A stretch of DNA of 47,626 nucleotides, taken from NCBI GenBank assembly GCA_030612045.1, contig JAUWOP010000004.1, forward strand, positions 1 through 47,626, given 5' to 3'. Of the stretch, positions 1 through 47,626 are shown in pieces; the first letter of the stretch is position 1; each line of letters begins with the position of its first letter. The DNA comes from Chloroflexota bacterium (GTDB lineage Bacteria; Chloroflexota; Dehalococcoidia; UBA2247; JAUWOP01). Made by a program: the position numbers and the translations under genes. The notes under the pieces were generated by a model, which saw only the letters and a program-made list of their open reading frames with translations, was not told the origin of the DNA and did not search any database.

Positions 1-35
1 TCAGCTTTTCTACGCTTGTTGGGGACATTGTCATC

Positions 36-303
36 CCTAACCTTGCTCATTCTTTGCTGGGGATGAAAACATTCCCCCTTGAGCCAGCTAGAATTTTCAT
101 AGTAGCGTGGGTGCTTGTCCCCCCCCCCTGCCGCGGATAAACGGATTGTTTGTTATCTTCGTCAATGCCGCGCTCGTGTCCCCCCCCCCTGCCGAGGATA
201 AACCTCGGCGCTACGATGGCTATCGGCGCTACAATGGCTAATCGTAAGAAGAGACTATCCTATTCTAAAGTTTCCAGGAGCACTAAAAGTATTGGAAGAG
301 ACT
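36..303. repeat. Dispersed REP/MITE-like element with GTAG-type palindromes, copy 1
   Basis: Close match to the reverse complement of 47410-47626 (cctaaccttgctcattctttgctggggatgaaaac ... ctaaagtttccaggagcactaaaagtattggaagagact); contains the gccgagg-ataaa-cctcggc-gctac palindrome. Confidence 0.85.
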
Positions 304-308
304 CCCCC

Positions 309-337
309 TTGTAATTATTCTGATTGTCCTGTATACT
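309..337 (+). promoter_or_regulatory. Putative sigma70 promoter for the zinc-ribbon gene
   Basis: TTGTAA-17 nt-TATACT. Confidence 0.55.
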
Positions 338-479
338 TAGATTAGTGGCTTAATAAGGTTACCAGTTCTACTAGCAACCCCTTAGAGTTTCCCCAGTAAA
401 GGTCTCTTCAAGGTAAGGTTCCTCAAGGTATTGGATGACCGAAGTTTAGTTCACAATTTTTGAGAAAGGAGGTCATCCA

Positions 480-788
480 ATGAGCTTTATTGATAGAGAA
501 CTGCAGTGCGCTGACTGTGGGAGTACCTTTACCTTTACTACCAGTGAACAAGAGTTCTTCGCTGCCAAAGGCTTCACGAACGATCCCAAGCGTTGTCCGG
601 ATTGTCGTGCGGCAAGGAAGCAGGAACGTGGAGGCGGCTCTGGGAGCTTTGGCTCTCATAGGCGGATGTATCCGGCTGTGTGTGCTGCATGTGGTATCGA
701 CACCGAAGTGCCGTTCGAGCCCCGTGAAGGCAGACCAGTGTATTGCAGCCAATGCTACAATGCGGTTGGATCCGCAAACAGGCGATAG
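480..788 (+). CDS. Zinc-ribbon / CxxC-x17-CxxC domain protein
   Basis: CADC..FTFT..EQEFF..KGF.N.PKRCPDCR N-terminal domain, Gly-rich linker, CAAC-x17-CSQC; SD aaggagg. Confidence 0.9.
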   Translation: MSFIDRELQCADCGSTFTFTTSEQEFFAAKGFTNDPKRCPDCRAARKQERGGGSGSFGSHRRMYPAVCAACGIDTEVPFEPREGRPVYCSQCYNAVGSANRR

Positions 789-813
789 CCTTACCACTAC
801 GGAAGGTTAAGAG

Positions 814-843
814 AAGGGCCGGGAATTAGTCTCGGCCCTTTTT
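814..843 (+). terminator. Rho-independent terminator
   Basis: aagggccggga/tctcggccctt stem followed by a T run. Confidence 0.8.
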
Positions 844-984
844 CTGTGACAACGCTATAGCGTTCCCTGAATGTGTTGCTTCTCTTGCCCCCAACTCATT
901 GCAGCCGAGCGCACTAGTTGGCTCGATTGTTCCTACATTCGTATTTAGGTATCCTAAATAGATGTCCCTTTAAGGAGGTACGAA

Positions 985-1791
985 ATGGAAGTGGGATACG
1001 TCATTGCTCTGCTGGGAACAGGCGTAGGGGTGGGGTTTTTCCAGGGGCTTCTGGGGGTCGGTGGCTGCTTCATTATGGTTCCGGTAACAACCATAATATT
1101 TACCCATATGGGTGTTCCCATAGATACAGCAGTGAAGCTTGCCTTTGGCACAAACTTGCTGGTCGTTTTTCCTACAGCTATAAGTAGCTCTCTGGCTCAT
1201 CACCGCAAGGGCGCAGTTTGGTGGAAAGCAGGTATCACCCTGGGTATCGCAGTAGCAGCCGGAGCCCTGCTGGGTTCGACTATTACCTCCCAATTTATCA
1301 GCGGCGGGATAATAAAGGTTGTCTTTGGTGCGGTAATTCTTGCTGCCGCTGTGAGGATGCTCACCGCAAAACCACCAAAGATTGAGGAGGAGCCAAAGGA
1401 TAGCCTGCGACTTTGGGCTGCCTGTGGTTTTCCTTTAGGAATCGTGAGCGGGCTTATTGCCATTGGTGGTGGTGTGCTCATGGTTCCAGTTCTTACCACT
1501 GCCCTCAAATTTAAGATGCACAGAGCTGTTGGCACCTCAACTGCAATGATGATATTCAGTGGCGCCGCTGGAGCCCTGGGCTACTTCTTGAACGGGCTTC
1601 ATGCTCCAGATCTGCCGTCTCACTCTTTTGGTTATATCAATCTGACAGCCTGGCTCTGCTTGGTGGCTACCAGCGTTGGTATGGCGCAGGTTGGTGCCAG
1701 GACAGCCCACAGGCTCCCGGCAAAACAATTAAGGTATATCTTCGTTATTGTGACGGTCTATATGGGGCTCAAGATGATAGGAGTTCTTTGA
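985..1791 (+). CDS. Sulfite exporter TauE/SafE (TSUP) family membrane protein
   Basis: Duplicated GLLGVGG / GLIAIGGG motifs, AVGTS, about 8 hydrophobic helices; SD aaggaggt. Confidence 0.9.
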   Translation: MEVGYVIALLGTGVGVGFFQGLLGVGGCFIMVPVTTIIFTHMGVPIDTAVKLAFGTNLLVVFPTAISSSLAHHRKGAVWWKAGITLGIAVAAGALLGSTITSQFISGGIIKVVFGAVILAAAVRMLTAKPPKIEEEPKDSLRLWAACGFPLGIVSGLIAIGGGVLMVPVLTTALKFKMHRAVGTSTAMMIFSGAAGALGYFLNGLHAPDLPSHSFGYINLTAWLCLVATSVGMAQVGARTAHRLPAKQLRYIFVIVTVYMGLKMIGVL

Positions 1792-1868
1792 GCGGCTGAG
1801 ATGGCATGTCTAGATCCAGTCTAAAATCCCCTGGGATAGTATGCTAGGATATGTTCCGTGACGCGAAG

Positions 1869-1945
1869 TGGTACCCCTGGCGCGACTCGAACGCGCGACA
1901 CGCGGTTTAGGAAACCGCTGCTCTATCCGCCTGAGCTACAGGGGC
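1869..1945 (-). tRNA. tRNA-Arg (anticodon CCT)
   Basis: Reverse complement GCCCCTGTAGCTCAGGCGGATAGAGCA-GCGGT-TTCCTAA-ACCGC...GTTCGAGTC...CAGGGGTACCA folds as a cloverleaf with encoded CCA. Confidence 0.95.
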
Positions 1946-2138
1946 ATATAAACTATCCCACAAAGCTGAGGATTCTAGTAAGCAGGAAAGGTTATAAGAC
2001 CTTTGGGGGTTAGTTTACTTCTTACCATCTGCAGGATTTATTTTACTACATGGGATAATTAAACCGCAACTTATGTACTTAACCTGCACTTGCCCAATTA
2101 TCATCCTTACTATATTATAGGATTTGAGGTGAGATGTT

Positions 2139-2936
2139 ATGGGTAGTTCAATCCAGCAAGCGACAAATGATTTAATGAACAGCAGGTATGCCATAGCATT
2201 GAGCGGGGCTGGAATATCAACAGAATCCGGGATACCAGACTTTAGGGGTCCAAAAGGGATTTGGACCACAGATAGAGAAGCAGAGGCTAAGGCTTACCAA
2301 AGATACGAGCTTTTCTTGAGAGACCCTAAATCCTATTGGGAGGAGATGTTAGGCTCTAAGGGTACATATGGAGGATTCTATGATGAGGTTAGAAAAGGAA
2401 AGCCAAATCCCGGCCACTATGCTCTGGCAGAGCTTGAAAAACTGGGAGTCATTAAGTGTGTGATTACACAGAATATTGATGGACTGCACGAAAAGGCAGG
2501 GAGCAAGAATGTAGTAGAATACCACGGTGGTGTTCATAAATTGAGATGTGCCTCATGCGGCACAAGATTTGGATTTGAGGAGATTTCTTTGGAGAATCTA
2601 CCTCCTCGCTGCAAGTGCGGTGGAGCAATAAAGTATGATGTAGTCCATTTCAAAGAGCCAATCCCTTCCGATGTTGTAGAAAGGGCAGAAGAGGAATCTC
2701 TAAAGTGTGATTTAATGCTCATATGTGGAACATCAGCGGTCGTTTATCCCTTTGCTAGCCTGCCCAGGATGGCAAAGCTGGGCGGACATAGAGCGAGCAT
2801 AAAGGTAGTAGAGATAAATGCGGAGTCTACACCGCTCACCTATGAAGGTATATCGGATTATCTCATCCAGGGGAAAACTGGTGAGATTCTGCCTGAAATA
2901 GTTAAAGGTATAAAGCTCATTGTCAATAGTCGATAG
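2139..2936 (+). CDS. cobB: Sir2-family NAD-dependent protein deacylase
   Basis: GAGISTESGIPDFRG, TQNIDGLH, HG, Zn cysteines, GTSAVVYP. Confidence 0.9.
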   Translation: MGSSIQQATNDLMNSRYAIALSGAGISTESGIPDFRGPKGIWTTDREAEAKAYQRYELFLRDPKSYWEEMLGSKGTYGGFYDEVRKGKPNPGHYALAELEKLGVIKCVITQNIDGLHEKAGSKNVVEYHGGVHKLRCASCGTRFGFEEISLENLPPRCKCGGAIKYDVVHFKEPIPSDVVERAEEESLKCDLMLICGTSAVVYPFASLPRMAKLGGHRASIKVVEINAESTPLTYEGISDYLIQGKTGEILPEIVKGIKLIVNSR

Positions 2937-2963
2937 TCAGGAGTTAGGGGGAGGGGGAGTGGG

Positions 2964-2989
2964 GGACTTAGGACTTAGGACTTAGGACT
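2964..2989 (+). repeat. Heptamer tandem repeat (GGACTTA) x~3.7
   Basis: ggactta ggactta ggactta ggact; the same unit recurs near 38413-38427. Confidence 0.8.
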
Positions 2990-3038
2990 AATTAAACCCC
3001 CATGGGCGGTTGCCCACCAACGAACCATGAAAATAAGC

Positions 3039-3142
3039 TGTCATTACGAGCGGAGCAAAGCAATCCCCCTTTACTAAAGGGGGACTAAGGGGGATTAAAG
3101 AGATTAGCTTGCGTCTTCGTTGCTACGCTCCTCGCAAAGACA
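3039..3142. repeat. Inverted pair of TGTCATTGCGAG-type (CGTC-family-like) palindromic repeats enclosing a CCCCCTTT..AAAGGGGG stem
   Basis: tgtcattacgagcggagcaaagcaatc ... gagattagcttgcgtcttcgttgctacgctcctcgcaaagaca. Confidence 0.7.
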
Positions 3143-3187
3143 CAAGCATTCTACTTTCGGAATAAAGGGGGTTTAAGGGGCTCTTCA

Positions 3188-4318
3188 ATGGTTCAGACTC
3201 TAATTACCAATCTATCTCTGGCTGAGCTAGCTAACCTGATGGAGTCATGGGGTGAGCCAGCCTTCCGCGCCCACCAGGTATGGGGCTGGGTATACCAGTC
3301 GCTGGCTTCTTCTTTCGAGGAGATGAGCAATCTCCCCCAGAGACTACGCCAGAGCCTGGCTCAGGAACTGTACCTGACATCATTGGTCCCAATTCAGGAA
3401 GTCAGGTCTGCCAATAGCCAGACTACCGGCACAAGCACTACGAAAAAGGTACTCTTCCAACTCAATGATGGCAAGACTATTGAGACAGTGTTTCTCTACC
3501 ATAAGGGGACATACCACCCTGGCATAGGTATTGTGAAGAAGGAACGCCAAACCGTCTGTGTCTCTACCCAGGTAGGCTGCTCCATCTCTTGTCCCTTCTG
3601 TGCTACTGGGCAACAGCCCTTTGAACGCAATCTTACTACTGGAGAGATAGTAGAGCAGGTTTTATATTTCGCTCGGAAGAAACACAAGATTACTAATGTA
3701 GTCTTCATGGGAATGGGAGAGCCTCTAGCTAATTATGATGCTACCCTCAAAGCCATAAGGATACTGAACTCAAGTCAGGGCTTTCATCTGGGCGCAAGGC
3801 ACTTTACCCTCTCCACCGCAGGACTGGTACCCCAGATTAACCAACTCGCTAAGGAGGATGTCCAGGTGGGACTGGCAGTTTCCCTGCATGCCGCTGATAA
3901 TGCCCTTAGAGATAAGCTAGTTCCTATAAATAAGCGGTACCCCTTGGAAACACTCATTGAGGCATGCCAGAATTATATTAATTCTACCGGTCGACGTGTA
4001 ACCTTTGAATACATACTATTCAACGGGATAAATGATTCGGTAAAGCAAGCAAGAAAGCTCAGCAGTTTGGTAACAGGGATGAACTGCCATGTTAACCTCA
4101 TCCCCACTAATCCCACAGGTAATAAACGGTTCAGTCCACCACTTCCTGAGAATGCAGCAGCTTTCCAGATGGAGCTTGAGCATCATTACATCACCACTAC
4201 TCTGCGGAGGAGCATGGGTGCGGATATTCACGCAGGATGTGGACAATTGCGCAGCCACTACAATTGTGAGGAGCCCAGTAAGATTCTGTGTTCTATATCG
4301 TCCAAACCTGGTGAGTAG
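3188..4318 (+). CDS. rlmN: Dual-specificity RNA methyltransferase RlmN
   Basis: CVSTQVGCxxxCxFC radical SAM motif, FMGMGEPLAN, SLHA, DIHAGCGQL. Confidence 0.95.
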   Translation: MVQTLITNLSLAELANLMESWGEPAFRAHQVWGWVYQSLASSFEEMSNLPQRLRQSLAQELYLTSLVPIQEVRSANSQTTGTSTTKKVLFQLNDGKTIETVFLYHKGTYHPGIGIVKKERQTVCVSTQVGCSISCPFCATGQQPFERNLTTGEIVEQVLYFARKKHKITNVVFMGMGEPLANYDATLKAIRILNSSQGFHLGARHFTLSTAGLVPQINQLAKEDVQVGLAVSLHAADNALRDKLVPINKRYPLETLIEACQNYINSTGRRVTFEYILFNGINDSVKQARKLSSLVTGMNCHVNLIPTNPTGNKRFSPPLPENAAAFQMELEHHYITTTLRRSMGADIHAGCGQLRSHYNCEEPSKILCSISSKPGE

Positions 4319-4367
4319 GTTGATTGATGTTAGTCGACCTACCTACTATAAGAGAGGAGCTACAGGG

Positions 4368-5615
4368 ATGTTAAAAACGATTGTCGAGATTAATGAGAGG
4401 ATTCAAAAAGGGGAAGCTGTGGTAGTTACCGCTGAAGAGGTGATAGACATAGCAGAAAAGAATGGTATTACCAGAGCTACTCAGGAGATAGATGTAGTTA
4501 CAACCGCTACTTTTGGTCCCATGTGCTCCTCAGGTGCATATTTCAATATCGGACAGGCCAAGCCTCGCATAAAATTTGGAGGTAGTACTATCTACCTTAA
4601 TGATGTACCAGCCTATGCAGGATGGGCAGCGGCAGATTTATACCTCGGTGCTACAGCTATCCCTGACCATGACCCCAGAAATAAAGTATACCCTGGTGAG
4701 TTCATATATGGGGGGGGACACGTAATCGAGGATTTACTGGAAGGGAAGGATGTTAGGTTGGTAGCTTCCGCTTATGGAACAGATTGCTACCCCAAGCGGA
4801 AGCTGGAAACATGGGTTAATCTCGATGACTTTAATCAGGCAGTATTATTCAATGTCCGGAATGCCTCACAGAACTATAATGTTGCGGTTAACTCTTCTAA
4901 TAGGATAATCTATACCTATATGGGGATGCTTAAGCCTAACTTGGGGAATGCTACATATTCCTCCGCAGGGCAGCTATCACCGCTACTTAATGACCCTTAT
5001 TACAAAACTATTGGCATCGGAACAAGGATATTCCTTGGGGGGGGGATTGGGTATGTTACCTGGCAGGGAACTCAGCACAATCCTGATGTCCTTCGGAGTG
5101 AGGATGGTGTGCCCCGAGGATGTGGTGGTACTCTGGCAGTTATCGGAGACTTGAAGCAGATGAGTTCCCGCTGGCTGAGAGGGACTAGCTTTCTTGGCTA
5201 TGGATGCAATATGATGGTTGGAATCGGTATCCCTATACCCATCCTTTCTGAAGAAATGCTCCGTTACACGATGGTAAAAGATGCGGATATTGTTGCTCCG
5301 GTGGTGGATTATTCGGATGCCTACCCCCAGAGGAAGTCAGATATACTGGGAGAGGTGAGCTATGCCGAGCTGAAGAGCGGAAAAATAGTATTGCGGGAAA
5401 AGGAAGTCCCTACGGCATCACTGTCAAGTTACTACAAGGCTGTAGAGATTGCTCATACCTTAAAGAGATGGATACAGAAGGGGGAGTTCCTACTTACAGA
5501 GCCTGTGGCACCCCTCCCTGGAATAGAATCAGGGATTATCCTCAAGCCCCTGGAGGAACGCCCCGCAGGTGTAAGCATTGCGAAGAATGGGTCTATTTAC
5601 CGCAGGAGGGAGTAG
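4368..5615 (+). CDS. Homocysteine biosynthesis protein (DUF39; L-aspartate semialdehyde sulfurtransferase-like, no CBS domains)
   Basis: KTIxEINERI, VVTAEE, DVVTTATFGPMCSSGA, YGGGHVIEDL, GQLSPLLNDP, IGIGTRIFLGG; ATG at 4368 follows SD gaggag. Confidence 0.88.
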   Translation: MLKTIVEINERIQKGEAVVVTAEEVIDIAEKNGITRATQEIDVVTTATFGPMCSSGAYFNIGQAKPRIKFGGSTIYLNDVPAYAGWAAADLYLGATAIPDHDPRNKVYPGEFIYGGGHVIEDLLEGKDVRLVASAYGTDCYPKRKLETWVNLDDFNQAVLFNVRNASQNYNVAVNSSNRIIYTYMGMLKPNLGNATYSSAGQLSPLLNDPYYKTIGIGTRIFLGGGIGYVTWQGTQHNPDVLRSEDGVPRGCGGTLAVIGDLKQMSSRWLRGTSFLGYGCNMMVGIGIPIPILSEEMLRYTMVKDADIVAPVVDYSDAYPQRKSDILGEVSYAELKSGKIVLREKEVPTASLSSYYKAVEIAHTLKRWIQKGEFLLTEPVAPLPGIESGIILKPLEERPAGVSIAKNGSIYRRRE

Positions 5616-5617
5616 AA

Positions 5618-6028
5618 ATGGCTATTTCCATAAAAGTAGTGCTGCATTTCCCACGGCATCTGATGAATCAGCCCATAATTTATCATTTAGCAAGGCACTA
5701 CGATGTAGAATTCAATATCCTCAAAGCCTCTATCACCCCACAAGAAGAAGGTGTGTTGGTTATGGAGTTGAAAGGGGAACAGAAGGACTATGAGGGCGGA
5801 ATTAAATATCTTACCGATTCAGGGGTAGAGGTTCATCCCCTGAGTCGGAATGTTGCCCGTGATGAAGATAAATGTACCCACTGTGGAGTCTGTGTTGCAG
5901 TTTGTCCTGTTGGGGCTCTTATTCTAGACCCAGCTACTAGACGAGTTGATTTCTGTGAGAGCAAGTGTATCGCCTGTGAGTTGTGCATCAAGGCATGCCC
6001 TCCACGGGCGATGAAGGTATGCCTCTAA
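5618..6028 (+). CDS. NIL-domain 2x[4Fe-4S] ferredoxin
   Basis: FNILKA (NIL) domain plus CTHCGVCVAVCP and CIACELCIKACP; ATG at 5618. Confidence 0.9.
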   Translation: MAISIKVVLHFPRHLMNQPIIYHLARHYDVEFNILKASITPQEEGVLVMELKGEQKDYEGGIKYLTDSGVEVHPLSRNVARDEDKCTHCGVCVAVCPVGALILDPATRRVDFCESKCIACELCIKACPPRAMKVCL

Positions 6029-6095
6029 AGTAACCCCAAAAACTCCTGCGCCCATTTTCCCTTACACCCTTTCACACAAAACAGTGTAGAGCCAT

Positions 6096-6857
6096 ATGGT
6101 ATATGAACCGAGAACTTATCGTCACCCTGCCAGAGGTAACAACCTGGTCTCTTTTAGTGCTGTAATAAAGGAGAGCGACCTCTATATTCAAGCCAGACGC
6201 AATTTAAGAAGAAAGGCATTGAAGGCTCTCCTGAAATATCGTACTACCCTGGAGAGGTATATCGAGCAGCACCCTTACTTTCTTACTGCAATGGAGCCCC
6301 TCCCTGTAGAGGAAGCTGCTCCCCAGATTGTAAAGGAGATGATGAGAGCAGCAGAAAAAGCAGGAGTAGGACCGATGGCAGCGGTAGCAGGAGCTATTGC
6401 CGAGAGGGTAGGAGAGGAGTTACTTGCCTTCTCACCCGAAATAATTGTAGAGAATGGTGGGGACATCTTCCTGAAAAGCCTGAGACGGAGAGCGATTGGT
6501 ATATATGCTGGGAAGTCATCTTTCAGTGGCAAACTTGCCCTGGAGATTAACCCCGAGGATACCCCTCTAGGAGTATGTACCTCTTCAGGCACAATAGGGC
6601 ATTCCTTTAGTAAAGGTAGAGCGGATGTGGCTGTAGTCCTATCGGAATCGGCTGCTCTCGCTGATGCTACGGCTACTGCTGTAGGAAACCTGGTACAAAA
6701 GTCAGCAGATATTCCCCAAGCAATCGAGTTTGCCAGTCACATCGAGGGTGTAAAGGGGGTTATGATTATTATTGGTGATGACTTAGGGGTATGGGGGAAT
6801 GTGAAGCTTATCAGGTCAGTGGCAGATGCTTCCCCTGACGATAGCCATAGTAGATGA
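6096..6857 (+). CDS. UPF0280 / ApbE-like protein
   Basis: YEPRTYR, VGPMAAVAGAIA, IVENGGDI, GVCTSSGTIGHSFSxG, ALADAxATA. Confidence 0.9.
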   Translation: MVYEPRTYRHPARGNNLVSFSAVIKESDLYIQARRNLRRKALKALLKYRTTLERYIEQHPYFLTAMEPLPVEEAAPQIVKEMMRAAEKAGVGPMAAVAGAIAERVGEELLAFSPEIIVENGGDIFLKSLRRRAIGIYAGKSSFSGKLALEINPEDTPLGVCTSSGTIGHSFSKGRADVAVVLSESAALADATATAVGNLVQKSADIPQAIEFASHIEGVKGVMIIIGDDLGVWGNVKLIRSVADASPDDSHSR

Positions 6858-8253
6858 GCAAACCAAGGAGCATCCAGCCAAAGCCTATCCATGGAGCATA
6901 CTGCTGGTTGATGACGATGATGACCCATATCCCAAAGGTGGCTACTAATCCAACAACGGCAGTGAGAGGAATTTCCCTACCTTTAATCTTTATGTTTAGT
7001 TTTAATTTGAAGGGGCGGGGTAGCCCAGGATTCTTTACCCGCAGCATGAGGATGGAAGCATGAGCGAAGGCAAAAGAGAGTAGCGCCCCAAAGGTATATA
7101 GAGCGCCGAGGTCACTAAAAAAGCTAGCACTGAAGAATCCTGGAACTAGAAGGGCGATTGCTATCAGACAAAACAGAATAATGGAAAAGTACGGAGTACG
7201 AAAGTTGTAATGCACCCGCCCTAGAGCTGAAGGCAACTGATGGTGCGAGCTGAGAGAAAAAGAAAGACGTGAGATTCCCATTATCCCAGCATTTGTAGCA
7301 ATGAACAGAATAGTCGCAGCCAGTACCGCTACTAGAGGGCCGAAGATAGTTTGTACTATTTCCGGCAGCAAAGGACAGGTAACAATACCTGCCACAGGGT
7401 CTCTTCCCCAGATGTTGCCGAGTTCCTGAGGTGTCATAGCTGAGAGAGCTACAACAGAGATGCCGGCAAACATTATCAAGACCACTGCAATCATCATCAT
7501 CAGAGCCCTTGGGGCACGGGATTGAGGCTCCTTTGTCTCTTCTGCCAGCTGAGACACTGTTTCCACACCAGTGTATGCTATTGTAGCAAGAGCAATGCCA
7601 AATACCAGGTCGGTGGTTTCCGGCCAGTTGTTAAACATATTATGAATTAGATTTATCATGCCGTCGAAGCCTAAAAGGATAAACAATATCCCAAGTATAA
7701 TGATGGAGAGCTGAGTTGCTAAGTCAATAGCCGCAGCGAGGATATTTACTCGGGAGGATTCACGCACACCTATAACATTAATAACCATGAGAACCCCTAT
7801 GAGTCCCATAGATACAAGTGTACCCACTATTGGAGAACTCCTCAAAGGTTCCCAAAAGTGTCCCAAATAGGGGGGTATGGTATAAGCTGAAATAGAGATT
7901 GTAACTATATAGCTCAGCATCAATGCCCAACCACTGATAAAGCCTACCAGGTCATTGAAGGCATGCCGGGCAAAACTGGCTGAGCCGCCGGCTTCCGGAA
8001 TCATGGCAGTACCCTCAGCGTAGGTAAGAGCGGTGAAGATAAACAAAATGCCAGCTATAGCCAGGGCTATTGGGGTGGCGCCAAGAGCCACTAACGCGAC
8101 AATCCCCAGAGCATAATAGATAGAAGAACCAACATTGCCATACCCAGCACTAAATAATCCCATGACCCCTACTACCCGTCTCAGGCGCAGGTGTCTTATT
8201 CTGGGGTGGCGGACGATCTTATCCCCCGGCTTTGGCTGCCAGCTATTCTCCAT
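6811..8253 (-). CDS. APC family amino acid permease
   Basis: GNVGSSIYYALG, YAEG..PEAGGS, YTGVET..QLAEE, about 12 TM segments; 3' end overlaps the convergent UPF0280 gene by 47 bp. Confidence 0.9.
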   Translation of the reverse strand: MENSWQPKPGDKIVRHPRIRHLRLRRVVGVMGLFSAGYGNVGSSIYYALGIVALVALGATPIALAIAGILFIFTALTYAEGTAMIPEAGGSASFARHAFNDLVGFISGWALMLSYIVTISISAYTIPPYLGHFWEPLRSSPIVGTLVSMGLIGVLMVINVIGVRESSRVNILAAAIDLATQLSIIILGILFILLGFDGMINLIHNMFNNWPETTDLVFGIALATIAYTGVETVSQLAEETKEPQSRAPRALMMMIAVVLIMFAGISVVALSAMTPQELGNIWGRDPVAGIVTCPLLPEIVQTIFGPLVAVLAATILFIATNAGIMGISRLSFSLSSHHQLPSALGRVHYNFRTPYFSIILFCLIAIALLVPGFFSASFFSDLGALYTFGALLSFAFAHASILMLRVKNPGLPRPFKLKLNIKIKGREIPLTAVVGLVATFGIWVIIVINQQYAPWIGFGWMLLGLLIYYGYRQGKHLPLT

Positions 8254-8486
8254 ATATTCTCGACGGCTTCTCTGTCTATTCTGTTGGAAATACAACGAAG
8301 AATTCTATGCCTCTATCCTTCTCTTGTCAAAGGTTTCTTGGAAGGTGAATCTCTACAATTGTTGATTCATCCCTTGTTATTCTATTGTTCTGCTTATTTG
8401 TCCCCTGAAATCTATTTTGCAGGACGAATCTTTCATTAATTGCCCCGCAAATCCTGATGCGAGTACAGCAATACGGGTACAATACC

Positions 8487-8515
8487 TTGACAGAGAAAAC
8501 TCTCTATGTTAGATT
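8487..8515 (+). promoter_or_regulatory. Putative sigma70 promoter of etfBA
   Basis: TTGACA-17 nt-TAGATT with an extended -10 TG. Confidence 0.65.
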
Positions 8516-8592
8516 TACCCTTGGGAAAGTGAGGTTTGAGTGATAAGTAATAATAGAGGGATAGCTTATAGAAGAAGGAGGTCTCGGTCTTT

Positions 8593-9396
8593 ATGAATAT
8601 GATTGTTTGTGTCAAGCAGGTGCCTGATCCTGAAGCGCCACCTGCTAGCTTTAAAATTGACTCCGCCGCTAATAAGGTAATCCCCCCTCAGGGGGTGGCG
8701 CCGGTGGTCAGTCCCTTCGATGAGAATGCTGTTGAGGCTGCTTTGAAGATTAAGGATAAGGATAAGAGTAGCAAGATTACAGTACTTAGCTTGGGGAATA
8801 AACTGGTCAGGGATGTAATCAAGAAGCCAGTATCTATGGGGAGTGATGAACTGATTTTGCTAGAGGATGAGGCTTTCGAGGAGGGTGATAGTTGGTCCAC
8901 TGCTTATGCCCTGGCGATGGCTATAAAGAAGATTGGCACCTATGACATTATTTTCTGTGGTCGACAGGCGGCAGATTGGGATGCAGGGCAAACAGGCATT
9001 GGAATTGCTGAGCTGCTGGGAATACCCGCAATCACACTAGCAAAGGGTGTGGAGGTTGCTGATGGTAAGGTCAAGGTAGAGAGAGTACTGGCGGATGGCT
9101 ATGAAGTGGTGGAAGCGCCTCTTCCTTGCTTAATAACTGTAAGTAACGAATTAGGTGAACCGCGATATGCTACAATGAAGGGGATTATGGCTGCTGCCAA
9201 GAAGCAGCCTACCATCTGGAAGCCCCAGGACATTGGAGTAGATGCTGCTGAGCTTGGTGCTAAGGGCAGGCATACCAAACTAGTTAAGCTGTTCCAGCCC
9301 GTCAGGGAAGGTAAGTGCGAAGTTATTGAGGGTGAGACTCCTGCTGAGGCAGGTGCTGGTCTGGCAATGAAGCTCCGTGAGGCTAAACTGATATAA
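8593..9396 (+). CDS. etfB: Electron transfer flavoprotein subunit beta
   Basis: IVCVKQVPD, FDENAVEAAL, GRQAADWDAGQ, EPRY. Confidence 0.95.
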   Translation: MNMIVCVKQVPDPEAPPASFKIDSAANKVIPPQGVAPVVSPFDENAVEAALKIKDKDKSSKITVLSLGNKLVRDVIKKPVSMGSDELILLEDEAFEEGDSWSTAYALAMAIKKIGTYDIIFCGRQAADWDAGQTGIGIAELLGIPAITLAKGVEVADGKVKVERVLADGYEVVEAPLPCLITVSNELGEPRYATMKGIMAAAKKQPTIWKPQDIGVDAAELGAKGRHTKLVKLFQPVREGKCEVIEGETPAEAGAGLAMKLREAKLI

Positions 9397-9418
9397 AATT
9401 TCGAGGAGGCAATAGCCA

Positions 9419-10417
9419 ATGGCAGATTATAAAGGTGTGCTAGTAGTTGGAGAGGTGGTTGATGGGAAGCTAGCAGCAATAACCAGTGAACTTCTAGGGG
9501 CAGGCAGGGGTTTAGCTGATGCCCTCGGTGAGACACTAATAGCAGTCTTGATAGGAAGCAATGTTAAGGGCTACGCCCAAGAGGGTGTTGCTTATGGAGC
9601 AGATAAGGTATATGTAGTAGAAGACCCTCTCCTTGAGCAATATCAGGGGGATTCTTACCTGGCTGTAGTGGAGAAGCTTGTAAATGAAGTGACGCCATCC
9701 ATAGTTCTTATGGGGCAGACCTCGATAGGGCGTGACCTGGCTCCAAGGCTAGCTTTCCGGTTGAAGTCAGCTGCATCAATGGATTGTGTAGCGCTAGGTA
9801 TTGACCCTGATTCTAAGTTACTTCTGGGAACAAGAGCAGTATATGGTGGGAATGCTCAAGCAATTTTTGCGATGGAGTCTAAACCACAGATAGCTACTGT
9901 CCGAGCTAAGGCAATGGAGCCTCTGGGGAAGGATGATTCTCGTAAAGGTGAGGTCATTACGCTGGAATCAGGACTAGATGCTTCTCAGATAAGAACCAGG
10001 TATCTTGAGACTGTTAAAGAAGAGATAGCCGGCATAAAGCTGGAAGATGCTGCAATAGTGGTAGGTGGAGGACGAGGTATAGGCGGTCCCGATGGATTTA
10101 AAGAGCTGCAGAAATTGGCTACTTTGTTGAAGGGAGCAGTAGGCGCAACACGTCCACCCTGTGACAATAAGTGGGTAAATGATACTCTACAAATCGGGCT
10201 TACGGGTAAGATTGTTACCCCGGATGTGTATATCGCAGTGGCTCTCTCAGGCTCCAGCCAACACCTATCTGGATGTTCTGGTTCGAAGAATATTATCGCT
10301 ATAAATAAAGACCCCGAGGCGAACATATTCAAGGTGGCTCGTTTCGGAGTAGTAGGAGACTGGAAGCAGGCGGTGCCTGCCTTCACTGAGAAGGTCAAGG
10401 AATTGCTAGCAGGGTAG
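9419..10417 (+). CDS. etfA: Electron transfer flavoprotein subunit alpha
   Basis: GGGRGIG, GATRP, QIGLTGKIV, SGSSQH, AINKDPEANIF. Confidence 0.95.
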   Translation: MADYKGVLVVGEVVDGKLAAITSELLGAGRGLADALGETLIAVLIGSNVKGYAQEGVAYGADKVYVVEDPLLEQYQGDSYLAVVEKLVNEVTPSIVLMGQTSIGRDLAPRLAFRLKSAASMDCVALGIDPDSKLLLGTRAVYGGNAQAIFAMESKPQIATVRAKAMEPLGKDDSRKGEVITLESGLDASQIRTRYLETVKEEIAGIKLEDAAIVVGGGRGIGGPDGFKELQKLATLLKGAVGATRPPCDNKWVNDTLQIGLTGKIVTPDVYIAVALSGSSQHLSGCSGSKNIIAINKDPEANIFKVARFGVVGDWKQAVPAFTEKVKELLAG

Positions 10418-10425
10418 GAAAAAAA

Positions 10426-10452
10426 GTAGGGGCAGAGCTTAAGCTCTGCCCC
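10426..10452. repeat. GTAG-prefixed perfect 24-bp palindrome (REP-like or terminator) after etfA
   Basis: gta-ggggcagagctt/aagctctgcccc. Confidence 0.65.
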
Positions 10453-10482
10453 CACTTGGAACTAAAGCGTGTCTATGGCTAT

Positions 10483-10511
10483 TTGACAGAAGATAGGAAA
10501 TCTTGTATAAT
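10483..10511 (+). promoter_or_regulatory. Consensus sigma70 promoter of ftsA-ftsZ-ftsA
   Basis: TTGACA-17 nt-TATAAT, perfect consensus. Confidence 0.85.
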
Positions 10512-10585
10512 CGTCCGCAATTGTACCTTGAATGGTCAAGGTAAGGTTAGTTGGTTGCTATAAACAGTCCGGAGGAGGAGAAATA

Positions 10586-11863
10586 GTGCAGAATGGAACT
10601 CTGGCTGCTGTGGATTTGGGCACTTCGAAGGTATGTACTATAATAGTCAATGTAAGTGGAGGAAACATAATTGAGGTGATGGGATGGGGAGTAGCTGAAT
10701 CTGCCGGGGTGGAAAAGGGTGTGATAGTAGATATCGAGAAGGCAGGGGACTCGGTTGTGGAATCGCTGGAACAGGCAGAGAAGGCGCGGGGCCTGAGGGT
10801 GCAGTCAGTAGTAATGAACACGAGTGGGAGGCACCTGAGCTCATTTAATAATAGAGCTACACTGGCTATTCACCATCGTAGCCATGTAGTATCCAAGAGA
10901 GAGGTTAAGAAGGGCTACAAGGCTTCCACAGACATTGACCTGCCTATAGACCGAGGGATGCTGCATGCTATCCCGCGTGGTTATCACCTGGATGGGCTGG
11001 CTAGCACCAGGAATCCCGTAGGGTTATTCGCCTATAAGCTAGAGGTGGAGAGTCATATTATCACAGCAGGGTTAGCGTCTGTCCAGAATCTGGTAGAATG
11101 CCTTGCCAGTATTGGTGTGAAGGTAGGGCATGTAGTAGCGAATTATATTGCCAGCGGTGCAGCAATGTTACAGGAAGGAGATGAGGAGAGAGTAGTAGCA
11201 GTAGTAGATATTGGGGCAGGCACTACAGATGTGGCAGTGTATAAGGATGGGCGTATCTGGCATAGCTTTGTTCTGACCATCGGCGGTGACCAGGTGACCC
11301 GAGACATGGCAGCAGGACTGGGTATTTCCTTTGAGATGGCAGAGAAGCTTAAAATGGAGTATGGGTCTACCTTGGATTTAGAGAGTTCTAAGATGGAGGA
11401 GGTGAGCTCTAAGGTCCACCAGAAGTACGGGATTTCTTACGAGTACATGAACTATATTATAAAGGCACGGGTAGAGGAACTCTTGGAGATGGTACATGTG
11501 AAACTGGCGGACATGGCAGGTGAGGATACCGCTGCTCTCACTGGTGCTTCAGTGCGATTGTGTGGAGGAGGTGCTCATCTGAAGGGGTTGCCTGAGACGG
11601 TTCGTGAGGTTATGGGTATCCCAGCAGTGGTCGCTGTACCCAAGAGATTAGCTGGACCGTATCCTTCTCTGGATGATATCTCATTTGCTACAGGTATAGG
11701 TTTAGTGTTATGTGAATTAGCCGAGGAGAAGGTAATGGGTGCTCGATTCTTGAGTCAGGATGGCTTTCTCAAACGGAGGAGAACCCGCCCGCGTATTAAT
11801 CTGCCTCGGATAAGCATCAAGTTATCAAGAGGTATGTCTAGAAGGACCTCTCGTCGGCATTAG
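10586..11863 (+). CDS. ftsA: Cell division protein FtsA (divergent paralog 1)
   Basis: DLGTSKVC, VDIGAGTTD, GGDQVTRD, AEKLK, GGGA actin-fold motifs; GTG at 10586 after SD ggaggag. Confidence 0.88.
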   Translation: MQNGTLAAVDLGTSKVCTIIVNVSGGNIIEVMGWGVAESAGVEKGVIVDIEKAGDSVVESLEQAEKARGLRVQSVVMNTSGRHLSSFNNRATLAIHHRSHVVSKREVKKGYKASTDIDLPIDRGMLHAIPRGYHLDGLASTRNPVGLFAYKLEVESHIITAGLASVQNLVECLASIGVKVGHVVANYIASGAAMLQEGDEERVVAVVDIGAGTTDVAVYKDGRIWHSFVLTIGGDQVTRDMAAGLGISFEMAEKLKMEYGSTLDLESSKMEEVSSKVHQKYGISYEYMNYIIKARVEELLEMVHVKLADMAGEDTAALTGASVRLCGGGAHLKGLPETVREVMGIPAVVAVPKRLAGPYPSLDDISFATGIGLVLCELAEEKVMGARFLSQDGFLKRRRTRPRINLPRISIKLSRGMSRRTSRRH

Positions 11864-11891
11864 TAATAATAAGGAGGGGGAGAAAAGGGCT

Positions 11892-12980
11892 ATGGCTAAA
11901 ACAACATTTACACCACCGGGGGCAAGGATACTAGCTGTTGGGGTGGGTGGTGGAGGCTCAAATGCGGTAAACCGTATGGTGCGTGAGTCAATCCGTGGAC
12001 TGTCACTTGCCACAATTAATACTGATGCGCAGGCGCTGGCGTTGTCAGAGGCACAGGAAAGGATTCAAATTGGTGAAAAGTTTACTCGTGGTCTGGGAGT
12101 TGGCGGTGACCCTGAGGCTGGCAGGAAGGCTGCTGAAGACAATATAGATGAGCTGGCTCAGTTAGTAGATAAGATTGACCTGCTGTTTGTTACTGCAGGG
12201 ATGGGTGGTGGAACTGGCACAGGGGCTGCCCCTGTAATTGCTCAACTGGCCAAGGAAAAGGGCACCCTGGTAGTAGGAGTGGTGACTACACCATTTAATT
12301 TTGAGGGAATGCGGCGACGCCAGGCAGGTGATAAGGGTATCGATGCGCTCAGGAAGCATGCTGATGCAGTAATTGTAGTTAATAATGAAAGATTGTTTGA
12401 GGTTCCTGCTTATGACTCTCGACTCACAGTGGATAATGCCTTCAAGATGGCAGATGATGTATTAATGATAGGGGTTCGAGCTATTACAGAGGTAATCACT
12501 GAGTCCGGGTTAATAAACCTTGACTTCGCTGATGTGAAGGCAGTTATGGATAATGCTGGTGAGGCATGGCTCTCAGTAGCTAGGAATAGTGGGCAGGGTA
12601 GAGCAGTGGAAGCCGCCAGGGAAGCTATTCACAGTCCTCTGCTAAACGGTAATATCAAGGGAGCAAAGCGAGTCCTGTTTACTATCAGTGGTAGCTCCAA
12701 CCTTACCCTGGCAGAGGTCAATCAGGCTGCTGAGGTCATTCGTAATGAGGTGGCAGAGGAGGCCAATGTAATCTTTGGTGTTGACCTTAATCATGGGATT
12801 GATGATGAGGTAATGCTGGTGCTGATTGCTACAGGGTTTGCCTCTAACGCAGAGATAGTTCGGAAGGCACAGGATAAGAGGGTTCACCAGTATCTCAAGG
12901 GAATAAATGACTCTGATCTGGATATGCCAGCATTTGCTCGTATGCCTTCTGCCATGCGACACAATGGAAGGCAATCCTGA
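11892..12980 (+). CDS. ftsZ: Cell division protein FtsZ
   Basis: GVGGGGSNAV, GMGGGTGTG, INLDFADV, C-terminal DLDMPAFAR. Confidence 0.97.
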   Translation: MAKTTFTPPGARILAVGVGGGGSNAVNRMVRESIRGLSLATINTDAQALALSEAQERIQIGEKFTRGLGVGGDPEAGRKAAEDNIDELAQLVDKIDLLFVTAGMGGGTGTGAAPVIAQLAKEKGTLVVGVVTTPFNFEGMRRRQAGDKGIDALRKHADAVIVVNNERLFEVPAYDSRLTVDNAFKMADDVLMIGVRAITEVITESGLINLDFADVKAVMDNAGEAWLSVARNSGQGRAVEAAREAIHSPLLNGNIKGAKRVLFTISGSSNLTLAEVNQAAEVIRNEVAEEANVIFGVDLNHGIDDEVMLVLIATGFASNAEIVRKAQDKRVHQYLKGINDSDLDMPAFARMPSAMRHNGRQS

Positions 12981-13021
12981 GAGAATAGTTCTAGCTAGAT
13001 GATGAATCTGACAGGAGAAAG

Positions 13022-14236
13022 ATGACCAGAGATGGTATTGTAACCTCTATTGATGTAGGTACCTCTAAAATCTGTACCATAATAGCCAATGTGAGAGAGG
13101 GAAGTATCACCCAAATTCTGGGTATGGGTATTGTTCCCTCTCATGGTATACAAAAGGCTATCGTGGTTGATATTAATGAACCTACAGAAGCAATTAGAGA
13201 GTCAGTGATAGAGGCAGAGCGGAGTAGTGGAATCAGGGTGAAATCAGCCTATGTGGGTATCACTGGTAAACACATTAACTCATTTAACCGCCATGCCAGT
13301 GTAGCCACCAGCAGGCGTGACCACAAGGTCACAGATAAGGTGCTCAAGCAAGCAATTAAGTCTGCCAGTAATATTAACCTGCCTGAGGGGAGAAAGCTAA
13401 TTCATGCTATCCCGCGTCAGTATATCCTGGATGGACAGGCGGGGATTAAGAATCCACTGGGAATGCATGCCTATAAGCTGGAGGTGGAGACCCATGTAAT
13501 TACTGGTGGTGTCAGTTTTATTCAGAACCTGGTCAGGTGCGTTCAGGGAGTCGGGATTGATGTAAAGGACCTCATTCTGGAGCCTATTGCTGACAGTGAG
13601 GCAGTGCTGGAAGCAGGGGAGAGAGAGTCGGGAGTTATCCTAGCTGATATTGGAGCAGGTACTACGGATATCATCGTATTCAGAGATAGTGATATCTGGC
13701 ATAGTTCAGCATTACCTGTGGGAGGGCATCAGGTAACCAGAGACCTGGCTCTAGGTTTGGGTATTCCTTTTAATATAGCCGAGGAGCTTAAGAGAAACTA
13801 TGGTGAGGTGATGCTACCAGAGGAAGGTAATCTGCGAACTATCAACATGGGAGCTGCAGGGAATAGCATCTCCGGGGCAGAGGTATCCTATATTATTAGA
13901 GCTCGTTTGACAGAAACCCTGAAGATGATTTTCTCGGATGTACCCAGAGACAAGTGGGAATCATGGGAGCCGGCGAGTCTGGTGCTCACTGGCGGGACGG
14001 TTAATCTACCAGGGACGGATATGCTAGGACAGGAGGTGCTGAGCCTCCCGGTACGAGTAGGGAGACCTGCTGGTATAGTCGAAGGTGCCGCTGGTCTCAG
14101 TGACCCGGCTTATGCCACAGGTATAGGGTTGTTACTCTGGGGGGTAAAGTATGGGGGAGAAAAGGTCTCTCCTCCTGCTGGTGGTGTATTGAGGAACTTC
14201 TTCTCACGGCTGACCAGGCGGTTCTGGGGGCACTGA
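13022..14236 (+). CDS. ftsA: Cell division protein FtsA (paralog 2)
   Basis: DVGTSKIC, DIGAGTTD, LTGG, PVRVGRP, YATGIGLL, amphipathic C-terminus. Confidence 0.93.
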   Translation: MTRDGIVTSIDVGTSKICTIIANVREGSITQILGMGIVPSHGIQKAIVVDINEPTEAIRESVIEAERSSGIRVKSAYVGITGKHINSFNRHASVATSRRDHKVTDKVLKQAIKSASNINLPEGRKLIHAIPRQYILDGQAGIKNPLGMHAYKLEVETHVITGGVSFIQNLVRCVQGVGIDVKDLILEPIADSEAVLEAGERESGVILADIGAGTTDIIVFRDSDIWHSSALPVGGHQVTRDLALGLGIPFNIAEELKRNYGEVMLPEEGNLRTINMGAAGNSISGAEVSYIIRARLTETLKMIFSDVPRDKWESWEPASLVLTGGTVNLPGTDMLGQEVLSLPVRVGRPAGIVEGAAGLSDPAYATGIGLLLWGVKYGGEKVSPPAGGVLRNFFSRLTRRFWGH

Positions 14237-14252
14237 GAGCTTACCCGGAAAC

Positions 14253-14285
14253 TACCTGTAGGAGCGGTCCCCTGACTGCGATAAT
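14253..14285 (+). repeat. GTAG-type REP-like repeat, matching 35242-35274
   Basis: tacctgtaggagcggtcccctgactgcgataat vs tacctgtgggagtggtctcctgactgctattat (28/33 identical). Confidence 0.6.
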
Positions 14286-14358
14286 CCTCAGTTGTGATAA
14301 TTCGCAACAAGAATGTTGTTCCTACATCAGAATGATAAGCAAGCCTTCATACAATTGC

Positions 14359-14388
14359 TTGACACACCTTCACTAAGGATGATAAACT
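14359..14388 (+). promoter_or_regulatory. Putative promoter of the ribosomal superoperon
   Basis: TTGACA-18 nt-TAAACT with an extended -10 TG. Confidence 0.6.
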
Positions 14389-14428
14389 TCAAGTTCGAGT
14401 TCTGAGTAATTATGTTTGGGAGGATAAG

Positions 14429-14860
14429 TTGCCTACGATAAACCAGCTTGTGCGGCATGGGCGGAGGCATGTTGTGCCTAAGGTTAAAACCCCAGCGCTG
14501 CGGGTTTCTTATAATGTGCTTAAGAATAAAGTGGTGTATGGCAAAGGTTCCCCGCAGAAGAGGGGAGTATGCATTCAAGTAAAAACTACTACTCCCAAGA
14601 AACCGAACTCCGCTTTGCGCAAGGTTGCTCGTGTGAGATTAACTAATGGGATGGAGTTGACTGCTTACATTCCTGGGGAGGGGCATGACATCCAGGAACA
14701 TTCTGTAGTTCTTGTGGAAGGAGGCAGAGTAAAGGATCTGCCTGGAGTGCGCTATCATATTGTCCGTGGGGCTCTAGATGCTGGTGGTGTAGCTAATAGA
14801 CGGCAATCGCGCAGTAGATATGGGACAAAAAAAGATAAAGGCTCGGGACGTGGTGCCTAA
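14429..14860 (+). CDS. rpsL: 30S ribosomal protein S12
   Basis: [31 protein letters not shown]; TTG start. Confidence 0.98.
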
Positions 14861-14955
14861 TCTTTAGTGGTGGTGGTTGGAGAGTTGGGTTATATGCCTT
14901 AGTTGTAGGCGCCAAGTGTACAATACCCGGGCTTTTTGCTGTTTGGAGAAGCTAA

Positions 14956-15426
14956 GTGTCAAGACGAAGAAGAGCTGAAAAGAGAAAGATACCACCCGAT
15001 GTTAAGTATAACAGCGAGTTAGTCTCTCGATTAATCAATAGATTAATGGTTGGTGGTAAGAAGAGAACAGCAGAGGGAATCGTGTATTCTGCGATGGGTA
15101 TAGCTGCGGAACAGCTGAAGAGAGACCCTGAGGAGACCCTAGATAGAGCCATACAGAATATAACTCCTCTGTTAGAGGTTAAGCCACGGCGTGTTGCTGG
15201 CTCTACCTACCAGGTTCCGGTAGAGGTGAGAACAGGTCGAGGGCTCTCTTTAGCACTGCGATGGCTGGTTACCATTAGCCGGGCACGCAAGGGACACTCT
15301 ATGGCTGAGAAGCTAGCCAATGAAATTGCTGATGCCGCTCGGGGTCAAGGGGTCGCCGTCAAGAAGCGTGAAGATACCCATAAAATGGCAGAGGCGAATC
15401 GTGCGTTTGTACATTTTCGATGGTAA
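14956..15426 (+). CDS. rpsG: 30S ribosomal protein S7
   Basis: GSTYQVPVEV, HKMAEANRAF; GTG start. Confidence 0.98.
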   Translation: MSRRRRAEKRKIPPDVKYNSELVSRLINRLMVGGKKRTAEGIVYSAMGIAAEQLKRDPEETLDRAIQNITPLLEVKPRRVAGSTYQVPVEVRTGRGLSLALRWLVTISRARKGHSMAEKLANEIADAARGQGVAVKKREDTHKMAEANRAFVHFRW

Positions 15427-15451
15427 TATAAAAGTATTATGAAGAGGGAAA

Positions 15452-17638
15452 TTGACTTTGACTAAAACTCAACTGATGCCAGCAAGTGTAAGCATCACGA
15501 AAAATGGTTCGAGCTTGAAAATGTCCAAATTAGCTTATAGCTTAGGTAACATATCAGTTGATATGGTGCGAAATATAGGGATTATCGCTCACATTGATGC
15601 GGGTAAGACTACTGTTACGGAAAATATGCTTTATTTCACCGGATATAAATATAAGATTGGTAGTGTAGATGACGGCACAACTGTAATGGATTGGATGGAC
15701 TTGGAGCGGGAACGGGGGATTACTATTACCGCTGCCGCTACTACGTGTTATTGGCGTGGGTACCAAATGAACGTTATTGATACACCAGGACATGTAGATT
15801 TTACCGCTGAAGTAGAACGTAGTCTCAGAGTGCTCGATGGGGGTATTGTCATTTTTGATGCGGTGGCCGGAGTACAATCTCAGTCTGAAGTAGTCTGGCG
15901 GCAAGCAGATAAATATAGGATCCCACGTATTTGCTTCGTGAATAAGATGGATAGGACTGGTGCCAGCTTATCTCGTACGGTGGATATGATTGAGAAAAAG
16001 CTTCATACAAAGGTGATGTTGATTCAGTTACCCTGGGGTGATGAGGAGAGGTTTAGAGGAGTTATCGACCTAATAGAGGAACGAGCATGGTCTTTCGATG
16101 ATGATGTATCAGCACTTAGCTGCTCTGAAATTCCTCCGGAGTATCTAGGTCTGGTAGAGGAACATCGAGAGATACTGCTGGAGAGATTAGCAGAGGCTGA
16201 CGAAGGATTTATGGCTGCGTATCTGGGGGGAGGAAATATTCTCCCTGCTGATATTAAGAGAGCATTGCGTCGTGTTACTATAGAACTCAGAGGAGTACCA
16301 GTTCTCTGTGGCAGTGGGTTAAGAAATAAGGGTATCCAACCCTTATTGGATGCAGTGGTTGACTATTTGCCCTCACCTATAGATATCCCCCCGGTTACAG
16401 GTATGGAATTCCGAGGAGATAAGAAGATTACTCGGATTACCAGTGATGATGAATCCTTTGCTGCATTAGCCTTTAAGATAACTGTTGACCCTTTTATGGG
16501 GCGGATGGTTTACCTTCGGGTCTACTCAGGTAAGATAAAGACGGGGGCTCAGGTGTTTAACTCTACCAGAGAGAGGAAGGAGCGACTAGGACGGTTGCTT
16601 CGAATGCAAGCTAACCACTGTGAGGAGGTCGAAGAGAGTAGAAGTGGCGATATTGTGGTAGCTCTTGGTTTGAAGAATACCTTCAGTGGTGATACCCTGT
16701 GTGATATTAAAGAACCCATTCTTCTTGAGGCAATAAGTTTCCCCCCCCCTGTGATTTCAGTAGCACTAGAAGCTAGGACTAAAGTAGAGCAGGGTAAGAT
16801 TGTCGAGGCGCTATCTAAGTTGTCGGAAGAGGACCCCACCTTCAAGTGTTATTACGATAGAGAAACGGGACAGACTATCATATCAGGGATAGGCCAGCTT
16901 CATCTCGATGTAATAACTGAGCGTCTACGTCGTGACTTTAACCTTGATGTAAAGGTAGGTCGCCCACAGGTAGCTTATAAAGAGACTATCAGCAAATCTG
17001 TGCGGTCTGAGGGGAGGTTTATTAAGCAGGTTGGAGGTCATGGGCAATATGGTCATGTATGGTTGGAGATAGAGCCTGCGGAGAGGAACAGCGGGATTCA
17101 GTTTATTAGTCGGATGCGAGGGGGGGTTATACCAGAGGAATATGTCCCTGCGGTAGAAGCGGGCGTTAGAGACGCTGCGGAACGAGGTAGTATGGCAGGG
17201 TATCCACTGGTAGATATAAAGGTAACTCTCGTAGATGGGAGTTTTCATGAGGTTGATTCATCAGAGATAGCTTTTAGAATGGCAGGTTCGATTGCTCTAA
17301 AAGAAGGAGTAAAGAAGTGTTCACCTGTGTTGCTTGAACCTGTGATGAGGTTTGAAGTGGTCACCCCTAAGGAGTTTCTAGGAGATGTGTTGGGTGGGCT
17401 TGATGCTCGAAGAGCTCAGATTGAAAACCTCGAAACGCAGGGGGAGCTAATGATAATTCATGGGAGTATCCCTTTGGCAGAGACTTTTGGATATGTTACA
17501 AGCCTTCGTTCGGCAACTCAGGGTAGAGCGGTACATTCAGTGGAGTTTAGTCATTATGTAGAATTACCTTTAGCAATGGCTGATCAAGTTATTAGTAGGG
17601 TAAGAATCGTTTCTCCCTTTACAGGGAGAGGACGTTAG
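15452..17638 (+). CDS. fusA: Elongation factor G (start uncertain: TTG 15452 or ATG 15521)
   Basis: AHIDAGKTT, ERGITI, DTPGHVDF, NKMD, GQYGHV, FHEVDSSE. Confidence 0.96.
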   Translation: MTLTKTQLMPASVSITKNGSSLKMSKLAYSLGNISVDMVRNIGIIAHIDAGKTTVTENMLYFTGYKYKIGSVDDGTTVMDWMDLERERGITITAAATTCYWRGYQMNVIDTPGHVDFTAEVERSLRVLDGGIVIFDAVAGVQSQSEVVWRQADKYRIPRICFVNKMDRTGASLSRTVDMIEKKLHTKVMLIQLPWGDEERFRGVIDLIEERAWSFDDDVSALSCSEIPPEYLGLVEEHREILLERLAEADEGFMAAYLGGGNILPADIKRALRRVTIELRGVPVLCGSGLRNKGIQPLLDAVVDYLPSPIDIPPVTGMEFRGDKKITRITSDDESFAALAFKITVDPFMGRMVYLRVYSGKIKTGAQVFNSTRERKERLGRLLRMQANHCEEVEESRSGDIVVALGLKNTFSGDTLCDIKEPILLEAISFPPPVISVALEARTKVEQGKIVEALSKLSEEDPTFKCYYDRETGQTIISGIGQLHLDVITERLRRDFNLDVKVGRPQVAYKETISKSVRSEGRFIKQVGGHGQYGHVWLEIEPAERNSGIQFISRMRGGVIPEEYVPAVEAGVRDAAERGSMAGYPLVDIKVTLVDGSFHEVDSSEIAFRMAGSIALKEGVKKCSPVLLEPVMRFEVVTPKEFLGDVLGGLDARRAQIENLETQGELMIIHGSIPLAETFGYVTSLRSATQGRAVHSVEFSHYVELPLAMADQVISRVRIVSPFTGRGR

Positions 17639-17660
17639 ATAAGGATAGTTTATTTCGGGA

Positions 17661-17969
17661 ATGGCACAAAAAAGAATTCGTATTAAACTAAAGTCCTATG
17701 ACCATAAGATACTAGATCAGGCTGTCCGTCAAATTGTTGAGACGACGGAACAGGCTGGAACGCAGGTGGTGGGACCTGTACCACTTCCTACGCGTATTCA
17801 GAAGTTCTGTGTTATTCGCTCCCCTTTTATTCATAAGGACTCGCGTGAACAGTTTGAGATTCGTACCCACAAGCGTCTCCTTAGTATCCTGGAACCTAAT
17901 ACCAAAACCATAGAAGCTCTAACACGGCTGAATCTCCCTTCTGGGGTAGACATAGAAATGAAATTGTAG
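17661..17969 (+). CDS. rpsJ: 30S ribosomal protein S10
   Basis: [21 protein letters not shown]. Confidence 0.98.
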
Positions 17970-18093
17970 GTGAGAGCCCTCAGTCATCAGCGAAGGCTCA
18001 TCATTGCGAGGAGTACAGAGGTGAGATTGTCTTGCTTCATCCATAAATGGTGCATACTTCGGTTGATTGATAGTTAATAATTGATGGTGAGAG

Positions 18094-18753
18094 ATGTTTG
18101 AGCAGGGAATTATTGGAAGGAAGTTAGGCATGACCCGTATCTTTAGGGATGATGGTGTGGTGGAGGGAGTAACAGTTATAGAGGCGGGACCATGCTTCGT
18201 GACTCAGGTCAAGAATGTGGAGAAGGATGGCTATAGTGCTGTTCAGATAGGATTTGGGCTTACTATACCGCGGAAAGTAAATTCTCCAATGAAGGGGCAT
18301 CTGAGAAGGTGCGGGCAATGGCTCACCTATTTGAAGGAGTTTAGAGTTGATGATGTTGCTGCTGATATGCAGGTGGGACAAAGGGTAGATGTGAGTATTT
18401 TTAAGAGTGGTGATGTTATTGATGTTATTGGTATCTCAAAGGGGAAGGGCTTTGCAGGTGGGATGAAGCGGCACCATTTTAGGGGTGGTCCCAAATCTCA
18501 TGGGCAGTCTGACCGACATCGCGCTCCAGGTTCAGTTGGCGCCGGCAGCACACCGGGGCGGGTGTTTAAGGGAACGCGAATGGCAGGTCGCATGGGAGGC
18601 AAGCAGATTACCGTGCGTAAATTAAAAGTGGTTCGGGTAAATCCTGAGCGTAACTTTATCATGGTCAAGGGAGGAGTTCCGGGTGCAATATCCAGTATTC
18701 TAGCCCTTTCTCATAGTGTAGGTGTTACAAAAAAAGCGCTCATATTGAATTAG
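18094..18753 (+). CDS. rplC: 50S ribosomal protein L3
   Basis: GRKLGMT, KGKGFAG, HRAPGSVG, MAGRMG. Confidence 0.97.
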   Translation: MFEQGIIGRKLGMTRIFRDDGVVEGVTVIEAGPCFVTQVKNVEKDGYSAVQIGFGLTIPRKVNSPMKGHLRRCGQWLTYLKEFRVDDVAADMQVGQRVDVSIFKSGDVIDVIGISKGKGFAGGMKRHHFRGGPKSHGQSDRHRAPGSVGAGSTPGRVFKGTRMAGRMGGKQITVRKLKVVRVNPERNFIMVKGGVPGAISSILALSHSVGVTKKALILN

Positions 18754-18822
18754 ATGTAGGTAGGTAAAAGTGGTAAAAGTTATCAGTGGAGCAGATTTTT
18801 CTGTCTACCCTGTGGTGAGACA

Positions 18823-19452
18823 ATGAAGTTTCCGCTTCTAGATATTTCAGGGCAAGTTATCGATGAGATTGAGTTGATGGATGAGGTTTTTGCTGTCCCG
18901 TTCAATGAGTCTGTGGTGCATCAAGCTGTAACACGACAGCGTAATAATGCCCGCCTAGGATTAGCCAGTACTAAAACTAGAGGTAGGGTCAGGGGGAGCA
19001 CCCGAAAACTTGTTGCTCAAAAAAAGACGGGGAGGGCGCGGCGCGGAAGTGCAAAATCTCCTGTTCTTCGAGGCGGTGGGGTAGCCTTTGGACCTCACCC
19101 TCGTACCTATAGGGAGAGGATGCCAAAGAAGATGAGACGGTTGGCACTCAGGTGTGCGCTCTCAGCTAAGGCTCAGGAAGAAGCTATGGTAGTAGTGGCT
19201 CGCTTTCCTTTGGAACAGCCGAGGACTCGAGAGGTGAAACAGATATTGAAATCTCTAGGGGTTGATACTTCAGCGCTTATTGTGACTTTAACTCCGGAAA
19301 TAAATCTGATTCAGTCAGTTCACAATTTGCAGGGTATCAAGACTCTGCCTGTTGCACTAATTAACACATTAGATATACTTTCTTATCACTCACTTGTAAT
19401 GACACTTCCGTCAGTACGTCAGGCGGAGCAGATCTGGGGGTCGGCAAAATAG
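18823..19452 (+). CDS. rplD: 50S ribosomal protein L4
   Basis: QKKTGRARRG, GGGVAFGP, KKMRRLAL. Confidence 0.97.
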   Translation: MKFPLLDISGQVIDEIELMDEVFAVPFNESVVHQAVTRQRNNARLGLASTKTRGRVRGSTRKLVAQKKTGRARRGSAKSPVLRGGGVAFGPHPRTYRERMPKKMRRLALRCALSAKAQEEAMVVVARFPLEQPRTREVKQILKSLGVDTSALIVTLTPEINLIQSVHNLQGIKTLPVALINTLDILSYHSLVMTLPSVRQAEQIWGSAK

Positions 19453-19502
19453 ATGGGAGCTATTGGTAAAATAAATTTCTCTGTGCTCTCTGTGGTAAAG
19501 CA

Positions 19503-19787
19503 ATGAATATTTATAGAGTACTACGGCGGCCTATAATTACTGAGAAGAGTGCTTTCTTGAAGGAACAGAATAAGTATGTTTTCGAGGTGCTTCCCGGAGC
19601 AAACAAGCACCAGATTAGACATGCGGTGGAGAAGATTTTCAAAGTCGAAGTAGCTAGTGTAAATGTCTTAACTAATGCGGGAGAGGTGAGGCGATTGGGA
19701 AGACATAAGATGTTGACTAGTTCTATAAAGAAAGCGATAGTAACACTCAAAAAGGGAAATAAGATTGATATTATCGAAGGGGTTTAA
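19503..19787 (+). CDS. rplW: 50S ribosomal protein L23
   Basis: [20 protein letters not shown]; operon position. Confidence 0.96.
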
Positions 19788-19795
19788 GAGACTAC

Positions 19796-20626
19796 ATGGC
19801 ATTGAGGGAATATAAACCTACTTCTCCCGGAAGACGGGGGATGACAGTCTCTACTTTTGAAGAGATAACTAAGAAGAAGCCTGAGAAGGCGCTTCTGGTA
19901 ACTTTGAAGAAGAGAGGGGGACGTAATGTTACTGGTAGTATAACTGTGCGTCATAGGGGTGGTGGGAGTAAACGGAGGTTGCGTCTTATCGATTTCAAGC
20001 GGAATAAGTTTGATGTTCCAGCTGAAGTAGTAGCTATTGAGTATGACCCTAATCGGTCATCTCGTATTGCATTGGTCCAATATGCTGATGGGGAGAAACG
20101 CTATATTACTGCTCCCCTAGGATTGAAGGTAGGGGATGTGATTGTATCTGCTCAGGATACGAAGGATATAGAGGTAAAAGTAGGTAATGCTCTACCACTG
20201 TATCGGATTCCTGTAGGAGCGATAGTCCATAATATTGAACTCCATCCCGGTAAGGGCGGACAACTGGTAAGAAGTGCAGGGAGTGTAGCTCGAGTTATGG
20301 GTAAGGATGAGAAATACGTGCTGGTTCGTATGCCTTCAGGTGAGTTACGTCGTATCCTTGGTGTCTGTATGGCTACTGTGGGGCAGGTTGGTAATATAGA
20401 ACATCAGAATATTACTGTAGGTAAGGCGGGGCGTAACCGATGGATGGGATGGCGCCCTACTGTTCGGGGTTCAGCAATGTCTCCCAGGGCTCACCCCCAT
20501 GGGGGTGGGGAAGGAAGAACCTCGAGGGGAATGAATCCCAAGACACCTTGGGGTAAGCTTGCTTATGGATGCAAGACACGTGGTAAGAAGTCCAGTGATA
20601 AGATGATTGTTGAAAGACGAAAGTAA
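19796..20626 (+). CDS. rplB: 50S ribosomal protein L2
   Basis: [23 protein letters not shown]. Confidence 0.98.
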
Positions 20627-20650
20627 TTAAATTAAGAGGTCAGGGCTGAC

Positions 20651-20932
20651 ATGAGCAGATCAATTAAAAAAGGTATTTTTATAGATGCTAAATTGTTGAA
20701 GAAGGTAGAGGCTGTAGAGCGCTCAGGGCAGAAGACAGTAATTAAAACATGGTCACGGGCTTCCATGATTTTGCCAGAGATGTTAGGATATACTATTGCT
20801 GTGCATGACGGTCGGCGACATGTCCCTGTATACATCACAGAGAATATGGTGGGGCATCGCCTGGGTGAGTTTGCTCCCACGCGAACTTTTAGAGGGCACA
20901 TCGCTAAGTCGGGGAAATCCGTGAAGAAGTAA
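20651..20932 (+). CDS. rpsS: 30S ribosomal protein S19
   Basis: [21 protein letters not shown]. Confidence 0.98.
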
Positions 20933-21039
20933 TCAATTGGGTTAAATAGTTGTGATTGTGTAACTTGTATCGCAATTTGTAGAGCTACTGTCGAGTAGCA
21001 AAATGGTTGGTACACTTGAATAGCGAATAAGGATTAGTA

Positions 21040-21375
21040 GTGAAAACAAGAGCTGTAGCTAAATATGTGAGTACTTCACCTCGTAAATTGAGACTGATAG
21101 CTGACCGAGTATGTGGATTGAAGGTGGAGGAGTCTATAGCATTATTGAGATTACTGCCAAGTCCATCGGCACAAGTGATGGCTAAGGTGATTAAGTCGGC
21201 AGCGGCTAATGCAGAGAATAACTTTCAGATGTCACCTGATGAGCTCAGAGTAGTAAATATTTTTGTGGACTCGGGCCCCACCTTGAAGAGGTTTCGCCCT
21301 CAAGCTCGAGGACGGATTAATCCGATTCTCAAACGGTCATCTCATATTACAGTAATAGTCTCAGAGGAGGAATAA
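21040..21375 (+). CDS. rplV: 50S ribosomal protein L22
   Basis: SPRKLRL, SAAANAENN, KRSSHIT; GTG start. Confidence 0.97.
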   Translation: MKTRAVAKYVSTSPRKLRLIADRVCGLKVEESIALLRLLPSPSAQVMAKVIKSAAANAENNFQMSPDELRVVNIFVDSGPTLKRFRPQARGRINPILKRSSHITVIVSEEE

Positions 21376-22047
21376 TTGGGGCATAAGGTTCATCCTGTAG
21401 GTTTCAGGTTTGGTATTACCAGGGGTTGGGATGCTAAGTGGTATTCCGATAAGAATTATGCTGCTTTTCTGCAAGAGGATATTCGTATTCGTGGGCTGGT
21501 CAATGTACTTTTTCCTAGTGCTGGTATTTCAACAATTGAGATTGGTCGCAGCACGCGAGAAGTGACAGTAACAGTTTGTACAGCAAGGCCCGGAATTGTC
21601 ATTGGACGGGGGGGGCAGCGAGTGGATGGTCTACGGCATAAGCTAGAGGAACTTGTGGGGAGGAGAGTGAGGGTGGATATCCAGGAGATTCGGCAACCTG
21701 AACTTGATGCCTATCTGATGGCTGAAAGTGTGGCAGACCAGCTGAGAACCCGTACTGCTCATCTAAGAGTGATGAAGCGCACCCTGGCACGTATTATGCA
21801 GGCTGGCGCTAAGGGTGCAAAAATCTCCTGTGCAGGGAGACTTGGCGGAGCCGAGATAGCTCGACGGGTGGTCTTGATGGAGGGGCGTGTGCCCCTTCAC
21901 ACATTACGTGCTAATATAAACTACGGATTAGCTGAATCTCATACTCTTCTGGGGATCATTGGTGTAAAGGTCTGGATCTATCGTGGTGATATTCTCCCTC
22001 AGCCTCGGGAAAAGGAACTTGAGGTTTCAGAAGAGATAGAGGGGTAA
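21376..22047 (+). CDS. rpsC: 30S ribosomal protein S3
   Basis: GHKVHPVGFR, RPGIVIGRGG, GRLGGAEIAR; TTG start. Confidence 0.97.
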   Translation: MGHKVHPVGFRFGITRGWDAKWYSDKNYAAFLQEDIRIRGLVNVLFPSAGISTIEIGRSTREVTVTVCTARPGIVIGRGGQRVDGLRHKLEELVGRRVRVDIQEIRQPELDAYLMAESVADQLRTRTAHLRVMKRTLARIMQAGAKGAKISCAGRLGGAEIARRVVLMEGRVPLHTLRANINYGLAESHTLLGIIGVKVWIYRGDILPQPREKELEVSEEIEG

Positions 22048-22053
22048 ACGGGA

Positions 22054-22476
22054 ATGTTGCAGCCAAAGCGAACAAAGTTCCGGAAGAGCCATAGAGGTAG
22101 CTTGCGGGGGTCAGCCCATACGGGAGATACCATAGTTTTTGGTGAGTTTGGACTTCAGTCGTGTGAGGGTGTCTGGATTACAGCTAGACAGATAGAGGCA
22201 GCGCGCCGCGCTATAGTACACTATCTACAACGAGGAGGTAAGGTATGGATTCGTGTCTTTCCTGATAAACCGGCGACCAAAAAGCCGGGTGAGACTCGCA
22301 TGGGTAGTGGAAAGGGTAATGTTGACCATTGGGTGGCATCAGCTAAGTCAGGAAGAATCTTGTTTGAAGTGAGTGATGTCAGTGAGGAATTAGCCAGAGA
22401 AGCGATGCGTCTTGCTTCTCATAAGCTGCCTATGAAAACACAGTTTGTGGTGAGAGGAAGAGAGGGTAAGACCTAA
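22054..22476 (+). CDS. rplP: 50S ribosomal protein L16
   Basis: [26 protein letters not shown]. Confidence 0.98.
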
Positions 22477-22688
22477 TGAGCTCAATAACTGAGGAAATTC
22501 GTGCCCTTAGTTCTGAGGAGTTGGCAGAAAGACTGGAAGAGTCCTATCAGGAGCTGTTTAATCTACGCTTCCGTGTAGCTACTATGCAGTTGACAAATCA
22601 TCGTGAGATACGCAAGGTGAGAAGAGGAATTGCTCGAATAAAGACATTACTGAGGGAACGAGAACCTTCGGGTGCTCAGAGGCAGTAA
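22476..22688 (+). CDS. rpmC: 50S ribosomal protein L29
   Basis: ELFNLRF, IARIKT; operon position. Confidence 0.95.
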
Positions 22689-22691
22689 ATT

Positions 22692-22958
22692 ATGCATAGA
22701 CACAAGACTAAGATTGGGTGTGTAACAAGTGACCGTATGGATAAGACAGTTACGGTAGCCGTAGAGCATGTGACACATCACCCTTTGTATAAGAAGCTGA
22801 TTAGACGTAAGGTGAAGTTTAAAGCTCATGATGAGAATAATAACTGCCGAGTGGGTGATAAGGTAAAGATAGTAGAAGCCCCCCCGCTATCTAAAACCAA
22901 AAGGTGGCAGATAGTGGAGATTCTGACAAGCCCTGAGGGGACGAAGGGTGATTCATAA
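22692..22958 (+). CDS. rpsQ: 30S ribosomal protein S17
   Basis: SDRMDKTVTV, HPLYKK, AHDENN, PLSKTKRW. Confidence 0.97.
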   Translation: MHRHKTKIGCVTSDRMDKTVTVAVEHVTHHPLYKKLIRRKVKFKAHDENNNCRVGDKVKIVEAPPLSKTKRWQIVEILTSPEGTKGDS

Positions 22959-23060
22959 CGAACCCATCTTAAGACTCCCTGTCCCTCTGAAGGAGAGGAT
23001 AGGTGAGAGAGGTTTTGAGACCAGTTTGGTATTTACGCTTGTTGAAGGGAGTTACGAGGG

Positions 23061-23429
23061 ATGATACAAACATTCACTCGTCTTAAAGTGGTAGATAATA
23101 CAGGAGCTAAAAGCATTATGTGTATTAATGTGCTTGGGGGCACCAGGCGCAAGTATGCTCATGTAGGTGATGTTATTGTCTGCTCAGTGAAGCAGGCAAT
23201 GCCTCGGGGAGTGGTGAAGAAGGGTGATGTGGTACGAGCGGTAATTGTACGCACTGCAAAGTCTTATCGTCGTCAGGATGGTTCTTATATTAGGTTTGAT
23301 GATAATGCTGCGGTGATACTCACGGACCAGAATAATCCTAGGGGAACACGCATCTTTGGCCCAGTTGCCAGGGAACTGAGAGAGAAGAATTTTACTAAGA
23401 TCATATCTCTGGCTCCTGAAGTGCTGTAA
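23061..23429 (+). CDS. rplN: 50S ribosomal protein L14
   Basis: [27 protein letters not shown]. Confidence 0.98.
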
Positions 23430-23474
23430 GAAGGCGTAAGTGTTCCCAAAAGAGGGTATAAGGGTATAATTGTA

Positions 23475-23792
23475 ATGAGGATTAGGAAAGATGATACTGT
23501 TGTGGTGATTAGTGGTAAGGATAGGGGCAAGAAAGGGAAGGTACGGGTAGCCTCTCCTTCTAAAGAGCAGATAATAGTAGAGGGTATCAATATAGTAAAG
23601 AAGCATGCAAAGTCGCAGGGTATGCGTACTCAGGCAGGAATTATCAAGCAGGAGGCGCCACTCCATGTATCTAAGGTAAGGTTGGTTTGCAATAAGTGTG
23701 ACCGGCCCACAAGGGTAGCCTTTCGATTTGTAGGAGATGGTGAACATAAGAAAGTGCGCATGTGTCGATTGTGTGGTGAGGTGATTGATTAG
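23475..23792 (+). CDS. rplX: 50S ribosomal protein L24
   Basis: KOW motif VISGKDRGKKG, VEGIN; CxxC..CxxC near the C-terminus. Confidence 0.97.
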   Translation: MRIRKDDTVVVISGKDRGKKGKVRVASPSKEQIIVEGINIVKKHAKSQGMRTQAGIIKQEAPLHVSKVRLVCNKCDRPTRVAFRFVGDGEHKKVRMCRLCGEVID

Positions 23793-23795
23793 TAT

Positions 23796-24380
23796 ATGAG
23801 TGCAGAGGTGATTTCTCAAGAGGTAGAGGTTGTCCAGCATCCAAGACTGAAGGAAAAGTATTTTCAGGAAGTGGTACCTGTAATGAGACATGAGTTTGCG
23901 TATTCTAATATTATGCAGGTGCCAAGATTGTTGAAGGTTGTGCTCAATATTGGATTGGGGGAGGCACTTCAGAATCCTAAGGCTGTGGAGATGGCAGGAA
24001 ATGACCTCGCAGCCATTTCTGGTCAGCGCCCCATAGTTAACCAAGCAAAAAAATCTATCGCAGCCTTTAAGCTGCGCGCAGGCATGTCCATAGGTTTGTC
24101 AGTAACATTGCGTGGTAGGCGAATGTATGAGTTTCTAGATAGGCTATTTAATGCAGTATTGCCCCGTATTCGGGATTTCCGGGGGGTATCGCGGACTTCT
24201 ATGGATGGGGGGGGGAATTATTCTCTAGGGCTTAAGGAGCAGATTACATTTCCTGAAATTGATTATGATAAGGTAGATAAGGTACGAGGGCTTGAGGTTA
24301 GTATAGTAACTACTGCTGGGACGGACGAGGAAGGGAGACGGCTTCTAGAACTTTTGGGGATGCCTTTTGCTCGTGAGTAG
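23796..24380 (+). CDS. rplE: 50S ribosomal protein L5
   Basis: [27 protein letters not shown]. Confidence 0.98.
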
Positions 24381-24391
24381 GAGGAGGTTGA

Positions 24392-24577
24392 ATGGCTAAG
24401 GTTTCGAAGGTGGTAAAGTCACGGCGCCAGATGAGGTATAAAGTCCAGGAGCATAGCCGGTGTGGGCGGTGTGGCCGCCCTCGAGCGTATATAAGGAAGT
24501 TTGGGTTATGCCGAATCTGTTTTCGTGAATTGGCACTGAAGGGTCAAATCCCTGGTGTGAGAAAATCAAGTTGGTAG
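24392..24577 (+). CDS. rpsZ: 30S ribosomal protein S14 type Z (Zn-binding)
   Basis: [28 protein letters not shown]. Confidence 0.97.
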
Positions 24578-24589
24578 AGAGTTTGAAGG

Positions 24590-24991
24590 ATGAGTAGTAT
24601 AACGGACCCCGTAGCTGATATGCTGACTAGAATGAGAAATGTCTTGATGGTGAGGCGCAAGTTTGTGTTGATGCCCACCTCAAAGTTGAAGCTTGCTATC
24701 GCTATGGTATTAAAAGGGGAAGGTTTTATTGATGATTATGAGTTGTTAAGGAGTAAGTCCCAGAGGATAATTAAGATCCATCTCAGGTATGATGAGAATA
24801 ATATACCCTTTATTTCAGGATTGAAGCGAGTAAGTAAACCCAGTGTTAGAATATATGTGGGGAGGAAAGAAATTCCCCGTATCTGTGGAGGGATGGGTAT
24901 CGCAATTCTGTCTACATCCCATGGTGTGATGACGGGTCAGGAAGCTTGGAAGCGAAATATTGGTGGTGAGTTGCTATGCTACATCTGGTAA
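24590..24991 (+). CDS. rpsH: 30S ribosomal protein S8
   Basis: TDPVADMLTR, LSTSHGVM, IGGELLC. Confidence 0.97.
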   Translation: MSSITDPVADMLTRMRNVLMVRRKFVLMPTSKLKLAIAMVLKGEGFIDDYELLRSKSQRIIKIHLRYDENNIPFISGLKRVSKPSVRIYVGRKEIPRICGGMGIAILSTSHGVMTGQEAWKRNIGGELLCYIW

Positions 24992-25009
24992 ATCTCCTGT
25001 GGGGGGAGT

Positions 25010-25555
25010 ATGTCTAGAGTAGGATTGAAGCCGATACAGTTGCCGCAAGGTGTAGAGGTAGATACTGCGGGGGATAGGGTTGTGGTACGAGGGCCCAAAG
25101 GTGAGCTCAGCTATATCCTTCCTTCAAATATAGCTGTTCAGTTAGAGGATGGTGTGCTCAGAGTATCTCGGTCCACAGATTCGAGAGTTAATCGTGCCAT
25201 GCATGGTCTGGTACGCAGCCTTGTAGCAAATATGGTAGAGGGTGTTAGTAAAGGTTTTGAGCGGGATCTGGAGATTGTAGGTGTAGGTTACGGGGCACAG
25301 CAGGCTGGTGATAAGATTGTGCTTCGGGTAGGTTTCTCACATTCTGTGGAGATAGTACCTCCTAAGGGAATTTCCCTAGTGGCAGAGAGGGCAAATCGTA
25401 TTAAGGTAGCGGGTATTGATAAGGAGCTGGTGGGGCGGGTAGCAGCAGGTATCCGAAAGGTACGCCCGCCGGATATTTACAAAGGGAAGGGAATCAGGTA
25501 TGCAGGTGAAGAACTGCACCTAAAATCTGGTAAAACAATGGGGAAGAAAAAGTAA
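25010..25555 (+). CDS. rplF: 50S ribosomal protein L6
   Basis: [19 protein letters not shown]. Confidence 0.97.
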
Positions 25556-25557
25556 AC

Positions 25558-25929
25558 ATGAGCAGAAGGAGTAACAGTCCTAGATTAGCACGGAGGAGGC
25601 GTCATTCTCGTCTGCGGGTAAGATTAGAGGGCTCACCCCAAAGGTTGCGATTGAATGTATTCCGCAGTTCGAGGCACATCTACGCACAGATAATTGATGA
25701 TACTAGAGGACATACTTTGGCTGCAGCTTCAACCCTTGATCCTGTGTTGCGGGATGAGGTAAAGAACGGTAACAAGGCTGATTCTGCTAAATTAGTAGGT
25801 GCCCTGGTTGCAAGGCGAGCTCTGGAAAAGGGCGTGAAGAAGGTAGCTTTTGACCGAGGGGGATATAAATATCATGGTCGAGTCAAAGCCCTGGCTGAGT
25901 CTGCGAGAGAAGTAGGGCTAATTTTCTAA
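25558..25929 (+). CDS. rplR: 50S ribosomal protein L18
   Basis: [27 protein letters not shown]. Confidence 0.97.
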
Positions 25930-25971
25930 ACTAATAGCTCGTCCCCCTCACTTAGGAGGAAGAGGGCGGGT

Positions 25972-26481
25972 CTGTCTAGGAGCAGTGAGATAGTACAGCG
26001 TAAGTTTAGTCCTGAGGAACCAGAGCAACTGATTGAGAAGCTAGTAGCGGTTAGACGTGTGACTAAGGTGGTAAAGGGGGGGAAGCGCATGAGATTCAGT
26101 GCTCTGGTAGTTGTGGGTGATGGTAGTGGCTGTGTTGGTGTTGGAAAAGGTAGAGCGAATGAGGTAGCATTGGCAATACAGAAAGCCACTACTGTAGCAA
26201 GGAAAGATATGAGGCGCATTTCTCTAGTAGGAACTACTATCCCTTATGAGATTCGGACGAAATATGGAGCAGCAGATGTTTTACTCAAGCCGGCTGCTCG
26301 CGGTAGAGGGATTATTGCGGGAGGAAGTGTTCGTGCTGTAATGGAGGCTGTGGGGATTAAGGATATCCTATCTAAGTCTCTGGGTAGTTCTAACCCGATA
26401 AATGTGGTCAAGGCAACTGTTTTGGCTCTCAGTTGCCTAAAGATACCTGAAGAGGAAATAGCGAGACGGAAGGCAGCATGA
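25972..26481 (+). CDS. rpsE: 30S ribosomal protein S5 (probable CTG start; the ORF track truncates it)
   Basis: In-frame upstream extension [10 protein letters not shown] joins [17 protein letters not shown]; GIIAGG, KSLGSSN. Confidence 0.93.
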
Positions 26482-26549
26482 GTTATAGAGTTTGTTGAGT
26501 TCCCCTCCAACTCAAGCAACTCTATAAACTCTATTAACACTATAAACTC
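26480..26549. repeat. GAGTT.../...AACTC short-period inverted tandem repeat in the rpsE-rpmD spacer
   Basis: gagttatagagtttgttgagtt-cccctcc-aactcaagc aactctata aactctatt aacactata aactc. Confidence 0.75.
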
Positions 26550-26566
26550 GCTGAGCGGAGTAGGAA

Positions 26567-26749
26567 TTGAGTAAATTGCGGATCACATGGGTGAAAAGTG
26601 GTATAGGTTATGCCCGAGACCAGCGGATGACTATCAAAGCGCTGGGACTACGTCGGCTTAATCAAACCGTAGTAAGGGAGGAGTCTCCATCACTCTGGGG
26701 TATGATAATGAAGGTGGTGCACTTGATTAGAGTGGAGAGGCAAGGGTAA
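26567..26749 (+). CDS. rpmD: 50S ribosomal protein L30
   Basis: LRITWVKSGIG, ALGLRRLNQTV; TTG start. Confidence 0.95.
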   Translation: MSKLRITWVKSGIGYARDQRMTIKALGLRRLNQTVVREESPSLWGMIMKVVHLIRVERQG

Positions 26750-27195
26750 TGAGAGGATTGGATAACCTGTCACCATCACCTGGCTCAAAGAAGCGAGGGA
26801 AGCGGGTGGGGCGTGGTAATGGCAGTGGTCATGGTACCTATTCCACGCGTGGCTGTAATGGGCAGAAATCACGCAGCGGTGGTGGGGTATCTCGATACTT
26901 TGAGGGGGGGCAGTTGCCTCTGGTAAAGCGTTTGCCTCGTCATCCTGGGTTCAAAAATATTTTTAGAGTAGAATATGCTACTGTTAATGTGGATAGGCTT
27001 AGTATCTTTGAGGCAAAAACCACAGTAACCCCACAGGAGCTATACCGTGCTGGATTGATTCGCTCTGTAGGGAAGCCGGTAAAAATCCTGGGCAATGGTA
27101 GCTTGGATCGTCCTATAGTTGTAGTAGCTAATAAGTTTTCCAGAGCCGCAAGGGCGAAAATTGAGGCGGTTGGGGGACAGGTAGAGGAGCTATAG
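26749..27195 (+). CDS. rplO: 50S ribosomal protein L15
   Basis: RVGRGNGSG, FEGGQLPL, KILGNG. Confidence 0.97.
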   Translation: MRGLDNLSPSPGSKKRGKRVGRGNGSGHGTYSTRGCNGQKSRSGGGVSRYFEGGQLPLVKRLPRHPGFKNIFRVEYATVNVDRLSIFEAKTTVTPQELYRAGLIRSVGKPVKILGNGSLDRPIVVVANKFSRAARAKIEAVGGQVEEL

Positions 27196-27197
27196 GA

Positions 27198-28493
27198 GTG
27201 CAACAGAAACAGTCTGCCATGCCTCGTCTGGCACAGGCGATGATAGATGCTCTTAAGCTGCCTGACCTCCGAGCTAGACTTCTGTTCACCCTGGGGATTC
27301 TGGTAATTTTTCGTTTTATGGCTCAGGTTCCTGTACCCGGCGTTGATGTGGAACAGCTGGAGCGTGTCTTTTCGAGTAGCGCACTGCTTAGTATGCTTAA
27401 CCTGTTTGGTGGGGGGGCGATGGAGAGGCTTAGCATCGTCGCCATGACAGTTTATCCTTATATCACCGCTTCTATAGTAATGCAGCTGTTGGTACCAGTT
27501 ATACCCAGGCTGCAGGCTCTGGCAAAAGAAGGTGAAGCAGGTAGAAATAAGATTAATATGTATACTCACTGGCTGACCATACCACTGGCAGCCATCCAGG
27601 GATATGGTGTGATATTACTCTTGCGGAATCAGTACGGCATCCTGCCCTTTGAGGGTGCTTTAGCAGATGTAAGTATTGTCCTGACATTAGTAGCTGGCAC
27701 TATGCTTTTAGTCTGGCTCGGTGAACTTATCACCGAGCGTGGTCTGGGTAATGGTGTATCTTTGATAATCTGTGCTGGTATCGTGGTAACTGTCCCCGGG
27801 GCGATGTGGCAGACCTATCAGACTAGTGGTGTAGGGGATTTGCTTAAGCTAATTATATTTTCCCTGGCAGTTATAGTCCTGATTATCTTTGTTACTGAAG
27901 CGTATCGTCGAATCCCGGTGCACTACTCCAAGAGTATTATTCGGGGAAGGCGTATGTATCGCCAGTCAGGTTCTTCATATATACCACTGAAGGTTAATAT
28001 GGCAGGTATGATACCTCTTATCTTTGCTATGGCTGTAGTGCTCTTACCTGGACAAATAGGCAGCTACTTTGGAGATAATATTATAGCTCAATTTATTACT
28101 ACCTGGTTTGACCCTGCGGGGTGGTTTTATTGGTTAATCTTCTTTATACTGGTGGTTGCCTTTACCTTTTTCTACACAATGATTATCTTTGAACAGCAGG
28201 ACCTGCCGGGAACCCTGCAGAAACAAGGAGGGTTTGTCCCCGGGATTCGTCCTGGTAAGGCTACCAGTGAATATCTTAATAAGGTGATACTCCGTCTCAC
28301 TTGTGCTGGGGCCTTATTTCTGGGTATAGTAGCAATTATGCCTTTCTTCTCTCAGTATATAGCTGAGGTACAACCAGCCTTTATGATTATTAGTAGTGCT
28401 GGTGCTCTCATAGTGGTTGGGGTAGCTCTGGATACCATGCGGCAGTTGGAGGCGCAGCTCCTGATGCGCCGCTATGAGGGATTTATTAAATGA
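27198..28493 (+). CDS. secY: Preprotein translocase subunit SecY
   Basis: PYITASIVMQLL, WLGELITERGLGNGVSLII, VPGIRPG, LIVVGVALDT. Confidence 0.98.
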   Translation: MQQKQSAMPRLAQAMIDALKLPDLRARLLFTLGILVIFRFMAQVPVPGVDVEQLERVFSSSALLSMLNLFGGGAMERLSIVAMTVYPYITASIVMQLLVPVIPRLQALAKEGEAGRNKINMYTHWLTIPLAAIQGYGVILLLRNQYGILPFEGALADVSIVLTLVAGTMLLVWLGELITERGLGNGVSLIICAGIVVTVPGAMWQTYQTSGVGDLLKLIIFSLAVIVLIIFVTEAYRRIPVHYSKSIIRGRRMYRQSGSSYIPLKVNMAGMIPLIFAMAVVLLPGQIGSYFGDNIIAQFITTWFDPAGWFYWLIFFILVVAFTFFYTMIIFEQQDLPGTLQKQGGFVPGIRPGKATSEYLNKVILRLTCAGALFLGIVAIMPFFSQYIAEVQPAFMIISSAGALIVVGVALDTMRQLEAQLLMRRYEGFIK

Positions 28494-28531
28494 TGAGTCT
28501 AAGATATTTAGTAAGCGTTCACCCACTCGCA

Positions 28532-28565
28532 TGTCATTGCGAGGAGTGTAGCGACGAAGCAATCT
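28532..28565 (+). repeat. TGTCATTGCGAG-type palindromic repeat in the secY-adk spacer
   Basis: tgtcattgcgaggagtgtagcgacgaagcaatct, near-identical to copies at 40079 and 40377. Confidence 0.8.
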
Positions 28566-28664
28566 TGGTGGGGAGTGATGAGTGTTCTGGTCATTTGAGT
28601 TTTGAACATTAGATATTATTTAGAATTTTGTGCTTAGGATTTACTCTAAAAAGGAGGAAGGTAG

Positions 28665-29315
28665 ATGCATCTTATTCTCTTAGGAGCTCCAGGGGCAGGT
28701 AAAGGAACGCAGGCGGGGGTTCTATGCAGTGAGTTTGGATTAGTACATGTAGCCTCGGGAGACCTCTTTAGGGAGGCACAGAGAAAGGGTACGGAGTTAG
28801 GCTTACTGGCCAAATCCTACATGGAAAAGGGGCAGCTAGTACCAGATGAAGTCACTATCAAGCTAATTTTGGAGCGTATCGCTGAGCCTGACTGTAAGAC
28901 AGGGGGGTATATACTGGATGGATTCCCCCGCACCTTGGAGCAGGCAAAAGCTCTGGATGATGCCCTGGCAAAAAGGGGCGAGCACATTGACCAGGTAGTA
29001 AATGTTAAGGTTTCTGAGGAGGAGATTATTAGGCGTCTCGGAGGAAGATGGATTTGTAGGGAGTGCCAGACACCTTATCATGCTGTTGCTTCTCCACCAA
29101 AGGTGGCAGGTAAGTGTGATAAGTGTGGTGGAGAGCTCTATCAGCGTGCCGATGATACCCCTGAGACAGTGAAAAAGAGGCTGGATGTCTATACTGTTCA
29201 GACTGCCCCGCTCATTGATTATTATAGAGTGGGGGGGGTTTTTATGGAAGTAGATGGTGAGCAGGATATTAAAGAGTTGGGTGCCAGCCTAGTAGCAAGT
29301 CTTCGGAAGCTATAG
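28665..29315 (+). CDS. adk: Adenylate kinase (Zn-lid type)
   Basis: GAPGAGKGTQ, LDGFPRT, CREC..CDKC lid. Confidence 0.98.
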   Translation: MHLILLGAPGAGKGTQAGVLCSEFGLVHVASGDLFREAQRKGTELGLLAKSYMEKGQLVPDEVTIKLILERIAEPDCKTGGYILDGFPRTLEQAKALDDALAKRGEHIDQVVNVKVSEEEIIRRLGGRWICRECQTPYHAVASPPKVAGKCDKCGGELYQRADDTPETVKKRLDVYTVQTAPLIDYYRVGGVFMEVDGEQDIKELGASLVASLRKL

Positions 29316-29359
29316 GAGCAGATGTTAAACCCTGTTCCTACCACAATTTGTTGGCTAAA

Positions 29360-30112
29360 ATGAGTGTAATAATTAAATCGCCTCATGAGATTGAGCTTAT
29401 GAGGAAAGCAGGTAGAGTAGTAGCTGCTGTGTTGCAGACTATGGCTGCTGCAGTTAGACCAGGACTTAAGACTCGGGAGTTAGATGAAATATGCGTCAAG
29501 GAGTTAAGAAAATATAATGCGATTCCTTCGTTTAAGGGCTACCGAGGGTTTCCTGCTAACCTCTGTGTTTCAGTAAATGATGAGATAGTGCATGGCATAC
29601 CCGGTAATCGGGTGCTGCAGGAGGGTGACATTGTCTCCTTGGATGTAGGGGCAATAGTTAACGGGCTTCATGGTGATGCTGCTATTACCATTGGAGTAGG
29701 TGAAATTTCCCCGGAAGCTCAAAAGCTTTTGGAAGTGACAAAGGGGGCTCTGATGGCAGGCATTGCCGTCGCCTATCCTGGAAATAGATTAGGGGATATC
29801 TCAGCGGAGATACAAGCTTATGTGGAGAGTAGAGGGTTCTCAGTAGTGCGGGAGTATACCGGGCATGGTATAGGTTATTCGATGCACGAGGACCCGCTGA
29901 TACCAAATTTTGGACGTAGAGGACACGGGATATTGCTGGCAAAGGGAATGACATTTGCTCTTGAACCGATGGCAAATATAGGTGGGTGGCAGACAAAGGT
30001 GAGTAGTGATAATTGGACGGTTCTTACTGCCGATGGGAGTCTTTCAGCTCACTTCGAGCACGATATAGCTATTACCGATAAGGGTGCTCTAATCCTCTCG
30101 GAGATGGATTAA
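29360..30112 (+). CDS. map: Methionine aminopeptidase type I
   Basis: VHGIP, HGDAA, GHGIG..MHEDP, SAHFEH. Confidence 0.97.
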   Translation: MSVIIKSPHEIELMRKAGRVVAAVLQTMAAAVRPGLKTRELDEICVKELRKYNAIPSFKGYRGFPANLCVSVNDEIVHGIPGNRVLQEGDIVSLDVGAIVNGLHGDAAITIGVGEISPEAQKLLEVTKGALMAGIAVAYPGNRLGDISAEIQAYVESRGFSVVREYTGHGIGYSMHEDPLIPNFGRRGHGILLAKGMTFALEPMANIGGWQTKVSSDNWTVLTADGSLSAHFEHDIAITDKGALILSEMD

Positions 30113-30130
30113 GAGGGATACTGAAGTGTA

Positions 30131-30349
30131 ATGTCGAAGAAAGAGAGTATAGAGGTCCAGGGAAAAGTAGTCGACTGTTTACCTAATGCTGTATTTCGGG
30201 TTGAGCTACCTAATGGGCATATGGTTTTGGCTCATGCGTCAGGGAAGATGAGGCTCCATTTCATTAAGATATTGTTTGGTGACTTAGTCCTGGTGGAGCT
30301 CTCACCTTATGATTTGACCCGAGGAAGAATCACCTATCGGTTTAAATGA
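30131..30349 (+). CDS. infA: Translation initiation factor IF-1
   Basis: [28 protein letters not shown]. Confidence 0.97.
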
Positions 30350-30475
30350 AGAGGTAAAGATTAAATTAGGCGGTTGCGTAACTTGTGTTAGGGCTCGTAG
30401 GGTAGTTAATGAGGGATGAGGCAAGCAACATAACCAGGTAACAGGCAACTGGTGATAATCTGTGGAGTTTTAGTT

Positions 30476-30589
30476 ATGAAAGTAAGGTCTTCAGTAAAGA
30501 TTCGGTGTAAGAAATGCAAAATAGTAAGACGCAAAGGTGTGGTCCGAGTTGTATGCTCTAATCCAAAGCATAAGCAGAGGCAAGGATAG
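30476..30589 (+). CDS. rpmJ: 50S ribosomal protein L36 (absent from the ORF track)
   Basis: Manual translation [37 protein letters not shown]. Confidence 0.97.
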
Positions 30590-30616
30590 TATGGGTGTTA
30601 CGAAAAAAGGGGAATT

Positions 30617-31006
30617 ATGGCTCGTATAGCAGGGGTTGATTTACCAAGTAATAAGCGGATTGAGATAGGGCTACGTTATATCTGTGGCATAGGCCCGACC
30701 CTCAGCTCTAGGATTTTGTCTCAGGCTGTAGTCAATCCTAATATCAGGGTGAAGGACTTGACGGAAGAAGAGATAGTGCGTCTTCGTGAGGTTATAGATA
30801 GACACTATAGAGTAGAGGGTGAGCTAAGAAAGGCAGTTGATTTTAATATTAGGCGTCTCATTGAGATAGGTTGCTATAAAGGTATTAGACACCGGAGAAG
30901 ATTACCAGTGCGGGGGCAGCGCACTCGAACTAATGCCCGAACCAAGCGAGGTCCACGGCAAACTATTCCCGGCAGGGGCAGGCGTCGCGGCTCTAGTAAG
31001 AAATAA
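30617..31006 (+). CDS. rpsM: 30S ribosomal protein S13
   Basis: [21 protein letters not shown]. Confidence 0.98.
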
Positions 31007-31025
31007 GGTAAAGTGGGATGGTGAT

Positions 31026-31421
31026 ATGGCAAGAAAGAAAGGTGTATCTAAGGTTAGAAGAAGGGACCGCAGGGTTGCTCCTCAAGGAAGGGCATATATC
31101 CAGTCTACCTTTAATAATACGATAATTACCCTTGCAGACATGCAGGGTAATGTTATTAGTTGGGGAAGTCCTGGTCTGGTTAAATTTAAGGGCTCACGCA
31201 AGGGGACCCCTTATGCAGCGCAGATGGCATCCAGCGAAGCGGCACGCCGAGCTATGGAGTGTGGACTACAGCAGGTTGAAGTTTATGTGAAGGGGCCTGG
31301 TAGTGGTCGAGAGGCGGCAATTCGCGCTCTTCAATCTGCAGGACTGACCATAACGGGGATCAGGGATGTTACCCCTATCCCGCATAATGGTTGCCGTCCC
31401 CCTAAGAAAAGGAGGGTGTAG
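31026..31421 (+). CDS. rpsK: 30S ribosomal protein S11
   Basis: [36 protein letters not shown]; ATG at 31026. Confidence 0.98.
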
Positions 31422-31430
31422 GAAGAGAAT

Positions 31431-32060
31431 ATGGCTCGATATTTGGAACCACGCTGTAAGTTGTGCCGTCATGCTGGTGTGAAACTATTCCTCAAGGGTG
31501 AAAGGTGCCTAACATCCAAATGTGCTATGGAGAAGCGGTCTACATCGTTAGGACGCCGTACTTCAGGATGGCGTCGTAGGGTTTCAGGAAGAGGCTTACA
31601 ACTTCGTGAGAAACAGAAGGCAAGATACACTTATGGTATGATGGAGCGGCAATTCCGACGATTCTTTGCTGAAGCTGAGAAGGCCAGGGGTGCTACGGGT
31701 GAGAATTTTGTTCAACTCTTGGAGCGGCGATTGGATAATGTTGTTTATCGGTTGCACTTCGCTGACTCATGTCAGCAGGCACGCCAGCTTGTAAATCATG
31801 GTCATATTGAGGTGAATGGACATAAGGTTGACATTCCTTCCTATTTAGTTAGACCAGGAGATGTTGTGGGGTGGACTAAGAGTGGGTCCAAGACTGATAA
31901 TTACCATAGGATAGCAGAGGAGATAACGGGGGTAGTTGAACCATCTTGGTTATTACTAGATAAGGGAAATCTGAGCGCCAGGGTATTGACTCTTCCGACT
32001 CGCAGTGAAATTAAAACTGAGTTTAATGAAAATGCAATAGTGGAATACTATTCTCGGTAG
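31431..32060 (+). CDS. rpsD: 30S ribosomal protein S4 (Zn-binding type)
   Basis: CKLCR..C..C, QLREKQK, LERRLDNVVYR, IVEYYSR. Confidence 0.98.
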   Translation: MARYLEPRCKLCRHAGVKLFLKGERCLTSKCAMEKRSTSLGRRTSGWRRRVSGRGLQLREKQKARYTYGMMERQFRRFFAEAEKARGATGENFVQLLERRLDNVVYRLHFADSCQQARQLVNHGHIEVNGHKVDIPSYLVRPGDVVGWTKSGSKTDNYHRIAEEITGVVEPSWLLLDKGNLSARVLTLPTRSEIKTEFNENAIVEYYSR

Positions 32061-32085
32061 CAGGCGTGAGGGGAAGGAGTGTATA

Positions 32086-33156
32086 TTGTATCATTTAGCT
32101 ATACCTGAGATAGAGAGCGTTGATAATCAAGGTAAGTATGGACGCTTTATTATAGCACCCATGGAGAGAGGTTTTGGCATCACTCTAGGTAATGCCTTGC
32201 GGAGGACGATTCTTAGTGCACTCTCAGGAGCGGCAGTTAATTGGCTTAAGATAGAGGGTGTGTTTCATGAATTTTCGGCTATTTCTCATGTAAAGGAGAG
32301 TGCTGAGGATTTGTTATTGAATGTTAGAGCTTTGCGCCTCTGTCCTCTGACAGGAGAAGAGTCAAAACTGTTCCTCGAAGTTGAGGGTAGTGGCCCTGCT
32401 TATGCTGCTGATATTCAACCTTCAGCAGATTTCAAGATAGCTAATCCAGAACAACTTCTTGCCGTACTGGACTCAGATGATGCCCGTCTCTCGATTGAAT
32501 TTAATGTGGTTATAGGGAAAGGGTATGAGATGGCTTCCCATAGCGAGAACCTGCTGCTAGGTGCTATTCCGGTGGATGCTATCTTTACTCCAGTACGAAA
32601 GGTCAACTTTAAGGTTGAGCCGTTACATAGAGGGCGTATTTCGGGACAGGAAAGGCTTATTTTGGAAATATGGACTGATGATACAATTTCTGCTACTGAG
32701 GCTCTCAGCCGTGGAGCGCAGATATTAATAGATCAACTTACTCCCTGCAGTAAGATGGCGATGGAGCCTCAACCAGAGATAGAGGAGAGAGAGGAGGTAG
32801 GGGAACTTGTGTCTCTCCCTTATGAAATTAGGAGTATGCCTATTGAACAGATAGGGTTAGCGCAATCTATAGTCCAACGACTGCAGCAGAACAAGATTAG
32901 ACTAGTTGGAGAGTTAATGGCAAAAACTGATGATGAACTTCTTCAAATAGACAAATTTGGGCCAAAGTCTCTGCAGGCAGTACGAGAACGTCTCGGAGGG
33001 TTAGGCTTTATCGTATTACAGGATACTGAGGGGATGGAATCTCTATCTCATGGGGAGGTTTCACCCAGAGCAGGTACGGAGAAGGAAGAATATGAGGTGC
33101 AGCATAACGGTGAAGATATAAGTAAGGGTTTTATCAGCGATGAGGGAGTCTTATGA
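32086..33156 (+). CDS. rpoA: RNA polymerase subunit alpha
   Basis: ERGFGITLGNALRR, HEFS, PVDAIFTPV, FGPKSL; TTG start. Confidence 0.96.
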   Translation: MYHLAIPEIESVDNQGKYGRFIIAPMERGFGITLGNALRRTILSALSGAAVNWLKIEGVFHEFSAISHVKESAEDLLLNVRALRLCPLTGEESKLFLEVEGSGPAYAADIQPSADFKIANPEQLLAVLDSDDARLSIEFNVVIGKGYEMASHSENLLLGAIPVDAIFTPVRKVNFKVEPLHRGRISGQERLILEIWTDDTISATEALSRGAQILIDQLTPCSKMAMEPQPEIEEREEVGELVSLPYEIRSMPIEQIGLAQSIVQRLQQNKIRLVGELMAKTDDELLQIDKFGPKSLQAVRERLGGLGFIVLQDTEGMESLSHGEVSPRAGTEKEEYEVQHNGEDISKGFISDEGVL

Positions 33157-33506
33157 GACATCGAGTAGCAGGACAAAAACTTTCATTGCCAACAGCTCAT
33201 AGATTGGCATTGTATCGTAATTTGACCATTGCATTAATAGCACATGAGCGGATTATTACCACTGATGCTAAGGCGAAGGGTGTCCGAAGTATGGTTGAAA
33301 AGGTGATTACACTGGGTAAGGATGGCAGCCTTCATGCACGGAGACAAGCTCTCCAGATGATTAATAATGAGGGTGCTGTAAGGAAGGTCTTTGAGGAGAC
33401 TGCCCCACGGTATGCCGACCGCTCAGGAGGATACATGCGCATTCTTAGATTGGGTTATCGTAAAGGGGATGGAGCCTTTACTGTATTAGTGGAGCTGGTA
33501 AAGTAG
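33153..33506 (+). CDS. rplQ: 50S ribosomal protein L17
   Basis: MRHR, ITTDAKAK, LHARRQA, GGYMRI. Confidence 0.97.
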   Translation: MRHRVAGQKLSLPTAHRLALYRNLTIALIAHERIITTDAKAKGVRSMVEKVITLGKDGSLHARRQALQMINNEGAVRKVFEETAPRYADRSGGYMRILRLGYRKGDGAFTVLVELVK

Positions 33507-33594
33507 GGGATGAGAGTTGGTAGCTAATGTTAGGCAGTAGTGTGGGGATTTATTCCTTACTCCTGACTGATAATTAAGGGCTGATAGCTGACAG

Positions 33595-34371
33595 ATGAAG
33601 ATCGTGACAGTTATAGAGTACAACGGGGCTAGATATCATGGTTTTCAGTGGCAGGCAAATGTGATTACTGTGCAGGAGGAGGTGGAGCGGGCGTTAGTTA
33701 AGTTGTGTGGGGAGAAGATACGGATTGCTGCTGCTAGTCGGACAGATGTAGGGGTTCACGCCAGGGGGCAAGTGGTAGGTTTTCATGCTTCTAGAAGTTT
33801 ACCACTGAGAACTTGGAGGTGTGCCTTAAACTCTTATCTCCCTTCAGACATAGCTGTTAAGAGAGTCTATGTAGCTGACGATAGTTTTAATGCCAGGCGA
33901 GATGCCACCTCTCGGTCTTATCGTTATTCTATTTTGAATAGTGTTACTCGGTCTCCATTATATAGAGGGGTTACTTATCATATCTCAAAACCCTTGGATA
34001 TAAGGGCTATGAACCAGGCTTGTGAGGTTCTTATAGGCAAGAATAATCTCACAGCCTTTTCTTCCGTGTCTCACGTGAGGACAGTACGCACAGTGTATAA
34101 GGCAGAGATTTATCGATGTGGTGACTTGGTAATATTTGATATGTGTGCTGGTTCCTTTTTAACCCATCAGGTGAGGAATACGGTAGGTGGTTTAATTCAG
34201 GTGGGACTAGGAAAAGTGAGCCCACAGACCTTTTGGGATTGGGCGAGGTGTGAAAAGAGAGGGGTGGTAGGTCCCACTGCGCCTGCACACGCCCTATGCC
34301 TGATGAGGGTAGATTATAGCAACTGCTCTCAACTGTCTGAGGAGGGGGAAAATGAAAACATATACTCCTAA
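33595..34371 (+). CDS. truA: tRNA pseudouridine(38-40) synthase
   Basis: [38 protein letters not shown]. Confidence 0.95.
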
Positions 34372-34789
34372 AGCCGATGATGTAATGCGCGAGTGGCATG
34401 TTATTGATGCCTCAGGGAAAATTTTAGGCAGGCTGGCTGTTGAGGTAGCACGGCTACTTCGCGGTAAGCATAAGCCGATGTTTTCTCCTCATTTTGATGT
34501 GGGGGATTTTGTGGTGGTGATAAATGCTGAGAAGGTTCGGGTAACTGGCAAGAAAAAAGAGGAGAAGATATACTATCATCATTCTGGCTATCCAGGTGGA
34601 TTGAAAAGTATAACCTTTGCCAAGATGCAGGCAACTCACCCTACTAGAATAATTGAGTTAGCAGTGAAGGGTATGCTTCCACATAATAGTTTGGGACGTG
34701 CTGAGCGGAGGAGATTAAAGGTATATGCAGGTGGGGAACATCCACACCAAGCTCAGGTTTGCAATAGTCAGAGGGGAAGGTGCAGTTGA
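34352..34789 (+). CDS. rplM: 50S ribosomal protein L13
   Basis: [25 protein letters not shown]. Confidence 0.98.
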
Positions 34790-34791
34790 AT

Positions 34792-35181
34792 ATGCAAGAG
34801 TATTTTTATGGAACTGGAAAAAGGAAGTGTGCCATAGCGAGGGTGAGGTTATACCCCGGTGATGGCGGTGTCATAATCAACGGGAAGTCTCTTGATGAGG
34901 CTTTCCCTTCTGTGATATTAGGCCGCACAGCCCTGGAACCTTTACGAGTTAGTAATATGGCCGATAAGTTTAATGTTGTGGTTAAAGTAGAAGGTGGAGG
35001 AGTCTCGGGGCAGGCTGGTGCTATACGGCATGGTATTGCTCGCGCCTTAGTGGTAAGTGATGAATCCATGAGACGCTTAATGCGACAATATGGCTTGCTC
35101 ACACGGGACTCCAGGATAAAAGAACGTAAGAAATATGGACTCAAGCGTGCTCGTAAGGCACCGCAGTATACTAAGAGATAG
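34792..35181 (+). CDS. rpsI: 30S ribosomal protein S9
   Basis: [37 protein letters not shown]. Confidence 0.98.
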
Positions 35182-35241
35182 ATTGTAGGGAAGACCCTTT
35201 CTAGTTTTTCTTCTCTCTTATCCTTATAACAGCAATAATCG

Positions 35242-35274
35242 TACCTGTGGGAGTGGTCTCCTGACTGCTATTAT
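35242..35274 (+). repeat. REP-like repeat, matching 14253-14285
   Basis: Direct sequence similarity, 28/33. Confidence 0.55.
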
Positions 35275-35283
35275 TGCTTGCTA

Positions 35284-36533
35284 TGGGGTGCCTCCAGTTT
35301 TAGTACCACCTACAATAAGAGACTTCCTGCTTTCTCCGCTGGTTGCTCAACCCCTTTTACCTGGTTCTCCTCGTAGTATCTTCTGGCGAAATCTGCCGGT
35401 GTCAGGTAGTCCAGAGAGCTGTGTGGTCGGTAGTTATTGTACTCTCCTCTCCAGGCTTCCACAATGACCTGTGCTTCCTTCCCGTTTCGGAATATCTCGT
35501 GATTCAGACATTCATCCCTCAGCTTATCATTAAAGCTCTCAATGTAGCCATTCTCCCATGGGCTGCCAAGGTTGATGAACAGAGTCTGACAACCAGAACT
35601 CTCTAACCACTGGCAAAGTGCCCTGGCTATAAACTCAGGTCTGTTGTCACTGCGGATATACTCTGGCAACTCCTCTGGTTAAGAATAACCACTCCATTAC
35701 TCGAGTGACTACTGAGGCTGGTATTGAAGGCGCAACCCTGATAGCTAAACATTCCCGAGTATACTTGTCGATGATGACTAGAATCCTGAGCTTCCCACCT
35801 CTTTCAGTCCTGTCCTCAACAAAGTCATAGCTTCAGACATGATTTGGATAGTCCGCTTTATTCACTATTCCTCCTGTTGGCCCCATTCTATGTCTCTTTG
35901 GTCTTCTCTGTGGTAACCCCAGTCCTTCCGATTTCCAGATACGATGGAGCCGCTTCTTATTTACTCTAAAGCCCTCCCGCCCAAGCAGCCCTGTAATCCT
36001 GCGGTAGCCATACCGGCTATGGTGACCTGGCCAGCTCATGTATCCTCTTAACCAGCCCCACTTCATCCCATCGCTTCCTAGCGACATATCTCACCACAGA
36101 CCTTGACACTCCCCTCCAAACTTGCACAGGCATGTCGCTGGGAGCACTTACTCCCCCCTATCAGATACTTCACTGTTGATCTTCTGACAAGAGGGCTTAC
36201 CATTTTTTGAGTTGATTTCCTTAAGCAGCTCATTATCCAATGCCTGCTGGGCCACTATCCGCTTCAGCCTGGCGTTTTCCTCCTCCAGTGCTTTCAAGCG
36301 TTTGAGCTCAGAAAGGGTCATCCCGCCATACTTGCTCTTCCAGCGATGGATGGTGGCCGGTGAAAACTCCATGCTCCCGGGCAGCATCAACCACTGGACA
36401 ACCATCATCAACCTCCTTGAGAATACGGAATATCTGCGCCTCCGAATGCCTTCTTGTTTTCACGATAACCCTCCTGTATTTATTCTACAGGAGTCTCGCA
36501 TTCAATGTGGACCTAATTTCTGGGGGCAGGCCA
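35284..36533 (-). mobile_element. Decayed IS3-family insertion sequence (IS407-group-like), 1250 bp
   Basis: Imperfect terminal inverted repeats TGGGGTGCCTCCAGTTTTAGTACCA and TGGCCTGCCCCCAGAAATTAGGTCCA; flanks gcta/gtta; orfA/orfB remnants with an A6 slippery run near 36203-36208. Confidence 0.9.
35310..36463 (-). pseudogene. IS3 transposase orfA/orfB, frameshifted with an in-frame stop
   Basis: orfA KTRRHSEAQI.. shifts frame before ATIHRWKSKYGGM; orfB RYGYRRI, HV*SYDF (W to stop), SDNRPEF, SPWENGYIESFN, RPHSSL split over frames. Confidence 0.88.
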
Positions 36534-36571
36534 GTTAGCCGACAACTCAGAATGAGAAAGACGATTTCGTG

Positions 36572-36601
36572 TTGACTTGAGTAGAACATATGTGCTAATC
36601 T
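36572..36601 (+). promoter_or_regulatory. Promoter of the portal gene with an overlapping LexA/SOS-like box
   Basis: TTGACT-18 nt-TAATCT with an extended -10 TG; AGAAC-ATAT-GTGCT at 36583-36596, one mismatch to AGAAC-N4-GTTCT. Confidence 0.65.
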
Positions 36602-36629
36602 GAGATTGTCGCAATAGGAGGCACACGCA

Positions 36630-37973
36630 GTGTTGAATGATACATTCCCTCAGAACCTTGCACAGCAGGACAATGCCCGCATGACGAAATACAAGACCAA
36701 CCTTGACTTCTACCACGGTCAGCAGTGGCAGGGGCAGTCCCGGGAAAGAAGGCTTACCTTTAACTACGCCAGGACTGTCATTGACAAGACTACTTCATAC
36801 TTAATGAGCAGTGTTACACCCACAGTTACACCCTTAGACGATTCCCCCGAGGAGAAGGCACGAGCGCAGCGCTGTGAGTTTCTTATCCAGCAAATCTATT
36901 ACGATAACGACCTTGACCTCTTAGACTTCGATTCGGAGATTGATTGCTCAGTCCTTGGTGACGGCTGCTTTAAGGTGATTTGGGATTCAGTCCGAGGCAA
37001 GGTCAAAGTTACCGCTCCAGATATCCAGGGGATATACGCTTGGTGGAGTGAGGGGGATATGTCCGACATCACCAGGGTAGCCAGCCGATACACAGTCAAG
37101 AGCCCAGAGTCAGGAGTCACGAGTCAGTGGAAGAGTGGGGGACTCCAGACTATCGTAGAGGACTGGACACCAGAGACCTTTGACCTCTACCAGGACAATG
37201 TCAGGGTGTCCCACCAGGCTAACCCCTACGGCTTCATTCCCTTCGTTATCTACCCCAACATCAGAGAGCCTAAAGACTTCTGGGGCACTTCGGATATTAT
37301 CCCCTTAATCGAGCCACAGCGTGAGCTGAACCGTGCTATATCCCAGCTTTCCAGGATACTGGAGGTATCAGGCAACCCGATAGCCGTCCTTGAGAATGTA
37401 GAGCAGTCAGGCGACATCGCAGTTAAGCCAGGCGCAGTATGGAATATACCCGAGGACGCTAAGGCATACTTGCTTGACTTACTCCAGGGGGGAGGGGTCA
37501 GGCTTCACTTAGAATACATAGATGTTATCTACAGAACCATCCACGACATGGGAGAGACACCCAGGGCAGCCTTTGGAGGCACGGATAGAGACCTCTCCGG
37601 AGCAGCATTACAGATTGAGATGTATTCCCTATTGCAGAAGGTGAGGCGCAAGAGACTCATTCGCTCCGTGGTATATAGGAAGCGCATGGAGATGATGATG
37701 AACCTTCTAAAGATTTACCGTGAAGAGCACTGGAAAAGCTACGAGGGAACGGAGGAGCTACAGCCACATGTGGTTTGGGGAGATGTCCTTCCAGCCGATG
37801 TCCTGCGCAACGCCCAGGCAGAGCAGCTACTTATCCAGGCAGGCGTTCACAGCCACAGACGAGCCATGACAGAGATGGGTATCATCAACCCCGATGACGA
37901 ATTTAATCAGTGGCTTGAGGAAGACAGAGCTATCAGAGAAATGAGAGAGGAGGTAAAGAAAAGTGAGCAATGA
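36630..37973 (+). CDS. Phage portal protein, SPP1 Gp6-like
   Basis: FYHGQQW, FNYARTVID, LGDG, NPYGFIPFV..PN, GTSDI..LI..Q.ELNR, SGAAL; 447 aa; SD aggagg before GTG. Confidence 0.85.
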   Translation: MLNDTFPQNLAQQDNARMTKYKTNLDFYHGQQWQGQSRERRLTFNYARTVIDKTTSYLMSSVTPTVTPLDDSPEEKARAQRCEFLIQQIYYDNDLDLLDFDSEIDCSVLGDGCFKVIWDSVRGKVKVTAPDIQGIYAWWSEGDMSDITRVASRYTVKSPESGVTSQWKSGGLQTIVEDWTPETFDLYQDNVRVSHQANPYGFIPFVIYPNIREPKDFWGTSDIIPLIEPQRELNRAISQLSRILEVSGNPIAVLENVEQSGDIAVKPGAVWNIPEDAKAYLLDLLQGGGVRLHLEYIDVIYRTIHDMGETPRAAFGGTDRDLSGAALQIEMYSLLQKVRRKRLIRSVVYRKRMEMMMNLLKIYREEHWKSYEGTEELQPHVVWGDVLPADVLRNAQAEQLLIQAGVHSHRRAMTEMGIINPDDEFNQWLEEDRAIREMREEVKKSEQ

Positions 37974-38160
37974 TACAGGGAGAGGCACAAGGTTACAACC
38001 CATGACCATTGAGCACCGTAGTAAAGTCAATGTCTATATTACCGTGTCGGAGGCAGCCACCCATCAGGATATTGGCGTTATCGCTTGGCACACCGACGCA
38101 TTAGCCAGGCGAGGCTATGATGTAGAGTGCCACTACAACCAGAAAGACAACAATGCTTAA
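37963..38160 (+). CDS. Small hypothetical protein (apparent paralog of 38696-38875)
   Basis: SD ggaggt, overlaps the portal stop; shared H..L...GY.V pattern. Confidence 0.6.
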   Translation: MSNDTGRGTRLQPMTIEHRSKVNVYITVSEAATHQDIGVIAWHTDALARRGYDVECHYNQKDNNA

Positions 38161-38228
38161 CGAAGGTAAATAGACCGAAGGAAGGGAATATCCTTTAGTC
38201 TAATAACATAAAACGAAAGGAGGTATAG

Positions 38229-38408
38229 ATGTTTAAATGCGAGAGATGCGGAAAGGTGGCAAAACGGCGAAAGCAAGCAGGGTTTGACCTTTGCTCAGCT
38301 TGCCACAAGGAAGCCCTAGCAGAACAAGGGCAGCTCTGGAAAGATATAGCACAGTATTACCATGACCAGGGAGCACATCTCTGTATGGTAACCATGCAGA
38401 GCAAGTAA
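38229..38408 (+). CDS. Small zinc-finger protein, 59 aa (absent from the ORF track)
   Basis: MFKCERCGK..LCSACHKE (CxxC-x14-CxxC); strong SD aaggaggt. Confidence 0.7.
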   Translation: MFKCERCGKVAKRRKQAGFDLCSACHKEALAEQGQLWKDIAQYYHDQGAHLCMVTMQSK

Positions 38409-38447
38409 AGGAGACTTAGGACTTAGGAGAAGGAGGTATAGAGCAAG

Positions 38448-38699
38448 ATGGAGGAAGTAACCAGGGCATCAGTAACCATTGAGGAAATCAGCGACTTCAA
38501 GGCGACAATCCAGAGGAACAAAGACGGCGACCTTATCACCAGGGTGAGCTTCGACACCAAAGACAACCCCGCCACAGTAGCCAGCCTATTCAGGCTACGA
38601 GGAGCAGGGCTTATAACCGCCACATTCACAAGCCCACAGCTACAGCTTAATATGGCAGACAGCAAGGGAAACCACCAGGCAGAGGAGGTAATAGCATGA
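38448..38699 (+). CDS. Hypothetical protein
   Basis: SD aaggaggt; ATGA overlap with the next ORF. Confidence 0.65.
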   Translation: MEEVTRASVTIEEISDFKATIQRNKDGDLITRVSFDTKDNPATVASLFRLRGAGLITATFTSPQLQLNMADSKGNHQAEEVIA

Positions 38700-38875
38700 G
38701 TCAGAACGAGCCGAAGATTAGAATAATCATGTCCAATGTCCAGACCCCAGAAGAGCGAGCGCCTATCCTGCAGCACGCCGAGGAGCTCAGGGAGCAGGGA
38801 TACAAGGTCATTGTCAACTTCATAGCCAACGAAGACGCAGCCAGTATCCTCACCGCTCCACGGTGGGCAGCATGA
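38696..38875 (+). CDS. Small hypothetical protein, 59 aa (absent from the ORF track)
   Basis: MSQNEPKIRIIMSNVQTPEERAPILQHAEELREQGYKVIVNF..; SD ggaggt; ATGA overlaps at both ends. Confidence 0.65.
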   Translation: MSQNEPKIRIIMSNVQTPEERAPILQHAEELREQGYKVIVNFIANEDAASILTAPRWAA

Positions 38876-39183
38876 GACCAGGGTATACCAGCGCAGACAG
38901 AAAGCCTGACAGGCTAGGCAGAACGCACCGCTTCCCCGCAGGCTTCGACCAGCTTTGCGCAGTGATGGAGCAGTGCAGCGAGGAGCCGGGAGGGTGCCAG
39001 GCGTGTTCAGTTCGGGCAGAATGTGAAGCATGGTTTGGACACTATGCCTGTAGTAATGCTAGTGAGCTTAACATTGGGAAAAGCCAGGCGAAACGATGGA
39101 GCCAGGCTAATCACGAGTTCGAGGAAATCAGGAAGAGGAAGAATATTCACCTCTTTGCCCGCGCCTACGAGAAGGGAGGGTAA
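38872..39183 (+). CDS. Cys-rich hypothetical protein (C-x5-C-x6-CxxC-x5-C)
   Basis: CAVMEQCSEEPGGCQACSVRAEC; ATGA coupling. Confidence 0.6.
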   Translation: MRPGYTSADRKPDRLGRTHRFPAGFDQLCAVMEQCSEEPGGCQACSVRAECEAWFGHYACSNASELNIGKSQAKRWSQANHEFEEIRKRKNIHLFARAYEKGG

Positions 39184-39203
39184 CCAATGAGTAAGCAGTC
39201 ATT

Positions 39204-39281
39204 GAGTTATAGAGTTCATAGAGTTGGGGAAGGGTGGGGAACTCAACAAACTCAACAAACTCAACAAACTCAACAAACTCA
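39204..39281. repeat. Composite GAGTT/(AACTCAACA)n repeat, copy 1
   Basis: gagttatagagttcatagagtt-ggggaagggtgggg-(aactcaaca)x4-aactca. Confidence 0.9.
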
Positions 39282-39362
39282 GCCACCCCAGTCACCCACC
39301 TTGACAGCTAGTAGTATAATATGTAAACAAGCAAACAATCTATGAGGAAAGGAGCAAGCAAA

Positions 39363-39866
39363 ATGCCAGAAGAAATAGTCGAAACAAGCAAAAGCACCGC
39401 AGAAGAGCAAACAGTTGAACAGAAGCTGGAGAAGGCTAATACCCGCATTGCAGAGCTTGAAAACCAGAGCGAATCCCTTAAACTAGCCACGGCAGACATC
39501 GATACAATGAGGCTTGCAGAGCAGGCATCGCAAGCAGAAAGCAACCGCTTACAGCAAGCACTTGCGGACACGGTGTCAGGCTATCGAACGCTTGTTACCA
39601 GCCAGCGTCCCGAGATACCAGCCGAGCTTATCCAGGGAAACTCCATCGAGGAAATCACGGCGTCACTGGAAAAGGCTAACGCCATCGTGGAGCATGTTAA
39701 ACAGCATTTCCCGATACCTCCTTCTGGAGTAAACGGCGACAAAGGAGCGGACGCTGTCACCGCTCCCGCCGTTCCTCCAGGCGCACCAGGGAGAGCATCC
39801 CCAGATACCGCAGGCTTGCCAGCCATCGAGAAGATAAAGTTCGGCGTGGCAAACCCAACGGTGTAA
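39363..39866 (+). CDS. Putative phage capsid scaffolding protein
   Basis: Acidic N-terminus, long coiled coil, PAELIQG.SIEEI.ASL, Pro/Ala/Gly linker, short terminal helix; downstream of the portal; SD aaggag. Confidence 0.65.
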   Translation: MPEEIVETSKSTAEEQTVEQKLEKANTRIAELENQSESLKLATADIDTMRLAEQASQAESNRLQQALADTVSGYRTLVTSQRPEIPAELIQGNSIEEITASLEKANAIVEHVKQHFPIPPSGVNGDKGADAVTAPAVPPGAPGRASPDTAGLPAIEKIKFGVANPTV

Positions 39867-39913
39867 AAGAGAAAAGAGAGAAAGAAAGAACCAAAGAAAG
39901 AGAGTAAAGAGAG

Positions 39914-40006
39914 ATGATGATGCAGAGGGGCGGGGGTCCCGGGGTACCAGAGTATATATTAATACTAAGCTTAGTCTTTATACCTTGCATCATCATCGAA
40001 AGATAG
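39914..40006 (+). CDS. Possible 30-aa hydrophobic peptide
   Basis: MMMQRGGGPGVPEYILILSLVFIPCIIIER; no clear SD; bounded by a 12-bp inverted repeat. Confidence 0.25.
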   Translation: MMMQRGGGPGVPEYILILSLVFIPCIIIER

Positions 40007-40032
40007 AGGGGTACTAGGGGGAAAGGAAACCA

Positions 40033-40157
40033 AGTTCATAGAGTTATAGAGTTCATGGAGTTATAGAGTTCCCCCCTCTGTCATTGCGAGGAGCGTAGCA
40101 ACGAAGCAATCTCGGTGGGGTGGGGAACTCAACAAACTCAACAAACTCAACAAACTC
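40033..40157. repeat. Composite repeat copy 2 with nested TGTCATTGCGAG element
   Basis: (gagtt..)n-cccccctc-tgtcattgcgaggagcgtagcaacgaagcaatctc-ggtggggtgggg-(aactcaaca)x3. Confidence 0.9.
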
Positions 40158-40206
40158 GCAGCATTCGTTTCCCGGAAAAAAACTGAGAGAGGCAGGACAG
40201 CAATCA

Positions 40207-40296
40207 GTGGTCAACATTATTTGGGGAATCACTACCGTAATCACAGGAGCAGCACTACTCTTTATACTCGAGCTAATAATTAGAAGAGGAGCCTAA
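40207..40296 (+). CDS. Possible 29-aa single-TM peptide
   Basis: MVNIIWGITTVITGAALLFILELIIRRGA; hydrophobic helix with a basic tail; sits between repeat copies 2 and 3. Confidence 0.4.
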   Translation: MVNIIWGITTVITGAALLFILELIIRRGA

Positions 40297-40297
40297 C

Positions 40298-40464
40298 AGT
40301 TGATAGAGTTATAGAGTTCATGGAGTTCATAGAGTTATAGAGTTCCCACCTCTGTCATTGCGAGGCTTTTCCCCTCTGTCATTGCGAGGAGCGTAGCAAC
40401 GAAGCAATCTCGGTGAGGTGGGGAACTCAACAAACTCAACAAACTCAACAAACTCAAGGAACTA
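40298..40464. repeat. Composite repeat copy 3 with a partially duplicated nested element
   Basis: Near-identical to copy 2; cctctgtcattgcgagg occurs twice (40349, 40373). Confidence 0.9.
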
Positions 40465-40482
40465 AAGAGGAGGTCATAAGCC

Positions 40483-42030
40483 ATGCCAACACTTTTAACC
40501 GACATGCGCACAATGGTCAGGAACGAGCTCAAAGACCTCTCAGCGGACGCCCTGAGTGCTCGCACCGTTGACCGTTGCGAGTCCAACTGGGTAACCGCCC
40601 AGCCAGCGAAGGTAACAGTTACCCATGATACCGACACATACCAGGAGCCTGCAGCCAGCGCCAAGATGGACTGCGCAGCCGACACGCTTGCCGGGTTGCT
40701 GGCATACAAGAACCTTGACACCCCCCTTGACCTTTCCCGCTTTACACACTTGGTAACTTGGGCGAGAGCAAATGTAGGCACAAGCGACACTCTCCTGCAG
40801 GTTGCACTTTCCCCTTACTATAAGTGTGGACAAGCCGAGGTAGTAACGCTCCGACCCAACGCCGCAGGAGACGAAACCAACATTGAAAGGCAAACCCCAG
40901 CAAGCGATGAGCACTGGGATAAAGTGGACGATGTAGTGCCAGATGATGCAGCTACCTATCTACACTCTCAAAACCTTAGTGTATGGGAGAGAGACCTTTA
41001 CGGTATCCCCAGCGGACTAGCCGATGAGCACCCCATATCTCAGGTTAAGGTGAAAATCAGAGCGGCGGGAGTTAGCACCTACGACCACAAGGCAAAGATA
41101 TGTCTTAAGACTCACGGTGTAGTCTACGAGAGCGCAGAGATAGAGATTGCCGATAACGAAGTATGGACTAACTACGAGGAGACATGGGTTGCCAATCCCA
41201 ACACAGGGGCAGCATGGACCAAGAATGAGATAGACGCACTCCAAATTGGAGTCAATGAGTACACTGCGAGCAGCGGAAACTCTACCAAGATAACCCAGGT
41301 ATACTGCGAGGTCACCTATCCAGAGCAGACACCAGAGCTTATTAGCCTACCCGCCCTTATTACTAATGTCTGGAATGAATCTACTGTAGAAGCTAGCCTA
41401 TCCAACCTCTACGATGTCCTGAGTGTAGGGCTTCAGGCTACCGAAGCACTGTCAGCTTGCATCTTCCACTTAGACAACATCAGAGCAGCGAGGTGGGATT
41501 ATCGCTGGACAGATGATGAGCTTGACCAGCACATTAACCACGCCGTGAGAGAGTATTCCTACCATGCCCCCGATGAGAAGACCAGCCCTATTGCCACAGT
41601 AGACGGCAGTCAGGAGGTGGACATCTCCTCACTTGGTGACATAGTGAAAGTCATGAGGGTAGAGTATCCCTTAGACAACAACCCGCAGACATTCCCGAGG
41701 TTCAGTCAGTGGGGAAACACCCTTACCTTAGAGAGCAGCGAAGTCCCCAACGGCAGCAACTGCAAAGTCTACTATGGCGCACTACGCACCCTTACCGCCT
41801 TAGCTACTACCATCCCCGAAAGCGACACCCTTATCATTGCCCTTGGGTCCGCAGGCTACGCCATGCGTGCCTATGCCAGCTACTCCCCATCCATGGCAGG
41901 AGCAGGCAGCCAAACCCCCGCCTACTACCGTACGCAAGCTGAGACACTCCTTGCCCGCTTCTACGACATCCTCAAAAAGCGTGGACGCATGGGCAAGGTT
42001 CGCAACGCCAGCCTCTACGCGCCCCTTTAG
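40483..42030 (+). CDS. Phage head-tail adaptor-like protein with a ~320-aa beta-rich insertion
   Basis: N-terminal LTDMRTMVRNELKD and C-terminal YRWTDDELDQHINHAV..VEYP..TIP..LIIALG look like two halves of an adaptor; SD aggaggt. Confidence 0.6.
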   Translation: MPTLLTDMRTMVRNELKDLSADALSARTVDRCESNWVTAQPAKVTVTHDTDTYQEPAASAKMDCAADTLAGLLAYKNLDTPLDLSRFTHLVTWARANVGTSDTLLQVALSPYYKCGQAEVVTLRPNAAGDETNIERQTPASDEHWDKVDDVVPDDAATYLHSQNLSVWERDLYGIPSGLADEHPISQVKVKIRAAGVSTYDHKAKICLKTHGVVYESAEIEIADNEVWTNYEETWVANPNTGAAWTKNEIDALQIGVNEYTASSGNSTKITQVYCEVTYPEQTPELISLPALITNVWNESTVEASLSNLYDVLSVGLQATEALSACIFHLDNIRAARWDYRWTDDELDQHINHAVREYSYHAPDEKTSPIATVDGSQEVDISSLGDIVKVMRVEYPLDNNPQTFPRFSQWGNTLTLESSEVPNGSNCKVYYGALRTLTALATTIPESDTLIIALGSAGYAMRAYASYSPSMAGAGSQTPAYYRTQAETLLARFYDILKKRGRMGKVRNASLYAPL

Positions 42031-42069
42031 GTCTCTAAGCTATTAATTTTAGAATTCTTCCATCATCTC

Positions 42070-42240
42070 TTATTTATCTCTCACACGTACAATATGCTCA
42101 TACATTGAGACATTTATTTTATCAACGTCCCTCTCTATATAGATGGGGCAATAAACAGTTTGGCACTTACCTGCAAGGCACCTCACTCTCTTATCATACG
42201 GACATTCTCGGCTTACCTCACTTATTTCTATGACCTCCAC
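42070..42240 (-). CDS. Possible 56-aa four-Cys protein (absent from the ORF track)
   Basis: (M)EVIEISEVSRECPYDKRVRCLAGKCQTVYCPIY..; aaaggagg upstream but directly adjacent to the GTG. Confidence 0.35.
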   Translation of the reverse strand: MEVIEISEVSRECPYDKRVRCLAGKCQTVYCPIYIERDVDKINVSMYEHIVRVRDK

Positions 42241-42401
42241 CCTCCTTTCAATAAAAGGGGCTTCCCGCCTTTCCTAGCCATCGGACGATTCTACCATATT
42301 TACACCACGAAATAAACCTTTAGTCTCTTACAATTATCCACATATCCATCACTGTCCACAAAGAAAGAAAGGTAACCGTTCACTTGAACGAGTACTCTAC
42401 A

Positions 42402-42431
42402 TTGACAGTCGGTGAGATAAACTATTATAAT
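42402..42431 (+). promoter_or_regulatory. Putative sigma70 promoter of the CoA-transferase genes
   Basis: TTGACA-18 nt-TATAAT; upstream palindrome cgttca-ct-tgaacg at 42377-42390. Confidence 0.65.
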
Positions 42432-42527
42432 ACCCGCAGAAGTAGGTTAATTAAGGAACTGTCAAGATGAGGCACCTTTAGTGATGTCACCTATAGTCAG
42501 TTGTATGAGTTATCATGCAATTCCCTT

Positions 42528-42625
42528 CTGTTATTGCGAGCAATCCGAAGACGCAAAGCTAATCTATTTTCTCCTACCGTGATATTGGCATTGTGTCTTT
42601 GTCGGTATGCTCCCTGCAGTGACAT
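42528..42625. repeat. Degenerate inverted pair of TGTCATTGCGAG-type repeats
   Basis: ctgttattgcgagcaatccgaagacgcaaagctaatct ... ctgcagtgaca; shares cgaagacgcaa.gctaatct with the 3100-3142 copy (reverse strand). Confidence 0.55.
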
Positions 42626-42684
42626 AGTGTGGTATCTTTGTAAGGTACTATAATTAACTTTGGTTAAAGGAGAGTGCTAGTTAT

Positions 42685-43425
42685 ATGGACAAAGTGTACT
42701 CCAGTGTAGAGGAGGCGGTAGCAAATATAGAAGATGGAGCAACAATAGCAATACCGGGGTTTTTTGCTGCCGGTGTTCCCAGAGTTTTGCTCCAGGCGCT
42801 AATTAAGAAAGGCACAAAGAATCTTACATTAGCATGTGGGTGTGGACCAATGCTGGGAGCTGCTGAAGAGTTGACTCAGCTTGTAAAGAATAAACAAATT
42901 AAGAAGGTGATAGATTCCTATGGGCTTTATCGCTCTGCTACCAAAGGTCTCCAAGATCCTTTTGAACAAGCGGTTAGGGCTAGTGAGATAGAGCTAGAGG
43001 TTTATCCAATGGGGACTCTGGCAGAAAAGTATCGAGTAGCTGGAGCTGGAATCCCTGCTTTCTATACTCCAACTGGAGTAGGCTCGGTAGTGGAAGAGCA
43101 TATTGTTACCAACATTATAGCAAATCGAAAGCCGAAGGAGACAAGGGTATTTGATGGGAAAAAGTATGTCTTGGAATATGCCCTGAAGACAGATTACGCC
43201 TTCATTCACGCCTACATGGGGGATAGAGAAGGTAATCTGGTATATAGGAAGACAGCGAGGAACTTTAACCCTGTAATGGCCACGGCAGGCAAGATAACCA
43301 TTGCTGAGGTTGAGAAGCTGGTGGAATCAGGCAAAATTGAACCAGACTGCGTTCACACCGCCGGGGTATACGTACAGCGTGTGGTAGAGGTACCTCGAGT
43401 CAGTTTTGCTATAACTATAGACTAA
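42685..43425 (+). CDS. 3-oxoacid CoA-transferase subunit A
   Basis: PMGTLAE..R..GAGIPAFYTPTGVG, GNLVYRKTARNFNP, IAEVE. Confidence 0.93.
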   Translation: MDKVYSSVEEAVANIEDGATIAIPGFFAAGVPRVLLQALIKKGTKNLTLACGCGPMLGAAEELTQLVKNKQIKKVIDSYGLYRSATKGLQDPFEQAVRASEIELEVYPMGTLAEKYRVAGAGIPAFYTPTGVGSVVEEHIVTNIIANRKPKETRVFDGKKYVLEYALKTDYAFIHAYMGDREGNLVYRKTARNFNPVMATAGKITIAEVEKLVESGKIEPDCVHTAGVYVQRVVEVPRVSFAITID

Positions 43426-43446
43426 ATTGGTGGAAAAGGAGAGAAA

Positions 43447-44124
43447 ATGCCACAGAAATTTCAAGGGCTACCTCGAGAGATGATTGCCCTACGAGCGAGC
43501 AGAGAGATAAAAGATGGTGACTATGTGAACCTGGGGATAGGAATACCCACACTTGTTAGCAACTGGATAGAGGGTAAAGATGTAACACTTCAATCAGAGA
43601 TAGGTATGACTAAAACGGGACCTTTAGCTTTTGATGACGATGTAGACCAAGACCTCATAAATGCAAGCTGCCAGCCAGTAACGGAGCTTCCCGGAATTGC
43701 TTATTTCGACATATTCGACTCCTTTGGCATGATAAGAGGTGGGTATATGGATGTTATCATGATGGGTGCCCTCCAGGTTAATGGTAGAGGTGACTATGCT
43801 GGATGGGCAAATCCGGCAGCGAGAGGGATGGATATTGGAAATATCGGAGGCTCTATGGACCTGTGTGCCGGGGCAACCAAGCTCTTCATCACTATGATGC
43901 ATACTGACCCCGATGGGGGTCCTAAAGTTGTGAACGAGATAACCTTTCCCTACACTACGAAAGGAAAGGTTAATATGATATTCACTGACCTTGCTGTAAT
44001 TGAGATTACGCCTGAAGGTCCTGTTCTTAAGGAGGTCTTCCCTGGGCTTACCCCTGAAGATATCCAGTCAGTAACTGGGGCCAAGCTTATAATAGCACCC
44101 GACCTGAAGGAGATAGAGCTGTAG
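43447..44124 (+). CDS. 3-oxoacid CoA-transferase subunit B
   Basis: VNLGIGIPT, QSEIG (catalytic Glu), SFGMIRGG, GGSMDL. Confidence 0.93.
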   Translation: MPQKFQGLPREMIALRASREIKDGDYVNLGIGIPTLVSNWIEGKDVTLQSEIGMTKTGPLAFDDDVDQDLINASCQPVTELPGIAYFDIFDSFGMIRGGYMDVIMMGALQVNGRGDYAGWANPAARGMDIGNIGGSMDLCAGATKLFITMMHTDPDGGPKVVNEITFPYTTKGKVNMIFTDLAVIEITPEGPVLKEVFPGLTPEDIQSVTGAKLIIAPDLKEIEL

Positions 44125-44225
44125 ATTGTCACAGTTAAGTGAAACGACCAAATAATTCTCTTATGTCAGAGGGGGATTCTTTATCTTTTGGCTCAGGATG
44201 ATGGGGTATTTGAGTTGGTAGGGAG

Positions 44226-45020
44226 CTATTCTATTATCTTAGTGAACTCAGAGTAAACTATTCCGTTGCTCGCAATGAGTTGTGAGCTTTTGTAGGTAGC
44301 CGGCTCCCCTGCCCAGTCTGTTATCCTGCCTCCTGCCTCATTTATCAGCAGGATGCCGCTGGCTGAATCCCAGGGGTAGAGATAGGCATGGAGATAGACA
44401 TCAAATCTACCACAGGAAACATACGCCAGCCCCAGTGCCGCTGAACCCATAATTCTCAACCCGTGTATCCCTGGCCAGAGGGTTTGCATCATGTCCAGAA
44501 TCCTCTTCCCTTCCTCAGAATCATATCCTAAATCGCAGCCGATAAAGGAGGACTTTACCTTCGGTCTAACGGATACGGAAATAGGGTAGTGATTCAGGAA
44601 AGCCCCATCTCCCTTTTGAGCATGGAATAACTCCTTGCGTATAGGGTCATAGGTGAGCCCCAGTATCACATCTTCTTCGTATGCCAGAGCAATATTTGTG
44701 GCAAAGAAGGGCACACCAAATAGATAATTATTGGTGCCATCCAGGGGGTCAATTATCCAGGTGTAGGGTGAATCGGTGTTGATTTGAGGTGATTCCTCAG
44801 AAAGGAAGTTATACTCAGGGTACTCCCCCTGAAGAATATCCAGAATTGCCTTTTCTGCTGCAATATCTGCATCAGTAACGACATTAGCCCTACCCGGCTT
44901 ATAGTTCACCTCCCTTTGACCAGGAAGATGGCTCAAGAGAAGGCTTCCAGCTTGTTTTGCTGCCCAGATAGCTACCTCCAGGGCAGTCTTACCACTTCGG
45001 GATAATGGCAACATGGGCAA
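44226..45020 (-). CDS. suhB: Inositol monophosphatase family protein (start TTG 45020 or ATG 45014)
   Basis: VTDAD, SEE, WIIDPLDGTNNY, GSAAL, PWD.A.G.L...EAGG. Confidence 0.92.
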   Translation of the reverse strand: MPMLPLSRSGKTALEVAIWAAKQAGSLLLSHLPGQREVNYKPGRANVVTDADIAAEKAILDILQGEYPEYNFLSEESPQINTDSPYTWIIDPLDGTNNYLFGVPFFATNIALAYEEDVILGLTYDPIRKELFHAQKGDGAFLNHYPISVSVRPKVKSSFIGCDLGYDSEEGKRILDMMQTLWPGIHGLRIMGSAALGLAYVSCGRFDVYLHAYLYPWDSASGILLINEAGGRITDWAGEPATYKSSQLIASNGIVYSEFTKIIE

Positions 45021-45043
45021 GATATACTCCTCCCCTGATGTGT

Positions 45044-46021
45044 TCAAGTTAGCCCCATTCTCATCTTGGCTTCACTCAGAGTTACTTCGGCGATGGCACG
45101 AGCGCGGCATGCCCCTTCCTGTAAGACTTCTTCTATGTAGTCTGGTCTGGATTCCAGTTCTCTCCGCCTCTCCCTAAAGGGCTCCAGGTTCGTGTTTATC
45201 CCTTTAGCCAGAAGTTTTTTGCAGTCAACACACCCAATTCCTGCAGAACGGCATTCTAAAGCTACCTCAGCTACTCTACCTGCAGTAAAGAATTGATGCA
45301 GAGAGTAGATATTGCATAACTCAGGATGACCAGGGTCTCTCCTATACTTACGGCTAGGGTCGGTAAAGGCACTCATGATTCGCTCCACTGTTTCCTCAGG
45401 TGAGGAAGCAAGGTCAACCTGATTATTGTAGCTCTTGCTCATCTTCTGAGTTCCATCCAGACCACGGATAAGGGGTACGGTAGTGAGCTTCGCCTGAGGC
45501 TCAGGAAAGGTGTAGCCATAGAGGTGATTAAAACGGCGCACGATTTCCCTTGCCAACTCCAGGTGTGGCAGTTGGTCTTCACCCACAGGGACAATTTCCC
45601 CCTTGTAGAGTATAATATCCGCAGTCATCAGGATGGGGTATCCTACCAGCCCATAATTCACATTCTCCTTCTGTGAGTGTACCTTCTCCTTAAAAGTAGG
45701 CACCCTGAGCAGCCAACTCAGAGGAGTGACCATACTGAGCATTGTATGAAGTTGCATCACCTCAGGAACATGAGATTGTACAAAGAGAATACTCTTCTCA
45801 GGGTCAAGCCCGGCAGCCAGCCAGTCGAGCAACATCTCGCGGATATTACCCTTGAGATGAGAAACCTCCTCCGCTCCCTCTAAAGAGGTCAGAGCATGAA
45901 TATCAACGATACAGTAGATGCATTCATGTTCCCTTTGTAGTTTCACATAATTCTGAATTGCCCCTACATAGTTCCCCAGGTGTTGCCTGCCTGTGGGACG
46001 GGCACCAGAGAAGACACGCAT
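45044..46021 (-). CDS. trpS: Tryptophan--tRNA ligase
   Basis: SGARPTG..HLGNY, YPILMTADI, VPVGEDQ, KMSKS. Confidence 0.97.
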   Translation of the reverse strand: MRVFSGARPTGRQHLGNYVGAIQNYVKLQREHECIYCIVDIHALTSLEGAEEVSHLKGNIREMLLDWLAAGLDPEKSILFVQSHVPEVMQLHTMLSMVTPLSWLLRVPTFKEKVHSQKENVNYGLVGYPILMTADIILYKGEIVPVGEDQLPHLELAREIVRRFNHLYGYTFPEPQAKLTTVPLIRGLDGTQKMSKSYNNQVDLASSPEETVERIMSAFTDPSRKYRRDPGHPELCNIYSLHQFFTAGRVAEVALECRSAGIGCVDCKKLLAKGINTNLEPFRERRRELESRPDYIEEVLQEGACRARAIAEVTLSEAKMRMGLT

Positions 46022-47335
46022 CTATTTCCCCTTCTCATGTATAATTGGATTAGGGTGGTTTTCTGTAGGAGTGACCTTCGATATGTCAGGGACTAAAGAT
46101 TTCTCTTGGTAGAAAGCATATGCCTCTGATGGTCTAGCACGGAGGTTAGACTGTATGAAGCAGAAGGGGTCCTCTGCCAGATAGTTGCCTGTGTGAGCGT
46201 ATGCCCTTCCTCTACAGCCCCCACACATCTCAGTATAGAGACACTCCCCACACCTGCCCTCCAGGTTCTTTCTGTCCCTGAGGGTTTGGAATAGCTCTGA
46301 TTCCCTCCAGATAGTTTCCAAAGGGATATGGCGCACATTCCCGGCGCTTACGGGAATAAAGGGACATGCCCAGACATCCCCATTGGGTTTGATGTAGCAT
46401 AGTCCTCTACCTGCCACACAACCCTTGAAGAATCTCGAGGCAATGCCTACTCTAGGAGTTCTGCCATCCTGACCTGTGAGATAAGCCCAGTACTGCGGGG
46501 CACAGGTTGGCTCGATAATAGGGTAGCAGTTTCGCTGTCTTTCTGCCACACTCTTCATCAGCTCAGCATACTCTTTGGGGAGAATCTCCAGATTTTCCTC
46601 TGCTCCTCGCCCCTGGGGGATCAGGTTGTATAAAAGGACAATCTCAGCATCCAACTGGTGGGCAAGGTCAAGGATTTGAGGAATCTCATGGTAGTTATGC
46701 CTCATGACAGTAACATTAATTTGCAACAGCATACCTGCTTCCTTGGTAGCATGGATGCCTTGCATGGTACGGTCAAAGCATCCATCAACCCCTCGGATGT
46801 AGTCATGCAGGGATGGAGTAGCAGCATCGAGCCCGATAGCTACATCACACACCCCTGCCTTCTTCAACCGTCTGGCAAGCTCTGGAGTAATCAGTGTTCC
46901 GTTGGTAGCAATGGCAATTTCCAGACCAAGAGCAGAGGCATATTCAATAAGCTCTATAATGTCTTTTCTTACCAGTGGTTCTCCTCCTGTGAGAACCAGC
47001 ATACGGAATTCTTTGACTGCGGCTATCTGGTCCAGCAGCATTTTACCTTCTTCAGTGGTTAGCTCCTCTGCTGATGGTTTACCTCCACTAGCATGGCAGT
47101 GGCGGCAGTGGAGGTTGCAGGCAGTGGTGACCTCCCATACTGGGTGAATGGGGAATCCGATACAACCCATTCCTATGGCACCGGCTGCAGTAGGTAGTGT
47201 TTTGCGACCTTTGAGTAGCCAGTGGGGCAACTTACTCCAGCGAACGAGATAGGCGAAGTACAGGGCTGCGAGTGCCTGTTTCATTACCAGTGTTGGTGGG
47301 TTGTAGAAGGATTTAGTTACCTTTTTAGGTCGCAT
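46022..47335 (-). CDS. Radical SAM/SPASM protein (NirJ/AhbC-D-like superfamily; start uncertain)
   Basis: CNLHCRHC, TGGEPL, TNG, SPASM cysteines C..CP..CGEC..CGGCR..C. Confidence 0.88.
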   Translation of the reverse strand: MRPKKVTKSFYNPPTLVMKQALAALYFAYLVRWSKLPHWLLKGRKTLPTAAGAIGMGCIGFPIHPVWEVTTACNLHCRHCHASGGKPSAEELTTEEGKMLLDQIAAVKEFRMLVLTGGEPLVRKDIIELIEYASALGLEIAIATNGTLITPELARRLKKAGVCDVAIGLDAATPSLHDYIRGVDGCFDRTMQGIHATKEAGMLLQINVTVMRHNYHEIPQILDLAHQLDAEIVLLYNLIPQGRGAEENLEILPKEYAELMKSVAERQRNCYPIIEPTCAPQYWAYLTGQDGRTPRVGIASRFFKGCVAGRGLCYIKPNGDVWACPFIPVSAGNVRHIPLETIWRESELFQTLRDRKNLEGRCGECLYTEMCGGCRGRAYAHTGNYLAEDPFCFIQSNLRARPSEAYAFYQEKSLVPDISKVTPTENHPNPIIHEKGK

Positions 47336-47409
47336 GCTAGTCAAAAACCCAGTCCCCCACGACAAGCTCACTGCTATTATACACTAAACACCAAAACTTC
47401 TCTTCTATC

Positions 47410-47626
47410 AGTCTCTTCCAATACTTTTAGTGCTCCTGGAAACTTTAGAATAGTATAGTCTCTTCTTATGATTAGCTATTGTAGCGCCGAGGTTTATCCG
47501 GTTATCGTAGCGCCGAGGTTTATCCTCGGCAGGGGTGGGGGACAAGCCCCCACGCTACAATGAAAATTCTAACTGGCTCACGGGGGGGGGTGTTTTCATC
47601 CCCAGCAAAGAATGAGCAAGGTTAGG
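47410..47626. repeat. Dispersed REP/MITE-like element copy 2, inverted relative to 36-303
   Basis: gtagc-gccgagg-tttat-cctcggc and gtgggggacaagcccccac palindromes; runs to the window end. Confidence 0.85.

Follow-up and report, generated by a model that had tools for sequence, protein, structure and literature searches.

The gene transfer agent of Rhodobacter capsulatus (RcGTA) is siphovirus-like, and among the phage satellites capsid-forming PICIs retain a capsid gene. For Escherichia phage SU10 (Kuravirus), structures 7z47 and 7z4b have been described (PMC9509320). The locus considered here lies in a window (the whole stretch of DNA analysed, 47,626 nucleotides) from a Chloroflexota MAG. 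A sequence-only reading had proposed uninterrupted ORFs for a portal, a scaffold-like and an adaptor-like protein, and Pfam, PHROG and family profiles bear this out for all three, as does structure alignment for the adaptor. It had also seen no terminase, capsid, tail, integrase or replication gene, and none was detected in the window with Pfam, PHROG or family profiles. We lean towards the view that the window holds what deletion has left of a phage-derived, GTA-like gene set inherited vertically, and that this copy could not build heads on its own. The parent would be a particle gene set widespread in Dehalococcoidia, of which the window copy would be partly deleted and rearranged.

Like RcGTA, the set in relatives combines packaging and structural genes without an integrase, replication or lysis domain in the ORFs scanned, occurs clade-wide with usually one match per genome, and shows purifying selection, co-divergence with host genes and intact genes dispersed over several loci. 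Unlike RcGTA, its host is Chloroflexota, its parts are of the short-tailed SU10 type (capsid and adaptor) with a gp27-like hub and no tube or tape-measure family detected in the scans, and any particle production and packaging of host DNA would be putative; the window copy, moreover, has no capsid gene and would therefore be no working GTA by itself. As in cryptic prophage remnants, essential genes of the window copy appear to have been lost by deletion, a decayed insertion sequence adjoins it, its parts lie on three contigs, and independent deletions differ in other genomes; unlike such remnants, its six remaining ORFs are intact and have diverged from relatives as much as housekeeping genes have. 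Its parent element appears to have been domesticated long ago and not to be a recent integration. Like phage satellites (P4, PICIs, capsid-forming PICIs), the window holds a head and packaging subset that could depend on another phage, but Pfam and PHROG reveal in it neither an integrase or replication module nor genes for helper sensing or interference, the loci of its own genome are not joined in one mobilisable island, and, unlike capsid-forming PICIs, it has no capsid gene. The earlier idea of a satellite-like module is not upheld; no satellite hallmark (integrase, replication or helper-interference gene) was detected in the window.

Portal, scaffold and adaptor genes

The module is flanked by rpsI and a decayed IS3 element on one side and by CoA-transferase genes on the other. 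Upstream is the ribosomal superoperon (14429-35181; rpsL, rpsG, fusA, rpsJ ... secY, adk, map, rpsM, rpsD, rpoA, rplQ, truA, rplM, rpsI). The IS3-family element (35310..36411, minus strand), between rpsI and the portal gene, had been described as riddled with lesions and is indeed in three minus-strand fragments, HTH_Tnp_1 (36148-36411), HTH_21 (35833-36087) and rve_3 (35310-35669); its summed depth in Logan contigs is raised, as expected of a repeated element.

The portal gene (36630-37973, plus strand) is intact and encodes 447 aa from a GTG start with AGGAGG 8 nt upstream. The protein matches Pfam SPP1_portal (E 2.7e-19; 69.9 bits, cut-off 25.5), the portal family phrog_64 (E 1e-29) and the family profile (E 1.6e-199). 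Portals encoded by 157 genome loci and 78 viral contigs share 52-60% identity with it, and the nearest portal in a set of 5.8 billion proteins shares 61%. Of the alignment columns in which the main clade is at least 90% conserved, the window's portal retains 82%, compared with 73-89% in ten other out-of-clade lineages, and so gives no sign, as judged from its residues, of excess loss of conserved positions. In relatives the scaffold gene follows the portal gene directly; in the window six small predicted plus-strand ORFs (65, 59, 83, 59, 106 and 52 aa; 37963..39345) lie between them, two being Cys-rich and the last consisting of repeat sequence. This block has no family match in Pfam or PHROG and no tblastn counterpart in 158 related loci, and gap searches were also empty.

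The gene for a head scaffolding-family protein (39342-39866, plus strand, intact, 174 aa) was identified by family profile, PHROG and synteny. The likelier start is an inner ATG at 39363, preceded by AGGAAAGGAG, from which the protein has 167 aa. Alone, the ORF gives weak PHROG scaffold matches (phrog_233 at 0.015, phrog_1793 at 0.016), but against a profile of 139 proteins whose genes, in related loci, lie between those for portal and capsid it gives E 4.6e-26. Among 61 aligned members of this family, phrog_233 is matched by 22, phrog_1793 by seven and phrog_9857 by three, all three annotated as head scaffolding; members also match other coiled-coil families.

The third gene (40483-42030, plus strand, intact) encodes an enlarged head-to-tail adaptor of 515 aa, identified by Pfam, profiles and predicted structure, with an ATG start preceded by AGAGGAGG. 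Its score against Pfam SU10_adaptor is slightly below the cut-off (25.7 bits against 27), and the family profiles c4 (E 5.1e-52) and c15 (E 4.2e-39) both match. An insertion of roughly 320 residues splits the N-terminal helix (about residues 1-38) from the body (residues 339-515; 41497-42030). No solved structure matches at the sequence level, but the AlphaFold model (pLDDT 78.3) aligns with solved adaptors of short-tailed phages (podophages) at VIA-align Z 10-12 over 162-178 residues spanning model residues 1/3 to 510/515, including SU10 7z47_B (Z 10.2, 166 residues); in alignment A1, M8 and W342 fall in conserved columns. Both the scaffold and the adaptor call withstand the profile and structure checks. 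Like SU10, the window has the adaptor fold, and the relatives' capsid matches Pfam SU10_MCP; unlike SU10, the adaptor carries the insertion, and the relatives have a gp27/Mu gp44/VgrG-like hub as tail tip, with the nozzle family not detected.

Within the insertion, residues 113-280 (40819..41322, plus strand) form a beta-sandwich domain, with pLDDT mostly above 90 and a predicted fold like that of carbohydrate-binding modules or jelly rolls. It aligns with the Fbs1 sugar-binding domain (Z 10.7) and CBM61 (Z 9.9) in VIA-align, has Foldseek matches to CBM4/16/61, and matches phrog_2448 (E 1.3e-9); BLAST relates it to cluster c15 and to proteins 611-1046 aa long. Several unrelated proteins in related elements carry a homologous domain at their N-terminus. 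Eight other proteins in a large protein database share only this domain with the window adaptor, and of the 7,999 candidates scored, no further one in the 283-902 aa range shares more. Confidently folded in the model and with both adaptor halves preserved, the insertion looks like a selected design, not damage.

The particle gene set in Dehalococcoidia

The earlier suggestion that portal-scaffold-capsid-adaptor clusters recur across Dehalococcoidia proved correct. Among 401 sampled genomes of the class, 232 have a portal homolog, usually as a single match, and 218 a capsid gene; 27 of the 232 portal-positive genomes have no capsid match. The usual order, derived by clustering 2,266 ORFs, is TerS-TerL-(cargo)-HTH-portal-scaffold-capsid-(decoration)-adaptor-c11-c16-hub-c7. 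The capsid protein (306 aa) matches phrog_212 (E 2.6e-73) and is above the cut-off of SU10_MCP, the hub (c6) is the gp27-like tail tip, and the set also includes decoration or lectin-like proteins, the HTH protein being a regulator; the scans run detected no nozzle, tube or tape-measure family.

In these relatives dN/dS is 0.103 for portal, 0.096 for capsid, 0.129 for TerL, 0.168 for adaptor and 0.291 for scaffold, against 0.151 and 0.134 for the host flanks DnaJ and GpsA, with dS near saturation (median about 1.2) outside the DnaJ-flank clade; on these estimates the particle genes are under purifying selection. Portal dS tracks that of the adjacent DnaJ (r 0.95, 17 pairs) and capsid dS that of GpsA (r 0.93, 8 pairs). 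Closed genomes carry the set split with its genes intact, 53 kb apart in G105 and 170 kb in G058, the halves being TerS-TerL-HTH-portal and capsid-adaptor-hub-c7, with the scaffold gene preceding the latter in G058 only. Where the portal gene abuts DnaJ or enolase flanks, four of five genomes have one TerL elsewhere. Inside the limits of 13 loci, 45 ORFs had no other annotation, and all of them lack integrase, replication and lysis domains. Judged by its genes, the set in many relatives resembles a GTA-like element that has been domesticated and passed on vertically, not an active prophage, and is a more interesting lead than the window copy.

This evidence of vertical inheritance comes from orders other than that of the window's own genome, whose proteins are, against the same relatives, 56% (portal), 67% (TerL), 57% (DnaJ), 49% (GpsA) and 65% (enolase) identical. 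Members of the family in its own order resemble active prophages: locus L175 has a tyrosine integrase, an HNH endonuclease and a methyltransferase, several copies occur in one genome, and presence is patchy (5/20).

The earlier proposal of a domesticated or GTA-like module, not debris, is well supported by comparison for the family in relatives, on dN/dS, co-divergence, split intact sets and the lack of integrase, replication and lysis domains in the ORFs scanned, but not for the capsid-less state, which is no conserved architecture. In 137 of 158 related loci, those with a scaffold match and at least 1.1 kb after it, the capsid gene comes straight after the scaffold gene, in full in 131 and cut at codon 46-52 in six; its start is missing in 0/137, whereas the window lacks one. 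Elsewhere, L033 has portal then adaptor without a scaffold or capsid gene, L040 a truncated portal then adaptor, and G247 (99% complete) HTH-portal-c11-hub; the 12.8 kb read there gives no profile match to scaffold, capsid or adaptor, and the rest of that genome yields no capsid match either. These capsid-less copies are different, independent deletions.

The missing capsid gene and its explanations

The MAG (85 contigs, the shortest 2,241 nt) was searched as 27,682 stop-to-stop ORFs, and profile matches were limited to portal, scaffold, HTH, adaptor/c15, TerL and TerS. Intact genes for TerS (119 aa, 2174-2533) and TerL (466 aa, Terminase_6C, 2608-4008) are on contig C63, so that the description "terminase-less" holds within the window and fails genome-wide; the HTH gene is on contig C53, beside tRNA-Thr. 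The set is scattered over C63, C53 and the window. None of these ORFs matches profiles of capsid, c6, c7, c8-c12, c16 or c18, tblastn agrees in finding no capsid or hub gene in this 97.2%-complete assembly, and PF05065, PF17236 and PF20911 were empty, the last two also in 14 control genomes. The search for cognate genes thus yielded the terminase, not the capsid.

The six remaining ORFs (5,565 nt in total) are all intact. Since 4.4% of point changes create a stop codon, the chance that none would have arisen is 0.087 at a neutral divergence of 1% and 0.008 at 2%, which excludes a long-dead remnant; either the loss would be very recent or the remaining genes may still be useful. A retained function, as in the earlier proposal, might be that portal, scaffold and the adaptor with its sugar-binding domain, TerS and TerL being encoded elsewhere, hijack the capsid proteins (satellite-like) or poison the assembly (anti-phage) of a related infecting phage, which we consider distinctly improbable. 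Intact ORFs that fit neutrality only at about 1% divergence or less, the unique adaptor architecture, the related active prophages of the same order as possible helpers or targets, and the defence-type cargo (AbiV, NYN, SocA/Panacea and ThsB-TIR domains) gathered in the relatives' TerL-HTH gap are in its favour; yet the window has no integrase or replication gene, and no excision or known helper-interference gene by Pfam or PHROG, nothing joins the three loci into a mobilisable unit, and other capsid-less copies are different deletions, as decay predicts. No other genome searched shows this layout, and its conservation is therefore unsupported.

At the site of the relatives' capsid gene is a gap of 616 nt (39867..40482), with two direct copies of a composite REP/MITE-like repeat (40025-40165 and 40290-40470) and a 58-aa ORF (40120-40296); the gaps of the window hold no capsid remnant. 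A partial copy of the dispersed repeat, with 9-nt AACTCAACA units, lies at 39196..39290, and such repeats are present at both deletion junctions. Under the deletion reading, repeat-associated deletions would have removed the capsid gene and the c11-to-c7 tail-tip genes, leaving a copy probably incapable of head assembly by itself.

Against this, the MAG might have lost a short capsid contig flanked by repeats. The element would then be complete, with capsid, c11, hub and c7 elsewhere in the chromosome, in unassembled or unbinned DNA, and the capsid-less state an artefact, an unlikely alternative. Relatives often have split loci, and these are conserved, the genome already has three separate loci, the detected genes are intact and the portal lacks signs of relaxed constraint; repeats also occur at many contig ends, no contig is shorter than 2,241 nt, and the scaffold gene lies on a unique Logan piece of only about 850 nt between repeats. 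However, scaffold-[gap]-adaptor-[gap] preserves the ancestral gene order, capsid and tail-tip genes being cleanly absent, so that this alternative needs two separate translocations and deletion none; the adaptor travels with capsid and hub in both split genomes read; and at 97.19% completeness tblastn, profiles and Pfam are all empty.

Logan contigs also bear on whether the contig is chimeric at its repeats, with the adjacency of portal, scaffold and adaptor false and the deletions assembly shortcuts. Contigs break at the 39196..39290 repeat in 4/4 runs, no listed piece bridges 39261/39252 beyond the repeat or spans 40148-40428 in the four runs, and summed depth in repeat bins is 10-30x that of the flanks. 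Nevertheless, one listed piece per run, in all four (39252 to 40087, 40107 or 40148), carries the scaffold gene and 220-280 nt downstream without a capsid start, and the scaffold-capsid adjacency is therefore truly broken. Unique pieces have similar word depths within each run (e.g. 27.8, 22.6 and 32.2 in X1), gene order agrees with the ancestral order, and the repeats, at 60-160 nt, would be crossable by large-k or paired-end assembly. A chimera is accordingly very improbable.

The non-coding end of the module (42031..42684) is the site of c11, c16, the hub and c7 in relatives. It contains a REP-like piece near 42520-42560, Logan depth is high in the bin 42308-42568, and a perfect sigma-70-type promoter match (42402-42431) lies ahead of the CoA-transferase gene.

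The portal, scaffold-like and adaptor-like genes

The window is the full length of contig C28 (47,626 nt), from a MAG of 1.62 Mb in 85 contigs that is scored 97.19% complete and 1.49% contaminated. The contig carries the ribosomal superoperon at 14429-35181 on the + strand (rpsL, rpsG, fusA, rpsJ, rplC ... secY, adk, map, rpsM, rpsD, rpoA, rplQ, truA, rplM, rpsI). Behind it lie the remains of an IS3-family element, broken into three pieces (HTH_Tnp_1, HTH_21, and rve_3) on the - strand. The phage-derived module comes next, all on the + strand: a portal gene (36630-37973, 447 aa), six small ORFs (37963-39345), a scaffold-like ORF (39342-39866), 616 nt of repeats, and an adaptor ORF (40483-42030, 515 aa). 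After 650 nt of non-coding DNA, CoA-transferase genes begin at 42685. Two of the small ORFs are Cys-rich, one of 59 aa (38229-38408, CxxC...CxxC) and one of 106 aa (38863-39183, with a CxxC cluster); neither has a family match in Pfam or PHROGs or a counterpart among the 158 related loci used for comparison.

The presence of portal, scaffold-like, and adaptor-like ORFs, proposed in the sequence-only reading, is confirmed by Pfam, PHROGs, family profiles, and a structure comparison of the adaptor. The portal scores 69.9 bits against the SPP1-type portal family PF05133 (cut-off 25.5), with residues 11-435 aligning to positions 5-413 of its 416, and so exceeds the gathering score over most of the profile as expected of an SPP1-type portal; it also matches phrog_64 (E 1e-29). 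The scaffold-like ORF alone has weak PHROG scaffold matches (0.015 and 0.016) and joins the relatives' portal-to-capsid intergene family by family profile at E 4.6e-26. That family resembles PHROG head-scaffolding proteins weakly: 22, 7, and 3 of its 61 members match three such families (best E 1.4e-8), and generic coiled-coil families also match its members. Its position between the portal and capsid genes holds in 131 of 137 related loci.

The 515-aa protein scores 25.7 bits against PF24175 (SU10_adaptor), just under the cut-off of 27, which its 196-210-aa relatives pass (40.2 and 36.5 bits); a profile built from the relatives' adaptors finds it at E 5.1e-52. Its predicted AlphaFold model (96-row alignment, pLDDT 78.3) was compared with solved short-tailed-phage adaptors using VIA-align, giving Z scores of 12.2 (8jov_G), 11.7 (9k09_d), 11.4 (9nwi_A), and 10.2 (SU10, 7z47_B), with 162-170 residues aligned and alignments reaching from model residues 1/3 to 510/515. 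An adaptor fold is expected to have a helical core, built from the helices at the two termini, together with a beta domain, and the adaptor call withstands the structure check, with Z of 10-12 to podophage adaptors on a predicted model. Because the structural alignments reach both termini and conserved columns stand at M8 and then again from W342, the protein is modeled as an adaptor carrying an insertion of about 320 residues between its N-terminal helix and its body. An N-terminal fusion to an adaptor was rejected, since aligned residues and conserved columns flank the insertion on both sides. Residues 113-280, where the insertion is modeled with confidence, form a predicted beta-sandwich that resembles the Fbs1 sugar-binding domain and carbohydrate-binding modules (Z about 10). 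The inserted domain is also N-terminal in several otherwise different proteins of related elements (those of cluster c15, and others of 611-1046 aa), and eight other proteins of 283-902 aa in a 5.8-billion-protein database match the 515-aa protein, only via this domain. Among solved structures, the portal and the adaptor body have no sequence match.

The related gene set in Dehalococcoidia

The window portal matches 157 stretches of species-representative genomes and 78 viral contigs at 52-60% identity; the best 80 of the 157 stretches, all from Dehalococcoidia/Chloroflexota MAGs, were kept. At least 4,227 proteins of the 5.8-billion-protein database match it at E 1e-50 or better, none above 61% identity among the matches listed. 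Clustering of 2,266 ORFs gave a conserved gene order for the related loci. A host RNase H and zinc-ribbon gene are followed by TerS, TerL, and variable cargo; then come an HTH gene, portal, scaffold, a 306-aa capsid protein, and variable decoration or lectin-like genes; the set ends with a 196-226-aa adaptor, clusters c11, c16 or c23, the 667-aa c6, and c7, before host genes resume. The capsid protein matches phrog_212 (E 2.6e-73), and SU10_MCP, GP7, and Phage_capsid all score above their cut-offs. A scaffold match followed by at least 1.1 kb is present in 137 of the 158 loci, while 17 end too early and four have no scaffold match. After the scaffold gene of these 137, the capsid gene is full in 131 (including L156, counted as full in two profile pieces), cut at codon 46-52 in six, and absent in none. 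The recurrence of portal-scaffold-capsid-adaptor clusters in Dehalococcoidia, offered in the sequence-only reading, is verified, and the window is the exception among related loci in lacking a capsid gene after the scaffold.

The gap between TerL and HTH-portal is a variable cargo site (for example L026:5692-7734, L031:2490-2858, L066:2086-2682, and L004:2773-5365). Its cargo often includes TIG-domain proteins and an opposite-strand HTH_17 gene; most loci have one or two TIG-domain proteins of 500-800 aa, and other cargo includes AbiV-HEPN, NYN, SocA/Panacea, ThsB-TIR, HNH, or an acetyl-CoA synthetase with a YaaH-type transporter. The predicted model of c6 (m5a4f0ed6b93c, from L064:8176-10179; 667 aa, pLDDT 87.8) aligns over about 345-360 columns with hub and spike proteins of baseplates, including 7b5h_AJ (E 2.1e-17), Mu gp44 (9ki1_G and 1wru), 3d37, VgrG, and T4 gp27. 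In this model an all-beta N-terminal half accompanies a region matching hubs of the gp27, Mu gp44, and VgrG type, and it is unusual for a hub of this type to be combined with the adaptor of a short-tailed phage.

The six cut copies of the capsid gene, which is otherwise highly conserved, are in L015:7805-7993, L018:4446-4592, L026:11879-12070, L066:11950-12135, L095, and L134, and contigs L003 and L030 stop at the same capsid codon. In the four cut loci inspected, the next gene is a large opposite-strand serine recombinase (Resolvase, Recombinase, and Zn_ribbon_recom domains), followed in L066 by more than 10 kb of foreign genes. Several f51 genomes have the capsid as two matches. These gene arrangements suggest a mobile element that inserts with the capsid gene as attachment site, comparable to the intervening elements of sporulation and heterocyst genes.

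An even sample of the class showed the portal (E 1e-20 or better) in 232 of 401 Dehalococcoidia genomes (183 of 299 high-quality) and the capsid in 218 (172 of 299), nearly always as one match per genome. These tallies count the genome studied here and one unpublished genome, G263; with G263 left out, portal and capsid stand at 231 and 217 of 400. Both genes occur in 205 genomes, the portal only in 27, and the capsid only in 13. Portal presence is strongly clade-structured: 21/25, 23/25, and 11/12 genomes in f11, f21, and f25 versus 0/25 and 0/11 in f27 and f29. Estimated with our own Nei-Gojobori code for genome loci (pairs with 0.05 < dS < 1.5), dN/dS is 0.103 for the portal (385 of 2,926 pairs usable), 0.096 for the capsid (655 of 1,378), 0.129 for TerL (26 of 136), 0.168 for the adaptor (201 of 1,081), 0.170 for c6 (84 of 741), and 0.291 for the scaffold (431 of 2,415), values that are rough because median dS is about 1.2 for the genes of the set. 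The flanking host genes DnaJ (23 of 55) and GpsA (18 of 45) give 0.151 and 0.134. In a clade in which the HTH-portal block abuts DnaJ, portal and DnaJ dS are correlated (r 0.95, 17 non-independent pairs; medians 0.59 and 0.65), with dN smaller for the portal than for DnaJ; capsid and GpsA dS give r 0.93 (eight non-independent pairs).

The set also stays intact when split. Four of five genomes without TerL beside the portal have one TerL elsewhere. The closed genome G105 has TerS-TerL-HTH-portal and capsid-adaptor-c6-c7 53 kb apart, G058 has TerS-TerL-HTH-portal and scaffold-capsid-adaptor-c6-c7 170 kb apart on opposite strands, and nine further genomes of genus g20 have portal-capsid distances of 43-88 kb (positions from match tables only). 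Thirteen loci hold 45 ORFs of at least 70 aa that carry no other annotation, and Pfam found no integrase, replication, or lysis domains in these, although lysis genes could be unrecognizable. Homologs of the integrase of locus L175 occur in three of 158 loci, none within a chromosomal cluster. In gene transfer agents (GTAs), slow evolution, co-divergence with chromosomal neighbors, and intactness when split are a known signature of phage domestication. The Dehalococcoidia set shares slow housekeeping-like evolution, neighbor co-divergence, and intactness when split. Two GTA features are found, in the relatives only: absence of integrase, replication, and lysis modules, and vertical inheritance with purifying selection (dS correlation, dN/dS of 0.10-0.29, and conserved split loci). 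Several observations speak against a purely vertical picture. In the order to which this genome belongs, 5 of 20 genomes have the family, a patchy distribution, and one genome has several copies; portal identities across orders depart from a clean taxonomic pattern; and L175, with a tyrosine integrase, HNH, methyltransferase, TerS, TerL, portal, scaffold, capsid, adaptor, c11, hub, and lectin-like fiber, is by its gene content evidently a temperate phage. The idea that the family is domesticated and GTA-like is nevertheless well supported by the relatives' genes, and to this extent the sequence-only reading of the module as domesticated rather than debris stands, through dN/dS, co-divergence, and split loci. 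The window's own copy is best read as a recent deletion derivative.

Missing genes and the history of the window's copy

The module was described at first as terminase-less, which does not hold at genome level. Contig C63 carries intact TerS (119 aa) and TerL (466 aa, Terminase_6C; 66% identity to TerL of a viral contig), flanked by two PEBP-family genes and a SNF2/PLD helicase-like gene. The latter, directly after TerL (4583-7924 of C63, - strand), encodes a 1,113-aa protein with PLD-like, SNF2/ResIII, and Helicase_C domains, possibly a defense-type helicase-nuclease. A homolog of the relatives' pre-portal HTH gene adjoins tRNA-Thr on contig C53. When 28 gene-cluster profiles were run over the 27,682 ORFs of the genome, only six genes matched (portal, scaffold, adaptor, TerS, TerL, and HTH), and the capsid, c6 hub, c7, c8-c12, c16, and c18 profiles had no match. 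The search for a cognate capsid gene elsewhere in the genome thus found none by profiles, and tblastn and the class-wide search likewise gave no capsid for this genome; three capsid Pfam families had no match, two of them being silent in control genomes too. The three gaps of the module and the region upstream of the portal hold no remnants of the capsid or other element genes, only weak chance-level matches. The complete particle set expected of a GTA is therefore not found in this genome at 97.19% completeness, with no match for the capsid, hub, c11, c16, or c7.

A composite REP/MITE-like repeat lies in the window at 39196-39290, 40025-40165, 40290-40470, and about 42520-42560, and on C63 at 1942-2014 and 4098-4136, flanking TerS-TerL. 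Its three parts are 9-mers of GAGTTNNNN, a hairpin core (GTCATTGCGAGG...CGAAGCAATC), and 9-mers of AACTCAACA; copies are spread over most contigs of the genome and stand at many contig ends (393 BLAST rows with three queries). The repeat flanks every phage-derived gene block in the genome and is found at both deletion junctions of the module. What the window retains, scaffold-[capsid missing]-adaptor-[c11 to c7 missing], keeps to the ancestral gene order, and the copy is probably a recent deletion derivative of the larger phage-derived gene set, in which the capsid gene and the c11-to-c7 genes would have been deleted at these repeats. In our estimate it is unlikely that a capsid locus exists and was left unassembled.

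Read-level data came from Logan contigs of four runs of one study (P1), of which one run may be the source sample and none is listed as RNA. The pieces listed cover 36476-39261/2, then 39252 to 40087, 40107, or 40148, and from 40428 onward inside a 7,012-nt contig, with word depths alike within each run. Logan contigs break at every repeat, and so speak neither for nor against the junctions at about 39.25 kb and 40.15-40.43 kb; none of the pieces listed from the four runs bridges the repeats, and therefore the junctions rest on the MAG assembly. Short joints at 39264->40375 (four runs) and 39255->42528 (three runs) rest on sides just 20-23 nt long that lie in repeats, and were taken as repeat or other-organism signals. 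The lack of a bridging piece would suit a chimeric contig, but the piece carrying the scaffold gene continues for 220-280 nt without a capsid start in all four runs, which makes a chimera very improbable. Because of this sequence after the scaffold gene, the loss of scaffold-capsid adjacency is real.

No lesion interrupts any of the six ORFs of the set that remain in this genome (5,565 nt). Under uniform substitutions with indels ignored, where 4.4% of point changes create a stop, neutral divergence of 1% would leave all six unbroken with a probability of 0.087, and divergence of 2% with a probability of 0.008. Identity to relatives is 56% for the portal and 67% for TerL versus 57% for DnaJ, 49% for GpsA, and 65% for enolase, a housekeeping-like divergence, and the portal keeps 0.82 of conserved residues versus 0.73-0.89 in other lineages outside the main portal clade. 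Because the ORFs are lesion-free, divergence is housekeeping-like, and conserved portal residues are kept, constraint on these genes seems to have lasted until very recently or to persist. Decay judged from conserved columns was set aside as a signal: the window copy is lowest for portal, adaptor, and TerL, but ten out-of-clade lineages score the same. For scaffold and TerS, all but one relative lie above it. Persisting constraint could also mean that the genes retain a role independent of a capsid. Other deletion variants (L033, L040, and genome G247) each differ from one another. That of G247, 99% complete, has HTH-portal-c11-hub on its contig C10 (L191, 6403-11836); profiles for scaffold, capsid, and adaptor match nothing in the 12.8 kb read there, the genome as a whole gives no capsid match, and this is a second, different capsid-less variant. 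Differing deletions fit sporadic decay and not a conserved capsid-less design, and a retained capsid-independent role is quite improbable.

The suggestion that the module is satellite-like found no backing: Pfam and PHROGs detected no integrase, replication/primase, or helper-interference gene at 35.2-42.7 kb of the kind expected in a P4 or PICI-like satellite, and whereas such satellites are one mobilizable island, the genes here are scattered over three contigs. Nor does the window resemble the intact prophage L175, with its integrase and contiguous TerS-TerL-portal-scaffold-capsid-adaptor-hub; it has an IS remnant before the portal, no capsid or hub, and TerS/TerL on another contig. IME1 of Dehalococcoides was also considered and rejected, since the elements described in its preprint (10.64898/2026.09.15.751708) lack tailed-phage hallmark genes.

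The window annotation is thus corrected to a capsid-less, tail-tip-less derivative of a larger set, with its terminase elsewhere in the genome and no evidence of a satellite. The wider result is weightier: more than half of the sampled Dehalococcoidia have a terminase-portal-scaffold-capsid-adaptor-hub set, usually as one match. The literature search, with subscription journals outside its scope, found no description of this gene set or of a GTA in Dehalococcoidia or Chloroflexota. A bolder joint reading, tentative and rather doubtful, is that the set is a class-wide, vertically inherited SU10-type particle system, the first GTA-like element of Chloroflexota, which packages DNA with its own TerS/TerL. 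The window's copy would then be remodeled, not merely broken: portal, scaffold, and an adaptor with twelve sugar-binding domains would be kept under selection, using a hidden unassembled capsid gene or using or blocking capsids of related active prophages of the same order. Dehalococcoidia are important in organohalide respiration and subsurface carbon cycling, and if particles are made, they would offer this class a route for gene exchange. The class has closed genomes, and particle production is testable if cultured isolates carry the set.

Scans for regulatory signals were unremarkable inside the module, with 10 promoter-like sites versus 6.0 expected and three terminator-like sites versus 5.9 expected. 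A sigma-70-type promoter with a perfect 12/12 match (TTGACA, 18 nt, TATAAT) stands at 42402-42431, upstream of the CoA-transferase genes.
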